DNA of 64,000 nucleotides from Bacillota bacterium (GTDB taxonomy: Bacteria > Bacillota > Clostridia > Acetivibrionales > JANLFN01). The translations under genes and the position numbers were made by a program. Location of the stretch: assembly GCA_030705825.1 (NCBI GenBank), contig JAUZPR010000004.1, forward strand, positions 222-64,221, in the 5' to 3' direction. Of this stretch, positions 1 through 64,000 are shown one piece after another. Positions within the stretch are counted from its first letter, which is position 1, and each line of letters opens with the position of its first letter. The notes beneath the pieces are model-generated. The model did not search any database, was not told the origin of the DNA, and was given only the letters and a program-made list of their open reading frames with translations.

Positions 1-2058
1 AGTGTAACAGCGGATATAAGCTGGAATGCTGGAGAGCCGGCATATGATGCAAAGACAGCAGGGGAATACACCTTCACAGGAACACTGTCAGTAGCAGGAG
101 CAAGTATACCTGACGAACTTAAGACAGTAGCAGTGAAAGTGATAGTATCCCAGGCAGTAGTAGCATCAGTTGATTCATTGGCTGATATCTCAGTAGATTA
201 TGGGACTTCTTTGGATACTGTGAAGACAAAATTACCCGGCAAAGTGGGGATTACCTTGAATAATGGTGACCTGTCACAGGCTGATATTACCTGGAATAGT
301 GATAGCACAGGATATAGTTCAACCATACCTGGAAGCTACACTTTTACAGGAACATTGTCACTTACCGGAGTAACAGTACCCGTAGACAAGATGGCAACGG
401 TAAAGGTTAATGTATCATACCCCGGAACCTACAACATAACAAAACGTGACGTAGGAGGTATTTCGGTATCTGATTTTACCATATCGCTTAATGGTGTACC
501 CCAAGCTGCGTACTTCAACGTATATTATGTTTCGGAAAAATATCTGGTGAATCCAACAAATTCACCAATAGAAATCAGTGGTAAGCTGACATCAATGTCT
601 GTCGTTTTTGGTAATACTGATAACCTGCAGGTATGGGTTTACAGTGATGCTGAGGGTGGTAACAAGATAGCAGAATTCACCTTGACAAAAGATGGCTTCC
701 TGGTATCAAATACTCCTATGACTGCAATATACTCTGTTGACTTTAATGTGACGGACGGAACTAATCCGATAGCTGGTGCTAATGTCAAATTTAACGGTAT
801 TACTAAGCAGACAGGTGCAGACGGCCATGCAATATTTATTGGTGTACTGGCTGGAAATGATAAGGCATATAGTATAACTGCTGCAGGATATTATTCAGCG
901 ACTGGTAACGTTACTGTAAGCTCGAATAGTATAGAAACTGTTGTCATGGTTCTTCTTAAGACAGATAAGCCTGTCGTTCCTGAAACTGTCAGAGCAGGCG
1001 ATAAATCAATAAGCGGAACAGCAGAAGCTGGTTCGGTAATAACTGTTGCAAGGGGAACTGATATAATTGGAACAGGTACAGCATTGTCAGACGGAAGTTT
1101 TGTAGTAACATTGAATTCAGGTGTTGTACTGAGCCAGGGAGATATATTGCTGGTAACTGCAAAATCAGCTGGCAAGCAAACTAGTGATGCACAGAGTGTA
1201 ATCGTAACGTATGGCAATTCGACTATTAGTCCGTTATCTGCTACCTTTGACAAAAGAACAGACAGTATTAACTATACTGATATAACAATAACATTAAACT
1301 TAAGCGGTAATACTATGACCGGTATAACCAATGGGGCTTATACATTGGTATCAGGCACTGACTATACAATGACTGGTAGTACTGTAAAAATACTTAAGAG
1401 TTACCTTGGTAAACTGAGTATCAGTACACAGAATATGTTATTTAGTTTCAGTGCAGGAACTTCACAAACTCTAGCAGTTTCAATAATTGATACAGATTCA
1501 ACCATAACTCCAACATCGGCATCTTTTGATCCAAGAAGCGGTAAGCCAAATAATGCCGATATAGCAGTAACAATGAACCTGAATGGAAATACTCTGACAA
1601 GTATTAAAAATGGTTCAACAACCTTGACAGGTACTCAATATACTCTGTCAGGTAATACTGTTACGATACTTAAGAGTTACTTGGCTACACTCAATGCAAA
1701 TAGTACTCAGAATCTGGTATTCAGCTTCAGTGCTGGAGCTTCACAAACTTTGACGATTACAATAACAGATATTAATTCTACAATAAGTCCTACGACTGCT
1801 ACATTTAACAAGCACAGCGGCAGAACTGGAAATAATGATATTACTGTGACTATGACTCTAAATGGCAATACTTTAACAAATATAACAAATGGTAGCTATA
1901 CACTACATTCGAATACTGATTACACTATTTCAGGAAATACTGTTACCATTAAAAAGAGCTATTTGGGTACATTTGCTGCATATTCAACCCAATATCTTAC
2001 ATTCCACTTTAGCGCAGGTGCTAACCAAACATTAACAGTAACTATAACTTATAATTAA
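1..2058 (+). CDS. Cell-surface protein, 5'-truncated by the window edge. Ig-like (Big-type) domains followed by three tandem X2-like (CBM_X2-type) modules.
   Basis: Frame 1 is open from base 1, so the ORF-track start at 133 is an internal GTG. The motif DITWN...YTFTGTLS...P..K...V.V occurs twice at the N-terminal end, as in Ig-like surface domains. The segment GDKSISGTAEAGSVITV...DGSFVV looks like a bacterial Ig domain. The C-terminus is three 93-aa modules of the form ATFDK...DITVTM.LNGNTL..I.NGS..L..GTDYT.SGNTVTI.KSYL, which resemble X2 modules. Stop at 2056-2058, followed by a terminator. Confidence 0.75.
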   Translation, partial: SVTADISWNAGEPAYDAKTAGEYTFTGTLSVAGASIPDELKTVAVKVIVSQAVVASVDSLADISVDYGTSLDTVKTKLPGKVGITLNNGDLSQADITWNSDSTGYSSTIPGSYTFTGTLSLTGVTVPVDKMATVKVNVSYPGTYNITKRDVGGISVSDFTISLNGVPQAAYFNVYYVSEKYLVNPTNSPIEISGKLTSMSVVFGNTDNLQVWVYSDAEGGNKIAEFTLTKDGFLVSNTPMTAIYSVDFNVTDGTNPIAGANVKFNGITKQTGADGHAIFIGVLAGNDKAYSITAAGYYSATGNVTVSSNSIETVVMVLLKTDKPVVPETVRAGDKSISGTAEAGSVITVARGTDIIGTGTALSDGSFVVTLNSGVVLSQGDILLVTAKSAGKQTSDAQSVIVTYGNSTISPLSATFDKRTDSINYTDITITLNLSGNTMTGITNGAYTLVSGTDYTMTGSTVKILKSYLGKLSISTQNMLFSFSAGTSQTLAVSIIDTDSTITPTSASFDPRSGKPNNADIAVTMNLNGNTLTSIKNGSTTLTGTQYTLSGNTVTILKSYLATLNANSTQNLVFSFSAGASQTLTITITDINSTISPTTATFNKHSGRTGNNDITVTMTLNGNTLTNITNGSYTLHSNTDYTISGNTVTIKKSYLGTFAAYSTQYLTFHFSAGANQTLTVTITYN
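1219..2055 (+). repeat. Three in-frame tandem coding repeats of exactly 279 nt (93 aa) each: 1219-1497, 1498-1776, 1777-2055.
   Basis: Each unit begins S-T-I-(S/T)-P and ends T(L/I)(A/T)(V/I).I(I/T)D.. or TITYN. Unit boundaries were read directly from codons (tcg 1219, tca 1498, tct 1777). Confidence 0.85.
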
Positions 2059-2067
2059 CATGACAGA

Positions 2068-2120
2068 CTGCGGGAAGCGTTAAATATGAATAACTTGCGC
2101 TTCCTGCAGTTTCTTTTTTT
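2068..2120 (+). terminator. Intrinsic terminator of the surface-protein gene.
   Basis: Stem ctgcgggaagcg (2068-2079) pairs with cgcttcctgcag (2098-2109) with one G-U pair. It is followed by tttcttttttt. Confidence 0.75.
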
Positions 2121-2154
2121 GTAGTAATTTTAATACAAACAAAGGGGGCATTTT

Positions 2155-4257
2155 ATGAGATATAGAGGATTGAAGTTTAGATTTTCAGTTTTGCTTCTTG
2201 TATTTCTTATTATCTTTTTCACACAGTCATTCGCATTCACAATCTCGGACATACCGGACAATACCATAAAACTTGGTGATGACTTTTTTGACCTAAATTC
2301 CAATGCAATGAACGACCCTGCCGGTACTATTCCAATCCAGTCTCTATTGACACCCGGAATAAACCAGAATAGGGCATACTTTAAAATAGGCGGAAACTGG
2401 TATGACTTATTCAACCTGAATGGAGACCAGACACTTACACCTGAAAATGCAATGACTGCAGACCAGGTAAATGCAATCCAGGGCTTCGGTAAATGGTATA
2501 AAGCCGGTGACGAGGTTGTTGTTTTATCAGACCGTGCAATTAAAGAAATACCAGTATTAAAAGAAATAGCATCCGATAAGGGAACCGAATACGCCTCAAT
2601 TAATTTGCCAAAGCAGGTGAAGGTGGTTCTGGATGACAACAGTACAATTGATGTCGGAGTAACATGGGATGCAGGTACTCCACTGTATAACAAGGATGTT
2701 CCGGGACGTTACCAGTTTTCAGGAACACTCGCTTCAGTTGAAGGTGTTACAAACCCAAATAATTTAAAGCCTTCAATAGAAGTAGAGGTAGTTATACCCA
2801 ATTCTGATCCTAATCCAAACACTACCATGAACACATCATCAGGAACTACACTCTTTGAGTTTGATAACCAATCAGACTGGGTGAGTTCAACATCAGCCAA
2901 TATAGAAATTGATCAGGCAAATTTTGTTTCGGGAACCGCATCCTCCGCATTATCTCCCTCGACACCTATTGCTATTTTAGATGCTACCGGGACTGCCACA
3001 AAGCAATCCTTTTTCCAGGTACAGACCAGCGGTAATATCGGAGACAAATTGAAGGACATGCAGAATATTGAATTCAATATATATGTACCTGATAAAACCA
3101 AATTTGACTATATGGTAATCAAATTTTACACCAATGATTTTCATAGCTGTTTCTATCAGAACGGAATTGGTAATTGGGAGGTTTCTAACGGCTGGAACAA
3201 GATAAGAAGGTCGGTCGGTGATTTCGAATACGTAGATAGTTCAGGAACTGCAGGTGTAAGTCAAATGTCTGCCATGAGCAGCATGAACAGTCTGGTACAA
3301 ACTTCGGACGGCATTCCGGCAGTAAATGATCTCAAGACAAGCATGCAGAAAAGTATAAGCTTATTGAATAATACCATATACAAACAAAAAGCAGGAAAGA
3401 AATCGGCTTTGTTAAGTTCTGCAGCAGCTTCCGGCAGTTCATTCTGGGGCAATATCTACAGTATGGACGTTGACATTGCTTTTACTAATCCTAATTTGCC
3501 AACTGTTAATTTTGACAAAATCGCAATTAATGTTGCCGGTAATGCCAAATTGTTATTTACATTTGATGATTCCTGGTATGATGTAAAACAATATGCAGAG
3601 CCGATATTAACAGCCAACAATTTCAAAGCTACCCTTTGGACTTATAAAGACGGTGTACTTAATGAATCGGGAACAGGACCTTTAAATATTATGAGTGTTT
3701 CAGACATAAATTCTCTTTATGCAAAGGGATGGGATGTAGGCAATCATACCGTCGACCATCCTGATGACATTACTGCACTGTCACCGGAAAATGTAATAAG
3801 TGAATATAGGGATAATCAGACATGGCTTGACCAAAATGGCTGGACCAGAGCTTCGCAGCATGTGTGCTATCCGTCAGGAAGCTACAATGAACAGGTGATA
3901 AATCTTTTGAAGAGCATAGGGGTGAAGTCTGCGAGGACAACAGAATATGGAATTCAACCTACACCGGTATTCAATATGTACCGGCTGAAAATAGTATTTA
4001 TCAGCAGGGATACACTGGTTTCCGATATTGAAAAACAAGTGGATGAAGCCGTTGCAACAGGTTCAACTATAATTTTCATGCTTCACAGGGTGGAAGACAG
4101 TCCAATTATGACAAACGATACTGAAGGTTACAATGCACTAGCTGTTTCTACAGCCAATTTCCAAGCTATTGTAAATTACGTCAAACAGCTGTCGGATGCA
4201 GGTTCCATAAGTGTAGAGACCATCAGCCAGTGGTATAACGAATACATTGGTAACTAA
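2155..4257 (+). CDS. Secreted multidomain polysaccharide deacetylase (C-terminal NodB/CE4 domain).
   Basis: RBS aaaggggg lies upstream of the ATG. The N-terminus has a hydrophobic signal-like segment (LLLVFLIIFFTQSFAF). There is an Ig-like segment (VVLDDNSTIDVGVTWDAGTPLYNKDVPGRYQFSGTL). The C-terminal domain carries the NodB motifs FTFDDSWYD, GNHTVDHPD and CYPSGSY. Confidence 0.8.
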   Translation: MRYRGLKFRFSVLLLVFLIIFFTQSFAFTISDIPDNTIKLGDDFFDLNSNAMNDPAGTIPIQSLLTPGINQNRAYFKIGGNWYDLFNLNGDQTLTPENAMTADQVNAIQGFGKWYKAGDEVVVLSDRAIKEIPVLKEIASDKGTEYASINLPKQVKVVLDDNSTIDVGVTWDAGTPLYNKDVPGRYQFSGTLASVEGVTNPNNLKPSIEVEVVIPNSDPNPNTTMNTSSGTTLFEFDNQSDWVSSTSANIEIDQANFVSGTASSALSPSTPIAILDATGTATKQSFFQVQTSGNIGDKLKDMQNIEFNIYVPDKTKFDYMVIKFYTNDFHSCFYQNGIGNWEVSNGWNKIRRSVGDFEYVDSSGTAGVSQMSAMSSMNSLVQTSDGIPAVNDLKTSMQKSISLLNNTIYKQKAGKKSALLSSAAASGSSFWGNIYSMDVDIAFTNPNLPTVNFDKIAINVAGNAKLLFTFDDSWYDVKQYAEPILTANNFKATLWTYKDGVLNESGTGPLNIMSVSDINSLYAKGWDVGNHTVDHPDDITALSPENVISEYRDNQTWLDQNGWTRASQHVCYPSGSYNEQVINLLKSIGVKSARTTEYGIQPTPVFNMYRLKIVFISRDTLVSDIEKQVDEAVATGSTIIFMLHRVEDSPIMTNDTEGYNALAVSTANFQAIVNYVKQLSDAGSISVETISQWYNEYIGN

Positions 4258-4299
4258 AACAAAAGTACGCACAAAAGTTGATAGTGATTGATGTGGGAG

Positions 4300-4322
4300 T
4301 AGCCTCTTATGGAGGCTATTTT
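4300..4322 (+). terminator. Intrinsic terminator after the deacetylase gene.
   Basis: Hairpin tagcctc-ttatg-gaggcta followed by tttt. Confidence 0.55.
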
Positions 4323-4349
4323 CATGCATTTCAGAAGTATTTTAAAGGT

Positions 4350-4385
4350 AAAAAAGAACGGCTGCAGGGAAAAGCAGCCGTTTTG
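4350..4385 (-). terminator. Intrinsic terminator closing the minus-strand pel/nucleotide-sugar operon. It could act in both directions.
   Basis: Stem aacggctgc (4357-4365) pairs with gcagccgtt (4374-4382). Read on the minus strand it is followed by tcttttttacc. An A-run and a T-run flank the stem on both sides. Confidence 0.7.
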
Positions 4386-4418
4386 TTATAAGGAAGGTAA
4401 CAATGGTTTTTATACTTG

Positions 4419-5318
4419 TTAAAACAAATCAGAGAATAGATCTTTTTTGGGTGACCATGGTGTATGGCTTATAAGTTTTGAATTATCACCATAAATATCA
4501 GATATGTCATTATTCTTTATCAAGCTGTCATCAATCTCAAAATACAGCTTCTTTCCAGCCATGTTCATCAGATTTGTTAAAATTTCCTCCATACTGAGTG
4601 ACACGGAACTGCATACATTGTAGATTTCTCCTGGATATCCGTTCATTAGAATTTGCCAATATGCTTCAACAACATCTGCAATATGTAAATAGTCTCTCTT
4701 TGGTTTTATATTGCCTACTTTTATAATATCTCCGTCCTTAGCATTGTTTATCTGTTCAATAAAATTGCCAACCGCCAATTTTCTGGAGATACCTTTTCCT
4801 ATTATATTGAAAGTTCTTGCAACATTCACATTGATTCCGAGGTTGTTAAAATAATATTGCGCAATTTCAGTTTGTATCAGCTTGGAAAAACCATATAAAT
4901 TTACAGGTGCTGCAGGGGAGGATTCTCTTACGGGTAACTGTCGGGCATTTCCGTATTCTGCTGCAGAACCGATTAAAAGTATTTTTTCTATAACTATATT
5001 ATTTTCTATAATTATTTCAAAAATATTTCGTGAGATATTTGCGTTAAGTTGATAATACTCATCAAATGATACGGCTTGGAAGGTACCTATCATATTTATC
5101 AAATAATTTGGTTTAAAGCTGACAATAATGTTTTTCAGGCTGTCTTTATCAAGAGGATTAACCTTTTCATACCATATCCATTTAAAATGGCTGTAATAGT
5201 AATCGTCCTTATCTACGCCGCAAATTGCGTATTTTTCATATAATTTATGTTTTTGGATAAAATCCTTAAAATGATAACCTGTAAAACTATTTGATCCTAG
5301 ACATAATATTTTTTTCAT
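4419..5318 (-). CDS. NAD-dependent epimerase/dehydratase/reductase (extended SDR), a nucleotide-sugar modifying enzyme.
   Basis: The preferred start is MKKILCLGSNSFTGYHF (ATG at 5318, GAGGAG 12 nt upstream), giving a Rossmann GxxxxxG N-terminus. The ORF-track start at 5402 would overlap the upstream gene by more than 100 nt. SDR-like YxxxK region (YGFSKLIQTEI). Overlaps the upstream gene by 32 nt. Confidence 0.75.
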   Translation of the reverse strand: MKKILCLGSNSFTGYHFKDFIQKHKLYEKYAICGVDKDDYYYSHFKWIWYEKVNPLDKDSLKNIIVSFKPNYLINMIGTFQAVSFDEYYQLNANISRNIFEIIIENNIVIEKILLIGSAAEYGNARQLPVRESSPAAPVNLYGFSKLIQTEIAQYYFNNLGINVNVARTFNIIGKGISRKLAVGNFIEQINNAKDGDIIKVGNIKPKRDYLHIADVVEAYWQILMNGYPGEIYNVCSSVSLSMEEILTNLMNMAGKKLYFEIDDSLIKNNDISDIYGDNSKLISHTPWSPKKDLFSDLF

Positions 5319-6018
5319 TAGGAAGGAATACTCCTCTCTTTTCTCTAAAGATGGAGGTCGCTTTGTCATAGTCATCAAACCTTCCGATATCAAGCCAATC
5401 ATAATCTCCTCTATAGCAGCCTATCTTTTTCCCATTTTGGCTTAATAGTGTTATTAAATCGGGAATATCCATCTTTAGGTTTTTAGGTATAAATTCAACA
5501 ACATTTTTATTAAAAACATAAATACCCATACTTACATCAAAATTATAAATGGGTTTTTCTATGTAATTAAGGAATTTTTCATTTTCAGATTGAATAACAC
5601 CAAGGTCTATCTTAACTTCCTTATTAAAAACCGAAATAGTAACATCATTTTCGTTTTTTAAATGAAAGTTATATAGGTCGTTGTAATCTATACTGGTTAA
5701 AAGATCCCCATTCATTACAAGGAAAGTATCTTCAAGGTTGTCAATGATAGAAATTGGTCCGGCAGTTCCAAGGGCACTTTCCTCGATTGAATACTCAATA
5801 TCGATCCCATACTTTTCACCGGTATTAAAAAAAGCTATTAAAAGATCGGCAAGATAATTAAGGGATAACACAAAATTTGTGAATCCAAAATTTTTAAGCT
5901 GTTTCAAAATAATTTCCAGTATAGGAGTATCATCAATAGGCAGTAGTGGTTTCGGAATACAGGTAGTAAACGGTTTTAACCTGACTCCTTTACCGCCCGC
6001 AAGAATTATTGCCTGCAT
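5287..6018 (-). CDS. Sugar-phosphate nucleotidyltransferase (NTP_transferase family).
   Basis: The N-terminus MQAIILAGGKGVRLKPFT..IPKPLLPI is the canonical nucleotidyltransferase signature. The size (243 aa) is typical. Confidence 0.85.
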   Translation of the reverse strand: MQAIILAGGKGVRLKPFTTCIPKPLLPIDDTPILEIILKQLKNFGFTNFVLSLNYLADLLIAFFNTGEKYGIDIEYSIEESALGTAGPISIIDNLEDTFLVMNGDLLTSIDYNDLYNFHLKNENDVTISVFNKEVKIDLGVIQSENEKFLNYIEKPIYNFDVSMGIYVFNKNVVEFIPKNLKMDIPDLITLLSQNGKKIGCYRGDYDWLDIGRFDDYDKATSIFREKRGVFLPNEKNIMSRIK

Positions 6019-6033
6019 AAAACACCCTCCATT

Positions 6034-7026
6034 TTACATATTGAATATATCAGTTTTATATCTATTAATATTATGCTGTAACCATTCAATAGTTTCTTTT
6101 AATCCGGCACTTAAAGAATATTTTGGAGTCCATTCTGTAAGAGCTCTGATCTTACTATTGGAGCCCAAAAGCCTGTTAACTTCGCTTTTATCCGGCCTTA
6201 GCCTGATATCATCAGTTATGATTCTGGCTTCTGGGTTCAATTGGCGGCTGATTTCTTCAAAAATATCTTTAACCGATATCTCCTTTTGTGAAGCTATGTT
6301 TATTTCTTCACCAATAGCTGCATCTGCTTTCGCAATTGAAATAAAACCTGCTACGGTATCTTTAACATAATTGAAATCTCTTGTTGGAGTCAGATTGCCT
6401 AGTTTTATTTCCTTTTTACCCGCTAACAGCTGTGTAATTATAGTAGGTATTACTGCTCTGGCAGACTGTCTGGGTCCATAGGTATTAAAAGGTCGTACTA
6501 TCGTTGTTGGAAGGTTATAGCTTCTGCAAAATGCTTCGGTTAGCCTGTCGGCTCCTATTTTTGAGGCTGAATAGGGGGATTGTCCCTGGTAAGGGTGTTT
6601 CTCATCAATTGGAATATATTGTGCAGTGCCGTATACTTCAGACGTTGAAGTAACAAGTACACGCTCAAGATTATAGTCTCTGGAGGCTTCCAGTATGTTT
6701 AATGTACCTTTAATATTTGTATCTACATAACTTTCCGGGGCATGGTAACTATAGGGTATTGCTATCAGTGCCGCCAGGTGAAAAATTATGTCAACTTTAT
6801 TAAATGCCTCCCTTACACAATTATGATCTCTAATATCTCCGCTGAATACCTCGATCTCCTGCAATTTGGTTTTGTCTATGGTATCAAGCCATCCCCAGGT
6901 GTTTAAAGAATTGTAATACACGAAAGCTTTTACTTTAGCACCTTCATCTATGAGTGCTTCGACCAGATGGCTTCCTATGAACCCATCTGCACCGGTTACC
7001 AAAATGTTTTTTCCGCAAAGTCTCAT
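6034..7026 (-). CDS. NAD-dependent nucleotide-sugar 4,6-dehydratase/epimerase (extended SDR).
   Basis: ILVTGADGFIGSHLVEAL (GxxGxxG), STSEVYG and YSASK (catalytic S...YxxxK), and VRPFNTYGPRQ. Confidence 0.85.
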   Translation of the reverse strand: MRLCGKNILVTGADGFIGSHLVEALIDEGAKVKAFVYYNSLNTWGWLDTIDKTKLQEIEVFSGDIRDHNCVREAFNKVDIIFHLAALIAIPYSYHAPESYVDTNIKGTLNILEASRDYNLERVLVTSTSEVYGTAQYIPIDEKHPYQGQSPYSASKIGADRLTEAFCRSYNLPTTIVRPFNTYGPRQSARAVIPTIITQLLAGKKEIKLGNLTPTRDFNYVKDTVAGFISIAKADAAIGEEINIASQKEISVKDIFEEISRQLNPEARIITDDIRLRPDKSEVNRLLGSNSKIRALTEWTPKYSLSAGLKETIEWLQHNINRYKTDIFNM

Positions 7027-7133
7027 TTGTTTTCCTCCTAAATAACTGAATAAAGATATATATTATGTATATTGTGGGTATAAAAGGAATATGTCTTTGG
7101 GGAAATTTTTATTATAGTAGAGAAAAAACATTG

Positions 7134-8522
7134 TCAATCCAAATTCGGGAACATCATAAATGCATATTTTTTGATATTTTTAAAAAATATTACTAGAAAT
7201 ACAATTGATATAATAAGAGAAAGTATTGATGCAGTCATAAAGCCTATGCATATTAAGTTTAAATGAACTAGATAAGTGATAATAGTAAGCAGTGCATTCA
7301 ATGCTAAATAAATCAAAGATATAAGAAAAGCAAAATTCCTGGCATCAAAGTAAAGTATTACTATCATTGAAACATACATTAATAATGAAGAATTCATACC
7401 TAAAGTTAATATACAAAAGGTGTAATAGGAAGGAAAGCCTGTTTCAATATTTTTGCAGATTATAAGAGGCAATGAGAGCATAATTAATGTTATAATTGTC
7501 TGTATCAAAGCCAGTTTAATATAGCAATATTTTACAGTAACTTTTAATGAATATAAATTATAATCTATTTCATCCAAAGTACCATTGTTATTTATAGATA
7601 AATAGAATGCATTGCAAGAGGTATGCAATGAGGTTTCAAATCTTATACTGAAATATACCAATCCGGGAATGAAACCCAGGACAGCAAGATAAAAAGGCAG
7701 ATCAAATCCGGTCTTAACTGTCAGGAACCCGTTAATAAAACTTCCGGTATCGGTAAATCTATAAAAGAGGGATAAAAAGTATAGGCTGAATGTATAGCAA
7801 AATCCTATAGTAATTAGGGAGGGATATTTGATAATATATCTTGTCCACTCCATAAAGTTGCCGTTTCCTTCTCCAAAAGCTTTCCTGATTTGATAAATCA
7901 GTATAATAGCGGTCAAGGCAAACCCTGAATCAAAGCTTAATAATATATAGTTCAAAGAAAATTGTGGCGGCACCTGCTTAATAAACAGCAACATCAGGAC
8001 AATAAGTATATTTCCTGCAAGAAAACCTAGAGAAATGGATTTATAATTTTTCACGGCAGATAGGTAAATGGTTTCCAAGCTTATAATACTTACTATTGAA
8101 TATAAGATTGACAGCATAATTCCATATTGGTATTTCATTCCTGCAAAAAGTATTAAGCTTATTGAAGCCGCTATGCTTAAAATAACTGCAAAAACCATGG
8201 CACCGTACAGTGATGGCATTATCTTTTGAAACTCCTTTTTGTGAAGGCAATCTGAAACATACCTTGTAAGAACCATTGAATATATGGAAGTCAGGATTGT
8301 TGATAAAATAAAGGAGTACGTTACTGTGGTTAATATCCTTTCAGAAGGAATTCCGGAGTATTTTGAAGTACCTAATATAAGTTGAATAATGAATACGGCT
8401 ACTATACACATAAACATTGGCCCATTAAGTACTATTACTGCATAGCCATAGGACTTTACCGAATGTATCAGGCCATGTTTCCTGTCAATCATATTTCTTA
8501 ATTTAAATCCGATTCCAGCCAT
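7134..8522 (-). CDS. pelG: PelG-like exopolysaccharide export/polymerisation membrane protein.
   Basis: ATG at 8522 gives MAGIGFKLRNM, the characteristic PelG N-terminus. RBS GAGGTG lies 7 nt upstream; the ORF-track TTG at 8528 is less likely. The protein is polytopic and hydrophobic throughout. It sits directly downstream of a PelF-like gene. Confidence 0.75.
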   Translation of the reverse strand: MAGIGFKLRNMIDRKHGLIHSVKSYGYAVIVLNGPMFMCIVAVFIIQLILGTSKYSGIPSERILTTVTYSFILSTILTSIYSMVLTRYVSDCLHKKEFQKIMPSLYGAMVFAVILSIAASISLILFAGMKYQYGIMLSILYSIVSIISLETIYLSAVKNYKSISLGFLAGNILIVLMLLFIKQVPPQFSLNYILLSFDSGFALTAIILIYQIRKAFGEGNGNFMEWTRYIIKYPSLITIGFCYTFSLYFLSLFYRFTDTGSFINGFLTVKTGFDLPFYLAVLGFIPGLVYFSIRFETSLHTSCNAFYLSINNNGTLDEIDYNLYSLKVTVKYCYIKLALIQTIITLIMLSLPLIICKNIETGFPSYYTFCILTLGMNSSLLMYVSMIVILYFDARNFAFLISLIYLALNALLTIITYLVHLNLICIGFMTASILSLIISIVFLVIFFKNIKKYAFMMFPNLD

Positions 8523-8544
8523 TACCAATCACCTCTTAAACTAT

Positions 8545-9966
8545 TCAGGACAATGCTTCTTCGTATACCTTCTTATATTCTGCCTGCATGTTTTTTATTG
8601 TGTAATATTTACTGACTCTCTGCTTTCCAACCTCACCCATCCTTTTACGCATAGATTCATCCAGAGCCAAATGTACAATTGCTTTGGCTATTGCAGTGGA
8701 ATCCATAACAGGTACAAGGATACCAGCTCGGTCTTGGCCTTGGCTGGCACCGTAAACTAATTCACTGCAGCAGCCTACATCGGTAACAATAATGGGCTTG
8801 GAATAAGCCATGGCTTCAAGTATGGAAAGGGGCTGGCCTTCACTGATACTGGTCAGTATAACAATATCCATGGAAAATAAGGTGTGCAAATAGGTGTTGT
8901 AATCAACTCTTTTTGTAAAAACAACATCACAGATATTCTCTTTTTTTATATAATCCAATACATATTCAAAATATTCTTCATCTTCATTAGTAGGTCCCAT
9001 AATAACCAACTTCAATGCGGGTACTTCTTTTTTAGCCAGTTTAAAGGACCTGACCATTGTTATAATATCCTTTATAGGTACTACTCTGGCAATTGCACCT
9101 AATACTATACTATCATCATAAAGCTTGTTATCGAAGGTCTTGTTATAATCCTCAACATTCATACCGTTGGGAATAATCAAAGTTTTTTGTATGTCTGCAC
9201 CTATTCCAATCTGAATACTTCTGTTTCTTTCAAATTGAGTTACTATTCTTTGTGAAAATTCATATGCACATTTTGACATTGAAACGAAATATTTTACCCA
9301 AAGCTCTTTTGCATATCCCATTATTAAATTGGTCTTTATTATTTCCTCCTCTCTTTCCCTTGTATAAATGCCATGCTCTGTTAAAATAAAGGGTTTCTTT
9401 TTAAAATAATTCATTTTAGATGCAACAATACCAGGGAACCCGGCTGAGACACAATGGTATACATCAGCTTCGGGAACGTCCTCCGAAAGGACATAAAACT
9501 GGTATATGTACATTGTTCTGATTGACCACAAAAAATCATTGAACGGAGCATTCGGAAAGTCTGTTTTATATATATCCTGTACTATTTCATAAAATTCAGA
9601 TGAATTAAAAAAGTCAATCAGATTATTTCCCTTGATTCTTTCAATAAATTCAAAAAGCATAGGCCAATCGGAATATCTTCCTGAAAAATGATTCGATAAA
9701 GCCTCTCTTTCACGATTGTCTTTGATAAAATGACGAGAAAGCCAGTGCACTTTCTTTTTTACAGGGGTATCCAAAAAGATTTCTTTAATATGTATCATAT
9801 TATCCGGTATTTTACAGCTGTATTTACCTTTGTCTTTTTCTTTTGCACCTATGGCAAATGTTACAAATTGAAGGTCGGTAAAGCACTTGAGGAAAATATT
9901 CAACCAGCTGGTAATACCCCCGATCATATAAGGATAACTTCCTTCAGTAATTATGCATATCTTCAT
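8545..9966 (-). CDS. pelF: PelF-like GT4 glycosyltransferase.
   Basis: Preferred start MKICIITEGSYPYMIGGITSW (ATG 9966, GAGGGA RBS) matches the PelF/DUF3492-type N-terminus. The C-terminal GT-B motif is SISEGQPLSILEAMAYSKPIIVTDVG. Confidence 0.8.
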   Translation of the reverse strand: MKICIITEGSYPYMIGGITSWLNIFLKCFTDLQFVTFAIGAKEKDKGKYSCKIPDNMIHIKEIFLDTPVKKKVHWLSRHFIKDNREREALSNHFSGRYSDWPMLFEFIERIKGNNLIDFFNSSEFYEIVQDIYKTDFPNAPFNDFLWSIRTMYIYQFYVLSEDVPEADVYHCVSAGFPGIVASKMNYFKKKPFILTEHGIYTREREEEIIKTNLIMGYAKELWVKYFVSMSKCAYEFSQRIVTQFERNRSIQIGIGADIQKTLIIPNGMNVEDYNKTFDNKLYDDSIVLGAIARVVPIKDIITMVRSFKLAKKEVPALKLVIMGPTNEDEEYFEYVLDYIKKENICDVVFTKRVDYNTYLHTLFSMDIVILTSISEGQPLSILEAMAYSKPIIVTDVGCCSELVYGASQGQDRAGILVPVMDSTAIAKAIVHLALDESMRKRMGEVGKQRVSKYYTIKNMQAEYKKVYEEALS

Positions 9967-10001
9967 TAGCTTAATCCCTCTTATACATTTATAGAATTTC
10001 A

Positions 10002-10913
10002 TTACGTAAGAATATTTCTGTTCCAGAAATTAACCATACCGGCTGCCTTATCGGTTAAAAGCAAATCTTTTTCGGATATTGCCTGCAATGTGTCAATAAA
10101 AATATTGGGGTTATTACTCAAATAGCAAAATTCCAGTAAAGCCAGGTATGAATTTTCGCTTCTTGGATACTTACTTATAAATGATTTGCATGAAGCATAA
10201 GCACTGTATAATTCCATTAAAATCAATTCATTTTTTATTTTATTAATAAAATATTTTTCTTCAGGCAGATTATCTATTGAGAAAAGGGTATTAAATACTT
10301 TAAATAAACTTTTCCTATTTTCAAAAGTTGCTGTGTTATTAAGTTCTTCCCATTCGATCAAATCCAAATAAGCATCAATCAGCAGCTTACAATTTTTAAT
10401 GTCATTTTGCTTTTTTTGAAATTCATTTTTTCTTTTGCAAAAGTTTTCGTTTGTTTTGCGCATTATATCTGTTATTGCAGCAGAAGAATAATGGACTATC
10501 TCCGGATCTTCATCCAGTAATGCTTTATTTAGAAAAGGTAATATGGTAGTATAATCCTGGTTTATGCAGTTGAAGAATCTTTTCCTTCTTTGTATTGAAT
10601 CTTTAATTTCAAATATTAAGTCTATAGACAAGACATCATTAAAATTAATATTATTCTCATCTGAAATAACAACTTCTGAAAAGGTTGGGTTGATTTCATC
10701 CTCAGCAATTAATTCGCTTGGATCATAGCTTTTATTTTTTGCAAGTATATCTACAGTAAACATCATAATAAGCCCAAAAAACGGTAATGCGGATATTATA
10801 ATAATACGCGGAAGAAAATTATACTTGGCAAATATCTTAATAAAAACAGAATATATTGCGGCTATTAAAAAATTGATTAATAAAGCAAGTATATAAATAT
10901 TCATATTGAACAT
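10002..10913 (-). CDS. pelE: PelE-like membrane-anchored helical-repeat protein.
   Basis: Two N-terminal hydrophobic helices are followed by an all-helical, TPR-like region. The gene lies between PelD-like and PelF-like genes. The alternative ATG at 10904 forms an ATGA overlap with the pelD stop (10901-10903). The assignment rests on position and architecture, not on a diagnostic motif. Confidence 0.55.
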   Translation of the reverse strand: MFNMNIYILALLINFLIAAIYSVFIKIFAKYNFLPRIIIISALPFFGLIMMFTVDILAKNKSYDPSELIAEDEINPTFSEVVISDENNINFNDVLSIDLIFEIKDSIQRRKRFFNCINQDYTTILPFLNKALLDEDPEIVHYSSAAITDIMRKTNENFCKRKNEFQKKQNDIKNCKLLIDAYLDLIEWEELNNTATFENRKSLFKVFNTLFSIDNLPEEKYFINKIKNELILMELYSAYASCKSFISKYPRSENSYLALLEFCYLSNNPNIFIDTLQAISEKDLLLTDKAAGMVNFWNRNILT

Positions 10914-12625
10914 CCCTTAAAGATTTTAAAAGAATAATAATGTGATATCAGTTCTCCAAGAAAAGTAAGCAAATATTCCATTTCAGCTGTTATTCTGTCA
11001 AAATTGATTCCGTTGAATGTGATTATTCCAAAAACGTATTTATTGGTTTCATCAATAAGAGGTAAGGCAATCATGGGATTTACATCGAAACTTTTATTAA
11101 CATAAATAGACTTGTCTTCAATTAGTTTTTTAAAAAAATCCGGGTTTCTTAATTCGGGTACTTGATTTTCAGATAACAGATAGAAATTTACTTCCTTAAA
11201 TCCGGTTATTTCGCGTACAATTTGAGGAATAGCAGCTTTAAATTCACTTATTGCAGTATTTTCAATTTTCTTTATAGCCATTAATACTTTAATAATATTG
11301 CAATCAGCTATCTTTAGCTGTTCTGCCAGGATTGATGCCGATTTTCTTGTGTCGGATAAATTATTTTTAATACTTGCATAGAGCTGTTCCAATCTTAAAT
11401 AAGACTCTTTAAGCTGCTGCAATTCAAGTTTCTTAGACGAAATGCTGAATCCTGACAGTAATGCTATAAGAAAATAAAGTATGTATGTTTCTATTGTATT
11501 TAGGTTTAATGCAAAACTGCCATTAAAATATGCCTGAATATCGGTTGAAGCAATAGAGAGTACAGCTGATATTATGGAATGTTTAATACCATATAATAGT
11601 CCCATAATTATTATACATAATATTTTTGTATCGAAATGGAGCCGTATAATATTTGAAATCCATACAGCAAACAGAGTCAACAGGATATTTTCAACCCATG
11701 GTAAAATAAGATGCTTTTTCTTTATTTTTTTTGGAGGTTCGGTTTTATTTGATTTATGAGCCTCGAATTTTAAAAACCATTTATAGGTTTTATCAAGGCC
11801 AAAAGTCAGGGGTGTATTAATATAAATATCCAGTTTGATTTCATAGTTGGGGGAATACTTGACTGGCTGATGTCCCCTATAAGATTCAGCTATGCTATTT
11901 GAAAATTTACTATATATATCATTAACGAGTTTATTTATTTCAATAATATCTCCGCGCAACTCCAAAATTCCGCTGGAACTGCTTTCTATTATATTACACA
12001 GCTCTTCTACGGCATCGAAAATGTATAATAATTCTATTAGTTTAATATGCTCAGGCAAATATTCCCGCCTGACATAAGCAGATTTGAATAACTCAAGAAC
12101 TACTCCGCCTTCGCCGCGGATATTCTGACCAGGGCCATAAACAGGAGGCATTCTGACAATAGCAGTATTTAAATGGTATACCCGGCTGTAGGTAGAACAA
12201 TACTGCTCACAGGTTTTTCTGTTCATATAATAGACACCGTTTTTATTATTTTCATTTAATATCTCAGATTCATCATAATTAGATAAGAATAACGTGGAAA
12301 GGAATACAAATCTTGAAACATTGAATTCTACACAAAGATTGAGTGTATTTATGACAGGATCCAACTCGGGGATATATATTTTCCCCATATTGTCAAATGT
12401 GTTTCCGGCTGCGTAAATTACTGCGTCAAAGTGACCTGATTCAAAAATATCCCTGCAATCTTTTGATGAGGCATCAAGTTTATAATATTCAAATTTATGA
12501 ATAAAAGTATGGTGGTTTTCCTCTTGATTTGAGTCTATAACTGTAACAATATGCTTTTTTAAAAGCAATTCGTTTACCAGGTTTTTACCTATAAAACCAT
12601 TTCCCCCTATCACAAGAATGTTCAT
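10901..12625 (-). CDS. pelD: PelD-like protein with an N-terminal SDR (epimerase-like) domain, 4 TM helices and a C-terminal GAF-like domain. No GGDEF domain.
   Basis: MNILVIGGNGFIGKNLV (Rossmann) plus roughly 290 aa with an SDR-like layout. A hydrophobic block follows (about aa 305-400). The last roughly 170 aa look like a single GAF-like fold and then the protein ends. RBS GAGGGGGA. First gene of the operon. Confidence 0.65.
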   Translation of the reverse strand: MNILVIGGNGFIGKNLVNELLLKKHIVTVIDSNQEENHHTFIHKFEYYKLDASSKDCRDIFESGHFDAVIYAAGNTFDNMGKIYIPELDPVINTLNLCVEFNVSRFVFLSTLFLSNYDESEILNENNKNGVYYMNRKTCEQYCSTYSRVYHLNTAIVRMPPVYGPGQNIRGEGGVVLELFKSAYVRREYLPEHIKLIELLYIFDAVEELCNIIESSSSGILELRGDIIEINKLVNDIYSKFSNSIAESYRGHQPVKYSPNYEIKLDIYINTPLTFGLDKTYKWFLKFEAHKSNKTEPPKKIKKKHLILPWVENILLTLFAVWISNIIRLHFDTKILCIIIMGLLYGIKHSIISAVLSIASTDIQAYFNGSFALNLNTIETYILYFLIALLSGFSISSKKLELQQLKESYLRLEQLYASIKNNLSDTRKSASILAEQLKIADCNIIKVLMAIKKIENTAISEFKAAIPQIVREITGFKEVNFYLLSENQVPELRNPDFFKKLIEDKSIYVNKSFDVNPMIALPLIDETNKYVFGIITFNGINFDRITAEMEYLLTFLGELISHYYSFKIFKGCSI

Positions 12626-12732
12626 TAGTAAGTTTGTCCCCCTCGTAAATACATTTTTTATCTAATACAAATTGTATAATATTTATAGATATTCATATTA
12701 AATTGGTATTAGCACTTAATAATAAAATTCTT

Positions 12733-12768
12733 AAAAAAAAATTAGGTATATTCGCATACCTAATTTTT
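12733..12768 (-). terminator. Intrinsic terminator after the MFS gene, upstream of the pel operon.
   Basis: Stem attaggtat / atacctaat. Read on the minus strand it is followed by a run of 9 T. Confidence 0.75.
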
Positions 12769-12831
12769 GAGAAAGCATATTAATTTTTTAGGGGATAGGA
12801 AATGTAATATTTATGCCTGATAATTATTAGT

Positions 12832-14265
12832 TTATTGCTTTTTAAGCCTGCCGCCCTCAGTAACCGAACGTGTCAGGCTTATAATTACAGCCAGCAGACA
12901 TGACAGCCCGGCCAAAATTGCAACATATCTGAAGCCTTTCATAAAGATGGCTGCATCAAAACCGCTGCCGGTGTTTCCAAATTTATTTATGTCCATTTTA
13001 GTAACTGCAGTAAATAATAGAACTGAAAATGTAGCACCTGAAACCATACCCAGATTTCTGAAAAGTGCGTTTATACCACCTGCGATACCAAGCCTGTCCT
13101 TCGGTACCGAGCCCATAATGCTGTTATTGTTGGGTGATTGGAATATAGCCACACCCAGGCCTAGTAAAGCCATTAAAATAATTATCTCAAAAAACGATGT
13201 TTTAGTGTTTAGTGTAGTCAGATAAAAAAGCACAATTGTATTTATAGTCAAACCGGTTACCGTTAGGGGCCTGTAGGTAATCCTGTCGGAAAGCCATCCG
13301 CTTATGGGAGCTACAATGGCAGTTGTTGCCGGATATGCCGAAATAAGAAGTCCTGCGGTAAGAGTATCCAGCTTCATTGCATATTGCAGGTAAAAAGGGA
13401 TGAACATTGTAGTTGAAAAGGTAGCTATAAAGGATAGGTATGCCGAACTGATACCCATTGAAAATACCCTGCTTTTAAACAATTCCAAATGGATAAGAGG
13501 ATTTTCCGCCTTCCTCTCGGTCCGTATCAAAAAATAAGTTATGATTGCCGAGGCTATAAGCATTGGTATAAAAACATCAAGCTTTATGACATTATCCTCA
13601 ACAAATAAAAGTCCCAGAAATAGCAACATTATTGAAGATACCATCATTAAAGAGCCTTTTATATCGAATTTGCCTGAGTGAGGATTTCCGGGCAAGTCAG
13701 GAATTATTATTAATGTAAGGATGGTGCCGATTATTCCTACCGGGATATTTATTAAGAATATGGACTGCCAGCCTGCAAGATGGACAAGCACACCTCCGAG
13801 ACTAGGGCCAACAAGGCTTCCGATTGCTACTGTCGTTCCGGTAATTCCAAGCGCCATACCTCTCTCTTTAGGAGGAAATGTTGCAGTAACTATACCCTGG
13901 CTGAGAGCCATCATGGAAGATGCACCAACGGCTTGCAATATCCTTGAAAAAACAAGGAATACCAGGCTGTGTGATAATCCGCACAGACCGGATCCGAATG
14001 TAAAAACAATGAATCCGAATAGAAAGATCTTCTTTTTTCCTCTTAAATCGGAAATTTTACCCCAGATTAAAAGTAGAACAGATATGGTAAGCAAATAGGA
14101 TGTTACCACCCATTGTATTGATTCTATTGTTACCGAAAGCTTTCCCGACATGACAGGAAGGGCGATATTAACTATGCTTCCGTCCAGTGTTGCCATAAAT
14201 ACCGATACCGATACATTAAAAAGTATCAGCCATTTGTGTAGCTTGTGCTGCTGTTGCTGTTCCAT
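12832..14265 (-). CDS. MFS transporter, 14-TMS DHA2 (EmrB/QacA-like) type.
   Basis: Preferred start MEQQQQHKLHKW (ATG 14265, GGAGG 5 nt upstream). LDGSIVNIALP and GKISDLRGKKK are typical MFS/DHA2 motifs. Hydrophobic throughout. Confidence 0.8.
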   Translation of the reverse strand: MEQQQQHKLHKWLILFNVSVSVFMATLDGSIVNIALPVMSGKLSVTIESIQWVVTSYLLTISVLLLIWGKISDLRGKKKIFLFGFIVFTFGSGLCGLSHSLVFLVFSRILQAVGASSMMALSQGIVTATFPPKERGMALGITGTTVAIGSLVGPSLGGVLVHLAGWQSIFLINIPVGIIGTILTLIIIPDLPGNPHSGKFDIKGSLMMVSSIMLLFLGLLFVEDNVIKLDVFIPMLIASAIITYFLIRTERKAENPLIHLELFKSRVFSMGISSAYLSFIATFSTTMFIPFYLQYAMKLDTLTAGLLISAYPATTAIVAPISGWLSDRITYRPLTVTGLTINTIVLFYLTTLNTKTSFFEIIILMALLGLGVAIFQSPNNNSIMGSVPKDRLGIAGGINALFRNLGMVSGATFSVLLFTAVTKMDINKFGNTGSGFDAAIFMKGFRYVAILAGLSCLLAVIISLTRSVTEGGRLKKQ

Positions 14266-14437
14266 ATTTCCCTCCGATAAACTTATGCTGCCCAACTTTC
14301 CTATAAAAATCAGTTCGATTAAATGCTTAAAGTAGATTATATATAATACTGGGAAAGTTGTCACTTTATATAATAACATTGAAAGAGGGTTTGTACAGAT
14401 ATTTTACTGGTATTTATGTATAGGTTTCCAAAAGGTT

Positions 14438-14917
14438 TTATTCATTTATAAATTTTTTGAATTTTTCCATTATATCCGGGAATGTATCAAAGAATCGGTT
14501 AAGAAGTTCTATCCTGTGCAGGGTGTTTGCAGTTATATTGTGTTCAATAAGCTCTGTTTCAAATAGGATACTTTCGGTTACTCCGATGTGGCGCAAAAAA
14601 TCTTCTAAAACTGCATGCCTGTTAAATAGGAACTTTCCTATTTCTTTTCCATTCTCGGTAAGAAAAATGATTCCATACTTTTTGTAATCTAAAAGCCCCA
14701 AATGGGTAAGCTTCTGTACCATTTTTGTTGCTGAAGGAGCCTGGACATTCAAAAGCTCTGCAAGCTCATTAATACGGATATAGCCCTCCTCAAGACTATT
14801 CCGGTAAATCATCTCAAGATAATCCTCCATAGATGAGGTCAAAAGCTTGTTATTTTGTTCAAGCAGCTGGTATCCCCTGACCGTGTAAAATTTCTGTGGT
14901 TCTTCCATATTGCTCAC
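14438..14917 (-). CDS. mntR: DtxR-family, MntR-like manganese-responsive transcriptional regulator.
   Basis: SMEDYLEMIY...ATKMVQKL...NRHAVLEDFL...ELIEHN aligns by eye with B. subtilis MntR, including the positions of the metal ligands (D, E, H, E, E, H). Confidence 0.65.
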   Translation of the reverse strand: MSNMEEPQKFYTVRGYQLLEQNNKLLTSSMEDYLEMIYRNSLEEGYIRINELAELLNVQAPSATKMVQKLTHLGLLDYKKYGIIFLTENGKEIGKFLFNRHAVLEDFLRHIGVTESILFETELIEHNITANTLHRIELLNRFFDTFPDIMEKFKKFINE

Positions 14918-15123
14918 TACCTTTATTGTTATAATTAATTGTATTCCGGCCTGGAAGCAAATATATTAGAAAAATCATTTGTTAAAAAGGTTTTGAACAT
15001 AAAACTATAAATGTACTATTCGTTGTACAGGAATTAGTGTAGAATATATGGAAAAGCGATATGAAATACAACGGTTAATTGATTCGGGGACTTTATCAAG
15101 CGGATACAGAAAGGGATTTCATA

Positions 15124-16143
15124 ATGAATTATACAAAACTGGGACGTACTAATCTAACAGTAGGCAGAACAGGCTTTGGAGCCCTTCCGATACAAAGGGT
15201 CAGCTTTGAGGAGGCAAGACTGCTGCTCAGAAAAGCATTTGACAATGGCGTGAATTTTTTCGATACAGCCAGAGCATATACCAATAGTGAGGAAAAGATA
15301 GGATATTCACTTTCAGATATAAGAAAGGAAATTTATATTGCAACAAAAAGCGGTGCAACTGACAAGAAAACATTCTTTGAACATATTGAAACAAGCCTCA
15401 AAAATTTGAAAACTGATTATATTGACATAATTCAACTTCATAATCCTGATAAGCTGCCTGATCCAAAGGATCCGGATGGTTTGTACAGTGCATTGCTTGA
15501 GGCCAGGCAAAAAGGTATTGTTAGATTTATAGGCATTACCAGCCATAAACTTTCGAATGCTTTGGAAGCTGCCGAAAGCGGCCTGTATGATACGGTACAA
15601 TTCCCCTTAAGTTCGCTTTCATCCGACCAGGATCTTAAAGTGGTGGACGTCTGCAAAAAAAACAATGTAGGGCTTATTGCCATGAAAGCCTTGTCAGGAG
15701 GTCTTATTACCAATGCGGCATCTTCCTTTGCCTTTTTGAGGCAGTATGAAAATGTTGTCCCCATATGGGGAGTCCAGAGGGAAGTTGAACTGGATGAAAT
15801 ACTTGGCTATGAAAAAACCCCTCCTGAATTGGATGATAAAATGCTTGAAATTATAAGGAAGGACAGGGAGGAATTAAGCGGTTCCTTCTGCAGAGGCTGC
15901 GGCTACTGTATGCCTTGCCCGGCGGGAATACAGATTCCTATGGCTGCAAGGATGTCTCTGCTGCTCAGAAGATCTCCATATCAAAACCTCATAAATGAAT
16001 ATTGGAGAGAGAATATGGAGTTGATAGAAAAATGTACCCAATGCAATAATTGCAGAAATCACTGCCCATACGGCCTAGATACGCCTAATCTTTTGAAATT
16101 CATGCTTAAGGATTACAGAGAATTCTATAAAGAACATATATAA
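15124..16143 (+). CDS. Aldo/keto reductase with a C-terminal Cys-rich Fe-S region.
   Basis: Preferred start MNYTKLGRTNLTVGRTGFG (ATG 15124). GVNFFDTARAYTNSE is the AKR signature. The C-terminus carries CRGCGYCMPCP and CTQCNNCRNHCP cluster motifs. Confidence 0.8.
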   Translation: MNYTKLGRTNLTVGRTGFGALPIQRVSFEEARLLLRKAFDNGVNFFDTARAYTNSEEKIGYSLSDIRKEIYIATKSGATDKKTFFEHIETSLKNLKTDYIDIIQLHNPDKLPDPKDPDGLYSALLEARQKGIVRFIGITSHKLSNALEAAESGLYDTVQFPLSSLSSDQDLKVVDVCKKNNVGLIAMKALSGGLITNAASSFAFLRQYENVVPIWGVQREVELDEILGYEKTPPELDDKMLEIIRKDREELSGSFCRGCGYCMPCPAGIQIPMAARMSLLLRRSPYQNLINEYWRENMELIEKCTQCNNCRNHCPYGLDTPNLLKFMLKDYREFYKEHI

Positions 16144-16268
16144 AAAACAAGCTAATGCTCTTTACATTTTATTATATATGAACAGATTGGAAAGCTAAAA
16201 AATTATTTCCTGCAATTTATTTTTTCAAAATATATTGAAAACCATAGGGAATAACCAATAAGGCTTAT

Positions 16269-16297
16269 TTGACTGTCTATTTCTAATGTGATAAAAT
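16269..16297 (+). promoter_or_regulatory. Sigma-A-like promoter for the ATP-grasp/PHP/deacetylase operon.
   Basis: TTGACT (16269-16274), 17-nt spacer, TAAAAT (16292-16297). Confidence 0.55.
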
Positions 16298-16337
16298 TCT
16301 GTCTGTAAGGAATTACATAAAAAGGGAGTCTTGATAC

Positions 16338-17552
16338 TTGAACAGGGCATTGATTACAGATGTGCATTATCGTATGGGGTTGGCTGCAGTCAGGTCTCTT
16401 GGCAGGAGGTCAATACCGGTTACTGCGGTGGAATTTAATAATATTCCCCAGAAATCAGTTTTGGGGTTTTATTCCCGCTATACAGATGATAAAAAGATTG
16501 TACCCAATGCATTGGAAAATCAAATGGAGTTTGTAAACAGCATTATTAAAATTGCTGAGGAACAGCAGAATACCGCCGCAAACCATATGGACAAGCCGGT
16601 GCTAATACCAGTTGGTTTGGACAGTCTGATGGCGGTATCCAGATATGATAAACTTCTGGAACCTTATTATGATTTCGTAGTTCCGCCTTTGGAAAGTATT
16701 GAAATTGCAAATGATACCGAGAAACTGCTCGAGGTAGCTGAAAAAATAGGTGTACCATATCCCGAGTCAACTACTTTAGCTGAGAATGAGACGGTTGAGC
16801 ATTTATCACAGAGGATAGGATATCCTGTAGTAATAAAATACCGTAAGGGCGAACTTTTAAAATTAAGTGCCGGTAAGAGATATAGAATAATTCACGATCA
16901 AAAAACCTTTATTGAAGCATTTAAAGAGATGCATGCAATACAAAAGTATCCTCTAGTGCAGAGATATGTTAGCGGTACGGGTTTCGGCGTTTCCGTAGTG
17001 TTTGACAGACGTGGAGAACCGCTGGAAATATTCTGCCATAAAAGGTTGAGGGAATATCCTGCAACCGGGGGTCCAAGCTGCTTCTGTGAAAGTGTTTGGG
17101 ATGACAGGTTGGTAGACTATGCAGTAAAATTACTTAAGGCATTAAATTGGCGCGGTGTGGCAATGGTAGAATTCAAAGGTGATCTTGATTATGAGGTGTG
17201 CCTGATGGAAATAAATCCGAGGTTTTGGGGAAGCCTTCCTTTGTCAATTGCTTCGGGATGCGATATACCTTATGCAATTTACCGTGCAGCATCCTGGGAA
17301 TTTTCGAAGGAAAATGATGCGACGGGATATAAATGGAGTCCAGAAAGATATAAAAAAGGAAAACGGATGCGTTACCTACTGCAGGATATAATGACATTAC
17401 CAGGTTATTTAAAGATTACGAAAAATAAAGCCGGATTTCTTGCAAAATTTACAGCTCAATTATTTAATCCCACCATTTCAGAGGGAGTTTTTGAATTTAA
17501 AGATTGGAAGCCATCATTGGCATATTTGAGACAAGCAGTAAAGAAAATATAA
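16338..17552 (+). CDS. ATP-grasp domain enzyme (carboxylate-amine/thiol ligase superfamily), substrate unknown.
   Basis: TTG start after AAAGGGAG. GYPVVIKYRKG, EYPATGGPS, GVAMVEFK and MEINPRFWGS are typical ATP-grasp elements. Confidence 0.75.
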   Translation: MNRALITDVHYRMGLAAVRSLGRRSIPVTAVEFNNIPQKSVLGFYSRYTDDKKIVPNALENQMEFVNSIIKIAEEQQNTAANHMDKPVLIPVGLDSLMAVSRYDKLLEPYYDFVVPPLESIEIANDTEKLLEVAEKIGVPYPESTTLAENETVEHLSQRIGYPVVIKYRKGELLKLSAGKRYRIIHDQKTFIEAFKEMHAIQKYPLVQRYVSGTGFGVSVVFDRRGEPLEIFCHKRLREYPATGGPSCFCESVWDDRLVDYAVKLLKALNWRGVAMVEFKGDLDYEVCLMEINPRFWGSLPLSIASGCDIPYAIYRAASWEFSKENDATGYKWSPERYKKGKRMRYLLQDIMTLPGYLKITKNKAGFLAKFTAQLFNPTISEGVFEFKDWKPSLAYLRQAVKKI

Positions 17553-17553
17553 T

Positions 17554-18384
17554 TTGGAGGACAAGCTGTTGAAATTCGACCTGCACTTGCATTCCAGACA
17601 TTCTCCTGATTCTAAAAGTAAAGTAAAGGATATTATAGATAAAGCCCTGAGGACAGAACTTCAGGGCGTTTCAATTACTGACCACAACTGCTTTGACGGA
17701 AGTGAAGAAGCTTTAAGCATAAATACATCCGATCTGATTATTGTTCCCGGAGCAGAATATTCTACTGATCAGGGACACATTCTTGTTTATTTTCTGAAGT
17801 ATGGGATTGAAAAGCTAAACCTGGATACCGATTCAATGGGCCGTTACAGGTGGCAGGATATTATTCAGGAAGCACACCGGCAGGATGCACTGGCTTTTCT
17901 TGCACATCCTTACAGATATAAAAAGAATTACGAAAGTGACATATGGCAAGAGGTTGACGGTATAGAAATTTATAATTCCAGAGCGGCCTTGTGCAGGAAC
18001 ATGAATGCCAACCTCAGGGCTTTTGAACAGGCCTCGGAAATGAATAAGGCTTTTTCCGCAGGAAGCGACGGACATTGGCTGGGGGAAATAGGGAACGCCT
18101 TTTGGGAATATGAAAACATAAAAGAAAATAAGACAGATATTAACGAAGAAATAAAACAGGCATTAAGGAGCGGTAAGGGCAAAGTTTTCGGTTCAGCAAC
18201 AAACAGGTTTTATGAACCGTCCAGCCAGATATTTAAAAGATTACACGCCAGAAAATATTTAAATTTACCCAAACCACTTATTAAAATGGCATATGCATGT
18301 GTTATGGAAACCGGCAGATATCTCGGAATAGGTGAAAAACCTATGGAGGGCTGGCTGGACATTGATTCTAATGAAAAGGAGTGA
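17554..18384 (+). CDS. PHP-domain metal-dependent phosphoesterase.
   Basis: FDLHLHSRHSPDS and SITDHN are PHP motifs, plus a later AHPYR and GSDGH. The start is uncertain: an in-frame TTG at 17569 has better spacing to GGAGG (17557-17561). Confidence 0.75.
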   Translation: MEDKLLKFDLHLHSRHSPDSKSKVKDIIDKALRTELQGVSITDHNCFDGSEEALSINTSDLIIVPGAEYSTDQGHILVYFLKYGIEKLNLDTDSMGRYRWQDIIQEAHRQDALAFLAHPYRYKKNYESDIWQEVDGIEIYNSRAALCRNMNANLRAFEQASEMNKAFSAGSDGHWLGEIGNAFWEYENIKENKTDINEEIKQALRSGKGKVFGSATNRFYEPSSQIFKRLHARKYLNLPKPLIKMAYACVMETGRYLGIGEKPMEGWLDIDSNEKE

Positions 18385-19811
18385 TTGATTTGTTCCTCTA
18401 TGATATGGCACGTAAAGTAAATCACTATAGAAAAATGCGCAGAAAAATACAGGCTGGAAAATATTTGAGCCCCGTAAGAAGGATAGAGAGAACAGCACCC
18501 TTAAGTAAAAAACGCTTGGTTGCAATGACCTTTGATGACGGTCCCAGCAGTGCGTTCCCAAATCCGCCGGTCAGAGGTGCGGAAGAACAGCTGGGGCTTA
18601 CTGAGGAGCTGTTATATATATTAAACAGCTATAAAGCCAAGGGAACATTTGATGTCATAGGTACTACCGAAAACAACTATCCCGACAATCAGGGGAAAGT
18701 CGGGGATTTTACATGGAGCGGAGTACGCTTTGACCATTATCCGGAATTTGGCAAGGACAAGCTGGCCGGTGTTAAAAACCAGCTTGAGCTTGCACAAAAG
18801 ATTATTGCAGAAGGTCACGAAATTGCCAACCATGGTTACAGGCATATGATTTTTGGCCCAATGAAAGTGGTTTACGGAAAAAGAACTCATTTCAATACAT
18901 TAAAAGAGGTAATAGAAGATCTTTCTGCACTCCATCAGCTTGTTAACGAACAATTGAACTATAAAATACGCTTATCAAGGCCTCCGCATTATATAGATAA
19001 AATTCCCGGCGGACATACTTCATATGATGCATATCATTATATGAACTATAATTATCTGGCGGCCAGCTTTGACGGCGGTGGATGGATACCCTCCTGCGGA
19101 GAATATGCTCAGGATGTGAAGGTAATGACAGATCCTATCAAACAAGCATTGGAAAAAAATCCTGATGCTTTGAACGGACAGATTATTTTTCAGAAGGACG
19201 GCTTCAACATGTCTCTTCAAACTCCTGTGACAACTGCCCTTGAAAGCGGACTTAAAATGTTGTCCGACGCAGGCTATGAAGTGGTTACTGCATCTGAACT
19301 GCTTGCACTATCACCATTTGAGGATATCGGGGATGTGGATCCTGTTTTTGAAGCAGTCAGAAAGCTTGCAGATTCAGGTTATGTCATTGGTTATAAAAAT
19401 AATACCTTCCAGCCCGACAGACCGGTTACACGCGGTGAATTGGCAATGATGACGGTAGCTCCGGAGATCCTGCTTAACGAATACAGGTCGCTGGTGGATA
19501 TGGCAACAGAAGGACGCGGTATACCGGCGCCTATGTTTAAGGATGTCCCTTTAAACCATCCTTACAGGATTGCAATTGAAAAGGCAGCAGCAGCGGGTTG
19601 GCTTACCAGGGTTAATGCCGAAAGAAAATTCAGGCCGGATGATTTTGTTACTCCGATAGAATTTGCAGAGTTCCTTGGCACCAGAGCTGCAGGCTCAAAT
19701 GTTGAGTGGAATCCGAATGAGTTCAAAGGTATAGGAGTTCCGCCAGAAAAGCCGGATATTTTAAGACGAAGGGATATAATAGGAGCATTGGCTCAAATCA
19801 ATTTAAAATAG
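18381..19811 (+). CDS. Polysaccharide deacetylase (NodB/CE4) with C-terminal SLH cell-wall anchoring repeats.
   Basis: NodB motifs MTFDDGPS, ANHGYRH and SRPPHY. The C-terminus has SLH-like repeats (FEDIGDVDPVFEAVRKLADSGYVIGYKNNTFQPDRPVTRGELAMM and FKDVPLNHPYRIAIEKAAAAGWL). The likely true start is TTG at 18390, 9 nt after AAGGAG. Overlaps the PHP gene end. Confidence 0.8.
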   Translation: MIDLFLYDMARKVNHYRKMRRKIQAGKYLSPVRRIERTAPLSKKRLVAMTFDDGPSSAFPNPPVRGAEEQLGLTEELLYILNSYKAKGTFDVIGTTENNYPDNQGKVGDFTWSGVRFDHYPEFGKDKLAGVKNQLELAQKIIAEGHEIANHGYRHMIFGPMKVVYGKRTHFNTLKEVIEDLSALHQLVNEQLNYKIRLSRPPHYIDKIPGGHTSYDAYHYMNYNYLAASFDGGGWIPSCGEYAQDVKVMTDPIKQALEKNPDALNGQIIFQKDGFNMSLQTPVTTALESGLKMLSDAGYEVVTASELLALSPFEDIGDVDPVFEAVRKLADSGYVIGYKNNTFQPDRPVTRGELAMMTVAPEILLNEYRSLVDMATEGRGIPAPMFKDVPLNHPYRIAIEKAAAAGWLTRVNAERKFRPDDFVTPIEFAEFLGTRAAGSNVEWNPNEFKGIGVPPEKPDILRRRDIIGALAQINLK

Positions 19812-19834
19812 TTTTTAATCGAATTTACCAATTA

Positions 19835-19866
19835 AGCGGACAAAGGATATCCTTTGCCCGCTTTTC
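19835..19866 (+). terminator. Intrinsic terminator.
   Basis: agcggacaaagg-atat-cctttgcccgct (one mismatch) followed by tttc. Confidence 0.6.
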
Positions 19867-20079
19867 ATATGGATTTAGTAATGTGAATCTGTTTGTGATT
19901 ATCTTATCTGCTTGTAAAGCTATATATTTCTAAATTAAAAATAATACTTTTAGTTAAATTAGCACAATATAAATTACGGAAAGTAAAGGTTATAATAATT
20001 CAGCCCATATTTAGAAAGAACAGCGTCAGTACTTTAAAGAGAAATATATGAATTCTGAAGTTCATATATTTACTTAAGG

Positions 20080-20385
20080 ATGGTGTCTGTAAAATTGTTG
20101 GTTATCGGCACATTTGAATATTCAATTGAATTGGAACAGGTATTGGAAGAATTGGAGCATAGTGGTGTTCCAAGAAAAAAACTGCTGATAGCAGCAGCAA
20201 TTGGATTTGCAGCAGGATTTGGATTATATCTTGTTTTTAATAAAACATCAAATCGTAATTTCCCCAAAAAGCTGCCTGAGGTTGTAGTAATTGTCCAGTG
20301 CCAGGATATTCAAATCAAACAAGTTACTGAGATTCTGTGGAAATATAAAGTCCTCACAGTTGGAGATGTTACAGAACCGGGATAA
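20080..20385 (+). CDS. Hypothetical small protein with one central hydrophobic helix.
   Basis: Open frame of 101 aa in an otherwise empty gap. RBS spacing is poor. No recognisable motif. Confidence 0.35.
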   Translation: MVSVKLLVIGTFEYSIELEQVLEELEHSGVPRKKLLIAAAIGFAAGFGLYLVFNKTSNRNFPKKLPEVVVIVQCQDIQIKQVTEILWKYKVLTVGDVTEPG

Positions 20386-20490
20386 ATTCTAAATTGCAAT
20401 TGGATTAGTATTCAAGTAATATTTATTTATAAAAAAGAAATATAAGGAAATAAAAATTATTATAAACCAATATTTATTTTGGAGGTTGGA

Positions 20491-21807
20491 ATGAAAAGGG
20501 AGCTTCGTTTAGCCATATTAGTGGCTGCAATTTTAATGACAGCATTTATATTAACAGTAGCCGTTACTGAAAAATCCAATATGAACAGCATTCGTGAGTA
20601 TTATAGCACACAGCAGTTGCAGAAAACTGCAGACAGTAATATTTCCCTGCCTGCACCTTCAAAGGATGCATATGAATTTGAAGCCAACAAGGTTACGGTA
20701 TGGATAATTTCAATATTGTGGGGTATGGCAGTACCTGCATTTTTCCTCTTTTCGGGATTGTCGGCAAGGTTAAGAAAATGGATTGATTCCAAAACCTCAA
20801 GCTTCATTATATCAGCAGCTCTGTTTTTTTTAATTTATTCAGTGTATAGTTTTCTGCTCAACCTGCCCCTTGACTTTTACAGCGGTTTTATCAGACTGCA
20901 TTCCTTTGGGCTTTCGAACCAGACATTTGCCAAGTGGGTCAGTGATTCCTTGATCAGTGCGGGTATTTCAACACTGATAGGAACAATAATAGTCTGGGTG
21001 CCTTACCTTGTAATAAGAAAATCTCCCAAACGCTGGTGGCTTTACATAGGGCTTTTATCAATTCCTGCAATGACTTTCATGATGTATATATCCCCTTTAT
21101 ATATAGACCCGCTCTTCAACAAATATATTCCCCTCAAAAACAAGACCCTGGAAACAGAAATATATCAGCTGCTTGATAAAACTACAATAGGAAACTGTCA
21201 AATTTATGGTATTGAAAAAAGTGTTGATACAAAACAGATGAATGCCTATATGACCGGCATGTTCGGCAGCAAGAGAATAGTTCTGTGGGATACTACCATG
21301 AACAACCTGGATGATAAAGAGGTATTGACAATAGTAGCCCATGAGATGGGCCATTATGCGCTGGGACATATATGGAAGGGCATTTTGCTTGGTGGATTGC
21401 TTACCATTATAGGTTTGTTTATTGTTAATAAGGTGTCACTCTGGATTATTGCAAAATCAGGAGGAACCTTCGGTTTTACAAAGCTTGGCGATATAGCATC
21501 ACTCCCTTTGCTTTTCCTTGTATTTAACCTTGTGATGTTTGCGGCAAATCCTATTATTAACGGCGTTTCAAGATATCAGGAACACCAGGCCGATACTTAT
21601 GCACTGGAACTGACAAAGGATAATTATTCTTTTTCTTCATCAATGATCAAACTTCATCAAACAAGTTTATCCCTGCCCAATCCGGGCCCTGTTTATGAAT
21701 TTTGGGTCTATGACCACCCTACACTAAAGGAAAGGGTAGATTTTGCGGCGTCCTATAAACCCTGGGAGAAAAACAAACCATTGGAGTTCAGGGAGTATAT
21801 CAAATAG
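20491..21807 (+). CDS. M48-family (Ste24/HtpX-like) membrane zinc metallopeptidase.
   Basis: ATG 20491 lies 5 nt after GGAGG. HEMGH zinc motif (VAHEMGHYALGH). Multiple TM helices. Downstream E (QEHQAD) typical of M48. Confidence 0.85.
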   Translation: MKRELRLAILVAAILMTAFILTVAVTEKSNMNSIREYYSTQQLQKTADSNISLPAPSKDAYEFEANKVTVWIISILWGMAVPAFFLFSGLSARLRKWIDSKTSSFIISAALFFLIYSVYSFLLNLPLDFYSGFIRLHSFGLSNQTFAKWVSDSLISAGISTLIGTIIVWVPYLVIRKSPKRWWLYIGLLSIPAMTFMMYISPLYIDPLFNKYIPLKNKTLETEIYQLLDKTTIGNCQIYGIEKSVDTKQMNAYMTGMFGSKRIVLWDTTMNNLDDKEVLTIVAHEMGHYALGHIWKGILLGGLLTIIGLFIVNKVSLWIIAKSGGTFGFTKLGDIASLPLLFLVFNLVMFAANPIINGVSRYQEHQADTYALELTKDNYSFSSSMIKLHQTSLSLPNPGPVYEFWVYDHPTLKERVDFAASYKPWEKNKPLEFREYIK

Positions 21808-21837
21808 AATTTCAAAAATCAGCAGACAGGCTGGTTA

Positions 21838-21905
21838 AAAAATGAAACAGGGGACGACAGACTTTTAATTGGAAGATAAAGTCTGACGTCCCTGTTTCAT
21901 TTATG
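21838..21905. terminator. Long bidirectional terminator hairpin between convergent genes.
   Basis: atgaaacaggggacg.cagact ... agtctgacgtccctgtttcat, with A-runs upstream and T-runs downstream. Confidence 0.75.
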
Positions 21906-21914
21906 CAATAACTG

Positions 21915-22283
21915 TTACTTTTGTTGAAAAAACTGAACATTAAGTCCATTAGGATCTTTTACAGTGAAGAATTTTGAACCGGGAGTTTCAATTGGTCCGC
22001 TATGCACAGGGATATTTTTACTTTTTATCTTATTTATCATAGTATCTACAGAATCTACGGCAAAACCAATAGATATGAATTCGCTGTGCTTGACTTGTGT
22101 GTTGTTGCTGTCCGCTAAAAGTTCGACCAAGGTTTCATCGCTAACACCGTTGCCCATAAAGGCTATTTCAATTCCAGGCCCTGCGGGAAAGCGTTTTGTC
22201 ATTTTAAGTTCCAACAATTCGGAATAAAAAGCGATTGATTCATCCAAATTTTTAACATAGATTGTTGTCCATAAAAACTTCAT
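21915..22283 (-). CDS. VOC/glyoxalase-family protein.
   Basis: ATG 22283 lies 7 nt after GGAGGA. MKFLWTTIYVKNLDESIAFYSELL is a typical glyoxalase-fold N-terminus. Confidence 0.75.
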   Translation of the reverse strand: MKFLWTTIYVKNLDESIAFYSELLELKMTKRFPAGPGIEIAFMGNGVSDETLVELLADSNNTQVKHSEFISIGFAVDSVDTMINKIKSKNIPVHSGPIETPGSKFFTVKDPNGLNVQFFQQK

Positions 22284-22396
22284 AATAAGTTCCTCCATCT
22301 CTAATTATAATTTTCTGGAAATATAATATAACAAGTTTTATAATATTAATAGGAGCGAAATTATACTGGTATAAATTATAACAGGCAGGATTGGTT

Positions 22397-23227
22397 ATGA
22401 ATAGTGAGATACAGCGATACAAAGAACTAGCCGACTTTTTAAAAACACGAAGGGCAAAAATCTTACCATCTCAGGTAGGACTCCCATCGGTAATGCGTCG
22501 ACGTACTTCTGGATTGAGAAGAGAGGAAGTAGCTCAGTTAGCCGGTATCGGTGTAACCTGGTATACCTGGCTTGAACAGGGACGATCCATTCATGTGTCG
22601 GCTCAGGTAATAGAAAGTCTGGCCAGGGTTTTACTGCTGGACAAGCAGGAACGGATTCATCTTTACCTTTTGGCAAACCAGCCCCTTCCGGCAGATATAC
22701 CGGGATATCAGGGAACAGTGAGTCCGGTACTTCAACATGTTCTGGATAGTTTGACACTCAGTCCGTCCCTGGTCACTGATCAGCGGTGGAATGTCATTGC
22801 CTGGAACCAAGCGGCGTGTGCTATTTTAGGTGATTTCAGCAAAATGAATATCCGTGAACGGAATATAGTTTGGGCTATGTTTACAGATAATAAATTCAAG
22901 CAGTTGTATGTAGATTGGAAGCTGCATGCCAAGGGACTACTCGGCAGATTTCGTTCGACATGCGGTCAATATATAGAAGATTCCTGGCTTGCTCAGTTTA
23001 TTGATGATCTTAAAATGCAAAGCGCGGAATTTAATTTATGGTGGCCTTTACACGAAATCCAGGGCAATAGCGAAGTTTACAAGCAATTATACCATCCTGT
23101 TGCAGGAATTCTGGATTTTGAAGTTAGTAATTTTGATGTTTCCGATAATTCCGGTTTAAAAATGATTGTACATACCCCATTACCTGGAACGGATACTACT
23201 GTGAAAATGAAATCATTATTGGATTAA
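22397..23227 (+). CDS. XRE-type HTH transcriptional regulator with an MmyB-like C-terminal ligand domain.
   Basis: LRREEVAQLAGIGVTWYTWLEQGR is the HTH signature of MmyB-like regulators. The gene is divergent from a VOC gene. Confidence 0.7.
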   Translation: MNSEIQRYKELADFLKTRRAKILPSQVGLPSVMRRRTSGLRREEVAQLAGIGVTWYTWLEQGRSIHVSAQVIESLARVLLLDKQERIHLYLLANQPLPADIPGYQGTVSPVLQHVLDSLTLSPSLVTDQRWNVIAWNQAACAILGDFSKMNIRERNIVWAMFTDNKFKQLYVDWKLHAKGLLGRFRSTCGQYIEDSWLAQFIDDLKMQSAEFNLWWPLHEIQGNSEVYKQLYHPVAGILDFEVSNFDVSDNSGLKMIVHTPLPGTDTTVKMKSLLD

Positions 23228-23413
23228 GGTATTACAGGCATTTAATAAAAAGCTCCACACCTATAACAATTAATAAAGTCAATATGAAAATGGAGAAAAA
23301 TAGTATGTAGCCCTTTCTGAACATCCTTATACCACCTGCAGCTTATATTTAGTGCCTATTTTATTATATGCACCCGATATAGGCCGGTTGACCGGTTAAA
23401 TAATATAATTGCA

Positions 23414-24445
23414 TCATAGAAAAACATATAACAGGAAGGCAACATAAAGAACGCCGCTGAACAATAACGCAAACGGGTTGACTGTTTTCCTAACCTTTAT
23501 CCAAACAAGATTAAAGGATGCTGAAGCAATGGCTAATATTGCTGAAGCAAGCGTAATACCCTTAAGGTTCCATGGTGTGAACAGCATTCCGAAAACAACC
23601 GGAAAACAGCTTTGAAATACCATCGCACCTGTTATATTTCCCAGCGCAAGAGTATCCTTCTTCCGCCCTGTCCATATGACCGAATTGAGCTTTTCAGGAA
23701 GCTCGGTGGCTATAGGTGTTATGATAATGGAAAGGACAAGCGGTGCCACACCCAGAATGGTTGACAAATCTTCCACATATTCAACGAACAAATGAGCGCC
23801 GTAAATAATTCCAGCCAGGGCAAGCAGTAATTGTACTACTATCCAGGTCATGCTGGTTTTAACCTTGAATATTCTGGATGCATATAAAGGATCAAGGTCT
23901 TCGCATTGGGCGCAATCATCTGAAAAGGAACGTTTGAGATATAGTATGTAGGATAGTAGAAGTACAACTGCTATTATATCCTTAAATACAACCGCGCTGT
24001 GAATAAAGGTTGTCAATACCGCTACCCCATATATTGCAAGAAAATAGCTCAAATCTCTTGTTATTACCTTCTGGTCGGCTGTCATTTTTAAAGTACGTTT
24101 TCCGAACATGGTATAAGTAATTACAGCCAATCCTGTTACAAAGAATGCAAGAGTGCCAAGCATGAACGGGGCTCCTGCTATTGCTCCGATACCAATTTCA
24201 TTTGCCTTTTCATCTGTATAATATAAAATTGCTATAATCGGTATGATAGTTTCGGGGAGCGCGGTTCCTACAGCGGCAAAAATACTCCCAACCACACCCT
24301 GGCCCATATTCAGCTTCTTTCCAAACCATTCAATCCCGTTTGTAAAAATAAAACAGGATAAGAGTATTAACGCAAGACTTGCTCCTACCATCAGAATGTC
24401 AGTAAACAAAAAATACACTCCCTTTTGAAATAATATTTTGTCCAT
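23414..24445 (-). CDS. CaCA-family cation antiporter (Na_Ca_ex, YrbG-like), placed under a Mn riboswitch.
   Basis: Alpha-repeat motifs GTALPET and ATELPEKL...GNITGAMVFQ. About 10 TM segments. The ORF-track start at 24511 lies inside the riboswitch terminator, so the first ATG after it (24445) is used, although its RBS is weak. Confidence 0.75.
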   Translation of the reverse strand: MDKILFQKGVYFLFTDILMVGASLALILLSCFIFTNGIEWFGKKLNMGQGVVGSIFAAVGTALPETIIPIIAILYYTDEKANEIGIGAIAGAPFMLGTLAFFVTGLAVITYTMFGKRTLKMTADQKVITRDLSYFLAIYGVAVLTTFIHSAVVFKDIIAVVLLLSYILYLKRSFSDDCAQCEDLDPLYASRIFKVKTSMTWIVVQLLLALAGIIYGAHLFVEYVEDLSTILGVAPLVLSIIITPIATELPEKLNSVIWTGRKKDTLALGNITGAMVFQSCFPVVFGMLFTPWNLKGITLASAILAIASASFNLVWIKVRKTVNPFALLFSGVLYVAFLLYVFL

Positions 24446-24491
24446 ATTCAGAATTATATATAATCTTAAACCCGCTATTTGAAATATGCTC

Positions 24492-24620
24492 AAAAAAAAG
24501 ACTTTTAACACAACCTTTAATAAAAAGATTATGTTAAAAGTCTCGTTACCATATTATAGGCCGTAAAGCCAGGTATTAAACCAGTATGTTGACTTTACGA
24601 TTAAACTACTCCCCTTTAAC
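24492..24620 (-). promoter_or_regulatory. yybP-ykoY-type Mn2+ riboswitch (aptamer about 24536-24619) with expression-platform terminator (24492-24544).
   Basis: The minus-strand RNA reads AAAGGGGAGUAG...GUAAAGUCAACAUAC...GGCUUUAC...AUGGUAACGAGACUUUU. This matches the conserved GGGGAGUAG, GUCAACAUAC and ..AAGAGAC.. blocks of the family. The 3' P1 strand GAGACUUUUAACA can alternatively pair with UGUUAAAAGUC, which is followed by UUUUUUUU. Confidence 0.75.
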
Positions 24621-24626
24621 AAGGTA

Positions 24627-24656
24627 ATTTTACTATAAAAGTATAATATATGTCAA
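24627..24656 (-). promoter_or_regulatory. Sigma-A-like promoter driving the riboswitch leader.
   Basis: On the minus strand: TTGACA (24656-24651), 18-nt spacer, TAAAAT (24632-24627). Confidence 0.55.
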
Positions 24657-24843
24657 TCATTCGGAATTTTCGGCAGAGCCATCAATCCTAATAAATATTA
24701 TTAGTTGGTTTAGTTTGTATATGTTATAGGTGTATGTTACAATTAAATCATTACATCCCTGTTCCGATTTAATTTTAACATCTAATTTCCATAGTAAAAA
24801 ATTAATAGTTAAAGACAGAAAGGCAGAAATAACAAAGGGGTAA

Positions 24844-26565
24844 ATGATGAAAAACAAAACAGGATATTATGTCAGAGAAGTAAAAAATCTTAAGGACCTA
24901 TTAAATCAGAGTCGGGAATTGTTTGGAGATAAAAATGCCTTCCTTGTAAAAAAGCCTGAAGGCGAATATGAAGGTATTACCTATAAACAATTTTATAATG
25001 ATATAAATTCCTTTGGAACTGCACTGCTGAATATGGGATTGAAAAATAAGTTTGTTGCGGTTATCGGCGAAAACCGGTATGAATGGTGCGTAACCTATCT
25101 TTCCACAGTAAACGGAGTAGGGACAATTGTACCACTGGATAGGGAATTGCCTGAAGCCGACATAGAGAACCTGTTAAACAGATGTGAAGCAGAGGCTGTT
25201 GTTTTCTCGGGAAAACACAGTGGGGTTATGAGAAATATATCCAATAAGGTTTCTTCTGTAAAATATTTCATTAATATGGATTTAGATCAGGACAGAGACG
25301 GATTCTTGTCTTTTAAGCAGATATTGAATGCAGGGAGCCGGTTAATGCTTGATGGAGACAGGGCTTATCAAGATATTGATATAGACAGTGATAAGATGAA
25401 TATCCTAATCTTCACATCAGGCACAACAGGTTTTGCAAAGGGGGTTATGTTAAGCCACCGGAATATTTGCTCCAATATAGTTTCTGTTTGCTCAACAGTA
25501 AAAGTAACAGATAAGGATTCTTCCTTGTCCATACTTCCGCTTCATCACACTTATGAATGTACCTTGGGATTTTTAGCAATGATATATAACGGCTGTACAA
25601 TAGCATTTTGTGAGGGCTTGAAGCATATCGGCAAAAATCTTAAGGAGGTAAGTCCTACATTTTTGATAGCAGTTCCTCTGATTCTTGAAAATATGTATAA
25701 AAAAATCTGGGAACAGGCTTCAAAGAAAAAAGGTATGGGAGCAAAACTAAAAGCTGCGCTTGTATTCAGTAATATTCTAAATAAATTTCTGAGAATAGAT
25801 ATAAGAAAAAGACTTTTTAAACAAATTCATGATAATCTGGGCGGAAAGGTCAGACTAATTATTACCGGAGCTGCAGCAATTGACCCTAAAGTTTCCAAAG
25901 GCTTAAGACATATGGGTATACTTGTAGTCCAGGGCTATGGGCTTACTGAATGCTCGCCTTTGGCCATCGGAAACAGGGATTATATCTACAAAGACAGTGC
26001 AGTAGGTTTGCCTCTGCCTGGTGTAAAGGTAAAGTTAAAAGACCCCGATGTGCATGGTATAGGTGAACTTGTGGTAAAAGGCGATAATGTCATGTTAGGG
26101 TATTTCAAAGATGAAGAAGCTACCCGGAAAAGTATCAAAGACGGATGGTTCCATACCGGAGATCTTGGATGTATGAACAAATCAGGGTTCTACTACATTA
26201 CAGGCAGATGTAAAAATGTTATAGTTACTAAAAACGGAAAAAACATTTATCCCGAGGAATTAGAGGCATGCATTAACAAAAATCCTTTGGTGCAGGAATC
26301 CCTTGTTTGGGGCTGTTATGAGGAACAGTCCGGAGAGACTCATGTAAATGCACAGATATTCCCGAACCTTGAAGCTATAAAGGAAAAGTTCAAAATTTCA
26401 AGTATTTCAAAAGATGAATTGCTTAAGATATTTTCTGATATTGTAAAGAATGTAAATAAGGATATGCCTCTTTATAAGCGTATAAAACATTTTAGTATCC
26501 GTGAAACCGAATTTATAAAAACTACAACAAAAAAAATTAAGAGGTTCGCCGAAGGCGTAAGTTAA
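24844..26565 (+). CDS. Long-chain-fatty-acid--CoA ligase / AMP-dependent synthetase.
   Basis: RBS AAAGGGG. AMP-binding motif IFTSGTTGFAKGVMLSHRN. QGYGLTE, GWFHTGDLG and GRCKNVIVTKNGKNIYPEE. Confidence 0.85.
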   Translation: MMKNKTGYYVREVKNLKDLLNQSRELFGDKNAFLVKKPEGEYEGITYKQFYNDINSFGTALLNMGLKNKFVAVIGENRYEWCVTYLSTVNGVGTIVPLDRELPEADIENLLNRCEAEAVVFSGKHSGVMRNISNKVSSVKYFINMDLDQDRDGFLSFKQILNAGSRLMLDGDRAYQDIDIDSDKMNILIFTSGTTGFAKGVMLSHRNICSNIVSVCSTVKVTDKDSSLSILPLHHTYECTLGFLAMIYNGCTIAFCEGLKHIGKNLKEVSPTFLIAVPLILENMYKKIWEQASKKKGMGAKLKAALVFSNILNKFLRIDIRKRLFKQIHDNLGGKVRLIITGAAAIDPKVSKGLRHMGILVVQGYGLTECSPLAIGNRDYIYKDSAVGLPLPGVKVKLKDPDVHGIGELVVKGDNVMLGYFKDEEATRKSIKDGWFHTGDLGCMNKSGFYYITGRCKNVIVTKNGKNIYPEELEACINKNPLVQESLVWGCYEEQSGETHVNAQIFPNLEAIKEKFKISSISKDELLKIFSDIVKNVNKDMPLYKRIKHFSIRETEFIKTTTKKIKRFAEGVS

Positions 26566-26685
26566 AAAATCAGTACTAAAATGAAGTAAATCAAATTTGA
26601 TATATTTACGTTTGGCTTTTAAAATGTAAATATTAGTGGTAAAATATGAGAATAGAAATAATTGTGTAAGGAAAGGTCGTAGTTT

Positions 26686-26997
26686 ATGTTTTTCGCAGCA
26701 GGCACTTTAGCAGTTTGCTTTTTTATATGGTTGACCAGATCCCTATCCTGTACGATTAGAAAATATGTAGTAGGGTATTTAAATGTTGACCTTAAATTTG
26801 CTATTGAAAAATCTGCTGCTTTGTACAGTTTTTTAACCTATGTTTTAAAAGCTGCCGCTTGTACTGTTCTGCTAAGTTCAGTTATGCACATTTCCAGGCA
26901 TGCTGTAATTTCTTTGGACATAGTTTTTCTTTTTGCTTCATTAATTCTGATTTTATTCCATACTATAAAAGACTCAAGATATCCTTCCTTCAGGTAA
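26686..26997 (+). CDS. Hypothetical small membrane protein.
   Basis: 103-aa ORF with three hydrophobic segments and a plausible AAGGAAAGG RBS. No motif recognised. Confidence 0.4.
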   Translation: MFFAAGTLAVCFFIWLTRSLSCTIRKYVVGYLNVDLKFAIEKSAALYSFLTYVLKAAACTVLLSSVMHISRHAVISLDIVFLFASLILILFHTIKDSRYPSFR

Positions 26998-27148
26998 TTC
27001 CATAAAACAATCTTAAGATTTCCTCAAAAAGACATCAGGAGATATATGTATTATTAAGCGAATGGCTTAACATGTTGCGGTTCATATGTGTAACATTTTA
27101 GGATTGCTCATGCTTTTTTTACATTTCCAAAAATGAAGGAGGTTTGTT

Positions 27149-27880
27149 ATGCAAAAAAATTTAAATAAAATAACCGGAAAGCACAGCTTCAGGAATATAA
27201 CGCAGGAAATTGAGCGTGCACAGGAGATTATAGAAAGTCAGAATTTTGAAATAAGAAAGAACCTGAAAAAATACAACGATTTGATAGAACAACACAGGCA
27301 AATAGTATATAAAACAAGGTATGATTTACTGACAAGACAAATTTCACTTAATATTACATCAAAAAGATGTCCTGAACGATATATGCTGTTAAGTGAAAAG
27401 TACGGTGAAGGGGTACCAATAGAGGCGGAAAGGAGAATAGCCCTGCACTTCATAAATGAATGCTGGGAGGAATACCTTGGTTATGCAGCTTATATCCGTG
27501 AAGGCATCCATCTTGTAAATGTGGCTGGAACAGACCCATATACTGTATTTAACAGGGAAATCAGCAAGGCCTTCGAGGATATGCAGGAAAAAATTATTGA
27601 GAGTACAGTCGATGTTTTTAACTCGGCTGAGATAGATGAAAACGGAATAGATATTGAAAAGGAAGGTTTAAAAGGACCGTCGGCTACATGGACATATATA
27701 GTGGATGACAGCTCTGAACAGCTTGGCATACTAAAACTTCTCGGAAATCCAATTTCATACACCAATCCGGTTTTTATCCCGCTTTTGATAATTACAGGTA
27801 TAATTAACAGGTTTGTCACAAGGAAAAAGGCTTTGAAGAAAAGCGGATATTGGCAGGAGAATCAGGAGGATTCATTATGA
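27149..27880 (+). CDS. Stand-alone paralog of the SecA C-terminal (helical scaffold/wing-like) module, with a hydrophobic tail.
   Basis: Strong RBS GAAGGAGG. The 243-aa product aligns by eye along its length with the last roughly 215 aa of the downstream SecA-like protein. Examples: QNFEIRKNLKKY vs QNFDIRRNLKKY; YIREGIHLV in both; IDENGI.(I/L)EKEGLKGPS(A/S)TWTYI(V/I)DD. The stop TGA overlaps the downstream ATG (ATGA at 27877-27880). Confidence 0.75.
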   Translation: MQKNLNKITGKHSFRNITQEIERAQEIIESQNFEIRKNLKKYNDLIEQHRQIVYKTRYDLLTRQISLNITSKRCPERYMLLSEKYGEGVPIEAERRIALHFINECWEEYLGYAAYIREGIHLVNVAGTDPYTVFNREISKAFEDMQEKIIESTVDVFNSAEIDENGIDIEKEGLKGPSATWTYIVDDSSEQLGILKLLGNPISYTNPVFIPLLIITGIINRFVTRKKALKKSGYWQENQEDSL

Positions 27881-30282
27881 AAATAAATAAGATAGATTTT
27901 AAAAAATTGGCAAGGCAGCTTAAGTACAAGCACGTCGAATTTGATACTGAAAGCTATGTAAGTTTACTGGAGGAAATAAACAGCTACAATTTTGAGTCAA
28001 ATGACGACTCAAGCCTTAAAGAAATGTCGCAGAAGTTAAAATGGAAAGTGTCACAGGGAGAAGCACTTGACCGACTGCTTCCAGAGACCTACGCTGTTGT
28101 CAGGGAAATGTCGGCGAGGGTGTTGGGTATGAGACATTTTGATGTACAAGTATTGGCAGGTATAGCTATGCATTATGGTAATATTGTGGAAATGCAGACA
28201 GGAGAAGGAAAAACCCTGGCTGCCGTATTGCCTGCCTGCCTAAATGCTTTAACCGGAAAAGGAGTTCATATACTTACCTTCAACGACTACCTTGCAAAAC
28301 GGGATGCTGAGTGGATGGGCCCTGTTTACAGGATGTTCGGACTCAGCGTAGGTTATGTTCAGGAAAAAATGAGTCCGGAGCAGCGCAGAAAGGCATATGA
28401 ATGCGATATAACCTATCTTACTGCACGCGAATCAGGATTTGATTATATCAGGGATTTTTTATGCACCGATGAGAGGCAGCTTATCCTAAAACCATATAAT
28501 TTTGCCATAGTAGACGAGGCTGACTCCATAATGATTGATGAAGCCCGGGTCCCTCTTGTGATAGCAGGAAAAATGGACGAAGATCAAAATACACCTCAAC
28601 TGATGGCTGATATAGTAAAGGGTATGACGTTCGGCCAGGACTATGATACTGATGAATACAGCAGGAATGTTTATCTGACAGATGCCGGCACTCATAAGGC
28701 TGAAAAGCTGCTTAACTGCGGGAATCTGTATCTGCCTGCGAATATATGGCTGCTGACGGCTTTGAATAGTGCACTTCACGCTCAAGCACTTTTAAAACGG
28801 GAAAAGGACTATATCGTAAGAAATGGGAAGATAGAAATCATCGATGAATTTACTGGGAGAATAGCTGAAAAACGGCATTGGCCCGATGGCCTTCAATCGG
28901 CTGTTGAAGCCAAGGAGGGCTTAAAATCAGATTCCAGGGGCAGGATATTGAATTCCATAACAATGCAGGATTTCCTCAAGCTTTATCCCAAACTGTGCGG
29001 AATGACAGGTACTGCAAAGTCTGCTTCGGATGAATTCTTTGAATTCTATGGACTCAATGTGGCAGTTATTCCGACAAATAAGCCATGCATCAGGATTGAT
29101 CATCCGGATATGATTTTTACACATACCGAAGCTAAAATAAATGCACTTGTAAAGGAAATAAAACAAGTGCATGATACCGGCCGTCCAATACTTATAGGTA
29201 CGTTGACAGTGGAAGAATCCGAGCGGCTGGAGAAGGCTCTTAAATCTGCCGGTGTTGAGTGTCAGGTACTTAATGCAAAAAACGACGAGCTTGAGGCAAA
29301 GATCATTACAAATGCCGGAAAGTTGGGAGCTGTGACGGTATCAACAAATATGGCAGGCAGAGGTGCAGACATAAAACTGGGCGGGGAAAATGAAGAGGAG
29401 CACGATAGAGTTGCGGAACTGGGAGGTTTATATGTTATAGGCACCAACAGACATGAGAGCATGAGAATTGACAATCAATTGAAAGGAAGAGCCGGAAGAC
29501 AGGGAGATCCGGGAAGCACAAGATTTTTTATTAGTCTTGAAGATGATCTGATGATCCGGTATAGGCTTAAGGACCTTATACCTCCCAAATATTATCCCTC
29601 AAAACAGGATGATCCGATAGACGGTGATATATTGGGACGTGAAATTTCAAGTGCACAGAAAATAATTGACGGCCAGAATTTTGATATAAGAAGAAATCTT
29701 AAAAAGTACACAATTATACTTGAACAGCAGAGGCAGATAATCCACAAAAGGCGATATGAAGTTCTAACTGGAAGGCAGCCTATGCAAATTCTGGAGAACA
29801 GGTCGCCTGTACGTTACGCTGAATTAAAGAGATCTATAGGGGAGGATATTCTTAAAAAGGTAGAAAAGCTGCTTGCCCTGTACTATATGAACAGATGCTG
29901 GGAGGATTATCTGGATTATGTGGGTTATATCCGTGAGGGTATACATCTTGTGGCTATTGCAGGCAAGGATCCCCAGTTGGAATTTCACCAGAAAGTAATA
30001 GCGGCTTTTAATGAAATGCAGGAAAGCATAATTTCGAGTATGGTAGATAAATTCAACAGTGCAAAAATCGATGAAAATGGTATAAATCTCGAAAAGGAAG
30101 GGCTTAAAGGACCGTCATCCACCTGGACATATATTATAGATGACGGAACAGAACAATTCGGGATGCTTAAGATGTTGGGTGATACGGCTGCCATGGCTGC
30201 CGGTGCATTCCTTATACCTCTGTCCATGCTTTATGGAGTGTTCAACAAGAATTCAAACAGGAGAAAAATCTATAAAATTTAA
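27877..30282 (+). CDS. secA: SecA-family preprotein translocase ATPase, SecA2-like (short preprotein-binding region, no C-terminal zinc finger).
   Basis: ATG 27877 lies 7 nt after AGGAGGA. Motifs: VLGMRHFDVQ, EMQTGEGKTL (Walker A), GKGVHILTFNDYLAKRD, AIVDEADSIMIDEARVPLVI (DEAD), GMTGTA, TNMAGRGADIKLGG, GRAGRQGDPG. Confidence 0.85.
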   Translation: MKINKIDFKKLARQLKYKHVEFDTESYVSLLEEINSYNFESNDDSSLKEMSQKLKWKVSQGEALDRLLPETYAVVREMSARVLGMRHFDVQVLAGIAMHYGNIVEMQTGEGKTLAAVLPACLNALTGKGVHILTFNDYLAKRDAEWMGPVYRMFGLSVGYVQEKMSPEQRRKAYECDITYLTARESGFDYIRDFLCTDERQLILKPYNFAIVDEADSIMIDEARVPLVIAGKMDEDQNTPQLMADIVKGMTFGQDYDTDEYSRNVYLTDAGTHKAEKLLNCGNLYLPANIWLLTALNSALHAQALLKREKDYIVRNGKIEIIDEFTGRIAEKRHWPDGLQSAVEAKEGLKSDSRGRILNSITMQDFLKLYPKLCGMTGTAKSASDEFFEFYGLNVAVIPTNKPCIRIDHPDMIFTHTEAKINALVKEIKQVHDTGRPILIGTLTVEESERLEKALKSAGVECQVLNAKNDELEAKIITNAGKLGAVTVSTNMAGRGADIKLGGENEEEHDRVAELGGLYVIGTNRHESMRIDNQLKGRAGRQGDPGSTRFFISLEDDLMIRYRLKDLIPPKYYPSKQDDPIDGDILGREISSAQKIIDGQNFDIRRNLKKYTIILEQQRQIIHKRRYEVLTGRQPMQILENRSPVRYAELKRSIGEDILKKVEKLLALYYMNRCWEDYLDYVGYIREGIHLVAIAGKDPQLEFHQKVIAAFNEMQESIISSMVDKFNSAKIDENGINLEKEGLKGPSSTWTYIIDDGTEQFGMLKMLGDTAAMAAGAFLIPLSMLYGVFNKNSNRRKIYKI

Positions 30283-30456
30283 AAAAATTAATTTTTTTTG
30301 AGTACTTTTTACAGAATTTACGTATAATCAGTTGAAGACAAAAATTAGTCCTGATTTTTAAGCGCTTCACGTCAGAATGTATGTTGACGTTGCAAAATTT
30401 GATATGCATTCTCGATTTAATTTTTGGTCGTCGAAAAACTTGTTTGGAGGGAAAAC

Positions 30457-30972
30457 ATGCGTAAGGAGAATTTGTTTGCCGGTATTTTTTTTATAGTCAT
30501 CGGTTGTGCACTTTTAATTGCCAACTATGTTTTCAATATTAATATTTTTCATTTTGGATCGGGTGATTTTTGGCCTTTTATAGTACTTGCAGTAGGAGTA
30601 ATTTTTGAAATGTCCTACTTTACATCCAGAAGGGCGCCAGGCTTACTTGTACCCGGAGGAATAATTACGGTTTGCAGCTTGCTTTTCATGTTTGAGGTGG
30701 CAACCAAATGGGATTTTTCAGAATATACCTGGCCTGTGTACATATTGGCAGTAACTTTCGGTTTGTTCCAGCTGTATGCCTTCGGCAGCAGAAGTAAGGG
30801 ACTGTTTCTGACTGTTATGATTCTTACAGCGGTCACAGCTCTTTCGGCAGTTCTTGTTATTCTCCAGGGCCTTTCGAATTGGGCAGACTTCGGCAGTGTC
30901 GCAATTGCGGCAATTCTAATAATATTCGGCTTGATTGTTCTGTTTGGACGTAAAAACAAGGGAAGAACGTAA
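30457..30972 (+). CDS. Hypothetical integral membrane protein (5-6 TM).
   Basis: ATG 30457 lies after GGAGGG. Almost entirely hydrophobic. No motif recognised. Confidence 0.6.
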   Translation: MRKENLFAGIFFIVIGCALLIANYVFNINIFHFGSGDFWPFIVLAVGVIFEMSYFTSRRAPGLLVPGGIITVCSLLFMFEVATKWDFSEYTWPVYILAVTFGLFQLYAFGSRSKGLFLTVMILTAVTALSAVLVILQGLSNWADFGSVAIAAILIIFGLIVLFGRKNKGRT

Positions 30973-31036
30973 GCAGCTTAGTTAAAACGATTTTTTAGAA
31001 TAAAGTATTGGAAATACATTTAAGATGAAAATTTTT

Positions 31037-31080
31037 AAAGGCTCAATAAAAGGATACCTTCTATTGAGCCTTTAATTTTT
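31037..31080. terminator. Bidirectional intrinsic terminator.
   Basis: aaaggctcaata (31037-31048) pairs perfectly with tattgagccttt (31062-31073). T-runs are available on both strands. Confidence 0.75.
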
Positions 31081-31091
31081 AGGTCTTTAGC

Positions 31092-32189
31092 CTATTTAGT
31101 AAATGAAATTGGGTTACCTATGTTGTTATTGTTGATGTCTTCTAATTGTATTGATATTCCACAGCCCGCCTTGATACCTGAGGGTAGGGTTATTTCAAAA
31201 GAAGACTCGCCGTTTCCGGGTGGAACAGTACAAATAAACTGTTGGGATTGCTGGATTGGGGATTTTGAAACAAAATAAGTTGCACCGTTACCAATAACAG
31301 TTATTTTCACAATATAGGTATCATCAGTTGTAACAGGTTGACCTTGACTATCCTTTAAGATTAATGTGAGTCTGCTTGTTGAATTCTCAGCCAGAGGCCT
31401 GTCCAGTGAAACAACAGAATTAATGTGATCAACTGAAGAATTTTTTGCAGAAGTAATTTTGATTGATTTAAATGCAACAACCTTATCAGATTTATCCACT
31501 TCAATTATATTTAGATAACTGCTGTTTGGTCCGAACTTATCTACTTCCGAATCAATTCTAACAACATAATCAGAAGGTCGATTTACTCCTACAGCAGCCA
31601 ATTCATTTATTTGTGATGTATTAAGTGAAGAATAGTATGTGTGTCCATTTTGCAGAGGTTTAAACGATAGTTTATAAAAGCCGGCATATTGTGATTCAAT
31701 CTGTGTAACCTGTTGTGACAAGGAAACGCTGGAAGCTGGTTTGCCTGAAGTTACTATTAAGGTTTTGGTTTTGGAGTCATAATTAGATTTAAACCCCAGT
31801 ATTTCTAATACCATTCTTGTTGGTAGATATTGTTTACCGTTAAATGACACGGATTCGGTATCATTAAGAATTCTAAATCCATTTTTATAAATATATAAGG
31901 TACCCATTGGTATTTCCAATTTAATTCCATTCTTTTCTGCAGTTGCAGTCTTTTTCCCGGAATCCCATCTTACCTTGGCACCGGCTTTTTCTAATGTCGC
32001 TGTAACAGGCACCAGAATTCTCCCTTTAGTATCAATATAAGGATATCCTGTACTGTTGTTATAGCTCACATACTGCCCGTTAATTTTAACTTTGGGCACC
32101 GTAGTCTGTGCATTTATAAATCCAAAGCTAAAAATGAGAAAAATGATACTAACAAGAAAACAATAAATTGAAAAGCGGTTTTTTGACAT
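31092..32189 (-). CDS. Secreted protein with a copper-amine-oxidase N-terminal-like (stalk) domain.
   Basis: ATG 32189 lies after GGGGGGA. Signal-like segment FLVSIIFLIFSFGFINAQ. KINGQYV...YIDTKGRILVPV...LEKAGAKVRWD...NGK.YLP.R resembles the Cu_amine_oxidN1 domain common in Clostridia. Confidence 0.65.
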   Translation of the reverse strand: MSKNRFSIYCFLVSIIFLIFSFGFINAQTTVPKVKINGQYVSYNNSTGYPYIDTKGRILVPVTATLEKAGAKVRWDSGKKTATAEKNGIKLEIPMGTLYIYKNGFRILNDTESVSFNGKQYLPTRMVLEILGFKSNYDSKTKTLIVTSGKPASSVSLSQQVTQIESQYAGFYKLSFKPLQNGHTYYSSLNTSQINELAAVGVNRPSDYVVRIDSEVDKFGPNSSYLNIIEVDKSDKVVAFKSIKITSAKNSSVDHINSVVSLDRPLAENSTSRLTLILKDSQGQPVTTDDTYIVKITVIGNGATYFVSKSPIQQSQQFICTVPPGNGESSFEITLPSGIKAGCGISIQLEDINNNNIGNPISFTK

Positions 32190-32411
32190 GTTTGAAGTCC
32201 CCCCCAAGTATAAATATTCAAATATGAGGCTTGCTGATTTCATTTTAAAACTAAGTTATTATATTTACTATTATATATTAACATTATTGACAAAAAGTAT
32301 CAATTATGGACTCTATTTGTTAATGTATATTTTTTGAATATTGCATATTGTTATTAACTCCCCTAATTTGTGGTATAATATGGTGCGTATGTACAAGGAT
32401 TTCAGGAGGAA

Positions 32412-33284
32412 ATGGAATTGATAGCTGCTGATGATTGGAAGGACTATGAACTTTTAGATACAGGTGATGGTGAAAGGCTTGAAAGATGGGGAAAGATAAT
32501 TCTCAGGCGGCCCGATCCTCAAATAATATGGCCCCGTGCAGGTGGAGAAAAACTATGGGCCAAGGCTGATGCTCATTATCATAGGAGCCAGAGCGGAGGG
32601 GGCCAGTGGGAGTATATTAACAAGATTCCTGAAAAGTGGACTGTTTCTTATGGTAAGCTCTCATTTAATATAAAACCTACGGATTTTAAACATACAGGAC
32701 TTTTCCCCGAACAGGCTGCCAACTGGAAATGGATAATGGATAAAATCAAATCGTCATCCAAACAGGCAAATATACTCAATCTTTTTGCATATACCGGCGG
32801 CGCAACTGTTGCTGCCGCATATGCCGGTGCCGAGGTTTGTCATGTTGATGCTTCAAAGGGTATGGTAGGCTGGGCCAAGGATAACATTAATCTGTCGGGT
32901 TTGGGAGAAAAGCCGGTTAGATTTATAACCGACGATGTTATCAAGTTCGTTCAAAGGGAAAAAAGAAGAGGACATTTATATGACGGAATAATAATGGACC
33001 CTCCATCCTACGGGAGAGGACCAAAGGGTGAAGTATGGAAAATAGAAGATGCTTTGTATGGGTTTGTTGAAGAATGTGCAGGAATACTGTCTGATAATCC
33101 GCTGTTTTTCCTTATTAATTCATATACGACAGGATTTTCTCCGACAGTGCTTGAAAATGTACTAAAGCTGCTTGCAGGCAGAAAATTCGGAGGTTCGGTA
33201 AGCTGCGGCGAAGTTGGAATCCCCATTACCGCATCAAAGCTAATTTTGCCCTGCGGCATATACGGACGTTGGGAAAAAATATAG
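32412..33284 (+). CDS. Class I SAM-dependent (rRNA-type) methyltransferase.
   Basis: NLFAYTGGATVAAA (SAM motif I), HVDASK and IIMDPPSYGRG (motif IV). The layout resembles RlmI/RlmK-type C5/N2 RNA methyltransferases. Confidence 0.75.
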   Translation: MELIAADDWKDYELLDTGDGERLERWGKIILRRPDPQIIWPRAGGEKLWAKADAHYHRSQSGGGQWEYINKIPEKWTVSYGKLSFNIKPTDFKHTGLFPEQAANWKWIMDKIKSSSKQANILNLFAYTGGATVAAAYAGAEVCHVDASKGMVGWAKDNINLSGLGEKPVRFITDDVIKFVQREKRRGHLYDGIIMDPPSYGRGPKGEVWKIEDALYGFVEECAGILSDNPLFFLINSYTTGFSPTVLENVLKLLAGRKFGGSVSCGEVGIPITASKLILPCGIYGRWEKI

Positions 33285-33286
33285 AA

Positions 33287-33314
33287 GTTCGGAGTTAAGA
33301 GTTCGGAGTTCAGG
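33287..33314 (+). repeat. Four tandem GTTNRGR heptamers (GTTCGGA GTTAAGA GTTCGGA GTTCAGG), the same family as the array at 42449.
   Basis: Read directly. Starts 3 nt after the methyltransferase stop codon. Confidence 0.8.
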
Positions 33315-33479
33315 GTGTTACTTGTAGGGGCGGCTGCCCACAGCCGCCCGTTTAGGATATGGGTATAGGGAACGGCGCCACGTGTTTCTGTATATATCGG
33401 GGCAGATTCCATATCTGCCTGGGTAAAGAACCAGGGTAATAAATTCCCTTCCCACAATGCGATGGGGGAAGGGCCAGGG

Positions 33480-34172
33480 ATGAGGGTTAGGAATTTGAAA
33501 GCTGAAGACATTAAGATTATATATGAAGATAATCATCTGCTTGTAGTTGAAAAACCGGTAAATATTCCTTCCCAGGAAGATGAGTCGGGCGATGCCGATA
33601 TGCTTACCCTTCTCAAAGAGTATATTAAAAACGCCTGCAATAAGCCGGGAAATGTTTACCTTGGCCTGGTACACAGGCTTGACAGGCCTGTAGGCGGAGC
33701 CATGGTTTTTGCAAAAACCTCAAAGGCTGCTTCGCGCCTGTCAGAGCAAATAAGATCGAGGGAATTTAAAAAGACATATCTTGCAGTAGTTAACGGGGCA
33801 CCCGCAAAGCATGGAAGTTTAAAAAACTATCTTTATAAAGATAATAAAACCAATATTGTAAGTATCGTGAATGAAGGCAAGGAAGGGGCAAAGCTTGCCC
33901 TTTTGGATTATGAAGTGGTATCATCTGTTAATAATTTAAGTCTTGTCAAAATAAATTTAAATACAGGTCGTTCACATCAGATTCGCGTTCAATTTGCAGG
34001 TATAGGAAATGCTCTTTACGGAGACAGAAAATATGGAGTAAATTCAAGTAAGGACGGGCAACAGCTGGCTTTATGGTCTACAAGCATTTCTCTGGCACAT
34101 CCTACGTTAAAAGAAGTAATGACTTTCTCAAGCAACCCGCCTCGTGTATATCCATGGGATATGTTTATTTAA
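33480..34172 (+). CDS. RluA-family pseudouridine synthase.
   Basis: IIYEDNHLLVVEKP and LVHRLDRPVGGAMVFAKT (HRLD catalytic motif), plus GRSHQIRVQ. The start is uncertain: ATG 33480 follows GGAAGGG, and ATG 33462 is the alternative. Confidence 0.8.
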   Translation: MRVRNLKAEDIKIIYEDNHLLVVEKPVNIPSQEDESGDADMLTLLKEYIKNACNKPGNVYLGLVHRLDRPVGGAMVFAKTSKAASRLSEQIRSREFKKTYLAVVNGAPAKHGSLKNYLYKDNKTNIVSIVNEGKEGAKLALLDYEVVSSVNNLSLVKINLNTGRSHQIRVQFAGIGNALYGDRKYGVNSSKDGQQLALWSTSISLAHPTLKEVMTFSSNPPRVYPWDMFI

Positions 34173-34296
34173 TATCTATTTTTTTACCCAGACTTTTGGT
34201 AGTAAAAAAATTTTTTTGTGGGATTATAATTGTATGGATCAAAAAAGGAACCCGATGAAATAGGGTTTATTTGGCCGCACCTGAAAGGAGTTTTTT

Positions 34297-34644
34297 ATGG
34301 ACCAAAACAGGAACAACATAATTGAGTCACTTACAGAGCTTGAAAAGATGGAAAAGGATAAATGCAGCCTCCCTCTGATATTTGCAGAGGTTTTTAAGGA
34401 TGAAATGAACGCAAACGAGGAACATAAGCTGTATAACGGATTTGTCAGGCTGATACACAAGTATTCGGAGGACAAAAAGTCGCTGGATGTAATAAATGAA
34501 TATACCAGGGTGATTTCTGGCGGAACATCGCTGGAAGAAATACTGCAGGTTACAAAAGATGAAGCCGCTGAACCGACGGTAATTTCGGATATTGTGGTAG
34601 ATAACAGCTGCTCAAGGCAGGAGGAATGGGACAAACAGAAGTAG
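34297..34644 (+). CDS. Hypothetical acidic protein.
   Basis: Good RBS AAAGGAG 8 nt upstream. 115 aa. No motif recognised. Confidence 0.55.
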   Translation: MDQNRNNIIESLTELEKMEKDKCSLPLIFAEVFKDEMNANEEHKLYNGFVRLIHKYSEDKKSLDVINEYTRVISGGTSLEEILQVTKDEAAEPTVISDIVVDNSCSRQEEWDKQK

Positions 34645-34746
34645 GAAAGTTTTGTATAAGTCAAAGAGTTATGATACTATATGAACAAGATTATACAGAT
34701 AAAATAAACGCATTTGCATTTAATTTTTGCGGTTTACGAGGTATAT

Positions 34747-35928
34747 ATGTCTAAGATACATCTTATAGCAACATCGGCATTCGGAATTGAAGCAGTTGTA
34801 GGACGTGAACTCAGGAACCTGGGATACGAAGACCAGTCTGTGGAGAATGGCAGAGTAATTTTCAGCGGTGATGAAAAAGCGATATGTAAAACCAACCTTT
34901 GGCTTAGAACTGCCGAAAGGGTACTGGTGAGAGTAGGAGAATTTACAGCACTGTCTTTTGAAGAACTGTTCGAGAAAACAAAAGCACTACCATGGGATGA
35001 ATGGATTCCTGAGAATGCTGAATTTCCTGTTGAAGGTAAATCCATAAATTCCAAACTGTTCAGTGTGCCCGATTGTCAGGCTATTGTTAAAAAAGCTGTT
35101 GTAGAAAAGTTAAGACAAAAGTACAACCGCCAGTGGTTCGATGAGACCGGACCCCGTTATGTTATAGAAATTTCACTGCTTAAGGATGTTGCTACACTTA
35201 CTATAGATACCAGCGGTGCAGGACTTCATAAAAGAGGATACAGAAAGCTTGTAGGAGAAGCCCCATTAAAGGAAACCCTGGCCTCCGCAATGCTGCTAAT
35301 AAGCAGATGGAACAAGGACAGAGTCCTTATCGACCCTTTTTGCGGTACAGGTACAATACCCATTGAAGCAGCATTAATAGGACGCAATATAGCTCCCGGG
35401 TTAAACAGGGAATTTGTTTCCGAACAATGGCCTTCGATACCAAAAAAGCTTTGGACCGAAGCAAGAGAAGAAGCCAGGAATATGTCTGTTCCTGAAAGGG
35501 AATTGATAATACACGGTTATGATATAAGTGAAGATGCAATCAGCCTTGCAAGATACCATACCAAGCAGGCAGGTGTTGAAGACTGTATTCATTTGCAGAG
35601 AAGGGCTGTTGCCGATTTAAGCACAAAATACAAATATGGTGTTATAATGTGTAATCCGCCATACGGAGAACGCCTCGGCGAAATAAAAGAAGTGGAAAAG
35701 CTTTACAAACAAATGGGAACAGTAATTCGTCCGCTTGACACCTGGTCTTACTACATAATATCTTCACATCCCGAATTTGAAAGATTATTCGGAAAAAGGG
35801 CGGATAAAAAAAGGAAGCTTTACAACGGTAGGATCCAGTGTAATTACTATCAGTATTTCGGACCTGTACCACCCAGAAAGAAACCGGAGTTGCCGGCTGA
35901 ACAGCCTGCCGGTGTAAAAAACGATTGA
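34747..35928 (+). CDS. THUMP-domain class I SAM-dependent RNA methyltransferase (RlmL/YpsC-like).
   Basis: MSKIHLIATSAFGIEAVVGRELRNLGY (ferredoxin-like/THUMP N-terminus). DPFCGTGTIPIEAA (motif I). MCNPPYGERL (NPPY motif IV). Confidence 0.8.
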   Translation: MSKIHLIATSAFGIEAVVGRELRNLGYEDQSVENGRVIFSGDEKAICKTNLWLRTAERVLVRVGEFTALSFEELFEKTKALPWDEWIPENAEFPVEGKSINSKLFSVPDCQAIVKKAVVEKLRQKYNRQWFDETGPRYVIEISLLKDVATLTIDTSGAGLHKRGYRKLVGEAPLKETLASAMLLISRWNKDRVLIDPFCGTGTIPIEAALIGRNIAPGLNREFVSEQWPSIPKKLWTEAREEARNMSVPERELIIHGYDISEDAISLARYHTKQAGVEDCIHLQRRAVADLSTKYKYGVIMCNPPYGERLGEIKEVEKLYKQMGTVIRPLDTWSYYIISSHPEFERLFGKRADKKRKLYNGRIQCNYYQYFGPVPPRKKPELPAEQPAGVKND

Positions 35929-35996
35929 CTTGTAATGTAGCTTAACTTATTATTTATTAATAATAAAGCTTGTAGAACGGTAGAAAGGAAAGCAAT

Positions 35997-37277
35997 ATGT
36001 ATTTATGTGCTGAGAGGTCAAAAACCGGGGGAAAAGTAAGAATACCCGGTTCTAAATCACATACAATCAGATCTTTATTTATTGCCAGCCTTTGCGAAGG
36101 AAAGTCACAAATCAGAAATCCTTTAATTTCGAACGATGCATTGTCCGCTTTAAAAACATGCCGGTCCCTGGGTGCCGTTATAGAACAGCATAATGATTAT
36201 TATTCTGCCCAGGGTTTTGGAGGGATACCTTCAACTCCGGAAGACATAATAGATGTAGGCAATTCAGGCACGACACTGAGGTTTGCTGTGATGGCTGCTG
36301 CTTTGGGAAACGGGTATTCGGTATTTACAGGTGATTACCAGATACGCAGAAGGCCGCTGGCGCCTTTGATAGATGCTATAAATGGGCTTGGGGCGGAGGC
36401 TGTCTCAACCAGATCCAATGGCATGGCTCCTGTAATTGTTAAGGGCAGGGCATCCGGAGGGAAAATAAGTCTTGATGCAGTAACGTCACAGTACCTTTCG
36501 TCTATACTTATCAGTGCACCTCTCCTGGATAACGACACTGAAATAACCCTGACCAGATTGAATGAAGTCCCTTATGTTGAAATGACACTTTGGTGGCTGG
36601 ATAAACAGGGGATTAAATATCAGAATGACAATTTCGAACATTTTCATATATATGGCCGACAAAAGTATAAACCTTTCGATATGGCCATACCTGGAGATTT
36701 TTCTTCTGCAACCTTTTTTATGGTGCTGGCGGCCATATCCGGCGGCGAATTTATTTTAGAAAATTTAGATATGACAGCCCCCCAGGGAGACAAAAGAGTA
36801 TTATCTATTCTTGCTCAAATGGGCTCAGAGGTAAAAATCCTTGAAAATGCCGTTTATATTAAAGGTAACCGACTTAAGGGTATGGAAATAGATATGAATT
36901 CAATACCTGATGCACTGCCTGCCATGGCGGTAGCCAGTTGTTTTGCTGAAGGTGAAACCAGGCTTGTCAATGTTCCACAGGCAAGACTGAAGGAAACCGA
37001 CAGAATACATGTAATGTGCCAGGAACTTTCAAAAATGGGAGCCGATATAACCGAACTGGAAGACGGTCTTGTTATAAGACAAAGCAGGCTTAAGGGCTGC
37101 AGGGTATCGGGCCATTATGATCACAGGGTCGTTATGTCTCTGGCGGTTGCAGGTTTAAATTCGGACGGTGTTACCATTATTGATACGGCTGAAGCAATGA
37201 ACGTAACCTTCCCTGAATTCGCAGACTTTGTACGTAAATGCGGGGGCAGCCTGGAAATGAAAGATACGGATAGTTGA
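35997..37277 (+). CDS. aroA: 3-phosphoshikimate 1-carboxyvinyltransferase (EPSP synthase).
   Basis: IPGSKSHTIRSL, GNSGTTLRF, RRRPLAPL and LKETDRI are EPSPS signatures. The gene is followed by aroK and aroC. Confidence 0.9.
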   Translation: MYLCAERSKTGGKVRIPGSKSHTIRSLFIASLCEGKSQIRNPLISNDALSALKTCRSLGAVIEQHNDYYSAQGFGGIPSTPEDIIDVGNSGTTLRFAVMAAALGNGYSVFTGDYQIRRRPLAPLIDAINGLGAEAVSTRSNGMAPVIVKGRASGGKISLDAVTSQYLSSILISAPLLDNDTEITLTRLNEVPYVEMTLWWLDKQGIKYQNDNFEHFHIYGRQKYKPFDMAIPGDFSSATFFMVLAAISGGEFILENLDMTAPQGDKRVLSILAQMGSEVKILENAVYIKGNRLKGMEIDMNSIPDALPAMAVASCFAEGETRLVNVPQARLKETDRIHVMCQELSKMGADITELEDGLVIRQSRLKGCRVSGHYDHRVVMSLAVAGLNSDGVTIIDTAEAMNVTFPEFADFVRKCGGSLEMKDTDS

Positions 37278-37285
37278 GGTATTAT

Positions 37286-37771
37286 ATGAAGAATATTGTA
37301 TTGATAGGTATGCCTAGTTCCGGAAAAACAACAATAGGCAAACTGCTGGCTAAAAAGCATGAAATGGCTTTTGTTGATACCGACCAGCTTATAAGGGAGC
37401 AGGAGAACAGGGAATTGAGTGAAATAGTAAATACACAAGGCCTGGATGCCTTTTTAAGGATTCAGGAAAACCTGGTAACAGGTCTTGAACTGGATAACAG
37501 CATCATTTCAACAGGCGGAAGTGTTGTATATGGAGAGTATTCCATGAGTCATCTGAAGACCTTGGGTAAAATTATTTATCTTGAAGTTGAATTTGAAGAA
37601 TTGGAACGAAGAATTACAACCAAAAGAAGGTTTGCAAGAAACAGGGAGCAGAGTTTTCATGACTTGTATCTCGAAAGGGTACCTTTATACAGAAAATATG
37701 CCGACGCAATTATAAATTGCAGCGGAAAAACCGCCGATGATATTGCAATGGAAATTGCCTCCGGTTTGTAA
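37286..37771 (+). CDS. aroK: Shikimate kinase.
   Basis: MKNIVLIGMPSSGKTTIGKLLA (P-loop), DTDQLI and STGGSVV. Confidence 0.85.
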   Translation: MKNIVLIGMPSSGKTTIGKLLAKKHEMAFVDTDQLIREQENRELSEIVNTQGLDAFLRIQENLVTGLELDNSIISTGGSVVYGEYSMSHLKTLGKIIYLEVEFEELERRITTKRRFARNREQSFHDLYLERVPLYRKYADAIINCSGKTADDIAMEIASGL

Positions 37772-37806
37772 AAGATAATTTACCTGTACATGGAAAGGAA
37801 AAAGCT

Positions 37807-38985
37807 ATGCTTGGAAATTCATTTGGAAGATTTTTTAAAGTTACTACCTGTGGTGAGTCTTATGGGGGAGCATTCAGGAGAAATCCCGATATTCCCGGAG
37901 AATTGCGCGGTGGTTTAATGACAATTATAGACGGCGTGCCGTCAGGACTAAAGCTTACTGCCGATATGATACAGGCTGAACTTGACAAAAGGAGGCCGGG
38001 ACAGTCTGAATTGGATACGCCAAGGAAGGAAAAAGACAAGGTCTATATTTATTCGGGAGTAATGGAAAATGATATTACCACCGGAGCGCCCATCGGAATG
38101 CTGATACCCAATACGGATATAGATGAACAGCATGTTGAAAAGCACAGAAGTTATCTGGATTTTATCAGACCCGGCCAGGCAGGCTATACATATTATAAAA
38201 AATTCGGACAAAATGCAGATCTTTACGGAGCGGGAAGAGCATCAGGGAGGGAAACGGCTGCCAGAGTTGCGGCTGGTGCAGTAGCTAAGGCTGTTCTGGA
38301 TGGTTTGGGCATTGATGTCATATCCTTTGTGACTGAAATCCATGGAATAAAATCCGGTGATATATCCTATGAAATTGCCAAAGCAAACTACAGGAAGAAT
38401 GAACTTAATTGTCCCGATCTTGAAAATGCCGTCAGGATGATTGATGAAATCAAAAAGATCAAAGCTGAGGGAGACTCCTGCGGGGGAGTAGTAGAAATAA
38501 TAGCAAGAGGCGTTGCGTCAGGTTTGGGTGAACCGGTTTTTGATAAGCTGAGTGCTACAATTGCACATGGTATTATGTCCATAGGCTCGGTAAAGGGCCT
38601 GGAATTCGGAGCCGGTTTTGAACATACACGAATGAAGGGCTCTGAATCAAACGACAAACCATACCTCGACAAGGATACCGGAAGAGTAAGATTTAAAACC
38701 AATAATGCAGGGGGGCTGCTCGGTGGTATTTCAAACGGCGAGGATATCAGGATAAGGGTAGCAGTTAAACCTACCCCCACTATATCGGTTACTCAATCAA
38801 CTGTTGATGTTAAGAATCTTGAAAATACAGACATATCATTTAAAACCAGGAACGATCCGTGCATTTGTCCCAGAATATACCCTGTGTGCGAAGCCATGGT
38901 AAGAATAGCCATACTTGATGCAATTTATATGGCTAAAGGTTACAGAGAATTGTCTTTTTTAGATGATAAATGGGACAGATTGTAA
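37807..38985 (+). CDS. aroC: Chorismate synthase with a divergent N-terminus.
   Basis: GNSFGRFFKVTTCGESYGG..., RRPGQS, RPGQAGYTYYKK, GRASGRETAARVAAGA, GDSCGGVVE, NNAGGLLGGISNGEDI and NDPCICPR are chorismate synthase blocks. Confidence 0.85.
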   Translation: MLGNSFGRFFKVTTCGESYGGAFRRNPDIPGELRGGLMTIIDGVPSGLKLTADMIQAELDKRRPGQSELDTPRKEKDKVYIYSGVMENDITTGAPIGMLIPNTDIDEQHVEKHRSYLDFIRPGQAGYTYYKKFGQNADLYGAGRASGRETAARVAAGAVAKAVLDGLGIDVISFVTEIHGIKSGDISYEIAKANYRKNELNCPDLENAVRMIDEIKKIKAEGDSCGGVVEIIARGVASGLGEPVFDKLSATIAHGIMSIGSVKGLEFGAGFEHTRMKGSESNDKPYLDKDTGRVRFKTNNAGGLLGGISNGEDIRIRVAVKPTPTISVTQSTVDVKNLENTDISFKTRNDPCICPRIYPVCEAMVRIAILDAIYMAKGYRELSFLDDKWDRL

Positions 38986-39132
38986 TACTTGGGATAATTT
39001 TATATGAAACAAGAAAGAAAGTAACGCTTTTCATTTATTTTGTTGCTATAATAGAGGAATTTTAAAAATAATGTCTAATTTTAAATTTAGATATATTTTC
39101 AATTATTAACTGGTAGCGGAGATATCATTTTT

Positions 39133-39936
39133 ATGAATGATCCTATTAAAATTCTTATTGCTGATGATAATGGAGACTTTGCAGGACTGCTCAATGAAAT
39201 TTTGAACAAGGAAGAGGATATGACAGTTGTAGGTATAGCGAAAGACGGGCTACAGACCTTGGAACTTATCAATATCCTTTCGCCTGATATAGTAGTTCTT
39301 GACATAATCATGCCAAATCTGGACGGAATTGGAGTTCTTGAAAGACTGGCTTCAGTTAAGAACAGTACAAAACCTTTATTCATAATGCTGTCAGCTATAG
39401 GCCAGGATGCATTTGTTCAAAAAGCCATTACTCTTGGGGCAGAATATTATCTTGTAAAACCCTTTGACATAAATATACTTCTTAAGAGGATAAGGCAAAT
39501 ACATAATGAAAAGAACATGTCCTGGTTTTCAAATATGATTCCTGATATGGAGGACGCCAGGCAGGATATTATCCACGACAAGAGTACTGAGGTTCAAGTA
39601 ACAAATTTCATACGTGATGCGGGGATTCCAGCACATATGTCAGGCTATCAGTACTTAAGGGAAGCAATAATATTAACCTTGAACAATAATAACAATATAA
39701 GATCGGTGACTAAAGCCTTATATCCCGAGGTAGCAGAAAAATTCAGTACCAGTCCTCAAAAGGTTGAACGGGCTATCAGAAATGCCATAGAAAGTGCATG
39801 GCTTAAAGGTAATACTTCATACCTGGATTCCATTTTCGGAAGTTCAGCTTCGTTTAATAAAGGCAGACCATCAAATTCTGAATTTATTGCAATTGTTGCC
39901 GAAAGAATAAAAATGTCTCATAGAAGAAGATATTAA
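39133..39936 (+). CDS. spo0A: Sporulation master regulator Spo0A.
   Basis: Receiver domain (ILIADDN...VLDIIMPNLDG...SA). Spo0A-specific C-terminal domain (IRDAGIPAHMSGYQYLREAI, PQKVERAIRNAIE, NSEFIA). Confidence 0.9.
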   Translation: MNDPIKILIADDNGDFAGLLNEILNKEEDMTVVGIAKDGLQTLELINILSPDIVVLDIIMPNLDGIGVLERLASVKNSTKPLFIMLSAIGQDAFVQKAITLGAEYYLVKPFDINILLKRIRQIHNEKNMSWFSNMIPDMEDARQDIIHDKSTEVQVTNFIRDAGIPAHMSGYQYLREAIILTLNNNNNIRSVTKALYPEVAEKFSTSPQKVERAIRNAIESAWLKGNTSYLDSIFGSSASFNKGRPSNSEFIAIVAERIKMSHRRRY

Positions 39937-39953
39937 ATGAATTTTTTGCAAAC

Positions 39954-39981
39954 AAAAAAGCCCTATTAACAGGGCTTTTTG
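39954..39981. terminator. Bidirectional terminator between spo0A and hup.
   Basis: aaaaaagccct-attaac-agggcttttt. Confidence 0.8.
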
Positions 39982-39994
39982 CCTTAAGTAATTA

Positions 39995-40270
39995 TTACTT
40001 GTTTACCTTATCCTTTAAACCCTTACCAGCTTTGAAAACTGGAGCGTTTGATGCAGGTATAGTAATTTCTTTCTTAGTCTGAGGATTTCTGCCTTTTCTA
40101 GCAGCCCTTTTCCTAACTTCGAAGGTTCCAAAACCAACAAGAACAACCTTGTCACCTTTTTTGAGAGCATCTTCTACAGATGCGATAAAAGCGTTGAGAG
40201 CAGCTTCACTGTTCTTCTTATTCAATCCTGATTTAGAAGCGATAGAGTTAACTAAATCTGTCTTATTCAT
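39995..40270 (-). CDS. hup: HU-family DNA-binding protein.
   Basis: ATG 40270 lies 8 nt after AGGAGG. MNKTDLVNSIA...GFGTFEVRKRAARKGRNPQT...F.AGK is the canonical HU sequence. Confidence 0.9.
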   Translation of the reverse strand: MNKTDLVNSIASKSGLNKKNSEAALNAFIASVEDALKKGDKVVLVGFGTFEVRKRAARKGRNPQTKKEITIPASNAPVFKAGKGLKDKVNK

Positions 40271-40303
40271 GTACATAACCTCCTAATTTTGGAATTCGAC
40301 ATT

Positions 40304-40332
40304 ATTTTATAACGAAAGTCGCACCAAGTCAA
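40304..40332 (-). promoter_or_regulatory. Sigma-A-like promoter of hup.
   Basis: On the minus strand: TTGACT (40332-40327), 17-nt spacer, TAAAAT (40309-40304). Confidence 0.6.
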
Positions 40333-40463
40333 GCTTTTGGGAATAAATTAGTCTGGAAGAACTATATTTTTAAGGATTTTTTAAAATTAGTTGATTTTAC
40401 CGTTTAAAAAGTATATAATTATTCTTTTTTTACTCCTGCAAATCAAATTAGCCTACAGCTGTC

Positions 40464-40850
40464 TCATGTTTGGGGTATAATACAAATTTCTACATTTGGC
40501 AGAAGAGATCGTAATTCGTCGAAAAAATTATTTTCCTTATGTTTGTCGGGTGATGCACCCATAACAATACATCCTATTTTGTTATTCTTGGCAAAGTCTG
40601 CAATAGTTTCACCGATTTTATCCGATTTAAGGACAGTTAAATTGGCGCCAACCGATTTTGAAATTTTAAACAGATATTCCAAAGCTTCACCCTCTTTAGC
40701 GTTATCAAGAAAATTCCAGCTGTTCTTTGCCACATGAAGTACATAAAGTTCACCGTCAAATTCATCTTTATATTCGGAAGCGTTAACAATCAGCCTTTCA
40801 CAGGTCTTCTGCTGAGTTACGCAAACTAGTATGTTTTTTTGTTTATTCAA
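40464..40850 (-). CDS. Universal stress protein (UspA-like) domain protein.
   Basis: NILVCVT...YVLHV...CIVMGAS is the Usp alpha/beta fold pattern. 128 aa. Confidence 0.65.
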   Translation of the reverse strand: MNKQKNILVCVTQQKTCERLIVNASEYKDEFDGELYVLHVAKNSWNFLDNAKEGEALEYLFKISKSVGANLTVLKSDKIGETIADFAKNNKIGCIVMGASPDKHKENNFFDELRSLLPNVEICIIPQT

Positions 40851-40980
40851 TAATTAATCCCCCTTCCAAAGCTACGATAATAACTCAACAATATATTATT
40901 ATATACTTTCCTGCACAATAATGAAAAGAGGGAAATACTTTGATTGAAAAGCATCGGTATGCTATATTTAAAAATAAGTT

Positions 40981-41451
40981 TTGAGGGAGGGTGGTAATAT
41001 TAATAATTTTACTTTGAACACTTTTGTTCAGAACTTTAAAAGGGACAAGGAAGAGTTTCACCAAAGGTTTGAAACCCTCAATAAAAAACTGGATGATATT
41101 AATAGCAGATTTGACAGCTTTGAAACTGGAATAGGAGATCTGAACAAAAAGCTGACAGATATTGAAGATATACATTATTTCCTGTTTTCCAGGATTGGCG
41201 GTCCTGAGATGCGGCTGGATAATGTAAATGTTTACTTATCTTCCATACAAACAAGCCTTAAAGAATATAAGACTCTTGTATTTGAGGGGAATAAGGAAAT
41301 AGACGGTGAAATATTAATGCTGAAAATAAAGCTTCAAAAAATAAAACCCATAATTAGCTGGGAAAACAATAAAATCTTGTTTAACAAATATATAGAAATA
41401 GAAAATGATTTTAAGGAAATAGAGAACATTTTAACAACAGCTGAGAAATAA
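40981..41451 (+). CDS. Hypothetical coiled-coil protein.
   Basis: The open frame follows GAGGGAGGG. The start codon is uncertain (the TTG at 40981 overlaps the RBS, so a later TTG or ATT is possible). Heptad-rich sequence. A strong terminator follows. Confidence 0.45.
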   Translation: MREGGNINNFTLNTFVQNFKRDKEEFHQRFETLNKKLDDINSRFDSFETGIGDLNKKLTDIEDIHYFLFSRIGGPEMRLDNVNVYLSSIQTSLKEYKTLVFEGNKEIDGEILMLKIKLQKIKPIISWENNKILFNKYIEIENDFKEIENILTTAEK

Positions 41452-41490
41452 GACGGCTGATATTAATTTTTAAAATCGCAACTTCACTTT

Positions 41491-41530
41491 AAGCAAGGAA
41501 AAGGTCTCCTTTTTCCTTGCTTTTTATTTT
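41491..41530 (+). terminator. Intrinsic terminator.
   Basis: aagcaaggaaaagg-tct-cctttttccttgctt followed by tttatttttg. Confidence 0.8.
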
Positions 41531-41605
41531 TGTATATAATAAAATCTCAATTGGACGCTGAACAAGCTGTTAATTTCTTGTAATATACATTGTAAGGAGG
41601 AATCC

Positions 41606-42448
41606 ATGAAGACAATTCATACTGAAGATATTATAAAGGCTGTCGAAAAGATTGCCGTAGAAGCAAATTATTATTTGAACAGCGATATATATGAGGCATT
41701 AAACAGAGGATTGGAACAAGAGGAATCGGAAATCGGAAAGGATATTTTAAGCAAGCTCTTAAAAAATGCCGAGATTGCCGGAAAAAGGAATATGGCTATT
41801 TGTCAGGATACAGGTATGGCGGTAATTTTTGCGTCTGTCGGACAGGATGTACATATTAAGGGTGGGAGCCTTACCGATGCAATAAATGAAGGAATACGCA
41901 GAGGATATGGAAAAGGGTATCTCAGAAAATCGGTGGTAAAGGATCCTATAGAAAGAGTAAATACAGGTGATAACACTCCTGCAATCATACATTATGATAT
42001 AGTTGAGGGTGATACACTTAAAATAATCATAGCGCCCAAAGGTTTTGGAAGCGAGAATATGAGCGCACTGAAAATGCTTAAGCCTTCAGATGGTATCGAA
42101 GGTGTTAAGAACTTTATAATCGATACGGTAAATAATGCAGGCCCTAATCCATGCCCACCGATTGTTGTGGGAGTCGGTATCGGGGGAACTATGGAGAAGG
42201 CTGCAATTTTGGCTAAAAAGGCTTTACTGAGGCCTATAGATATAAGAAATGATATAGAATATGTATCGACTCTTGAAAAGGAAATGCTGTCTAAAATCAA
42301 TGATCTGGGTATAGGTCCTTCCGGTCTTGGAGGAAGGGTCACAGCTCTGGCTGTAAATATTGAGGTTTTTCCAACTCACATAGCAGGTCTTCCGGTAGCA
42401 GTGAATATAAACTGCCACGCAACAAGACACGCGGAAGCGGTTTTATAA
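41606..42448 (+). CDS. Fe-S hydro-lyase alpha subunit (class I fumarate hydratase / L(+)-tartrate dehydratase type).
   Basis: [29 protein letters not shown] and [13 protein letters not shown] are signature blocks of the alpha (N-terminal) domain. Confidence 0.85.
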
Positions 42449-42780
42449 GTTAGGAGTTTAGGGTTAGGGGTTTAGAGTTAGGAGTTTAGGGTTAGGGGTT
42501 TAGAGTTAGGAGTTCAGAGTTAGGAGTTCAGAGTTAGGAGTTCAGAGTGCGGAGTTCAGAGCTCAGGGTGGAGAGTTTTCAGAGTTTAATGTTAAGAGTT
42601 TAGAGTTTAAAGTTAAAAGTTAAAAGTTGAAGTTCGGGGTTTATTGTTTAAGATTTGAACCTCAGAATTTTGAACTCCCTACAGCGAACACCGAACTAAT
42701 AGTCTCTGAATCCCAAATCACAAAAGCCGAACCGAAAACTCCGAACCGCGAACTACATACTCTGAACTTGCCAATCTGAA
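42449..42780 (+). repeat. Intercistronic array of degenerate GTTNRGR heptamers (42449 to about 42660), followed by an inverted, complementary array (about 42661-42780).
   Basis: Starts immediately after the alpha-subunit stop codon. The 28-nt unit GTTAGGAGTTTAGGGTTAGGGGTTTAGA occurs twice (42449-42504). The 14-nt unit GTTAGGAGTTCAGA occurs three times (42505-42546). Decaying copies follow. The second half reads as the reverse complement of the same family (TCTGAACT, GAACTCC, CCGAAC). Confidence 0.9.
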
Positions 42781-42795
42781 AAAAGGAGTGTTTTT

Positions 42796-43347
42796 ATGTT
42801 ACATGAGATTAGTTCGCCGCTTACAAAGGAAATGGTAAAGAATTTGAAGGCGGGTGATACTGTAAGAATAAATGGTACTGTATATGCGGCCAGGGATGCT
42901 GCACATAAAAAAATGATTGAGTTGTTAAATAAAGGTATGGAGCTTCCTTTTGATGTTAGAGGACAGATTATATATTACGTCGGACCATGCCCGGAACGCG
43001 AGGGCCAGGTAATAGGTTCGGCCGGTCCTACCACAAGCAGCAGAATGGATGCATATGCACCTGCCTTAATAGAACTTGGACTTTTAGGAATGATTGGAAA
43101 AGGTCTTAGAAACGATAAAGTAATAGAAGCAATGAAAACTCATTCGGCTGTTTACCTTGGAGCCATTGGCGGTGCAGGAGCCCTGACTGCCAATTGTATA
43201 GTCGGTCAGGAAATAATAGCATTTCCGGAACTGGGCCCGGAGGCATTAAGAAAGCTCCAGGTTAAGGATTTCGAGACTGTGGTTATTATAGACAGCTACG
43301 GTACCAATTTGTATGAAATAGGCAGGAAAAAATACAACAGAGCTTAA
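42796..43347 (+). CDS. Fe-S hydro-lyase beta subunit (class I fumarate hydratase / tartrate dehydratase C-terminal domain).
   Basis: RBS AAAGGAG 7 nt upstream. GTVYAARDAAHKK, GPTTSSRMD and GMIGKG are typical of the beta subunit. Confidence 0.85.
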   Translation: MLHEISSPLTKEMVKNLKAGDTVRINGTVYAARDAAHKKMIELLNKGMELPFDVRGQIIYYVGPCPEREGQVIGSAGPTTSSRMDAYAPALIELGLLGMIGKGLRNDKVIEAMKTHSAVYLGAIGGAGALTANCIVGQEIIAFPELGPEALRKLQVKDFETVVIIDSYGTNLYEIGRKKYNRA

Positions 43348-43506
43348 TTGGATATGTAATTTAATTTGCCAATATAGTATAATAGAAAAGACTTGAATGG
43401 AATTTTATTCATTTTACATAGTTTTATTTTATTTACCTGAAAATATGGGTATTAAATATTCAAGATAAATAAAAAATATAATTAAATAGATTGGAGGTGT
43501 TTTTTA

Positions 43507-43716
43507 ATGTCAAAGGTAACACCTGATATGATAATTTCGGATATTATCAATCTTGATAGAGGAACTATACCGATTTTGCTTAATGCCGGCATGCACTGCC
43601 TGGGGTGTCCGTCATCACAGGGCGAAAGTCTGGAAGAAGCATGTGCTGTTCATGGAATAGATACAGATGAATTGGTTAAACAAATCAACAGTTATCTGGA
43701 AGGCTCAAACAAGTAA
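43507..43716 (+). CDS. DUF1858-type small redox/disulfide protein.
   Basis: RBS TGGAGGTG. ...GMHCLGCPSS..ESLEEAC..HGID... is the characteristic DUF1858 pattern. Confidence 0.7.
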   Translation: MSKVTPDMIISDIINLDRGTIPILLNAGMHCLGCPSSQGESLEEACAVHGIDTDELVKQINSYLEGSNK

Positions 43717-43883
43717 TTAAAATTTTCAATTAACAATAAAAGCTCAAGGTTAAAAGACTTTGGGTTTTTATTTTTTTGCTGTTTGCAAAATGAGTCGAAC
43801 ATTATTGCCAATTTATAAAAAAATATTCGGATAATTGTTAAATTGTTATTGATTTATAGAACGATTCTTTGGTATTATTATGA

Positions 43884-45278
<1,395 letters not shown>

Positions 45279-45294
45279 AATAGAAGAAAACCTG

Positions 45295-45324
45295 TTGACA
45301 AGCTTGATACTTCTAATGTAATAT
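45295..45324 (+). promoter_or_regulatory. Candidate sigma-A promoter for tRNA-Lys.
   Basis: TTGACA (45295-45300), 18-nt spacer, TAATAT (45319-45324). Confidence 0.45.
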
Positions 45325-45369
45325 ATATAAATGTCGGCTGAAGTTCGGCAAAACAAACTTCAGCCATAT

Positions 45370-45445
45370 GGGCTATTAGCTCAGTTGGCAGAGCACTTGA
45401 CTTTTAATCAAGGTGTCCCGCGTTCGAATCGCGGATAGCTCACCA
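45370..45445 (+). tRNA. tRNA-Lys (anticodon UUU), CCA encoded.
   Basis: Cloverleaf read by eye. Acceptor GGGCTAT/ATAGCTC. D arm GCTC-AGTTGGCA-GAGC. Anticodon arm CTTGA-CTTTTAA-TCAAG. T arm CCGCG-TTCGAAT-CGCGG. Ends in discriminator A plus CCA. Confidence 0.9.
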
Positions 45446-45478
45446 AAAAACCTGTAATCATGGATTACAGGTTTTTTT
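45445..45478 (+). terminator. Intrinsic terminator after the tRNA.
   Basis: aaaaacctgtaatc-atg-gattacaggttttttt. Confidence 0.8.
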
Positions 45479-45703
45479 AATGCGTAAAAACAAGCACTAT
45501 GTTTTGGGTACGATCTGCATCTAGCCAGGAGGCAAAATTTACAATCCTTGGGGATATTGAATGTATTGCCTATTTTGTACGTCTCTATAATGGTAGAGTT
45601 TACATAAAAGGATGACTCGTGTTGAGGATTGATAATCTGGAAAATTATTAGTATTATTGAAATATAATAGTATGGAAATGCGAATAAAAAGGGGATTGTA
45701 GTA

Positions 45704-46222
45704 TTGAAAAAGGCTATCACTGTTTTAGGATTAATTATTTTAATACTTGTATTTTCCATATTTTACAGACACACTATTCAATCTAGAAATAGTGATATCA
45801 TGTCCAATAAAAATATCGCATCTTCTATAAACAGTTCAAATACCATGCCAGTATCTGAGCCAAATGAATATAAAACACCTTATCAATGGAAATTGGAAGG
45901 CTATACCCAACGACACGGCTTAATAAGAACAGCAAATACCGTATGGTCTATAAAAGGAATTCTTGAACCAAATCAGGAAGTCTGGGATGAGTTAGTTGCA
46001 TGGAGTGGCTCTAATGAAAATGGAAAACAAGTTATAGGAATATTTGTTGATAATGGTCAAGTTTTTGATGGTAAATATGATGCCATATGTCTATCACCTA
46101 ATCAGAATATTGGTAAAATTTATATTACTAATGTAAACGGGGATGTGCTTTATTTGAAATCAGAAAATGGAACTAGTGGTACCTTTAATATAGATACAAA
46201 AACATGGACTTTTAATAAGTAA
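45704..46222 (+). CDS. Hypothetical exported protein.
   Basis: TTG start 8 nt after AAGGGGA. N-terminal MKKAITVLGLIILILVFSIF signal/anchor. No motif recognised. Confidence 0.6.
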   Translation: MKKAITVLGLIILILVFSIFYRHTIQSRNSDIMSNKNIASSINSSNTMPVSEPNEYKTPYQWKLEGYTQRHGLIRTANTVWSIKGILEPNQEVWDELVAWSGSNENGKQVIGIFVDNGQVFDGKYDAICLSPNQNIGKIYITNVNGDVLYLKSENGTSGTFNIDTKTWTFNK

Positions 46223-46371
46223 ATATTTTTAATTATTATATGTTGACGATTATTTTCGGCTTAATCCTATTCGTTTTATTTACAGAAAGCGTAACTGTAA
46301 CAAATCCATATTTTATGAGTCGTTACGAGTCAATAATCCCATTCACTTATATTTTTATTAGAGGTGATTTT

Positions 46372-46647
46372 ATGGCACACAGTTTGAAATGTTATTGCTG
46401 CTGGAAAAATGCTACGTCTAATACTCATTACTATTGCTTTAAATGCATAAAGAAACTCAAAAAGATGTTTGATAATAATATTGCTGATTTTGGTGACAAG
46501 TGCTTTGAAATACTCGAAAATCCTCATCATTCTTCCCATTGCATTTCGTGTGGTGAATTTGAAGATAGAAGGATAATTGATGTTAAGTGTATTTGCAATA
46601 AATGTGTAATGGAAGAATTATTGGCTTACGAACAAGAAAATAATTAA
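46372..46647 (+). CDS. Hypothetical Cys-rich small protein (zinc-ribbon-like CxxC pairs).
   Basis: ATG 46372 lies after AGAGGTGA. CYCC...CFKC...CISC...CICNKC. The longer ORF-track start (46240) has no RBS. Confidence 0.55.
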   Translation: MAHSLKCYCCWKNATSNTHYYCFKCIKKLKKMFDNNIADFGDKCFEILENPHHSSHCISCGEFEDRRIIDVKCICNKCVMEELLAYEQENN

Positions 46648-46718
46648 TTGTCCTTTTTGTGGTTCAAAATTTGATTGTTTAACGTAATTGTTAATTGGAA
46701 ATTTTTGATGCTACCATA

Positions 46719-46759
46719 TTGACAAACTATCAAACAATAGAATAAAATGTTTGATAGTT
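46719..46759 (+). promoter_or_regulatory. Promoter overlapped by a 12-bp inverted repeat, the likely TetR operator.
   Basis: TTGACA (46719-46724), 18-nt spacer, TAAAAT (46743-46748). The perfect inverted repeat AACTATCAAACA (46725-46736) / TGTTTGATAGTT (46748-46759) spans the spacer and the -10 element. Confidence 0.65.
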
Positions 46760-46781
46760 AGAATGTTTGAGGAGGTTCCGG

Positions 46782-47381
46782 ATGGATACTCAAGATAAAA
46801 AAAAGGATATTCTTAAGGCTGCAAGCTCTTGCTTTGCTCGATACGGGTATGAAAAAACCACATTGGACGACATAGGCAAGCTTGTGGGCTTAAATAAGGC
46901 TTCGCTTTACTACTATTACAAGAATAAGGAAAGCATTTTCTCAGAGGTTATATATACTGAAGCCGATGAATTTGTGAAAAGTGTTTTTAACAGCATTGAA
47001 AACGTCCCGGGATTCAAGGGGAAAATTCTTACTTATCTGGATGAGCGTCATAAATTTATAAGAAATGCAATGAATCTTAATCAGCTGAGTGTGGAAAGTG
47101 CCAACAAGATAGCGCCAATTTTCGGGGTTATGTATCAGAAAATTATGGACCAGGAAATTGAACACCTGGCAGGTATTCTTAAAGGTGCGGTCAGGAAACG
47201 GCAGATTATCGAATGTGATTCACAGAGGATCGCAAAGAGTGTATTCACGGTGGCTGAATGTATAAGAAGCAGAGTGGACTGCCAGTTAACATCCGAAGAA
47301 GCATTTAATGAGGTTATAAGGGAAGTTGATTTTACAGTATCATTGATACTTGACGGTTTAATTAGAAAGGGTGAGGATTAA
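46782..47381 (+). CDS. TetR/AcrR-family transcriptional regulator.
   Basis: ATG 46782 lies 7 nt after GAGGAGG. ILKAASSCFARYGYEKTTLDDIGKLVGLNKASLYYYYKNKE is the TetR HTH. Confidence 0.85.
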   Translation: MDTQDKKKDILKAASSCFARYGYEKTTLDDIGKLVGLNKASLYYYYKNKESIFSEVIYTEADEFVKSVFNSIENVPGFKGKILTYLDERHKFIRNAMNLNQLSVESANKIAPIFGVMYQKIMDQEIEHLAGILKGAVRKRQIIECDSQRIAKSVFTVAECIRSRVDCQLTSEEAFNEVIREVDFTVSLILDGLIRKGED

Positions 47382-47382
47382 A

Positions 47383-48171
47383 ATGAAGAATGCAATTTTT
47401 TATTTCTCTGCAACAGGGAATAGTCTGGTTATAGCCAGGTCAATAGCTGATAAGATGGGGGATACCGAACTGATATCCATTCCCAAGGCTATAAATGAAG
47501 ACACAATCGAACTGGAGTATGAACGTATTGGTTTTGTATTTCCGGTTTTCTATGCGTTTGCGCCTTCCATAGTCAAAAGATTTATAAATAAATTAAGTTT
47601 CAGCAAATCACAATATATATATGCGGTCGCTACTCTTGGCGCATCATACGGGATGACTTTCACCGATTTTGGCGAATGTATAACAGCACGAGGAGGAGAG
47701 CTTAAAGCGGCCTTTCCGGTCCACATGCCAGGTAATTATATCGTTAAATACGGTGCATTCCCCAAAGTCTTACAAAAGCTGTATTTTAGATGGGCAAAGA
47801 AAAAGGTTTTAAAAATTTCCGGTTTGGTCGGTAAAAAGACTGCCACACCTACGCCGAAAGGCAGTTGGCTATTAAGACACTATGCGGATTCTTCCAGAGA
47901 AACAATCAATAATTTTGGCAAAATGGCTGAAAATTATCATACCTCAGAGAAGTGCAACGGGTGTGGGTCATGTGCCCGTGTATGCCCTGTAGGAAACATC
48001 ACCATGAAGGATAAAAAGCCGGTTTGGGGAAATGCATGTGAGCTTTGTGTTGCCTGTATACAATGGTGCCCTGAAAAGGCTATAGATTATGGGCAGAAGA
48101 CACAAAAACGAGGTCGATACCATCATCCGGAAATCAAACTGTCGGAGATAACAAAAGGGGGGCATTTGTAA
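47383..48171 (+). CDS. Flavodoxin-like / 4Fe-4S dicluster protein (EFR1-type ferredoxin).
   Basis: MKNAIFYFSATGNS (flavodoxin-like N-terminus). CNGCGSCARVCP and CELCVACIQWCP cluster motifs. Confidence 0.7.
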   Translation: MKNAIFYFSATGNSLVIARSIADKMGDTELISIPKAINEDTIELEYERIGFVFPVFYAFAPSIVKRFINKLSFSKSQYIYAVATLGASYGMTFTDFGECITARGGELKAAFPVHMPGNYIVKYGAFPKVLQKLYFRWAKKKVLKISGLVGKKTATPTPKGSWLLRHYADSSRETINNFGKMAENYHTSEKCNGCGSCARVCPVGNITMKDKKPVWGNACELCVACIQWCPEKAIDYGQKTQKRGRYHHPEIKLSEITKGGHL

Positions 48172-48305
48172 TAGTCGATTCCTTCTTCGGCAGGACAAGA
48201 AGCAAGAGGATATTACTATTTCGGCAATGGTTGGTTAGGGTGTTTTATTGTTTATAATATGGTAAAATCAGTACAAAGCTTAAAATGGTGAGGAGATAAA
48301 TATAT

Positions 48306-48761
48306 ATGCAGAATATTAAGTATGTTCATACGAATCTTATTGCTAAAGACTGGAAAAGTCTTTCAAAGTTTTATATTGAAGTATTTGGATGTAAGCCTAC
48401 ATATCCGGAAAGAGATTTATCAGGGGACTGGATAGATAAAATAACAGAAATTAAAGGAGCAAGACAGAGAGGAATACACTTAAGCTTGCCTGGTTATGAA
48501 AATGGACCAACTCTAGAGATATTTGAGTATAGTCCTGAAAATTTAAGGAGTTCCGAACCATCAATAAATATGCAAGGGTTTGGGCACATTGCGTTTCATG
48601 TTGATGACGTAGAGGAAATTTTGAAAACGCTAATTACACACGGTGGGAAACATTTCGGTGAAGTAGTTAGAAAGGAGTACCCTGAACTTGGCTTGTTAAC
48701 AGCGGCATATACAAAAGACCCGGAAGGTAATTTTATTGAATTACAAAACTGGAAAAAGTAG
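48306..48761 (+). CDS. VOC/glyoxalase-family protein.
   Basis: RBS GGTGAGGAG. HTNLIAKDW..L..FY...FG, GFGHIAFHVDDVEE and DPEGNFIELQ. Confidence 0.75.
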   Translation: MQNIKYVHTNLIAKDWKSLSKFYIEVFGCKPTYPERDLSGDWIDKITEIKGARQRGIHLSLPGYENGPTLEIFEYSPENLRSSEPSINMQGFGHIAFHVDDVEEILKTLITHGGKHFGEVVRKEYPELGLLTAAYTKDPEGNFIELQNWKK

Positions 48762-48790
48762 AATTTAGTGAAGATGAATTACCTAAAAGT

Positions 48791-48893
48791 ATTTTGTGTT
48801 GCCTGTATACAATGGTGCCATGAAAAGAAAGAGGCTCATAAGGATATTGATGACATTATCAAGGAAAGAATAATTTTATCAAACCGCTTGTAA
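48791..48893 (+). pseudogene. Orphan 3' fragment of a ferredoxin-type gene, paralogous to 48044-48078.
   Basis: 48793-48827 matches 48044-48078 at 34 of 35 nt (tttgtgttgcctgtatacaatggtgcc[c/a]tgaaaag). It encodes the same LCVACIQWC cluster motif, then a different tail up to TAA at 48891-48893. There is no upstream body of the gene. Confidence 0.5.
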
Positions 48894-48916
48894 TCAAAGA
48901 ATTGCAGGCGGTTTTT
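48881..48916 (+). terminator. Intrinsic terminator.
   Basis: aaaccgcttgtaat-caaaga-attgcaggcggttt (two G-U pairs), running into a T-run. Confidence 0.65.
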
Positions 48917-49105
48917 ATATATCAGAAAGGCAATGTTATTTGAAATAGGCACATTGATTTTTACTAGTGAATGTGCTTAATTGAGCTTTTTAAAATGAGT
49001 AATGTTCAGTATTGGGCGCGGATGCTTCTGTACATTGTAAATTTAGAATAATATAATGAAGGCGTATAGGATTGTTAGAATAAATTGGTTTTGTGAGGAC
49101 ATATT

Positions 49106-50806
49106 ATGAAATCCAAAGAACTTTCTAAAAGGATTTATGGATATAAAAAGCTCGGCTGGCTGGGGCTGGTAATAGTTGTTTCCATTGTAATGTTCCAGAA
49201 TCTAAATTTGCTGGGTCCTTTTTTTAAACGGGTAACGAGTGTTTCCGAGTACCTGACCTGGCATATAGTTTTCGAATTTATCAGTGTCTTTGTATCTATT
49301 TGCGTCTTTATACTGTCATATTATGCATACAGGCAAAACAGAAGGCTCAGAGTCATACTGATAGCCAATGTGTTTTTATCAATGGGCCTCATTGATATAT
49401 TCCATACGCTAAGCTACAAAGGAATGCCATATTTCCTGACTGATAACATTACCTCAAACAGGGCTACAACCCTCTGGATAATTTCAAGGCTTTTTGGAGC
49501 CTTGGGTATAACGATGGTCAGCCTTATCAAGAAGAACAGGAAATCCAATATAGACAGAAGGTTTTTTTCTCTTATCTCTGTTTTGCTCTCTCTTTCGGTT
49601 TTAATCCTGGCAACCTATTTTCCACACGTAATCCCTGCTATGTATGTTGAGAAAACAGGGGTAACTCAGATTAAAAAAATCCTTGAATATGTTGTTATTT
49701 TGCTTTTATTATTTGCGGGCATCATGTATTTAAAGCAATATCTGAGAAACAAGGATAAATCAAATCTGGTTTTTACAATTGCAATAACCACCTCTATTTT
49801 CAGTGAATTGGCTTTTGTAAGTTATACTTCGGTTTATGATATTTACAATTATATAGGTCATGTTTACAAATTTATTTCTTACTTTTTAGTTTTCAGGGTT
49901 GTATTGATTATCAATATTCAGAGGCCCTACCTCGCATTGTTCAAAGCTAAAGACAAGCTGAAGAAATATGCCGGAAATCTTTATACTCTTGTTTCCGAAC
50001 GGACAACGGAATTGCAGAAAGTGAATCAGGAATTGTATCTTATAAATCAGAAGCTGTTGGAGGATCTTGATTTTGCCCGGGATATCCAGAAGGCCATATT
50101 ACCCGACAGGTTACCCAATAGTGATGAGGTCGCATTCGAAGCAAAATATTATCCTGCTGAAAAAGTAAGCGGAGATTTCTATAACATATTCAGATTGGAT
50201 GAAAACCGGATAGGAATGTATATAGGGGATGTATCCGGACATGGGGTCCCGGCTGCAATGCTTACAATGTTTTTAAGCCAGAGTATTAAAACCGTAAAGG
50301 AACTGGACGGAAGCAAATTTGAAGTTCTCAAACCCTCAAAGGTTTTGGAAACCCTTTATGAATTATATAATAAAATGCATTTTAAAGATGAAATGTATAT
50401 TTTGATTTTTTATGCAATATATAATGTAAAAACCAGAGAGCTTGAATATTCATCAGCAGGCTTGAATGCACAACCTATTTTGATCAAGAGTAATAGTGAG
50501 CTTGCGGAAATTGATATTAAGGGTCTGCCTATCTGCAGCCTTATAAATATTTCAAAGACAAATTATACAGACAAGATAATTAAATTGGAAAAGGGGGACA
50601 GAATGTTCTTTTATACTGATGGGTTAACGGAACTTAATTATAAGAAAACAGGAAATGTTATTACCCTTGAACAATTGGGAAAATTCCTGACTAAAAATGA
50701 TAGTAAGGGTTGCCTTTTCAGTGAATTGGACAGGGAAATAAAATTTGCTTCCAGTAATGAAGGGCTTACAGATGATATTACATTTTTTATGCTTCAGGTA
50801 AATTAA
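49106..50806 (+). CDS. Membrane sensor (7-TM, MASE3-like) fused to a PP2C/SpoIIE-type serine phosphatase.
   Basis: The N-terminal roughly 270 aa are polytopic. A coiled linker follows. The C-terminal part carries AKYYPAEKVSGDFYNIF, YIGDVSGHGVPAAM, FYTDGLTE and DDITFF (PP2C/RsbU-like). Confidence 0.8.
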   Translation: MKSKELSKRIYGYKKLGWLGLVIVVSIVMFQNLNLLGPFFKRVTSVSEYLTWHIVFEFISVFVSICVFILSYYAYRQNRRLRVILIANVFLSMGLIDIFHTLSYKGMPYFLTDNITSNRATTLWIISRLFGALGITMVSLIKKNRKSNIDRRFFSLISVLLSLSVLILATYFPHVIPAMYVEKTGVTQIKKILEYVVILLLLFAGIMYLKQYLRNKDKSNLVFTIAITTSIFSELAFVSYTSVYDIYNYIGHVYKFISYFLVFRVVLIINIQRPYLALFKAKDKLKKYAGNLYTLVSERTTELQKVNQELYLINQKLLEDLDFARDIQKAILPDRLPNSDEVAFEAKYYPAEKVSGDFYNIFRLDENRIGMYIGDVSGHGVPAAMLTMFLSQSIKTVKELDGSKFEVLKPSKVLETLYELYNKMHFKDEMYILIFYAIYNVKTRELEYSSAGLNAQPILIKSNSELAEIDIKGLPICSLINISKTNYTDKIIKLEKGDRMFFYTDGLTELNYKKTGNVITLEQLGKFLTKNDSKGCLFSELDREIKFASSNEGLTDDITFFMLQVN

Positions 50807-50980
50807 ATCTTTCCTATAAATTCATTTCTTTATGTGTTAGATTTCTATAAAGTTGTGGTATAAATCAATCAATTCCGTATCTCGGGTTAAATATCAGTGA
50901 TTATAATAAATACCAAGTTTAATATTTATTACGGAAAAAAATTCGGTGAATTAATAATAACGGTTTACAGGGTGAATGTA

Positions 50981-52240
50981 ATGAAAGGGATCAGAAACAA
51001 GTTAAGTACCAAAGGGCACCATCCTGTTATTGGAGCGATAGATTTTATGAAATATATAGGACCGGGGCTCATTGTTACGGTCGGGTTTATTGATCCGGGT
51101 AATTGGGCTTCCAATCTTTCTGCCGGTTCCGATTACGGGTATAGGCTTCTGTGGATGGTGACACTATCAACCATAATGTTGATTTTACTGCAGCACAATG
51201 CCGCACATCTGGGTATTGCTACCGGAGATTGTCTCTCGGAAGCTGCAACAAAGCATCTGAACCCCATTTTGTCCAAAACGGTATTGTCAACGTCTGTACT
51301 GGCCTCCATATCAACCGCTATGGCTGAAATCCTTGGAGGTGCGATTGCACTGCAGCTCTTATTTAATATTCCATTGAAGGTTGGAGCGGTAATTATACTG
51401 GCATTTGTGCTGTGGATGCTTTTTACCAATTCCTACAGGAGATTGGAAAAATGGATTATCGGATTTGTTTCAATAATAGGAATTTCCTTCATTTATGAAC
51501 TGAGCATAGTTCACATGAATTGGGGCCGAACTCTAAAAAGTGCAGTAATACCAAGCTTCCCAAAAGGTTCAATGCTAATAATCATGTCGGTATTGGGTGC
51601 GGTTGTCATGCCTCACAATTTATTCCTTCATTCTGAAATAATTCAGAGCAGGCAGTGGAATAAAGAGAATCCGGAGGTAATAAAGAGACAATTAAAATAC
51701 GAATTTGCAGATACACTATTTTCGATGCTGGTTGGATGGGCTATAAACAGTGCAATGATCATTCTGGCAGCATCAACTTTTTTCAACAGTAATATCAAGG
51801 TTGATGAATTGGTGCAGGCCCAGCATCTCATGGACCCCTTACTTGGAAAAGGTGCTGCAATCATCTTTGGAACAGCACTTTTATTTGCGGGGATATCTTC
51901 GGCTACTACCGCGGGAATGGCAGGGGGAAGCATCGTAGCTGGAATGTTTAAAGAACCTTATGATATCAAGGATATTCATACCAGGTTAGGTGTCGGAGGT
52001 GTATTATGCTGGGCGACATTTATTATATTTTTGATATCCGATCCCTTTAAAGGGCTGGTCTACTCACAGATGTTTTTAAGTATGCAGCTTCCATTCACTA
52101 TATTTCTACAGGTTTACATCACCTCCTCAAAAAAAGTGATGGGTCAGTACAGGAATTCATTAATTGATAAATTCCTCCTTTTAGTTATCGGGGTTATTGT
52201 TTCGGTATTAAATATAATGCTGCTGCTAAGCTATATTTGA
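50981..52240 (+). CDS. mntH: NRAMP-family divalent metal (Mn2+/Fe2+) transporter.
   Basis: ATG 50981 lies after AGGGTGA. GPGLIVTVGFIDPGNWASN (DPGN motif), MPHNLFLHSE, and about 11 TM segments. Confidence 0.85.
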   Translation: MKGIRNKLSTKGHHPVIGAIDFMKYIGPGLIVTVGFIDPGNWASNLSAGSDYGYRLLWMVTLSTIMLILLQHNAAHLGIATGDCLSEAATKHLNPILSKTVLSTSVLASISTAMAEILGGAIALQLLFNIPLKVGAVIILAFVLWMLFTNSYRRLEKWIIGFVSIIGISFIYELSIVHMNWGRTLKSAVIPSFPKGSMLIIMSVLGAVVMPHNLFLHSEIIQSRQWNKENPEVIKRQLKYEFADTLFSMLVGWAINSAMIILAASTFFNSNIKVDELVQAQHLMDPLLGKGAAIIFGTALLFAGISSATTAGMAGGSIVAGMFKEPYDIKDIHTRLGVGGVLCWATFIIFLISDPFKGLVYSQMFLSMQLPFTIFLQVYITSSKKVMGQYRNSLIDKFLLLVIGVIVSVLNIMLLLSYI

Positions 52241-52318
52241 TTATAATAAATTTTATTGTTTATATATCCAGTGCAGTGGTATTAATTTTATAATCGAAAG
52301 AACGGAAGGAATGATGTT

Positions 52319-52783
52319 ATGTTAAATGCTGGAGATAAAGCACCGGAATTCAGCCTGAAATCCATAGACGGCAAAGAAATCAGCCTGTCTGATTTTAATG
52401 GCAAAAAGATAGTATTATATTTCTACCCCAAGGATAATACTCCCGGATGTACAAAGGAAGCCTGTGGTTTCAGGGATGTATATGATTATATTCTAGAAGC
52501 AGGTGCCGTTGTAATAGGGATCAGTCCGGATGGTTCCGATTCACATGCAAAATTCAGGAATAAGTATAATCTTCCTTTCTACCTGTTAAGCGATGAAGAC
52601 CATAAGGTATCGGAGGCATATGGCACATGGGGGGAAAAGAAATCCTACGGTAAAAATTATATGGGGATAATCAGATCTACCTTTATTATAAATGAGAGCC
52701 TTACTATTGAGAAAGTATTCCCAAAGGTTTCACCTGAAGGCCATGCTGAAGAAATTCTGGATTATTTAAATAAACAGGAATGA
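52319..52783 (+). CDS. bcp: Thiol peroxidase / peroxiredoxin of the Bcp type.
   Basis: GDKAPEF, VLYFYPKDNTPGCTKEAC, and FPKV at the C-terminal end. Confidence 0.88.
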   Translation: MLNAGDKAPEFSLKSIDGKEISLSDFNGKKIVLYFYPKDNTPGCTKEACGFRDVYDYILEAGAVVIGISPDGSDSHAKFRNKYNLPFYLLSDEDHKVSEAYGTWGEKKSYGKNYMGIIRSTFIINESLTIEKVFPKVSPEGHAEEILDYLNKQE

Positions 52784-52811
52784 CAAATATAAAAGCTTTG
52801 GAGGGTGGATT

Positions 52812-53129
52812 ATGCTGTGTAAGGATTTAAAGGTTGTAAATCTCAATATTACAGAAGACAACTATGAATACAAGGCACTTTTCAGATTGTGTACCGAGAA
52901 TGTTTGTATGGATGTTGATTTGGGACAGCTTGAAAACGGCGAAATACTGCAGGAAATCAAGAAAAGCTTTTCTATTGAAGACTCTTTAGAAGAAACAAAA
53001 AATATCATTATAGAAAAAATTATGGAGGCTTCAAAACTGGAATCCAGAATTTCGGAAGGTGAAGATTGCTGCGGAAATGTCGAAGACAAGGCTGTGGGAA
53101 GAAGTATCGATTCTTTAAGTATGTCGTAG
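52812..53129 (+). CDS. Hypothetical acidic protein.
   Basis: RBS TGGAGGGTGG 5 nt upstream. 105 aa. No motif recognised. Confidence 0.5.
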   Translation: MLCKDLKVVNLNITEDNYEYKALFRLCTENVCMDVDLGQLENGEILQEIKKSFSIEDSLEETKNIIIEKIMEASKLESRISEGEDCCGNVEDKAVGRSIDSLSMS

Positions 53130-53151
53130 TATTCTTATAAGGGGTGAAAAT

Positions 53152-54819
53152 GTGAATTATAATATACTGATAGGCGGATCGGCAGGGCAGGGGGTTGAAA
53201 CTGTATCTGCCATATTTGAGAAAATACTTAAACGTCAGGGTTTTAAAATTTTTACAATTAAAGATTATATGTCGAGGGTAAGGGGCGGACATAATTTCAT
53301 TCAAGTCAGATTCGGTACAGAAAAATTGTTTTCACACCGTGATGAGATAGACGGAATTATGGCTTTCAATGATGAAACTATTGAACTTCACCTGGAAAGG
53401 TTAAAATCCGACGGATTTATAATTTGTGATGAAGAAATCAACTTTACTGACCAGAGGATTTTAAAATTACCTTTAAAGCAGACGGCAAAGGCTTCAGGTA
53501 ATATAAAAGCGTTTGGAAGCGTTGCCGTGGGTTCTGTTCTGGAACTGCTTGGCATAGGTCAGACTGGAATTGAAAATGTTTTGATGGAATATTTCAACAG
53601 CGAAATTTCCGCTCAGAATTTAAATGCCATACATAACGGAAGAAAGCTTGTTTCAAAAAGATGTGACACTGTTCCGTCTAAAAAAGACGGTAATATTCTT
53701 ATTAATGGAAACCAGGCTGTTGCACTTGGGGCTTTGGCGGCAGGTTGCAGATTTTATTCGGCTTATCCTATGACACCTTCAACAAGCATTATGAATTACC
53801 TTGCAGAGAAAATGATGGATGCAGAAATTGTTGTTGAGCAGGCTGAAGATGAGATCGCAGCTATCAATATGGCTATTGGAGCATCCTATGCCGGAGCCAG
53901 GTCTATGACCGGAACTTCAGGCGGGGGCTTTTCACTGATGGTAGAGGCACTGGGCCTCTCGGGAATGATGGAAATACCGTTGGTTATAGCTGAGGTACAG
54001 AGGCCTGGTCCTACTACCGGGTTTCCCACAAGGACAGAGCAAAGTGATCTTAAATTTGTTATTTCAGCTTCACAGGGCGAATTTCCAAGGATGGTCATTG
54101 CTTTAAGAAACGCGGAAGATGCTTTTTATCAGACTGTAAGGGCATTTGACATTGCCGATAAATATCAGCTTCCTGTAATTCTTTTAAGTGACCAGTTCCT
54201 TGCAGATTCAACTGTTACCTCAGAGCCGTTTGATTTTGAGAGTACTAAGATAAATAACCATATCTGCGAATATTCATCGGATAAACCATACAATAGATAT
54301 GAAATAACACCAACCGGAATTTCACCGCGTCTTATACCAGGTGGAAATCATGGGATTACAGTGCTTTCGGATAGCGATGAACATGACAAATCGGGTCATA
54401 TTACCGAATCGGCTGATATAAGGAACCAGATGGTCAATAAAAGGATGAGAAAGCTGGATCTTCTGAAGGAGGAACTGCAAGAGCCTTTGTTTATTGGAGC
54501 AGAAGACAGTGAAGTTCTGTTACTTGCATGGGGTTCATTGTGGGGACCGGTTTCGGAAGCAGTAAACATATTGAACGAATACGGGGATAGTAGGTATGGT
54601 GCCCTTGTTTTTGGCGATATCTGGCCCTTGCCGGTAAAATTGCTTGCTGAAAAAGCTAAGAAAGCAAAACGGATAATAAATGTTGAGCAGAATGCTACCG
54701 GACAGCTTGCATCGATTGTATCTGAAGTCACAGGCATATTCTGTGATTCAAGCATCCTGAAATTTGACGGGCGGCCTATGAGTTCAGGGTATATCTGCAG
54801 CAAAATAAGGGGGGAATAA
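53152..54819 (+). CDS. 2-oxoacid:ferredoxin oxidoreductase, fused gamma-alpha subunit.
   Basis: GTG start after AAGGGGTGA. N-terminal IGGSAGQGVETVS (gamma-like). Then YPMTPST, AINMAIGASYAGARSMT.TSGGGF and EVQRPGPTTG.PT (alpha). Confidence 0.85.
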   Translation: MNYNILIGGSAGQGVETVSAIFEKILKRQGFKIFTIKDYMSRVRGGHNFIQVRFGTEKLFSHRDEIDGIMAFNDETIELHLERLKSDGFIICDEEINFTDQRILKLPLKQTAKASGNIKAFGSVAVGSVLELLGIGQTGIENVLMEYFNSEISAQNLNAIHNGRKLVSKRCDTVPSKKDGNILINGNQAVALGALAAGCRFYSAYPMTPSTSIMNYLAEKMMDAEIVVEQAEDEIAAINMAIGASYAGARSMTGTSGGGFSLMVEALGLSGMMEIPLVIAEVQRPGPTTGFPTRTEQSDLKFVISASQGEFPRMVIALRNAEDAFYQTVRAFDIADKYQLPVILLSDQFLADSTVTSEPFDFESTKINNHICEYSSDKPYNRYEITPTGISPRLIPGGNHGITVLSDSDEHDKSGHITESADIRNQMVNKRMRKLDLLKEELQEPLFIGAEDSEVLLLAWGSLWGPVSEAVNILNEYGDSRYGALVFGDIWPLPVKLLAEKAKKAKRIINVEQNATGQLASIVSEVTGIFCDSSILKFDGRPMSSGYICSKIRGE

Positions 54820-54826
54820 ATATATT

Positions 54827-55678
54827 ATGTGCGACTCCAGCTTTAACATTTCAGAAACTGCATGGTGCCCCGGGTGTGGGGACTTTGACATAATAAGCTC
54901 TTTAAAAGAAGCTTTGGAAACACTGGGTAAAAAGCCACATGAGGTATTGGTAGTCGGAGGAATCGGGCAGGCTGCCAAGACTCCTCAATATATAAATACA
55001 AACGGTTTCTGTGGTCTTCACGGCAGAGCACTGCCACCGGCAGTTGCAGCGAAAATTGTGAACAGCAGGCTTACCGTTATTGTAAATACCGGAGACGGTG
55101 ATTCATATGGAGAAGGCGGAAACCACTTTATTCATAATATAAGAAGGAATGTGGACATTACACATTTTGTTCATAACAATCAGATATATGGTCTGACCAA
55201 AGGTCAGGCATCACCTACCACCGATATCAGCCACATAACAGATATCCAAACAGCCGGGACCATACATGAACCATTAAACCCTGTCCTCCTGGCAATAGCT
55301 GCGGGCGCAGGCTTTGTTGCGAGGGCTTTCAGCGGAGATACCAAACATTTGACATCAATAATGATTGAAGCAATCAAATACAGGGGTTATTCCTTGGTAG
55401 ATATACTTCAGCCCTGTGTAAGCTTCAATAAGGTTAATACTTTTCAATGGTACAGCAAACGGGTTTATAAACTCGATGAGAGCCATGATGTCACCGACAG
55501 GCTGAAAGCCATGGAAAAGGCCATGGAGTGGGGAGAACGCATTCCTATCGGAATATTATACAAAAAAGATAAACCGGTATTCAATGACAAAATTGAATTT
55601 CTAAAGGATAATCAGGTTCTTATTGAAAAGGAATTTCACATGGAAAAGGTAAAAAGCTATCTGAAGGATTTTGTATAA
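54827..55678 (+). CDS. 2-oxoacid:ferredoxin oxidoreductase beta subunit (TPP-binding).
   Basis: WCPGCGDF, TGDGDSYGEGGNH, NNQIYGLTKGQ and QPCVSFN. Confidence 0.88.
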   Translation: MCDSSFNISETAWCPGCGDFDIISSLKEALETLGKKPHEVLVVGGIGQAAKTPQYINTNGFCGLHGRALPPAVAAKIVNSRLTVIVNTGDGDSYGEGGNHFIHNIRRNVDITHFVHNNQIYGLTKGQASPTTDISHITDIQTAGTIHEPLNPVLLAIAAGAGFVARAFSGDTKHLTSIMIEAIKYRGYSLVDILQPCVSFNKVNTFQWYSKRVYKLDESHDVTDRLKAMEKAMEWGERIPIGILYKKDKPVFNDKIEFLKDNQVLIEKEFHMEKVKSYLKDFV

Positions 55679-55723
55679 TTTTTATTATAAAAATAGATAT
55701 TGATATAAAAGGGGATGATTTTT

Positions 55724-56338
55724 ATGGATTTAAACAAGGTATTCGAAGAAAGGCGTTCTGTTAATTTTTTTAACCCTCAAAAACAGATTGAAGAAGAGAC
55801 TCTGAAGAATATAATCAATCTTGCTGTTCTTGCACCATCTGCATTCAATCTTCAGCCCTGGGAGCTTATAGCAGTACAATCGGAAGAGGCAAAGAATAAA
55901 CTTTTTCCACTGACCGGCAACCAGCCCAAGATAAAGGAGGCTCCGGTTACACTAATTGTAGTCGGTGATTTGGAGGGATATAAACCTGAAAATACTGCCT
56001 GGAATGATTTGGAGATAATGCTTAACAATAAGCAGGCACTAGAAAACTACCAGAAAAATGCCTATTCATTGTATGGAACCACTAAAGAAAGAAGTATAAA
56101 ATTTGCAGAAAGCAATGCAGGCCTTTTAGCCATGTCAATCATGTATGCTGCAAAGTATTATGGAGTAGATTCGCACGCCATGAGCGGCATTGATTTTGAC
56201 GGAATAAACAAGGCATTTTCACTTGGAGAAAGCAAGACTGTTGTTATGTTGATAGCATTGGGATATTTTGATGAGTCCAGGAAACTGTATCCAAGAAGAA
56301 GCCGCAAGAGCTATTATGATATTGTTACAAAGGTTTAA
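55724..56338 (+). CDS. Nitroreductase-family protein.
   Basis: ATG 55724 lies 8 nt after AAGGGGA. RRSVNFF, APSAFNLQPWE. About 200 aa. Confidence 0.8.
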   Translation: MDLNKVFEERRSVNFFNPQKQIEEETLKNIINLAVLAPSAFNLQPWELIAVQSEEAKNKLFPLTGNQPKIKEAPVTLIVVGDLEGYKPENTAWNDLEIMLNNKQALENYQKNAYSLYGTTKERSIKFAESNAGLLAMSIMYAAKYYGVDSHAMSGIDFDGINKAFSLGESKTVVMLIALGYFDESRKLYPRRSRKSYYDIVTKV

Positions 56339-56356
56339 ATTCAAATTACCTATAAC

Positions 56357-56396
56357 AAAGCCTGCAGGAGACTTATCCAATTCTGCGGGCTTTTTC
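56357..56396. terminator. Bidirectional terminator between convergent genes.
   Basis: aaagcctgcag ... ctgcgggcttt (one G-U pair) followed by ttc. An A-run lies on the other side. Confidence 0.65.
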
Positions 56397-56423
56397 TTAT
56401 AAAATACTAAACCGGATTTAGAT

Positions 56424-57647
56424 TTAGTAATTGTTAACTATATCCATTGCTATTTCCTGCCATCTGAAAAGATTTTCAGGTCTGTTACATACAGTCGAAA
56501 TATCCTTTAATACTATATCGCAGGAACAACCGTTACGTTTGCAGGCATTAACAATACGGGCCAGTTCCTTTCTTACGGCATTCTCATTCAGATTCTCAAC
56601 ACCAAGTTGTGCCGGATTGGGTTTTGAAGCTATAACATATCGATTTTGAATTATTTCGGCTGCAACGTCTATATCAGCCCACGGCGTAATACTTATTTTC
56701 CTTAAATTGGGTATTTGTTCGAGAATACAGATTTTTTTATGCAGCGGCTCACAGCAGCCATAATATACCATACCGAACGGTTCCATGGCTTTTATCATAT
56801 ATTGTATGTCAAACTCGTCATGCATTTTCGGCGACACGCTTCCAAATATCTGAGCCAGACCACGGCCCCATACATCCCTGGCTCTGACTGAGTTCTGATA
56901 CGGATGAAGATCATTTGTCAATGCCGACGTGCTGTGTATGTAATATGCATCACCGTCAAACAACCCCAATTCATCATATTGTTTGACTTTATCAATAAAA
57001 ATATCGGTCAGCTTGCCTATTAATTGATGCATAAATTCCGGTCTTTCAATCAAATCAAAGAAAAGTGTTTCAAGACCCCGGTAAAAAACTATATCGTCCA
57101 TTGTTTTGCAACCAAGCTCATAGCCTGTAGGCTGACCCGAAATTTTTAAGGGAAGTATGTCTCCGAAGATGTCAGCTGTCTGGAAATAATTCTTCATAGT
57201 AGCTTCACGGTCATATGAAATTTTTTCATAGTGAAGCTTTTGCAGATCTTCTTCAATTTGAAACTGGTCAACAAAAGTATGTGATTTTGCGGTTTCCTGA
57301 TGCTCGTTTACTATCTGTTCAACCCCTATCCCAGTTGAGCTTATTATTTTAGGTATACTGAAGTATGGCCTTAAAACCATGTCAGCCGGCATATGCACCC
57401 ATTTGTATATGTTCATCCTGAAAAAGCTTTCTATTTCCCTGTAAAAGACATTTTCACATTTTAAGGTCAGTTCATCATTGATATTCATTTCATCCCAGGG
57501 GATCTCATCTATTAGGACAATTGGTCTTGGTTGTTTCAAGTCATTAACCATTTTGTGAAGAAGAATATTTTGCTTGTTTTTGTCCGAGTTGGCAAGTTCA
57601 AAATATATACTTGCAAGTTCCCTGAGAATTATCTCATCTTTTGGCAT
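56424..57647 (-). CDS. Hypothetical enzyme. Possibly a URO-D/MtaA-like TIM-barrel protein, but that family call is low confidence.
   Basis: Clean 407-aa ORF with a terminator. Soluble composition. The family suggestion comes only from overall resemblance and has not been verified. Confidence 0.55.
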   Translation of the reverse strand: MPKDEIILRELASIYFELANSDKNKQNILLHKMVNDLKQPRPIVLIDEIPWDEMNINDELTLKCENVFYREIESFFRMNIYKWVHMPADMVLRPYFSIPKIISSTGIGVEQIVNEHQETAKSHTFVDQFQIEEDLQKLHYEKISYDREATMKNYFQTADIFGDILPLKISGQPTGYELGCKTMDDIVFYRGLETLFFDLIERPEFMHQLIGKLTDIFIDKVKQYDELGLFDGDAYYIHSTSALTNDLHPYQNSVRARDVWGRGLAQIFGSVSPKMHDEFDIQYMIKAMEPFGMVYYGCCEPLHKKICILEQIPNLRKISITPWADIDVAAEIIQNRYVIASKPNPAQLGVENLNENAVRKELARIVNACKRNGCSCDIVLKDISTVCNRPENLFRWQEIAMDIVNNY

Positions 57648-57855
57648 TCAAACCAGCCCCTTAGCCATTGATTATTATAATTAATATGATATAGGATATT
57701 TTATGTAAATTAAAGTACTTTGTATTACATATATTTATAGTATTGTCCCATTATACCCTTATGAGTGGCGGTACTTGAGTTTATAAGGTATAATATTTAC
57801 TGGAAGAGAAATAACCGGAAATCGATTTCGTAGTTTAAAACCTAATGCGTTAAGG

Positions 57856-58824
57856 ATGTGGTATGAATTGAAATTGTGTATTCTGGACTTGAAATGTATA
57901 GGCAATGATTTGAATATCAATGTTTTTGACAAGTATGGAAAAGTTGAGGCTTATCAGATGACAAAACCTGATGAGGTAGCCGGCAGAATAAAAGACTGCG
58001 ACGTAATAATCACCAACAAGATTCTCCTGAACAAATCAAATCTTATTAACGCTGATAAGCTAAAACTTATATGTATTACTGCCACAGGAACAAACAATGT
58101 TGATCTGGATTACACAAGGCAAAAGGGAATAGCGGTAACAAATGTGGCGGGTTATTCAACCTGGAGTGTTACACAGCATACGTTTGCCATGCTGTTTTAT
58201 GTACTTGAACAGCTTAAATATTATGATGAATTTGTAAAATCAGGAGAATATTCGCGAAGCGACTGCTTCAACAACCTTGATAAACCGTTCAGCGATATAC
58301 AGGGTAAGACCTGGGGCGTGATTGGCCTTGGAGCCATAGGAAGCGCTGTTGCTTCTGTGGCAAGAGCTTTCGGCTGTAAGGTTATTTATTACTCGACAAG
58401 CGGAAAAAACAATAATCCCGAATATCAAAGAGCAGAACTAGATGATTTGCTGAAGACTTCGGATATAGTATCCGTTCATGCACCGCTCAATGACAGGACA
58501 AAAGACCTCATTCAATACAGACACATAGGTATTATGAAAAAAAGTGCAGTACTAATGAACCTGGGCCGGGGCGGAATAGTAAATGAACTTGACCTTGCAC
58601 TGGCTCTGGATGACAAACTTATTGCATATGCAGCTGTAGATGTTCTTGAACATGAACCTATAGCCCAGGATAACCCACTGATGCAGATTAAAGATAAAAG
58701 CAGACTTCTGATTACTCCTCATATTGCCTGGGCAAGTATAGAAGCGAGAAACAGGCTTATAGACGAAATTGCGACGAATATTGAAGCTTTTATCAATAAT
58801 GAAAGCAGAAATAGGGTTTGCTAG
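57856..58824 (+). CDS. D-isomer-specific 2-hydroxyacid dehydrogenase (glycerate/hydroxypyruvate reductase-like).
   Basis: GVIGLGAIGSAVA (NAD site), HAPLNDRTKDLI, NLGRGGIV, DVLEHEP and TPHIAWAS (R-E-H catalytic pattern). The start is uncertain (ATG 57856 or in-frame TTG 57868). Confidence 0.82.
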   Translation: MWYELKLCILDLKCIGNDLNINVFDKYGKVEAYQMTKPDEVAGRIKDCDVIITNKILLNKSNLINADKLKLICITATGTNNVDLDYTRQKGIAVTNVAGYSTWSVTQHTFAMLFYVLEQLKYYDEFVKSGEYSRSDCFNNLDKPFSDIQGKTWGVIGLGAIGSAVASVARAFGCKVIYYSTSGKNNNPEYQRAELDDLLKTSDIVSVHAPLNDRTKDLIQYRHIGIMKKSAVLMNLGRGGIVNELDLALALDDKLIAYAAVDVLEHEPIAQDNPLMQIKDKSRLLITPHIAWASIEARNRLIDEIATNIEAFINNESRNRVC

Positions 58825-58855
58825 ATAGGTACGATAAGTTAATTTTAAGTATATT

Positions 58856-58897
58856 GAAAAACAAGAGGAAGACTTAACGCATTCCTCTTGTTCTTTA
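58856..58897. terminator. Bidirectional terminator between the dehydrogenase gene and pilM.
   Basis: acaagaggaa (58861-58870) pairs perfectly with ttcctcttgt (58883-58892). On the minus strand it is followed by tttttc. Confidence 0.75.
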
Positions 58898-59995
58898 TAG
58901 CGAAATACCCAAAGAGTTGGTCATAAATGTAAGCTTGTTCTTTTCGATATTCTTATCCAGATCAACTCCTTTTAGATCCAGAGAATAAACAGGGGATACG
59001 GGCATGTTGAGCACTGACCCCAAATATCTGTCCAACCCGTAAAGTTGGGAACCACCGCCGGTAATGAATATTCTCTCTACTCTATTTCCCTGAAACCTGT
59101 TCTGGTAGAATTCTATACAGGATATAAGCTGTTTTGTAAGTTTGACCACAAAGTTGTTTATTGATTCATAAACCTCCCTGTGTTCCTGTGTAGACTCATT
59201 GTCAGGAAGCTTAAGGCCGTATATCATTTTCAGCTTTTCAGCAACATCAATTGGTACACCCAAATCCTTTGCAATATGTTCGTCTATATTACTGCTGCCG
59301 CAAAGTATGACTTTGTTGAAGGTGAGGACTCTGTTCTGCATTATATTTATAATGGTTGTTTCCGAACCAAAATCAAGAACTGCAAAAGTGTCTGAATTCT
59401 GGACATTGTTCTGTATACTTGTTTCGGTTGGAATACTGATATCACTTATCCTGTTAAAGAACTTGGCAGTGCTGTTTCCCGGTATATCTATGGCAAGCGG
59501 TTTCAAATCCAGCATCTGAAGGACCTTTACGTAGCTTTGTATAACAAGCCTGGGTACTGCGGTTGCAAATACCTTGCAGATATCCAGCCCGTCTTTTTTG
59601 GTAGTTTGAAGGATTTTATAATCCACACTGTAATCATTATTCAGGAAAGGCAGGTATACGGATACTGTTCTTTTTATAGCCATATCACACGTTTCGTTGG
59701 GCATTACCTCTATGGAGTATATCCTGGTAATGATATTTGTGCCGGACATTATAATTTTGGCTGTTTTGGCAGACATTTTGTAACTAGTTATCAGGTTTTT
59801 GATTGCCTGAACTATTCTCGTCGTATCGTGAATTGAACCGTTGGCGATTGCACCAAAAGGTGTTTTACAGATTCCAAATTTTTTTACAAATACCCTGCAG
59901 TCTTTTCTTAAACTGACTTCTAGAACTTTTATGTTTCTATAACCCACATCAATACAGAGAATACTGTCATTTTTCTTGAAAAGGTCTAAAATCAT
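58895..59995 (-). CDS. pilM: PilM-like actin/FtsA-fold protein (type IV pilus assembly ATPase-like).
   Basis: ILCIDVGYRNIKVLEV, AIDIP, FAVLDFGSETT and RIFITGGGSQL.GL follow the PilM/FtsA ASKHA pattern. ATG 59995 is preferred; ATG 60019 is the alternative. Confidence 0.7.
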   Translation of the reverse strand: MILDLFKKNDSILCIDVGYRNIKVLEVSLRKDCRVFVKKFGICKTPFGAIANGSIHDTTRIVQAIKNLITSYKMSAKTAKIIMSGTNIITRIYSIEVMPNETCDMAIKRTVSVYLPFLNNDYSVDYKILQTTKKDGLDICKVFATAVPRLVIQSYVKVLQMLDLKPLAIDIPGNSTAKFFNRISDISIPTETSIQNNVQNSDTFAVLDFGSETTIINIMQNRVLTFNKVILCGSSNIDEHIAKDLGVPIDVAEKLKMIYGLKLPDNESTQEHREVYESINNFVVKLTKQLISCIEFYQNRFQGNRVERIFITGGGSQLYGLDRYLGSVLNMPVSPVYSLDLKGVDLDKNIEKNKLTFMTNSLGISL

Positions 59996-60371
59996 AAAAA
60001 TACACTTCCTGCTCCCCATAATTTTTCCATAAATAAAATAAAATCAGGCTGGATATTAAATGTTCTCTACTGATTAATTATTTTATATGATTATAATAAG
60101 AAATTCAATATATTTCATCCTTTACCCAACCATAATTATGAAATTTCAATGTATGCAGGCTGAAAATCAGTTTAAATATTTCCAAAATGCTTATAATGTT
60201 CATACAGTATTAAAAAATGATGTCACATTTTTATAATCATAAGTGTTAAGTAATATAGTATTGCCCATCTTGCTATTATTGAAACCAAAGTTGTCTACCT
60301 TTATGTGTAAAATAGGCGTATAATTAGGGTATATTTTGTTTATAACCCGTTTTGGCGCAGGGGGAGTTATT

Positions 60372-60815
60372 TTGTTCGATTTAATTTCATCAATTTTGAA
60401 GTATATCTTTACACTTATTATTTATCTGTTCATTTTCGGTGTAATCAGACTAATTTATCTTGATATAAAGTCAATGAATTTTAAAAAATCCGAGAACGAA
60501 GGTTATCCCTATCTTAAACTAATTAATCAAAGGGAGAACCTTGATTTTAAAATAGAAGAAACCTACATGCTTAAGAACCATATATCTGTCGGTCGCGGCA
60601 ATAACAACGATATAGTTATAAAAGACCCGTTTGTTTCAGGAAAGCATGCAGAAATTAATGTAGTTGACAATAATTTTGTATTAAGGGATTTGAATAGTAA
60701 AAACGGTACTTTTTTAAATGGGGAAATATTACAGGAAGGTTTTGCGTATTTAAAGGATGGGGATAAAATCAAATTCGGATTGATAGATTTCCTATTCGTA
60801 GACTATAAGGCATAG
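60372..60815 (+). CDS. Membrane-anchored FHA-domain protein.
   Basis: TTG 60372 lies after GGGGAG; the ORF-track start is 60336. One N-terminal TM helix. FHA core ISVGRGNNNDIVIKDPFVSGKHAEI...LRDLNSKNGTFLNG. Confidence 0.8.
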   Translation: MFDLISSILKYIFTLIIYLFIFGVIRLIYLDIKSMNFKKSENEGYPYLKLINQRENLDFKIEETYMLKNHISVGRGNNNDIVIKDPFVSGKHAEINVVDNNFVLRDLNSKNGTFLNGEILQEGFAYLKDGDKIKFGLIDFLFVDYKA

Positions 60816-60825
60816 AGGGGCGAAA

Positions 60826-62109
60826 ATGCTGAGATTATTGAATTATAAGCATCCTGTGAATCTTTTGGTTGCTGTTGATATAATTGCATTCGGTTTATTA
60901 TGTTATCATAACAGCAGCAAGGCATTTGACTGGAAGACCTTACTTGCAGGTGTCATTATTTCTGTTTTGTTTTGTATTACATATTTGATTATTGTTAAAA
61001 AAGGTATGGGGGATGAATATCTTTTCTTAATAGTTGCTATGCTCTCAAGCCTTGGATTTATAATGATATACAGGCTTGATAACGAGGCGGGCTTCAGGCA
61101 GTTCATATGGCTCTTGCTTGGAATTTCCCTTTTCTTTTTAAGTTATTTTGCATTTATAAAAATAAAAACATGGTCAAAATTCATTTATTTCTATATAGGC
61201 GCATCTTTTTTGCTTTACATACTTACTCTGGTTTTGGGAACCGACATTGGCGGTTCAAAAAACTGGATAATAGTAGGCGGCTTCAGATTTCAGCCCTCGG
61301 AAATAATCAAAGTCCTTTTTATACTGTTCCTTGCATGTTACTTTAAAGATCCGGATTCCTTAAGGTTTCCTTTGAATAAACCCAAATTCCTGAATACTCG
61401 TTTGGGCAGAAGTCTTTTTCTGATGGCAGCAGTTTATATGAATGTCGCTTTTCTTTTTCTGCAGGGTGAATGGGGTACAGTACTTCTTTTCCTGCTTGTT
61501 TTTCTTGCAGAGGTTTATGTTTTTGATAAAGGAAAGGTCCTCATGCTGGTTAATTCCGCAGCTATAATTATTTGTGCTGCAGCTGGGTATTTTCTCGTAT
61601 ACCACATTAAAGTACGTTTTGATATCTGGCTTAATCCATGGGCCGATATTTCAGGAAAGGGTTATCAGATAGCCCAGTCTCTTTTTGCAATTGCTGCAGG
61701 CGGCTTTTTTGGAACGGGAATAGGCTCGGGAAGACCTGATCTGATACCTGCCGTAAATACCGATTTCATCTTTTCGGCTATAAGCGAAGAAATGGGAATA
61801 TTTGGGGGAATGGCAGTAATTCTGTTGTTTTTCATACTGGCTTACAGAGGCTTCAAAATAGTTATGAAGGTTGAAGATAAATTTAACAAGGCATTAGCAT
61901 TAGGGATTGCAGTTCAGATAGGAATACAGACATTTATAATAATCGGAGGAGTAACCAAATTGGTTCCTCTTACGGGAATTACGCTTCCCTTTATAAGTTA
62001 TGGGGGAAGTTCACTGGTAACAAGCTTTATTCTTTTAGGACTGCTGCAGGCATTATCATCCGGTAAAGCCCAAAGGTCAGGGGGGGTTGATAAGCTTGAC
62101 AGAGAATAA
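60826..62109 (+). CDS. FtsW/RodA/SpoVE-family (SEDS) peptidoglycan polymerase.
   Basis: RBS AGAGGGG. GSKNWI..GGFRFQPSE..K, TDFIFSAI.EE.G and LPFISYGGSS. Confidence 0.88.
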   Translation: MLRLLNYKHPVNLLVAVDIIAFGLLCYHNSSKAFDWKTLLAGVIISVLFCITYLIIVKKGMGDEYLFLIVAMLSSLGFIMIYRLDNEAGFRQFIWLLLGISLFFLSYFAFIKIKTWSKFIYFYIGASFLLYILTLVLGTDIGGSKNWIIVGGFRFQPSEIIKVLFILFLACYFKDPDSLRFPLNKPKFLNTRLGRSLFLMAAVYMNVAFLFLQGEWGTVLLFLLVFLAEVYVFDKGKVLMLVNSAAIIICAAAGYFLVYHIKVRFDIWLNPWADISGKGYQIAQSLFAIAAGGFFGTGIGSGRPDLIPAVNTDFIFSAISEEMGIFGGMAVILLFFILAYRGFKIVMKVEDKFNKALALGIAVQIGIQTFIIIGGVTKLVPLTGITLPFISYGGSSLVTSFILLGLLQALSSGKAQRSGGVDKLDRE

Positions 62110-63517
62110 AAAAATCATTCACATTTTTATATTCATATGTTTTCTGTTTTTACTGCTTGCGGGATATCTGACGTATATTCAGCTTTTTGAGTCGACAAGC
62201 CTGTCTGCAAATCCGTATAACAACCGTAATCAGCAGCTTGAGAACGATACACTGCGCGGAAGTATTTTTGACAGAAATGGGAAATTACTTGCTTACAGTA
62301 AAAAAACAGGTGATAAACAAACCCGTATCTATCCTTTTAATAATCTTTACAGCCAGCTCATAGGGTATGATTCCAAAATTTATGGAAAATCACAGCTGGA
62401 AAAGCAATATGACAACTATCTTGTAAACAGGAATATAGCCAATCCTCTTCTGGCTATTAAAAATGCATTCAACAGTAAGGAGAAGACGGGAAACGACCTG
62501 TATCTGACCATAGATAACAAGCTTCAGACCTTGAGCAGGCAGCTTATTGGAAACAGAAACGGTGCGGTAGTTGCTATGGATCCGAAGACCGGTGAAATAT
62601 TGGCAATGGTAAGCAAACCCGATTTTAATCCCAACAGCAGTACTCTTGAAGCAAACTGGCAAAACCTTGCGGAATCCTCAAGCCACCCATTTCTTCCGCG
62701 TGCCACCCAGGGATTGTACAACCCGGGCTCTACCTTTAAAATAGTAATAAGTACAGCGGCGTTTGAAAATGGAATGGGAACTGTTAAAATGAACGATAAA
62801 GGCAGTGTCATCATTGACGGCAGGCAGATAAAAAACGAGGGCGGAAGTGCATATGGAAATATAGATATAGGCAAGGCACTTTCTGTATCAAGTAACGTAT
62901 ATTTCTCTCAAATTGCAGTACAACTGGGCCAGGACAGGCTTAAGGAAATTACATCAAGATTTGAGCTTGGGAAAGAGATTCCTTTTAATATACCGCTTGA
63001 GCAAAGCTCCTTCGGCTATAGGAATATGAGCAAGGCGGATATGGCATCGGCCGGTATAGGCCAGGGGAAGGTTCTTGTAACCCCACTGCAGATGGCAATG
63101 ATTACATCTGCCATAGCCAACAAGGGAAATATGATGAGACCTATGCTGGTAAACAGGATAAGTACCCATGATGGTCTGCTGGACCTTAAAAACTACAAAA
63201 GTTCTCTTCTTGCACATGTAACTGATAGTAATACTGCTGCAGGCATTAAAAAGATCATGCAGGAAGTTGTAGATAAAGGCACGGGAAGAAATGCAGCAAT
63301 AAGAGGCATTAGTGTTGCGGGTAAAACGGGAACTGCAGAAAATGAGTTTACAGGAATTCAGAACAGGAAGGAGCATTCCTGGTTTATAGGCTTTGCTCCA
63401 GTCGAAGATCCTCAGATAGTAGTTGCCGTCATTCTTGAATATAACGGCTCTTCAGGCGGAAGTGTCGCAGCGCCTATTGCGAGAAGCATAATATCGGAAT
63501 ATTTGAACAATCGATAG
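62087..63517 (+). CDS. Class B penicillin-binding protein (PBP2-type transpeptidase).
   Basis: RG.I.DRNG, PGSTFK (SxxK), SSN and KTGTAE motifs. Overlaps the SEDS gene by 23 nt. Confidence 0.88.
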   Translation: MISLTENKKIIHIFIFICFLFLLLAGYLTYIQLFESTSLSANPYNNRNQQLENDTLRGSIFDRNGKLLAYSKKTGDKQTRIYPFNNLYSQLIGYDSKIYGKSQLEKQYDNYLVNRNIANPLLAIKNAFNSKEKTGNDLYLTIDNKLQTLSRQLIGNRNGAVVAMDPKTGEILAMVSKPDFNPNSSTLEANWQNLAESSSHPFLPRATQGLYNPGSTFKIVISTAAFENGMGTVKMNDKGSVIIDGRQIKNEGGSAYGNIDIGKALSVSSNVYFSQIAVQLGQDRLKEITSRFELGKEIPFNIPLEQSSFGYRNMSKADMASAGIGQGKVLVTPLQMAMITSAIANKGNMMRPMLVNRISTHDGLLDLKNYKSSLLAHVTDSNTAAGIKKIMQEVVDKGTGRNAAIRGISVAGKTGTAENEFTGIQNRKEHSWFIGFAPVEDPQIVVAVILEYNGSSGGSVAAPIARSIISEYLNNR

Positions 63518-63527
63518 GAGTTGAATT

Positions 63528-64000
63528 ATGGCGGGTCAAAGAGTGCTCATAGTAGATGATGAGGTTGAAATTGCCGAGATAATAAGAGATTATCTGAGAG
63601 CGGAGGGTTATGAGGTAAAATTGGCTTCTGACGGAGAAGATGGCCTGAGAAGCTTTAAAAGCTTTGATCCTCAGCTTGTAATACTGGACGTTATGATGCC
63701 CGGGCTTGATGGCATGGAGGTTTGTCGTATTATCCGGTCCCAGTCGAGTATACCAATAATAATGCTGAGCGCAAAAAGCAGCGACATAGATAAAATACTG
63801 GGGCTTGGTCTTGGCGCTGATGACTATATATCCAAGCCGTTCAGCCCCGGCGAACTGGTAGCCCGCGTGAAAGCACATTTCAGAAGATATATGCACCTGT
63901 CCAATACACAGCAGTCAGATATCCTTGAGTTTGGGAACCTGAAAATAGACAGCAGGTCGTACCAGGTTACCGTCAATGGTAACAAAGCCGAACTTGCCGC
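63528..64000 (+). CDS. OmpR-family response regulator, 3'-truncated by the window edge.
   Basis: Not in the ORF track because there is no stop in the window. ATG 63528 lies after TAGGAG. MAGQRVLIVDDE...LDVMMPGLDG...SAK...DDYISKPFSP.EL, followed by the start of a winged-helix domain. Confidence 0.85.
   Translation, partial: MAGQRVLIVDDEVEIAEIIRDYLRAEGYEVKLASDGEDGLRSFKSFDPQLVILDVMMPGLDGMEVCRIIRSQSSIPIIMLSAKSSDIDKILGLGLGADDYISKPFSPGELVARVKAHFRRYMHLSNTQQSDILEFGNLKIDSRSYQVTVNGNKAELA

Follow-up and report, generated by a model that had tools for sequence, protein, structure and literature searches.

The locus raises the question of why a complete secA2 gene is directly preceded by a 243-aa ORF resembling its own C-terminal part. 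The preliminary description took this small ORF for a paralogue of the module at the C-terminal end of the neighbouring SecA2, in an arrangement not recognised as described before. We examined what the small ORF encodes, how it may have arisen and whether it looks like a working gene. The window is the whole stretch of DNA that was analysed (64 kb), and the positions of all features are listed in Table 1.

Results

Small ORF and neighbouring secA2

A 243-aa ORF with an excellent ribosome-binding site had been reported at 27149–27880, and our coordinates and the position of GAAGGAGG, 6 nt before the ATG, agree with that. The database entry for the ORF is a 'hypothetical protein' (locus tag Q8920_01210). 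No in-frame stop was present, compared with 20–24 in the other two frames, and the probability that a random sequence of the same composition stays open over 243 codons was ~3e-9. The small ORF is not a chance open frame.

The downstream gene encodes 801 aa, and its product matched in every residue a database entry called 'accessory Sec system translocase SecA2'. The product scored 852.8 bits with TIGR04221 (mycobacterial type; equivalog cutoff 725), and Pfam returned the full SecA set (SecA_DEAD, SecA_PP_bind, P-loop_SecA and SecA_SW). Walker A GEGKT, the DEAD-type box and motif VI GRAGRQGDPG were legible in the translation, and the AlphaFold2 model had a pLDDT of 82.4. As in the M. tuberculosis SecA2 structure 4UAQ, to which the alignment was colinear, the wing domain was reduced or absent; the alignment to E. 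coli SecA skipped deposited-chain positions ~669–738. Besides its score above the equivalog cutoff, this is a further likeness to the TIGR04221-type SecA2 proteins. No second secA gene was found within the window.

Table 1. Features of the small ORF/secA2 locus (positions in the window)
Feature	Position	Strand	Basis
Conserved small hydrophobic ORF, 103 aa, putative ancestral immediate upstream neighbour of secA2	26686..26997	+	Homologues in other loci
Shine-Dalgarno of small ORF, GAAGGAGG	27135..27142	+	Read from sequence; ATG 6 nt further on
Small ORF, 243 aa, motor-less SecA2 paralogue	27149..27880	+	ATG 27149, TGA 27878-27880
SecA2-type N-terminus, residues 1-16 of small ORF, MQKNLNKITGKHSFRN	27149..27196	+	Family consensus match
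Helical scaffold (long helix), residues 17-62	27197..27334	+	AlphaFold2 and alignment
Two-helix finger/IRA1 region, residues 88-160, including YIREGIHLV	27410..27628	+	AlphaFold2 and alignment
Beta hairpin and conserved GLKGPS.TWTY..DD motif, residues 161-190	27629..27718	+	Alignment of the two copies
Hydrophobic C-terminal tail, then basic residues, residues 201-231	27749..27841	+	Hydropathy and AlphaFold2
secA2's own Shine-Dalgarno AGGAGG, within 3' end of small ORF	27864..27869	+	Read from sequence
ATGA stop/start overlap, small ORF/secA2	27877..27880	+	Read from sequence
secA2, 801 aa, complete accessory SecA2-type ATPase	27877..30282	+	TIGR04221, Pfam, AlphaFold2
SecA2 C-domain, residues 586-800, paralogous to small ORF	29632..30276	+	BLASTP
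Membrane protein, LiaF-TM/DUF6320-like, syntenic context only	30424..30972	+	Weak Pfam matches, all under curated cutoffs

Domain content and predicted structure of the small protein

BLASTP aligned residues 17–230 of the small protein with residues 586–800 of SecA2 (110 of 215 identical, 51%; 71% positives; one gap; E 1e-75). The proposed paralogy with the C-terminal part of its SecA2 neighbour was thereby borne out over 215 aa, and the shared blocks seen earlier by eye (QNFxIRxNLKKY, CWExYL.Y..YIREGIHLV and IDENGI..EKEGLKGPS.TWTYI.DD) were all found in the alignment. YIREGIHLV has the same letters in both proteins. Residues 161–190 were the best-conserved stretch (77% identity), and the family shows no variation at P177, W181, T182 and Y183.

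SecA_SW was the sole Pfam domain of the small protein, well above threshold (86.3 bits, gathering cutoff 26.7). NBD1, PPXD and NBD2 of SecA2 are gone. As neither NBD1 nor NBD2 was found, the protein has no ATPase motor and therefore is not a SecA2.

The AlphaFold2 model (pLDDT 83) consisted of the scaffold helix and the two-helix finger. The 14 best fold matches in Foldseek were all SecA structures (probability 1.00), with M. tuberculosis SecA2 (4UAQ) first; 4UAQ was also the best sequence match among solved structures (residues 594–762, E 7e-21). The scaffold helix was predicted at residues 11–61 and the finger helices at 88–126 and 130–159, all with pLDDT above 90. The scaffold helix corresponded to deposited-chain positions 615–668 of E. 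coli SecA and to M. tuberculosis SecA2 from 594 on, and the finger to E. coli positions 739–820. Both elements thus appear intact in the model, as would be expected of a C34/IRA1-type regulator. Confidence for the TWTY motif was low in the isolated and in the full-length model, with no gain in the latter (pLDDT about 42–66 against 48–50), which makes the motif uninformative on docking onto the motor. The earlier wording 'scaffold/wing-like' fits in part: the scaffold helix, the finger and a family-specific C-terminal part were present, but there was hardly any wing, much like the situation in M. tuberculosis SecA2.

A search for an N-terminal signal or transmembrane segment in the small protein found none, and the sole hydrophobic window was C-terminal (197–226). 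The Kyte-Doolittle maximum (19-residue window) was 1.55 at 201–219, and a helix was predicted in the tail at 209–231.

Origin of the small ORF

The similarity to secA2 was not restricted to the C-domain. The small-ORF N-terminus fits the family consensus M-x-K-N-[KL]-[NS]-x-[LFI]-[KN], with a mean of 2.08 of 9 identities against 0.59 +/- 0.34 in control 9-mers; only 1 of 224 controls reached that value. Moreover, the 5' region could be aligned with the secA2 5' regions of the related loci L005 and L006. The preliminary description was right about the paralogy but missed that the SecA2 N-terminus and 5' region had been kept as well. The small ORF thus appears to be an internally deleted whole-gene copy, beyond a duplicated 3' module, and its product would effectively be SecA2 minus about residues 17–585.

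The order acyl-CoA synthetase, ~100-aa hydrophobic ORF, secA2, LiaF-like genes, methyltransferase and RluA was common to the window, L005 and L006. The 103-aa ORF has no Pfam match; in 25 fetched loci, one of its homologues immediately precedes secA2 (L005 3886–4191, for instance). Homologues of the downstream membrane protein were located behind secA2 in L005 and L006. At the place of the small ORF, these two loci have only 63 nt. No SecA vestiges and no traces of motor domains turned up in a search of the sequence that precedes the small ORF.

The most likely origin, well supported by these sequence comparisons, is that secA2 was duplicated in tandem and that one copy then lost an internal segment in frame. 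In the ancestral state, secA2 would have stood directly behind the gene for the small membrane protein. After the duplication, the upstream copy would have lost codons ~17–585 in frame (NBD1, PPXD and NBD2), whereas its original 5' region, the ribosome-binding site, the start codon and the first ~16 residues stayed in place. The copy would also have retained the whole C-domain with the scaffold helix, the two-helix finger/IRA1, the TWTY motif and the hydrophobic basic tail.

A neighbour-joining tree with bootstrap was calculated for the C-domains. The small protein, the SecA2 C-domain, L005 and L006 formed a clade with 96% bootstrap, and the three resolutions inside it received 7%, 41% and 52%. 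This lack of resolution would fit a third-lineage donor, i.e. a secA2 piece from another clade member that arrived by illegitimate recombination, so that the 49% divergence would be the distance between donor and recipient rather than an age in place. We consider such an import very improbable. The secA2-type 5' region and N-terminus are at the ancestral place, after the conserved small membrane-protein gene, and a junction of a secA2 end with a secA2 start is the product of a tandem duplication. The GC content of the small ORF (0.37; GC3 0.365) was also like that of the window (0.376).

Evolutionary rate and selection

Measured against 150 outgroup C-domains, the small protein had a mean distance of 1.174, SecA2 one of 1.180 and L005 one of 1.28. 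Judged by these distances, the small protein appears to have evolved no faster than the C-domains of SecA2, L005 and L006. Codon-position identities between the small ORF and secA2 were 0.63, 0.72 and 0.38 (position 2 > position 1 >> position 3). dN was 0.44 and synonymous sites were saturated, so dN/dS has only an upper bound. The codon positions indicate purifying selection, and the small ORF looks maintained by it.

Of the 42 sites that are ≥90% conserved in the family, the small protein keeps 37, which is inside the range of intact SecA2s; five were changed in it against two in the neighbouring SecA2. Near-invariant positions of intact SecA2s that were changed in the small protein were Q618H, E702V, R595E and D680G. 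In the tail, identity to the family consensus was higher in the small protein (45%) than in SecA2 (26%), and LIITGIINRF was identical to the tail of the L005 SecA2. The ancestral tail thus seems to be kept by the small protein, and SecA2's own tail to have diverged.

The earlier view that the small ORF is not a decaying duplicate was supported: the frame is intact, the rate is that of a C-domain and the codon positions show the bias of a coding gene under constraint. This signal may, however, date from a phase as a full-length paralogue. If two full-length tandem copies existed for most of the time and one was internally deleted recently, an equal rate and a codon-position bias would be expected from selection on the full-length paralogue, and the small ORF would be a functionless fragment that has not yet decayed. 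Such a recently truncated paralogue is a serious rival, though on balance we regard it as unlikely. In its favour, several genomes of the clade have two SecA2-type genes (L005 with L068, L006 with L072). Against a recent truncation, the deletion is in frame and exactly at domain boundaries, the original ribosome-binding site, start codon and N-terminus are kept, and no stop or frameshift has accumulated. The 5 versus 2 changes at the 42 sites and the diverged SecA2 tail also suggest some time under an altered division of labour.

Search for further stand-alone copies

The claim that the arrangement had not been described stood: no example was found in the literature searched and no second one in 164 related loci. 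Profile scans gave 160 loci with one C-domain copy each, always part of a secA2 gene; a second C-domain copy beside secA2 was found in 0 of the 164 loci. Tandem full-length secA2 copies, as a young remnant would have needed, occurred in no locus among those examined. No orthologue of the small ORF was found in a protein search of 5.8 billion clusters, in an exhaustive search of 1.84 billion representatives or in two contig collections; with the small protein as the sole query, genome and metagenome contigs yielded nothing. The word-indexed protein search returned the small ORF itself plus fragments only. The motor-less copy is known from one metagenome-assembled genome only.

Short matches were numerous in the exhaustive search of representatives. 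Twenty-two of these sequences were inspected and the context was obtained for six, plus three from the word-indexed search. As stand-alone genes, L001, L165, L166, L168 and L169 were rejected as pieces of secA2 downstream of an in-frame stop or frameshift, and L003 and L004 as contig-edge pieces; the contigs of L167 and L170 were too short for context. L135/L131 was rejected as an analogue: it is a stand-alone ORF but looks like a remnant truncated at its 5' end; its HSD motif is degenerate, and the 6.7-kb contig carries no secA2.

The singleton nature of the arrangement, absent from L005, L006 and the 164 loci, favours a young remnant, as does the frequency of broken or truncated secA2 genes in databases (L001, L165, L166, L168, L169, L135). 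However, the AQRIIEGQNF motif was degenerate in L135 and in its relative in L165 (with the in-frame stop), but not in the small protein.

The preliminary description had counted it against its proposal if close relatives lacked the ORF and conserved secA2. L005 and L006 formally present this case, but with 63% SecA2 identity they are distant, so lineage specificity is shown rather than lack of function. The SecA2 nearest to the 801-aa protein is only 64% identical, too distant for this comparison to show whether the stand-alone form is conserved between species.

Translation of the gene pair

As the secA2 ATG is at 27877, the ATGA overlap is exact. The overlap is suggestive of the coupled translation proposed earlier, but no more than that, as secA2 has a strong Shine-Dalgarno of its own inside the small ORF. 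Coupling would thus not be needed for secA2 translation, and equal stoichiometry of the two products does not follow. No terminator-like site was found on the + strand from 24544 to 31035. The RNA fold of the 5' leader was indistinguishable from shuffles, and the Rfam scan gave nothing but a tRNA elsewhere. A working small ORF in one operon with secA2, stop and start overlapping, is supported by the sequence, though not proven.

The overlap could also mean that translation of the small ORF itself opens or feeds the secA2 start, by coupling or as a SecM/MifM-like monitor in which the hydrophobic tail, some 28 residues ahead of the stop, would sense membrane insertion, and that its product is dispensable. 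The secA2 Shine-Dalgarno lies in a small hairpin, in a weak local fold of the overlap region (-15.1 kcal/mol, z = -2.28), and the hydrophobic stretch 201–219 precedes stop codon 244. Like SecM upstream of secA and MifM upstream of yidC2, the small ORF is directly upstream of an export gene and overlaps its initiation region. ORFs of the SecM/MifM type are short and bear no relation to the protein encoded after them; they have an N-terminal signal for export or membrane insertion and an arrest peptide. None of these traits was seen in the small ORF, whose N-terminus has no signal or transmembrane segment and in which no arrest motif could be recognised. The hairpin that has the Shine-Dalgarno in its loop is weak, and relatives have secA2 without such an ORF. 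A purely cis-acting role is very improbable, as it would not need 215 residues whose protein-level conservation parallels that of the SecA2 family.

From 27808 up to the secA2 ATG, the secA2 frame is open, and a G_AAA_AAG heptamer at 27823–27829 is followed by a 5-bp hairpin. The heptamer differs by one base from A_AAA_AAG, the dnaX-type frameshift site. A programmed -1 frameshift there would fuse the small ORF to SecA2 as an extra N-terminal C-domain. We give this hardly any credence: the heptamer is non-canonical and has no strong stimulatory structure, secA2 has its own Shine-Dalgarno and ATG, and the SecA2 N-terminus fits the family.

Discussion

Taken as a whole, we read the small ORF as a motor-less secA2 paralogue that is still a working gene and encodes a non-catalytic partner of SecA2, with a probability of roughly 0.5. 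The preliminary description had proposed that the product may be a heterodimer partner, an IRA1-like regulator or a membrane receptor. For the product, a non-catalytic SecA2 partner at the membrane is the role that we infer as most likely. The kept parts of SecA would be those for contact with SecY or the membrane and for regulation or pairing of the motor, with no catalytic or preprotein-clamp parts. The small protein would pair with SecA2 via C-domain contacts or, alternatively, occupy SecA2 docking sites on SecYEG or the membrane. In either case, it would tune the timing of ATP hydrolysis or of channel engagement by SecA2.

A narrower version, which we consider doubtful, makes the small protein a dedicated stoichiometric subunit. 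It would be anchored to the membrane by the ancestral tail, possibly on the upstream ~100-aa membrane protein, and pair with SecA2 so as to gate the SecA2 ATPase or its access to SecYEG. If true, this would be a natural split of SecA regulation and docking from the motor, with the SecA2 tail diverging after the hand-over.

Work on motor regulation by the SecA C-domain (scaffold, two-helix finger, IRA1) and on its coupling of the motor to SecY has so far relied on engineered fragments. A close analogy is C34 (E. coli SecA 610–901), a separable fragment. It down-regulates the N68 ATPase, can complement N-terminal fragments in trans, and is implicated in dimerization and in SecY and lipid binding (PMC5456053). 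By analogy, the small protein may be the natural counterpart of C34, which acts on the N68 motor in trans. It covers the same SecA region, i.e. scaffold helix, two-helix finger/IRA1 and C-tail. However, C34 is a laboratory or proteolytic fragment, whereas the small ORF appears to be a separate old gene beside a SecA2 with its own C-domain. In contrast to C34, it keeps ~16 N-terminal residues of SecA2 and has a hydrophobic end, without the wing domain and the zinc-binding tail.

No stand-alone C-domain partner of a mycobacterial-type SecA2 was found in the literature searched. The partner described for mycobacterial SecA2 in that literature is the unrelated chaperone SatS (PMC6333443). [quoted passage not shown] The small protein is their mirror image, with the scaffold and finger module kept and the motor gone. 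The 'SecA_SW-only' proteins from broken secA2 genes have a similar size (200–290 aa) and the same single Pfam domain. Unlike them, the small ORF has a complete secA2 alongside, and it has a ribosome-binding site, a start and a SecA2-type N-terminus of its own.

To our knowledge, targeting and regulation of accessory SecA2 are still unclear. The weight of the finding is limited because it comes from one uncultured genome only. Within it, the small ORF would provide a natural free-standing, motor-less SecA2 C-domain together with an intact SecA2, apparently under selection. The pair would suit tests of trans regulation, of C-domain-mediated pairing and of membrane docking. Moreover, the small ORF would be a clean case of a partner gene that arose from a whole-gene duplication, followed by a domain-precise internal deletion.

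The gene pair

The preliminary description had reported a small ORF upstream of secA2 and paralogy to the SecA2 C-terminus. Both were borne out by BLASTP and Pfam, at the coordinates given there. Residues 17–230 of the small protein aligned with SecA2 residues 586–800 (the C-domain), with 110 of 215 positions identical (51%), 71% positives and one gap (E 1e-75). SecA_SW was the sole Pfam domain of the small protein, and SecA2 carried the full SecA set (SecA_DEAD, PP_bind, P-loop_SecA and SW). SecA2 scored 852.8 bits (equivalog cutoff 725) on NCBIfam TIGR04221, the model of the mycobacterial-type accessory SecA2. The large gene is an ordinary member of this family. The small gene, which lacks the motor, does not count as a SecA. 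In the deposited record of this Bacillota MAG, the products are named 'hypothetical protein' (small, Q8920_01210) and 'accessory Sec system translocase SecA2' (large).

Features of the gene pair and of the modelled small protein
Feature	Position	Strand	Remark
Small ORF	27149-27880	+	243 aa, ATG start
Small-ORF Shine-Dalgarno	27135-27142	+	GAAGGAGG, 6 nt 5' of start
Stop/start overlap	TGA 27878-27880 over secA2 ATG 27877	+	sequence
secA2	ATG 27877 to 30282	+	801-aa ORF
Scaffold long helix	residues 11-61		AlphaFold2 model
Short helices	residues 69-85		AlphaFold2 model
Two-helix finger/IRA1 helical hairpin	residues 88-126 + 130-159		AlphaFold2 model
Small beta hairpin, then low-confidence stretch with invariant P..TWTY..D motif			AlphaFold2 model
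Terminal helix	residues 209-231		AlphaFold2 model

Make-up of the small protein

The closest solved structure was M. tuberculosis SecA2 (4UAQ), whose residues 594–762 matched residues 21–189 (E 7e-21). E. coli SecA matched in two blocks (deposited-chain positions 615–668 and 739–820), and the helical wing domain between them had no counterpart. The AlphaFold2 model had a pLDDT of 83.3. Its best 14 PDB matches in Foldseek were all SecA structures, with 4UAQ first.

The first 16 residues lie outside the alignment of the preliminary description. Their start, MQKNLNKIT, fits the N-terminal consensus of the SecA2 family, M-x-K-N-[KL]-[NS]-x-[LFI]-[KN], with a mean of 2.08 of nine identities vs 0.59 ± 0.34 for control 9-mers (1 of 224 reached it). 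The DNA at the ribosome-binding site and start also aligned with the secA2 5' region of L005 and L006, two syntenic secA2 loci. With a SecA2-type start and a SecA2 C-domain, the small product is effectively SecA2 minus residues ~17–585, i.e. lacking NBD1, PPXD and NBD2.

The tail of the small protein is hydrophobic, then basic (Kyte-Doolittle 19-residue maximum 1.55 at 201–219), and SecA2 has the same hydrophobic feature at 771–789 (1.79). Where SecA has its zinc-binding tail, SecA2 proteins of this family end in a hydrophobic segment of ~20 residues and then Arg/Lys. It was seen in the window at 27749–27841 and 30187–30279, and likewise at the C-termini of P0002, P0004, P0143, P0155, P0161 and P0205. 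AlphaFold2 models it as a helix of mixed confidence. This composition points to an intrinsic anchor in the membrane or to a helix that binds a partner.

Expression signals

A strong Shine-Dalgarno precedes the small ORF and secA2 alike, and that of secA2 occupies the loop of a weak hairpin (z = -2.28). On the + strand of 24544–31035, the consensus scan detected nothing terminator-like, and promoter-like matches were no more frequent than in shuffled sequence. Translational coupling of the two genes would be plausible, though not required.

The small-ORF frame contains G_AAA_AAG at 27823–27829, one base off the dnaX-type slippery site, and the secA2 frame is open from 27808. A -1 slip here would join the small protein to SecA2. 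That the pair is expressed as such a frameshift fusion is the least credible of the readings considered; secA2 has its own start and Shine-Dalgarno.

Near secA2, at 31092–32243 (- strand), lies a gene whose secreted product has a copper amine oxidase N-terminal-type domain along with a weak S-layer SbsC C-terminal match. This protein is a conceivable SecA2 substrate.

Distribution

No orthologue of the small ORF was found in a word-indexed search of 5.8 billion protein clusters (which returned the protein itself, then matches of ≤44% identity), in an exhaustive scan of 1.84 billion representatives, or among the best 80 loci per scan of genome and metagenome contigs. In each of 164 related loci, tblastn found exactly one C-domain copy, and the same tblastn found both copies in the window. 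The nearest SecA2 in any search was 64% identical, so the lineage is essentially unsampled.

Four groups of SW-only proteins were drawn from an inspected subset of short database matches. Those of L001, L165, L166, L168 and L169 are the downstream parts of secA2 genes interrupted by an in-frame stop or frameshifts, and those of L003 and L004 are contig-edge fragments. The L135/L131 ORF was rejected as the remainder of a gene truncated at its 5' end; its scaffold motif is degenerate and its contig has no secA2. The contigs of L167 and L170 were too short for reading the context.

Several metagenomic secA2 genes had single in-frame stops at otherwise conserved positions (L001 about 7965, L165 about 2950 and L166 about 92; contexts GT*RHES, KNE*RKK and R*GI). 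Each may reflect a pseudogene, a sequencing error or a recoded stop. The 229-aa C-domain ORF of L135 (4794–5483; also L131) directly follows a flavodoxin-like gene. It occurs in two metagenomes with the degenerate motif GRRMVEGYNA, and no motor domain was found on the 6.7-kb L135 contig.

Constraint and divergence

The two copies have evolved at similar rates: the small protein lay at a mean corrected distance of 1.174 from 150 outgroup C-domains, SecA2 at 1.180 and L005 at 1.28, and tree branch lengths were 0.39, 0.30 and about 0.42, respectively. Identity between small ORF and secA2 was 0.63, 0.72 and 0.38 at codon positions 1, 2 and 3, with dN 0.44 and saturated dS (SecA2 vs L005: dN 0.41, dS 1.75). 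The small-ORF frame has no stop in 243 codons vs 20–24 in its two other frames (chance expectation about 3e-9). At 42 C-domain sites conserved in ≥90% of 72 full-length SecA2s, the small protein kept 37 and SecA2 40. The rate, codon, frame and conserved-site results together place the small ORF under protein-level constraint for most of its history, some of it possibly as part of a full-length paralogue. Beside this protein-level signal, a purely cis-acting upstream ORF is improbable, even with the stop/start overlap.

Three of the 72 intact SecA2s depart at conserved sites as often as the small protein does. The small protein's substitutions at near-invariant residues are Q618H (100% conserved), E702V (99%), R595E (94%) and D680G (89%). 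A recently truncated paralogue that has not yet decayed is less likely than a maintained gene, though the most serious of the alternatives. The tail of SecA2 has drifted (26% identity to the family consensus vs 45% for the small protein), and the small protein shares LIITGIINRF unchanged with L005 SecA2. Such asymmetric divergence fits a post-duplication division of labour, but is only suggestive. A present-day function of the small ORF is likely.

Synteny and origin

Within the genome collection, the secA2 genes nearest to that of the window are those of L005 and L006 (63% identity). Gene order is alike in all three loci: acyl-CoA synthetase (69–70% identity to the window), ~100-aa hydrophobic ORF, secA2, LiaF-TM-like membrane proteins, SAM methyltransferase (78–80%) and RluA. 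The hydrophobic ORF lies immediately 5' of secA2 in 25 fetched loci, with a gap of only 63 nt in L005. The two therefore form the ancestral pair, and the small ORF was inserted between them. The hydrophobic ORF (window 26686–26997; L005 3886–4191; 25 Bacillota loci) has no Pfam match and appears to encode a conserved small membrane protein, as yet undescribed, that partners secA2.

A neighbour-joining tree with bootstrap (207 C-domain columns, 154 distinct sequences) placed the small protein, its neighbour's C-domain, L005 and L006 in one clade (96%). The three possible branching orders inside it received 7%, 41% and 52%. That the small ORF is a foreign fragment is very improbable. No SecA-like vestige was found at 26401–27200 by tblastn, and no further secA in the 64-kb window. 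The 3' end of the small ORF runs 12 codons beyond the homologous stop and holds the secA2 initiation region.

The simplest history, and a well-supported origin, is that secA2 was duplicated in tandem roughly when this lineage split from that of L005 and L006. The upstream copy then lost an internal segment in frame and kept the ancestral 5' region, and the initiation region of the downstream copy came to overlap the small-ORF 3' end. Three related MAGs have two SecA2-type genes each, on separate contigs (L005/L068, L006/L072 and L007/L019); SecA2-type duplication is therefore recurrent in the clade.

Proposed function

The small protein holds the SecA elements for SecY/lipid contact and for motor regulation or pairing, and nothing catalytic. 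Its closest functional precedent is C34 (E. coli SecA residues 610–901), a separable fragment that lowers the ATPase of the motor fragment N68 and can complement N-terminal fragments in trans; it has also been linked to dimerization and to the binding of SecY and lipids (PMC5456053). Given the retained regulatory and docking elements, the lost catalysis and this precedent, our preferred reading is that the small protein works at the membrane as a partner of SecA2 or as its regulator, with no catalysis of its own. The whole statement has a probability of roughly one half, and the specific mode of action is what we infer from this comparison.

Motor-only 'secondary SecA_DEAD' proteins without SecA_SW have been described (PMC4452313) and are the mirror image of the small protein. 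No free-standing SecA C-domain gene was found in the literature searched. The weight of the case rests on a single MAG, with the function predicted only. The small ORF offers an apt natural experiment, both on what the SecA C-domain does and on gene birth via duplication and domain-precise deletion.

Follow-up and report, generated by a model that had tools for sequence, protein, structure and literature searches.

The GC-rich, multi-hairpin spacer that separates an RNA methyltransferase gene from an RluA-family pseudouridine synthase gene in the window (the whole stretch of DNA analysed here, 64,000 nucleotides) belongs to a type of genomic repeat already known; the host phylum is unusual. 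The reading best supported, to which we assign a probability of about 0.85, is that positions 33285-33494 are a lineage-specific insertion, consisting of a heptamer array, a BIME-like cluster of REPs and an additional hairpin repeat (hp3), between two genes that ancestrally abutted and were coupled. Each part of the spacer belongs to a repeat family of the genome, the REPs have the anatomy of their class, RAYT-type transposases with cognate REPs are encoded elsewhere in the genome, and the insertion is missing from relatives; the REPs would have been moved by these RAYTs, and effects at the RNA level are conceivable.

Composition of the spacer and its absence from relatives

The genes and repeats of the region, together with a second heptamer array further along the window, are as follows.

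32412-33284, + strand: gene for a SAM-dependent RNA methyltransferase (RlmI/RlmK-like domain; Pfam PF10672, E 4e-16)
33286-33313, + strand: four-unit heptamer array AGTTCGG AGTTAAG AGTTCGG AGTTCAG, RGTTNRR family (TRF period 7, 3.7 copies)
33324-33352, + strand: REP of subfamily A ('hp1'), intact, GTAGGGGCGGCTGCCCACAGCCGCCCGTT, with GTAG tag, 9-bp G+C stem, CCCA loop and 3' GTT
33328-33349, + strand: hairpin 1, GGGCGGCTG-CCCA-CAGCCGCCC, 9-bp G+C stem
33365-33390, + strand: REP of subfamily D, decayed, ATAGGGAACGGCGCC...; consensus GTAGGGAACGGCGCCCTCGTCGTTCC
33396-33423, + strand: REP of subfamily B ('hp2'), decayed, ATCGGGGCAGATTCCATATCTGCCTGGG; consensus GTAGGGGCAGATTCCATATCTGCCCGTT; ~23 family copies
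33401-33419, + strand: hairpin 2, GGCAGAT-TCCAT-ATCTGCC, 7-8 bp
33444-33490, + strand: hp3 repeat, hairpin TTCCCTTCCCACAATGCGATGGGGGAAGGG with a G-rich tail CCAGGGATGAGGGTTAG, four G-tracts, no GTAG tag
33446-33473, + strand: hairpin 3, CCCTTCCC-N12-GGGAAGGG, 8 bp
33462-34172, + strand: gene for an RluA-family pseudouridine synthase, given as the longest ORF (Pfam PF00849, E 1e-32; TIGR00005, E 1e-49)
42448-42640, + strand: second heptamer array, RGTTNRR family, starting at the stop codon of its upstream gene

The methyltransferase, whose protein also gives partial matches to NCBIfam models of 23S rRNA methyltransferases, ends in a TAG stop codon (33282-33284), and the heptamer array begins 1 nt after it. 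The first-pass annotation had described heptamers and three hairpins in this spacer, in a stretch richer in GC than its surroundings. All of these are present at the positions given, and the GC content amounts to 52% over 33285-33494 and 55% over 33324-33490, against 37.6% for the window and 38.4% for the genome. Two minus-strand ORFs, 33008-33511 and 33318-33674, run across the spacer; neither matches a Pfam family, and both were treated as spurious.

A BLAST comparison of the spacer with its own genome, that of an uncultured low-GC member of the Clostridia (Bacillota) assembled in 242 contigs (3.65 Mb), reveals no second whole copy, and every separate module proves to be a dispersed repeat. 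The modules recur in varying combinations and orientations in ~100 unrelated intergenic regions. Three of them share a common design, in which T-GTAGGG is followed by an 8-9 bp G+C stem with a loop of 3-6 nt, the closing stem and, often, GTT. The subfamily A copy is intact: its 29-mer occurs in identical form on contig C126 and inside a RAYT gene on contig C235, and the family numbers ~26 copies. The subfamily D copy has undergone a G to A change in its tag (ATAG) and degradation of its 3' arm, and its 14-nt core TAGGGAACGGCGCC exactly matches six intact D copies. In the subfamily B copy, stem and loop are intact and both the GTAG tag (now ATCG) and the 3' GTT have been lost, which leaves one of the three REPs with its tag (33324-33327).

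The fourth module, hp3, belongs to a homogeneous family of 18 copies (TTCCCTTCCCACAATGCGATGGGGGAAGGGTTAGGGATGAGGGTTAG), 16 of which lie no more than 100 nt from a GTAG REP; since hp3 has no GTAG tag, its tie to the RAYT is by association only. The 3' arm and tail of hp3 carry four G-tracts, GGGGGAAGGGNNAGGGATGAGGG, in the window (33464-33486) and in all other copies. These tracts fit the canonical G-quadruplex motif, and the predicted quadruplex would compete with the hairpin. All four modules, the three REPs and hp3, lie on the + strand, with none of the alternation in orientation that characterizes BIMEs; the stretch is a mosaic, yet in direct orientation, and is BIME-like only.

Among the options raised in the first-pass annotation was the cargo of a miniature mobile element bounded by heptamer repeats. 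A mobile element is the closest of these options, but the spacer is not one cargo, because nowhere else in the genome does the 33320-33480 core recur in full, and its modules recur separately. That a single MITE-like element bounded by heptamers moved here as one unit is largely refuted and must be regarded as highly improbable. On the left the stretch does open with a heptamer array, and on the right there is a heptamer-like run, GAGGGTTAGGAATTTGAAAG (33482-33501); in addition, whole spacers elsewhere in the genome are often enclosed by heptamer arrays in inverted orientation. However, the right-hand stretch, which overlaps possible RluA starts as had been noted, is the conserved tail of hp3 rather than a heptamer run, terminal inverted repeats are absent, and the two heptamer stretches have the same orientation. 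The spacer is not bounded by heptamers, and the array at the left edge represents a separate class of tandem repeat that often adjoins REPs.

Comparison with relatives points to an insertion at a junction that was formerly tight. The order methyltransferase-RluA is kept in 148 of 180 related loci, and the methyltransferase stop and the codon aligned with RluA residue 17 are separated by a median of 16.5 nt in related loci compared with 225 nt here. In the two closest genomes, which belong to the same family and whose methyltransferases are 78-80% identical to this one, the junction reads ...TAA-g-TTG-AAA-ATA..., so that RluA there starts 1 nt past the methyltransferase stop. No closer relative, above 80% protein identity, was found in genome and metagenome contigs. 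The spacer is missing from the orthologous junction in all relatives examined, and ~200 nt have been inserted here. The distribution of the repeats themselves is equally restricted: the REP pattern has 28 matches in this genome and none in 36 of 40 relatives, and the four-unit heptamer pattern has 138 matches here and none in 37 of 40.

Other lineages carry different repeats at the same methyltransferase-RluA junction. These include GGANAGN heptamers (locus L045), AGTTGGA heptamers that begin at the stop codon (L136), a hairpin element present in duplicate (L097), long palindromes (L145, L169 and L033) and direct repeats. These were acquired independently, and the junction is evidently permissive.

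The GTAG REP superfamily and its cognate RAYT genes

A hairpin-filtered scan combined with a BLAST census defines a superfamily of GTAG REPs with ~150 copies in at least six subfamilies. Its members are units of 26-29 nt that share the GTAG tag, a G-C foot and often a 3' GTT, and the tag is present in 126 of the 148 BLAST-defined copies. The REPs (151 copies) are spread over more than 80 contigs, and 144 of them are intergenic according to crude ORF calls. Stems differ between subfamilies by compensatory changes that keep the pairing; the covariation count used copies pre-selected for hairpin formation, which makes the percentage of pairing circular. Stem positions that depart from Watson-Crick pairing, read on the GTAG strand, are G.T 70 times and A.C 16 times, and these events are not independent, because many G.T pairs are inherited from a subfamily consensus.

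The superfamily has a marked positional bias. Divergent spacers contain only 6 of 131 classified copies against ~32 expected (p = 1.4e-9), spacers between convergent genes are enriched (36 copies, p = 9e-7), and 74 of the 89 copies between co-directional genes lie in the sense of the genes (p = 1.5e-10). Clusters in direct orientation that mix subfamilies, as in the window, are common in this genome. A different arrangement is displayed by the REPs of subfamily E, in which GCGAAC…GTTCGC is paired with GTTGAC…GTCAAC in REPIN-like, head-to-head inverted doublets 15-30 nt apart (contigs C13, C199, C213, C217, C72 and C85).

A search of the genome with the Pfam Y1_Tnp profile returned four genes, one of them the RAYT gene on C235 and the other three of a longer type. 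Together with a second homologue, the RAYT genes are the following.

C235:11331-11810: RAYT gene 1, 159 aa, intact, with HIH and YYDH motifs (PNHIHLIL, RGYYDHVIR)
C2:47169-47532 and C133:4-299: RAYT gene 2, split by a contig break, with one in-frame stop (TAA)

The product of the gene on C235 passes the cut-off of Pfam PF01797 (30.5 bits; cut-off 23), and its best NCBIfam match is NF047646, 'REP-associated tyrosine transposase', with a score of 65 bits where the equivalog cut-off is 80. A sequence search of solved structures (phmmer) with the RAYT gave nothing significant and did not recover the E. coli TnpA_REP (4ER8). In the segment C235:11294-11810, a subfamily A REP lies 13 nt upstream of the RAYT ATG, and the ORF itself contains an inverted, in-frame REP (…HLILELHDNGRLWAAAPT…) immediately downstream of the HuH motif and ahead of the Tyr motif. 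This in-frame REP is identical to the 29-mer of the window and encodes ...HDNGRLWAAAPT... in the protein. The second gene is arranged in the same manner, with subfamily E REPs inside it and just 3' of it; the contig break that splits it falls at the repeat. RAYT homologues were found in 7 of 41 genomes in a first search of relatives, in which the own genome is counted, and hairpins were detectable at eight homologue loci, each of which has its own GTAGGGGC hairpins, in inverted pairs in six cases.

Three longer Y1_Tnp genes with C-terminal extensions (C61:5127-6559, C10:11469-11804 and C193:10512-10847) are probably of the TIRYT or subclass 2.1 type. They are flanked by a different palindrome (GAGTCAGGGGACTGTCCCCTGACTC for the copy on C61) and not by GTAG REPs.

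An in-frame REP between HuH and Y is reported to be unique to TnpA_REP subclass 2.4 (RAYT group 4), and the GT[AG]G tag and three G-C foot pairs are part of the combination of features of the same subclass (Quentin et al. 2018, PMC6006769). HuH and Tyr motifs in a Y1_Tnp-like core, the in-frame REP and the three G-C pairs of the foot are all found here, and the RAYTs of this genome appear subclass 2.4-like, an assignment made by features and not by phylogeny. The repeats themselves display several features by which REPs are recognized, namely a short palindrome, the GT[AG]G tag, dispersal in many mostly extragenic copies and a cognate RAYT flanked by inverted REPs of its own type (REPtron). 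On this basis, the REPs would be non-autonomous elements that spread as single-stranded DNA hairpins through the action of the HuH/Tyr transposases of the genome, which would recognize the GTAG tag at the foot of the stem; the proposed substrate is single-stranded GTAGGGGCGGCTGCCCACAGCCGCCC. Successive insertions into a permissive site may have built the cluster in the window, and copies that lack the tag would be frozen.

The closest published counterparts are the GTAG REPs associated with subclass 2.4 RAYTs (PMC6006769; Di Nocera et al. 2013, PMC3733652; Nunvar et al. 2010, PMC2817692). Common to both are the 5' GTAG tag, the G+C-rich stem of 8-9 bp whose bottom three pairs are G-C, the presence of ~150 mostly extragenic copies in several subfamilies, the preference for co-directional and convergent spacers, and RAYT genes that are flanked by inverted cognate REPs and contain an in-frame REP between HuH and Tyr. 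The host, however, is different, being an uncultured low-GC member of the Clostridia (Bacillota): the only taxa listed with GTAG REPs in the survey of Di Nocera et al. (PMC3733652) are Proteobacteria, Cyanobacteria, Chloroflexi and the PVC superphylum, and for subclass 2.4 abundance is described in Cyanobacteria and Bacteroidetes, with a 'scattered' occurrence in other groups (PMC6006769). Further differences are that clusters here mostly associate heterologous subfamilies in direct orientation, and that many copies have a 3' GTTNRR flank beside heptamer arrays.

The spacer also resembles the BIMEs of E. coli, in which REPs of types Y, Z1 and Z2 are combined with linker motifs. Both are mosaic intergenic clusters of REP subtypes and short motifs, with hp3 as the extra motif here, and both are often located inside operons, but BIME REPs alternate in orientation whereas all four modules here point one way. 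The REPtron of E. coli rayT (yafM) differs in that its TnpA_REP, of subclass 2.2, is encoded by a gene that contains no REP. The inverted doublets of subfamily E have their counterpart in the REPINs of Pseudomonas fluorescens (Bertels and Rainey 2011, PMC3116915), unlike the REPs of the spacer, which are tandem singlets of different subfamilies.

Heptamer arrays and their association with REPs

The RGTTNRR core recurs in 88 arrays of at least three units in the genome, compared with 0-15 for permuted cores. Their first unit often lies 0-10 nt past a stop codon, and convergent or inverted pairs that span a whole spacer are frequent. The array at 42448-42640, correctly assigned to the same family by the first-pass annotation, shares this core. 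Between 42448 and 42700 there are ~25 RGTTNRR units in several sub-patterns, followed at about 42670-42700 by a short inverted run (…GAACTCCCTACAGCGAACACCGAACT…).

Cyanobacterial STRR are a further example of intergenic tandem repeats of heptamers. Comparable repeats have been described with the units GGGAATC in Xanthomonas and GGGGAYT in Nostoc (Rehm et al. 2015, PMC4692102) and TAACTGA in Beggiatoaceae, Cyanobacteria and Bacteroidetes (MacGregor 2015, PMC4679880). The arrays described here share with all of these their degenerate 7-nt units, their intergenic position, often at or near a stop codon, their frequent convergent pairs and their lineage-specific distribution. They differ from the Xanthomonas, Nostoc and TAACTGA heptamers in their unit, RGTTNRR, and in their significant co-location with GTAG REPs; the repeats studied by Rehm et al. 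(PMC4692102) are generally not associated with mobile elements.

This co-location is strong. Of the 52 spacers that carry heptamers, 23 also contain a REP, compared with 66 of the 1939 remaining spacers (odds ratio ~20), an association that holds after control for spacer length and type (p <= 1e-12). For 16 arrays, a REP of the same orientation follows on the 3' side. The 3' flank of the REPs has a consensus, GTT-N-A/G-G/A, that resembles one heptamer unit and is present in 24 of 109 copies, compared with a background of 0.36% per position, and one relative (G011) combines a RAYT, similar REPs and AGTT heptamers. All of these observations speak for heptamers and REPs as products of one RAYT-driven process, in which the RAYT makes the arrays or the arrays are the target of insertion. 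Such a common process is nevertheless unlikely. Among the 141 other genomes of the order, the richest in heptamers (G137, G070, G077 and G007) have no homologue of this RAYT, which argues that heptamers do not depend on it, and genomes with the RAYT overlap with heptamer-rich ones in two cases against 0.6 expected (p = 0.12), so that production of heptamers by the RAYT was rejected as an explanation. Moreover, the GTT flank is about equally frequent in REPs far from arrays and near them, and a preference for permissive spacers shared by the two repeat classes could produce the co-location. Insertion of REPs in phase into the arrays was likewise rejected, the phase of REPs relative to adjoining arrays being inconsistent on inspection.

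The resemblance of the GTTNRR unit to the REP 3' flank, and of GTTAGG to the GTAGGG tag, suggests a further proposition, that in this genome RAYT-mobilized REPs insert preferentially into RGTTNRR arrays, which would serve as landing pads, or that arrays and REPs have a recognition motif in common. Targeting of heptamer arrays by REPs may occur, and the proposition as a whole is quite unlikely. If true, it would join heptamer arrays and REPs, two intergenic repeat classes of bacteria that have long lacked an explanation, in one single-strand-DNA transposition system. The literature records both repeat classes from xanthomonads and cyanobacteria, possibly as a result of the same link.

Other heptamers were also encountered. 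The reversed control pattern (RRNTTGR, four units) has 27 matches in one relative (G002) and 14 in another (G013), where it represents a different heptamer family, and heptamers of the AATTGAR or CAGTTGA type adjoin REPs in the own genome (contigs C172, C195 and C231).

Possible consequences for RluA and the operon

Three start codons are available to RluA: ATG 33462, inside the loop of hp3, ATG 33480 and TTG 33495. Homology with the N-termini of relatives favours ATG 33480 or TTG 33495 as the putative start, and both are located inside or just after the hp3 tail. A Shine-Dalgarno-like GGGGGAAGGG, formed by the same letters as the 3' arm of hp3, lies 6 nt before ATG 33480 (GGGGGAAGGG-N6-ATG), and GAGGG, also derived from hp3, lies 9 nt before TTG 33495 (GAGGG-N9-TTG). 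The hp3 tail now probably provides both the ribosome-binding site and the start of RluA. With ~200 nt parting the two genes, RluA would have to initiate from this hp3-supplied region, and the translational coupling of methyltransferase and RluA would have been lost through the insertion.

The + strand of the spacer is predicted to fold as RNA with a minimum free energy of -78.7 kcal/mol (z = -2.7 against shuffles) into four hairpins, one of which, at about 33363-33394, is additional to the three described by the first-pass annotation; the antisense strand gives -57.9 kcal/mol (z = -1.9). The features of the spacer exceed chance: each hairpin is an exact or near-exact copy from a dispersed family (blastn-short E 1e-5 to 1e-14). 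Rfam contains no relevant match to either strand, whether 33000-33800 is searched with permissive filters or the whole window at gathering thresholds, and one noise match is all that appears up to E = 10. A scan of 33285-33500 for promoter and terminator consensus sequences found neither. The sequence 3' of hairpin 1, GTTTAGG, has no U-run of the kind required of an intrinsic terminator, and since the hairpins lack a U-run, read-through is likely.

Several of these features could also be read as those of a functional cis-acting RNA under selection, such as a structured leader, an attenuator or an element of RNA processing or stability for RluA, and a small structured RNA or leader had indeed been suggested at the outset. 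The four hairpins are stable on the sense strand, REPs are mostly oriented in the sense of the genes and avoid promoter-bearing spacers, wobble pairs favour the sense strand, and the 3' arm of hp3 can sequester the SD-like GGGGGAAGGG just before ATG 33480. In E. coli, REPs are reported to stabilize upstream mRNA and to cause termination (background in PMC6006769). A dedicated element is very unlikely, however, since the stretch is missing from the same junction in all relatives examined, the same modules accompany ~100 unrelated genes, decay is visible in two of the four hairpin modules, and neither an Rfam match nor a U-tract terminator is found. Any RNA effect would accordingly be a by-product of REP insertion and not the function of a dedicated device. 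By analogy with E. coli, hairpins in the operon mRNA may block 3'-exonucleases or modulate RluA translation, and REP effects on mRNA stability or on translation of RluA are possible.

Under the favoured reading, a lineage-specific insertion of dispersed repeats, a puzzling GC-rich multi-hairpin spacer is explained as ordinary repeat biology. A full REP/RAYT system of subclass 2.4-like type is thereby documented in one uncultured low-GC genome of the Clostridia, whose phylum is absent from the main survey of GTAG REPs. The locus would be a clean natural example of a REP insertion that breaks a translationally coupled pair of genes, with the repeat itself probably supplying the initiation region of the downstream gene, and the co-location of REPs and heptamers provides a clue, open to testing, to how both repeat classes arise or are targeted.

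Follow-up and report, generated by a model that had tools for sequence, protein, structure and literature searches.

Genes and Repeats at the fumA–fumB Locus

The window analysed here was a stretch of 64,000 nucleotides from a metagenome-assembled genome (MAG) of a Clostridia-related Bacillota bacterium. As shown in Table 1, it encoded the alpha and beta subunits of a fumarate hydratase, FumA and FumB. FumA was 100% identical to the NCBI protein 'fumarate hydratase [Bacillota bacterium]' from a MAG, and its C-terminus, E-x-V-L-stop, was common to its relatives. The N-terminus of FumB, MLHEISSP, aligned with MLYEISAP of the relative L002. The gene ends were intact on both sides of the spacer between fumA and fumB. 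This spacer, 42449–42795, was 347 nt long and was filled by two facing arrays of GTTNRGR heptamers. Only one other GTTNRGR array was found in the 64-kb window, namely the one at 33287.

Table 1. Positions of genes, repeats and predicted structures in the window.
Feature	Position	Strand	Remarks
Small GTTNRGR-family array	33287–33314	+	4 units: GTTCGGA GTTAAGA GTTCGGA GTTCAGG
Terminator-like hairpin upstream of fumA	41491–41522	+	Upstream limit of the inferred fumA–fumB–DUF1858 transcription unit
fumA	41606–42448	+	Class I fumarate hydratase alpha subunit; Pfam Fumerase PF05681, E 6e-121; stop TAA at 42446–42448
Pristine G-rich array	42449–42546	+	14 units, 98 nt; exact higher-order copies, 28 nt x2 and 14 nt x3
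Long imperfect hairpin (predicted)	42454–42769	+	About 315 nt; 82 long-range pairs
Degenerate G-rich continuation	42547–42660	+	About 16 units turning A/T-rich; apical part of the hairpin
Second, decayed heptamer array	42661–42785	-	About 17 units; plus strand reads NCNGAAC; ends just 5' of the fumB Shine-Dalgarno (SD) sequence
fumB ribosome-binding site	42784–42798	+	AGGAG 42784–42788, 7-nt spacer, ATG 42796; outside the long hairpin
fumB	42796–43347	+	Fumarate hydratase beta subunit; Pfam Fumerase_C PF05683, E 1e-58
DUF1858 ORF	43507–43716		Downstream in the inferred fumA–fumB–DUF1858 unit
Terminator-like hairpin past the DUF1858 gene	43735–43772	+	Downstream limit of the inferred transcription unit

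Scans for promoters and terminators found no promoter-like or terminator-like site within the spacer, and the spacer hairpin did not have the form of an intrinsic terminator, with CUGAAAAAAGGAG rather than a U tract directly 3' of it. A small ORF at 42627–42779 (50 aa, TTG start) lay inside the repeat, had no Pfam match and was considered spurious. fumB retained a ribosome-binding site of its own, which makes it probable that the fumarase operon still functions.

The G-Rich Heptamer Array

About 30 GTTNRGR units extended from the first base past the fumA stop codon, with a gap of 0 nt, to about 42660. The unit parse agreed exactly with the original prediction of an array that starts at this base and degenerates up to about 42660. 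The pristine part was parsed as (GTTAGGA GTTTAGG GTTAGGG GTTTAGA)x2 followed by (GTTAGGA GTTCAGA)x3. The continuation read GTGCGGA ... AGTTAAA AGTTGAA GTTCGGG GTTTATT; it had 72% self-similarity to 42453–42542, and Tandem Repeats Finder gave periods of 7 and 21 at 42581–42628. The same program reported 42448–42607 as a repeat with a period of 14 and 11.3 copies (score 160) and also with a period of 7, the two periods together giving 11–23 copies. The pattern (GTTNRGR)x4 had 12 matches in the window against 0.00 expected (100 shuffles). The array thus consisted of tandem head-to-tail 7-nt copies, as in heptamer repeats of at least two units, whether perfect or heterogeneous.

HutP sites follow the pattern UAG-N4-UAG, and TRAP sites have GAG or UAG every 5–6 nt. 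HutP-like and TRAP-like binding arrays were both rejected, because the UAG spacing in the array alternated between 6 and 8 nt, or was 14 nt, and was not constant at 7 or at 5–6 nt.

The Inverted C-Rich Array

The composition switched at 42661, from G 0.34 and C 0.05 on the 5' side to G 0.14 and C 0.30 on the 3' side. GAAC was found eight times in the 3' part against 0.54 expected, with a spacing of 7 or 14 nt and two 1-nt phase shifts, and this excess identifies the 3' part as a decayed reverse-complement heptamer array. The flip to an inverted complement that had been noticed at about this position was therefore borne out. On the minus strand, the G-rich array ended about 11 nt before the fumB ATG.

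Predicted Hairpin of the Spacer

When positions 42440–42800 were folded, the RNA of the plus strand reached -98.9 kcal/mol (z -2.94), the DNA of the plus strand reached -39.4 kcal/mol (z -3.04), and the RNA of the minus strand gave a z of -4.16; all three lay below every shuffle. The insert is therefore able to fold into a long imperfect hairpin, as had been proposed. Folded alone, the two arms reached -29.8 and -5.3 kcal/mol, against -98.3 for the whole element, so that arm-to-arm pairing added about -63 kcal/mol. The arms were joined by nine inverted repeats (I1–I9) of 31–44 nt with 70–81% complementarity, in several alternative registers. The hairpin had been expected to end 15 nt before the beta-subunit start; in fact, the outermost minimum-energy pair, 42454:42769, lay 27 nt before the fumB ATG, and heptamer-like units went on to about 42785. 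The hairpin began 6 nt past the fumA stop codon. The fumA stop codon and the fumB SD sequence were unpaired in the predicted fold, the latter with a P(unpaired) of 0.69. The Rfam 15 covariance models had no match in 42300–42900 even at E <= 1, and at the gathering score the whole window held one tRNA only.

Relatives with the Same Gene Order

Five relatives shared the gene order Spo0A–HU–Usp–fumA–fumB–DUF1858–purA. Their fumA–fumB spacers were 28, 32, 78, 82 and 127 nt long, and fumB had its own SD sequence in each of them. The spacer of 347 nt is thus a lineage-specific expansion, which agrees with the earlier remark that it is abnormally large for two subunit genes. L124, which was the nearest of these five relatives (80% FumA identity), had heptamers of another kind at the fumA–fumB junction, CAGTTGA x4.7, and a further array, AATGAAG x4.9, nearby. 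Exact-sequence look-ups of FumA and FumB for further samples gave no record. Length and sequence at the same locus therefore varied between close relatives.

GTTNRGR Arrays in Other Genomes

GTDB genomes of many phyla contained the pattern (GTTNRGR)x4, in at least 119 stretches against an estimate of about one by chance; the source genome was not among the matches listed. These included Cyanobacteria, Bacteroidota, Planctomycetota, Verrucomicrobiota, Acidobacteriota, Actinomycetota and some Clostridia, and many of the listed matches were GTTAGGA arrays in Nostoc, Rivularia and Calothrix. Arrays were also present in complete isolate-derived genomes, such as those of Nostoc sp. NIES-4103 and Haloimpatiens lingqiaonensis. 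A reversed-unit control on viral contigs, (GRNTTGR)x4, is by rotation the same family as GTTNRGR and each scan gave at least 120 matches, so that these counts carry no claim about abundance relative to other heptamers. A full-text literature search with six 14-mers of the family returned no bacterial report.

The arrays were strongly oriented relative to genes, which were called crudely as open frames of at least 120 codons without a gene finder. Among the matches listed, a long ORF ended between -10 and +14 nt from the array start in 40 of 132 cases on the G-rich strand and in 9 of 122 on the C-rich strand (p 2.6e-6), so that about 30% of the arrays started where a gene of the same orientation stopped, and 7% where an oppositely oriented gene did. 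Again among the matches listed, an ORF started at most 60 nt past the array in 41 of 132 cases on the C-rich strand and in 23 of 121 on the G-rich strand. At those listed loci with a GC content of at most 0.5, the same comparison gave 19 of 63 and 4 of 59, respectively (p 0.001).

A reverse-complement array within 500 nt was found downstream in 13–15 of the listed matches and upstream in one; the pairs were nearly always convergent, with the G-rich array first and the C-rich array second. The layout of an array followed by an inverted array recurred in L131, L127 and L045, and the paired arrays of L131 and L045 folded well (z -9.1 and -2.9, respectively). In unrelated genomes, such pairs also lay directly after genes.

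The small array at 33287, which was noticed before and proved to be real with its four units, began 2 nt past the stop codon of a SAM-methyltransferase ORF (32412–33284). The polarity of decay was compared across 129 arrays by in-phase unit scores that included both flanks, and no difference between a pristine 5' end and a decayed 3' end was found (p 0.92). The decay gradient of the fumA–fumB array is therefore not a property of the class, and a model of polar growth toward the gene was not supported.

Comparison with Known Repeats

The classical STRR (short tandemly repeated repetitive) units of heterocystous cyanobacteria are CCCCAGT, TTGGTCA and CAACAGT. The REPs of enterobacteria are extragenic, imperfect palindromes about 35 nt long whose sequence is conserved; they are dispersed in hundreds of copies and associated with RAYT transposases.

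Rehm et al. (2015, PMC4692102) described intergenic G-rich heptamers, GGGAATC in Xanthomonas and GGGGAYT in Nostoc PCC 7120, with 2–26 units per array. In these repeats the G-rich strand lies near an ORF, being the coding strand where the array is downstream of the ORF and the non-coding strand where it is upstream, and convergent plus/minus pairs able to form stem-loops occur 70–75 times per Xanthomonas genome (PMC4692102). One array lies inside an operon, between pecE and pecF; slippage was proposed as the origin of the heptamers, and a regulatory role was not found (PMC4692102). The fumA–fumB arrays resemble this class in their 7-nt purine- and G-rich unit, their heterogeneous units, their overwhelmingly intergenic location and their variability between close relatives, and, like the pecE–pecF array, they lie between two subunit genes of an operon. 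The positional rule held at the fumA stop codon, at the fumB start and at the 33287 array, and convergent inverted pairs were found both in the window and across the family. They differ in the unit, which is GTTNRGR rather than GGGANTN, and in the host, a Clostridia-related Bacillota MAG. Further differences are that the fumA–fumB arrays are contiguous, with the whole spacer forming one predicted hairpin of about 315 nt, and that they have a higher-order periodicity of 14 and 28 nt.

The STRR heptanucleotides of Calothrix PCC 7601 (cited in PMC4692102) are likewise tandem arrays dispersed in non-coding DNA, but the fumA–fumB unit is different and the host is not a cyanobacterium. According to MacGregor (2015, PMC4679880), TAACTGA direct repeats occur in Beggiatoaceae, Cyanobacteria and Bacteroidetes, mostly just 5' of start codons and in 2–6 copies, with an inverted pair once only; a role at the RNA level was proposed, with CsrA, S1 and Csp as binding proteins. 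Both repeats are intergenic heptamers found across unrelated phyla a few nucleotides from a gene boundary, and they share an AAC/GTT core, the reverse complement of TAACTGA rotating to GTTATCA. The main fumA–fumB array differs from the TAACTGA repeats described there in lying past a stop codon and in being paired with an inverted array.

The fumA–fumB arrays are thus a new example of the already described class of intergenic G-rich heptamer repeats (PMC4692102, PMC4679880), which includes Xanthomonas GGGAATC, Nostoc GGGGAYT, Calothrix STRR and Beggiatoaceae TAACTGA, and they obey its positional rules. The original prediction of a repeat family was correct in that real copies exist at 33287 and in the other genomes, but a previously unclassified MITE/REP-like family was not what was found, since the class had been described and the composite element had no second copy in the window or the fetched loci.

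Origin of the Arrays

The best explanation, to which we assign a probability of about 0.6, is that slippage made two convergent heptamer arrays, which have been tolerated because the fumB SD sequence sits outside the hairpin. The exact 28-nt x2 and 14-nt x3 copies beside progressively decayed units are the signature of recent slippage. Starting from a spacer of a few tens of nucleotides, the arrays would have arisen and expanded on the spot, as units of 7, 14 and 28 nt underwent unequal exchange or slipped-strand mispairing. The first 14 units of the G-rich array would be recent perfect copies, and the approximately 17 units of the C-rich arm would be old and decayed. The arrays are probably transcribed within the fumA–fumB(–DUF1858) mRNA, where they would pair in several registers, as a loosely defined hairpin about 315 nt long that loops the insertion out, with the fumA stop codon and the SD sequence and AUG of fumB remaining single-stranded near its base. 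Translation of fumB would then proceed from its own strong SD sequence, as in the relatives, and the element would for this reason be tolerated and largely neutral. At most, the hairpin may act as a 3'-exonuclease barrier or an RNase III target that modestly shifts how stable the fumA segment of the mRNA is compared with the fumB segment. The element may have a regulatory role, and it may affect coupling, stability or processing, as had been suggested earlier. Purely neutral slippage does not explain how strongly the arrays are oriented across phyla, which hints at selection or at a polar mechanism.

Alternative Explanations

An unlikely alternative is that the spacer is a selected intercistronic RNA element, a REP/BIME-like or RNase III-site hairpin that would protect the fumA segment from 3' exonucleases or be cleaved so that the cistrons come apart, and would in this way determine how much alpha is expressed relative to beta or make the translation of fumB independent of that of fumA. 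REP-mediated segmental mRNA stabilisation is established in the malE–malF operon, and the fumA–fumB element resembles REP/BIME sequences in its possible working, being intercistronic, hairpin-forming and probably transcribed within an operon, where it could stabilise the upstream mRNA segment. Selection would also be consistent with a hairpin more stable than every shuffle, placed 6 nt past the fumA stop codon with the fumB SD sequence left free, and with the strong orientation rules across the listed arrays and the recurrence of paired arrays directly after genes in unrelated genomes. However, the element was absent from the five relatives, in which fumB has its own SD sequence with a spacer of 28–127 nt, and the alpha and beta subunits should be required in a 1:1 ratio, which leaves no obvious benefit for differential expression. 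The arm pairing, at 70–81% and in many registers, was generic rather than that of a well-defined, conserved helix. The 3' arm is old, whereas the perfect copies on the 5' side arose too recently for the two to have co-evolved. No regulatory role of related heptamers was found by Rehm et al. (PMC4692102). As for the resemblance to REP/BIME sequences that had been suggested, the element is a tandem 7-nt array, and neither dispersed copies of the whole nor dispersed palindromes of about 35 nt were found in the window or the fetched loci.

A broader reading, which we consider improbable, is that GTT-N4 arrays (GTTNRGR, GTTGACA of L124 and GTTATCA) form one cross-phylum, orientation-constrained gene-boundary class with a conserved molecular cause, and that the fumA–fumB pair is a module setting the alpha:beta output. 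On the coding strand of a gene the G-rich 5' end would abut the stop codon, on the non-coding strand the start codon, and nearly all pairs would be convergent. Such a constrained orientation would mean that a conserved molecular cause, and not the random growth of microsatellites, is at work; polar slippage tied to the ends of transcription or translation and a conserved binding factor are candidate causes.

Alternatively, the SD-like or GGA motifs might serve as a landing pad or decoy for the 30S subunit, or sequester a GGA-binding protein, for example CsrA, and thereby modulate fumB translation. Five AGGAG cores lay within 98 nt, at 42452, 42480, 42508, 42522 and 42536, compared with a rate of about 1.1 per kb in the window, and start codons were almost absent inside the array. 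For the TAACTGA heptamers, CsrA, S1 and Csp have been proposed as binding proteins (PMC4679880). The AGGAG cores were, however, mostly paired in the predicted fold (P(unpaired) 0.21–0.42), and the family members GTTCAGG, GTTGAGA and GTTCGGG lack AGGAG, so that SD-likeness is not a property of the family; this reading is very unlikely. All five cores that had been pointed out were present, but only two CTCC occurred in the 3' arm, so that AGGAG does not regularly face CTCC.

Insertion of a MITE/REP-like mobile element between fumA and fumB would account for the inverted-repeat arms, the absence from relatives and the second small array at 33287. It is nevertheless highly unlikely: apart from generic heptamer similarity, no other copy of the 3' arm and centre was found in about 330 fetched loci or in the window, which covers 64 kb of the host genome, and the 33287 array does not copy the element, as it consists of four tandem units only. 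Neither a target-site duplication nor defined terminal repeats, the signature of the MITE that had been suspected, were seen at 42449 or 42785. The higher-order tandem copies within the element are what slippage typically leaves, and a metagenome scan for the 28-mer dialect found it only as other tandem arrays in unrelated contexts.

There is very little likelihood that the repeat is regulatory by forming a G-quadruplex, or that it is telomere-like. Related G-rich heptamers form quadruplexes in vitro (PMC4692102), and four G3–4 tracts at 42461, 42467, 42489 and 42495, within 42461–42497, were found as predicted. However, the middle loop of 18 nt departs from the canonical G3+N1–7 pattern, the array had only six G3+ tracts among its approximately 30 units, and the hairpin that would compete with a quadruplex is very stable. 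The Rehm class is marked by strong strand asymmetry, with G3–4 tracts in each unit of the G-rich strand; the 5' arm had such an asymmetry, but most GTTNRGR units lack a G3 tract, and the quadruplex potential is therefore poor. TTAGGG (x4) and TTTAGGG (x2) were indeed present, but their likeness to telomere repeats is incidental, a by-product of GTT-plus-purine unit variants; in contrast to eukaryotic telomeres, they were scattered among other units inside a bacterial operon syntenic with that of the relatives and not at a replicon end.

An artefact of short-read assembly is the least credible explanation: tandem repeats are easily collapsed or expanded in assembly, and the genome in question is a MAG, but the perfect repeat is just 98 nt long and flanked by unique diverged units, so that reads and large k-mers should be able to span it, the flanking gene ends are intact, and equivalent arrays exist in complete isolate genomes.

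Implications

If the broader reading of GTT-N4 arrays were true, the paired fumA–fumB arrays would be a self-folding intercistronic module. For the locus itself, the result guards against over-interpretation, as it points to a heptamer microsatellite pair and not to a new RNA gene, a mobile element or a telomere. What is new is that the rules of position and orientation of the Xanthomonas and Nostoc G-rich heptamers extend to a different unit family, GTTNRGR.

Structure of the fumA–fumB Spacer

The window (37.6% G+C) comes from a metagenome-assembled "Bacillota bacterium", and the analysis of this genome covered the window itself. One NCBI MAG protein matches the window's FumA at 100% identity; next come relatives at 74–80% identity, all of them Acetivibrio/Hungateiclostridium-group Clostridia. 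The fumA–fumB spacer is 347 nt long. Its array starts at the first base 3' of the fumA TAA stop with (GTTAGGA GTTTAGG GTTAGGG GTTTAGA)×2, continues with (GTTAGGA GTTCAGA)×3 and runs on through about 16 units, ever more degenerate and A/T-richer, to about 42660. This unit parse, made in the original prediction, matches the sequence exactly. Tandem Repeats Finder (TRF) gave periods of 7 and 14, and the tandem structure includes recent, perfect higher-order copies. The four-unit pattern (GTTNRGR)×4 had 12 matches in the window versus 0.00 in shuffles. At 42661 the composition switches from G 0.34/C 0.05 to G 0.14/C 0.30, and from there onward the plus strand reads NCNGAAC, with GAAC found 8 times (0.54 expected) at spacings of 7 or 14 nt and two 1-nt shifts. 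This 3' part is thus a second, decayed array; it has about 17 units, carries its G-rich strand on the minus strand and ends just 5' of the fumB AGGAG.

Features in and around the fumA–fumB locus
Feature	Position	Detail
Terminator-like hairpin	41491–41522	Motif scan
Class I fumarate hydratase alpha subunit (fumA)	41606–42448	ORF; PF05681
fumB Shine–Dalgarno site (SD)	42784	AGGAG; ATG 42796, 7 nt downstream
Fumarate hydratase beta subunit (fumB)	42796–43347	ORF; PF05683
Terminator-like hairpin	43735–43772	Motif scan
Small heptamer array	33287	Begins 2 nt 3' of methyltransferase gene stop

A scan found no promoter-like or terminator-like sites within the spacer; from this and the two tabulated hairpins, we infer that fumA–fumB–DUF1858 forms one transcription unit. 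A TTG-initiated ORF of 50 codons (42627–42779) crosses the 3' arm; without a match in Pfam, it is probably spurious. Elsewhere, 14 nt 3' of the small array, positions 33328–33349 of this 37.6% G+C genome hold a perfect G+C-rich stem of 9 bp closed by a 4-nt loop, GGGCGGCTG-CCCA-CAGCCGCCC, then GTTTAGGATAT; it is probably the methyltransferase gene terminator, though its U tract is weak.

The Same Junction in Relatives

The gene order Spo0A, HU, Usp, fumA, fumB, DUF1858, purA recurs in five relatives. Their fumA–fumB spacers measure 28, 32, 78, 82 and 127 nt, and an SD of its own is present in every one, so the 347-nt spacer, absent from these relatives, is a lineage-specific expansion. No spacer sequence is common to the five. 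The closest of those examined, L124 (JGI 3300024240; FumA identity 80%), carries different heptamers in its spacer (2170–2202: CAGTGGA CAGTTGA CAATTGA CAGTGGA CAGTTAA), 8 nt 3' of the fumA stop and with period 7 ×4.7 by TRF. In the spacer before this one, at 1114–1147, is AATGAAG ×4.9, 23 nt 3' of the upstream ORF's stop, and the two arrays lie at most 1.1 kb apart. Heptamer repeats with differing units seem common in this lineage. The spacer of another relative, L126, holds a candidate remnant, ATTGGGG GTTTAGG. Some relatives thus bear heptamers of their own, and heptamer arrays are gained and lost at this junction.

GTTNRGR Arrays in Other Genomes

With one genome per GTDB species, (GTTNRGR)×4 occurred in at least 119 stretches, for an estimated chance expectation of about 1 (4^−16 × 2^−8 × 1.2 × 10^12 positions). 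Among the matches listed were GTTAGGA arrays in Nostoc, Rivularia and Calothrix, GTTGAGA and GTTAGGA in Bacteroidales, GTTCAGG and GTTGAGG in Planctomycetota, Verrucomicrobiota and Lentisphaerota, GTTCGGG in Actinomycetes, and arrays in Acidobacteriota and a few Clostridia. In IMG/VR at least 120 viral contigs matched (L133–L252), some of them giant-virus MAGs (GVMAG ids); the reversed-unit control on viral contigs was confounded, and both counts are lower bounds. The window's own 14/28-nt dialect was found in six metagenome contigs, two of which (L127 and L131) also have a long G-array with its inverted complement after it. The L131 locus folded with z −9.1, and that of L045, a Clostridia MAG, with z −2.9.

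Several further loci were observed. L131 (contig GC 0.44) has at 1020–1400 a hairpin of heptamer arrays, about 330 nt long and with a short, AT-rich loop, and on its minus strand (10544–10655, rc coordinates) a 16-unit GTTAGGA array 3 nt 3' of an 875-codon ORF stop. L042 (CAZYVU010000041.1, 2547–2878) has four GTTCGGA/GTTGGGA arrays in 330 nt broken by an N run, which suggests a very long array beyond the assembler's resolving. The "Rhodothermales" MAG contig L010 (JBGCEN010000290.1) opens on 12 perfect copies of the plant-type telomere unit GTTTAGG (1–84) and has 6 more at 2994–3035, 3 kb inward; the contig may be a eukaryotic contaminant in the bin. Metagenome contig L128 (Ga0209302_10017089, GC 0.65) carries at about 3545–3770 a telomere-like inverted pair of hexamers, about 20 TTAGGG-type units (GGTTAG) with the inverted CCCTAA run after them within 100 nt.

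Orientation was counted for about 130 arrays among the matches listed, using crude ORFs (open frames of 120 codons or more) and an identical method for both orientations. The end of a long ORF fell at −10 to +14 nt relative to where the array starts in 40/132 cases on the G-rich strand versus 9/122 on the C-rich strand (p 2.6 × 10^−6; 19/63 versus 2/60 at loci with GC ≤ 0.5), the stop codon being in phase with T-A/G-A/G of a unit in roughly half of the hits. A long ORF started within 60 nt past the array in 41/132 C-rich-strand versus 23/121 G-rich-strand cases (p 0.03), or 19/63 versus 4/59 at GC ≤ 0.5 (p 0.001). A reverse-complement array within 500 nt of a G-array lay downstream 15 times, at 13 distinct loci, versus a single upstream case. 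The window element shows all three placements, with a G-array after the fumA stop, a minus-strand G-array before the fumB start, and convergence. These rules are statistically clear; no general polarity of decay emerged when the arrays were compared.

Predicted Fold and Interpretation

The spacer arms are 70–81% complementary in several alternative registers. The hairpin proposed in the original prediction was borne out by folding 42440–42800, where RNA of the plus strand gave a stable hairpin at −98.9 kcal/mol (z −2.94), DNA of the plus strand −39.4 kcal/mol (z −3.04) and minus-strand RNA z −4.16. Folded alone, the arms reached −29.8 and −5.3 kcal/mol, versus −98.3 kcal/mol for the whole element, whose predicted fold has 82 long-range pairs, the outermost being 42454:42769. 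In this fold most of the fumA stop and of the fumB SD is unpaired (P 0.70 and 0.69), leaving the fumB ribosome-binding site free, and the five AGGAG cores of the array are mostly paired. No Rfam family matched the element even at E ≤ 1.

We favor, at a probability of about 0.6, a heptamer-repeat pair that is tolerated in the spacer. The arrays would have grown in place via slipped-strand mispairing, and would be transcribed inside the operon mRNA, where they may pair into a fuzzy, multi-register hairpin looping the insert out. Translation of fumB would be driven by its own SD, as in the relatives, whose spacers are already too long for termination–reinitiation coupling, which requires overlaps or very short distances (PMC10666635). 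A selected role for the hairpin, REP-like or of RNase III type, is unlikely despite the fold's stability; Rehm et al. (PMC4692102) found no regulatory role for G-rich heptamers. An SD/CsrA decoy, a MITE, a quadruplex or telomere, and an assembly artefact jointly share the probability that remains.

Rehm et al. described intergenic G-rich heptamers (GGGAATC in Xanthomonas, GGGGAYT in Nostoc PCC 7120) in heterogeneous arrays of 2–26 units. The Xanthomonas arrays are 89–93% intergenic, with 70–75 convergent inverted pairs per genome; the 5' neighboring ORF is the nearer (28 nt versus 160 nt), close relatives vary strongly in their arrays, and a cited proposal has polymerase slippage favoring heptamers. 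For Beggiatoaceae, Cyanobacteria and Bacteroidetes, MacGregor (PMC4679880) described TAACTGA heptamer repeats beside start codons. The window element resembles the heptamers of Rehm et al. in unit heterogeneity, placement, convergent pairs and variation between relatives, and full-text literature searches with six GTTNRGR-family 14-mers turned up no report from bacteria. The element thus appears to belong to the known class of G-rich heptamers, its unit dialect and its host lineage being new.
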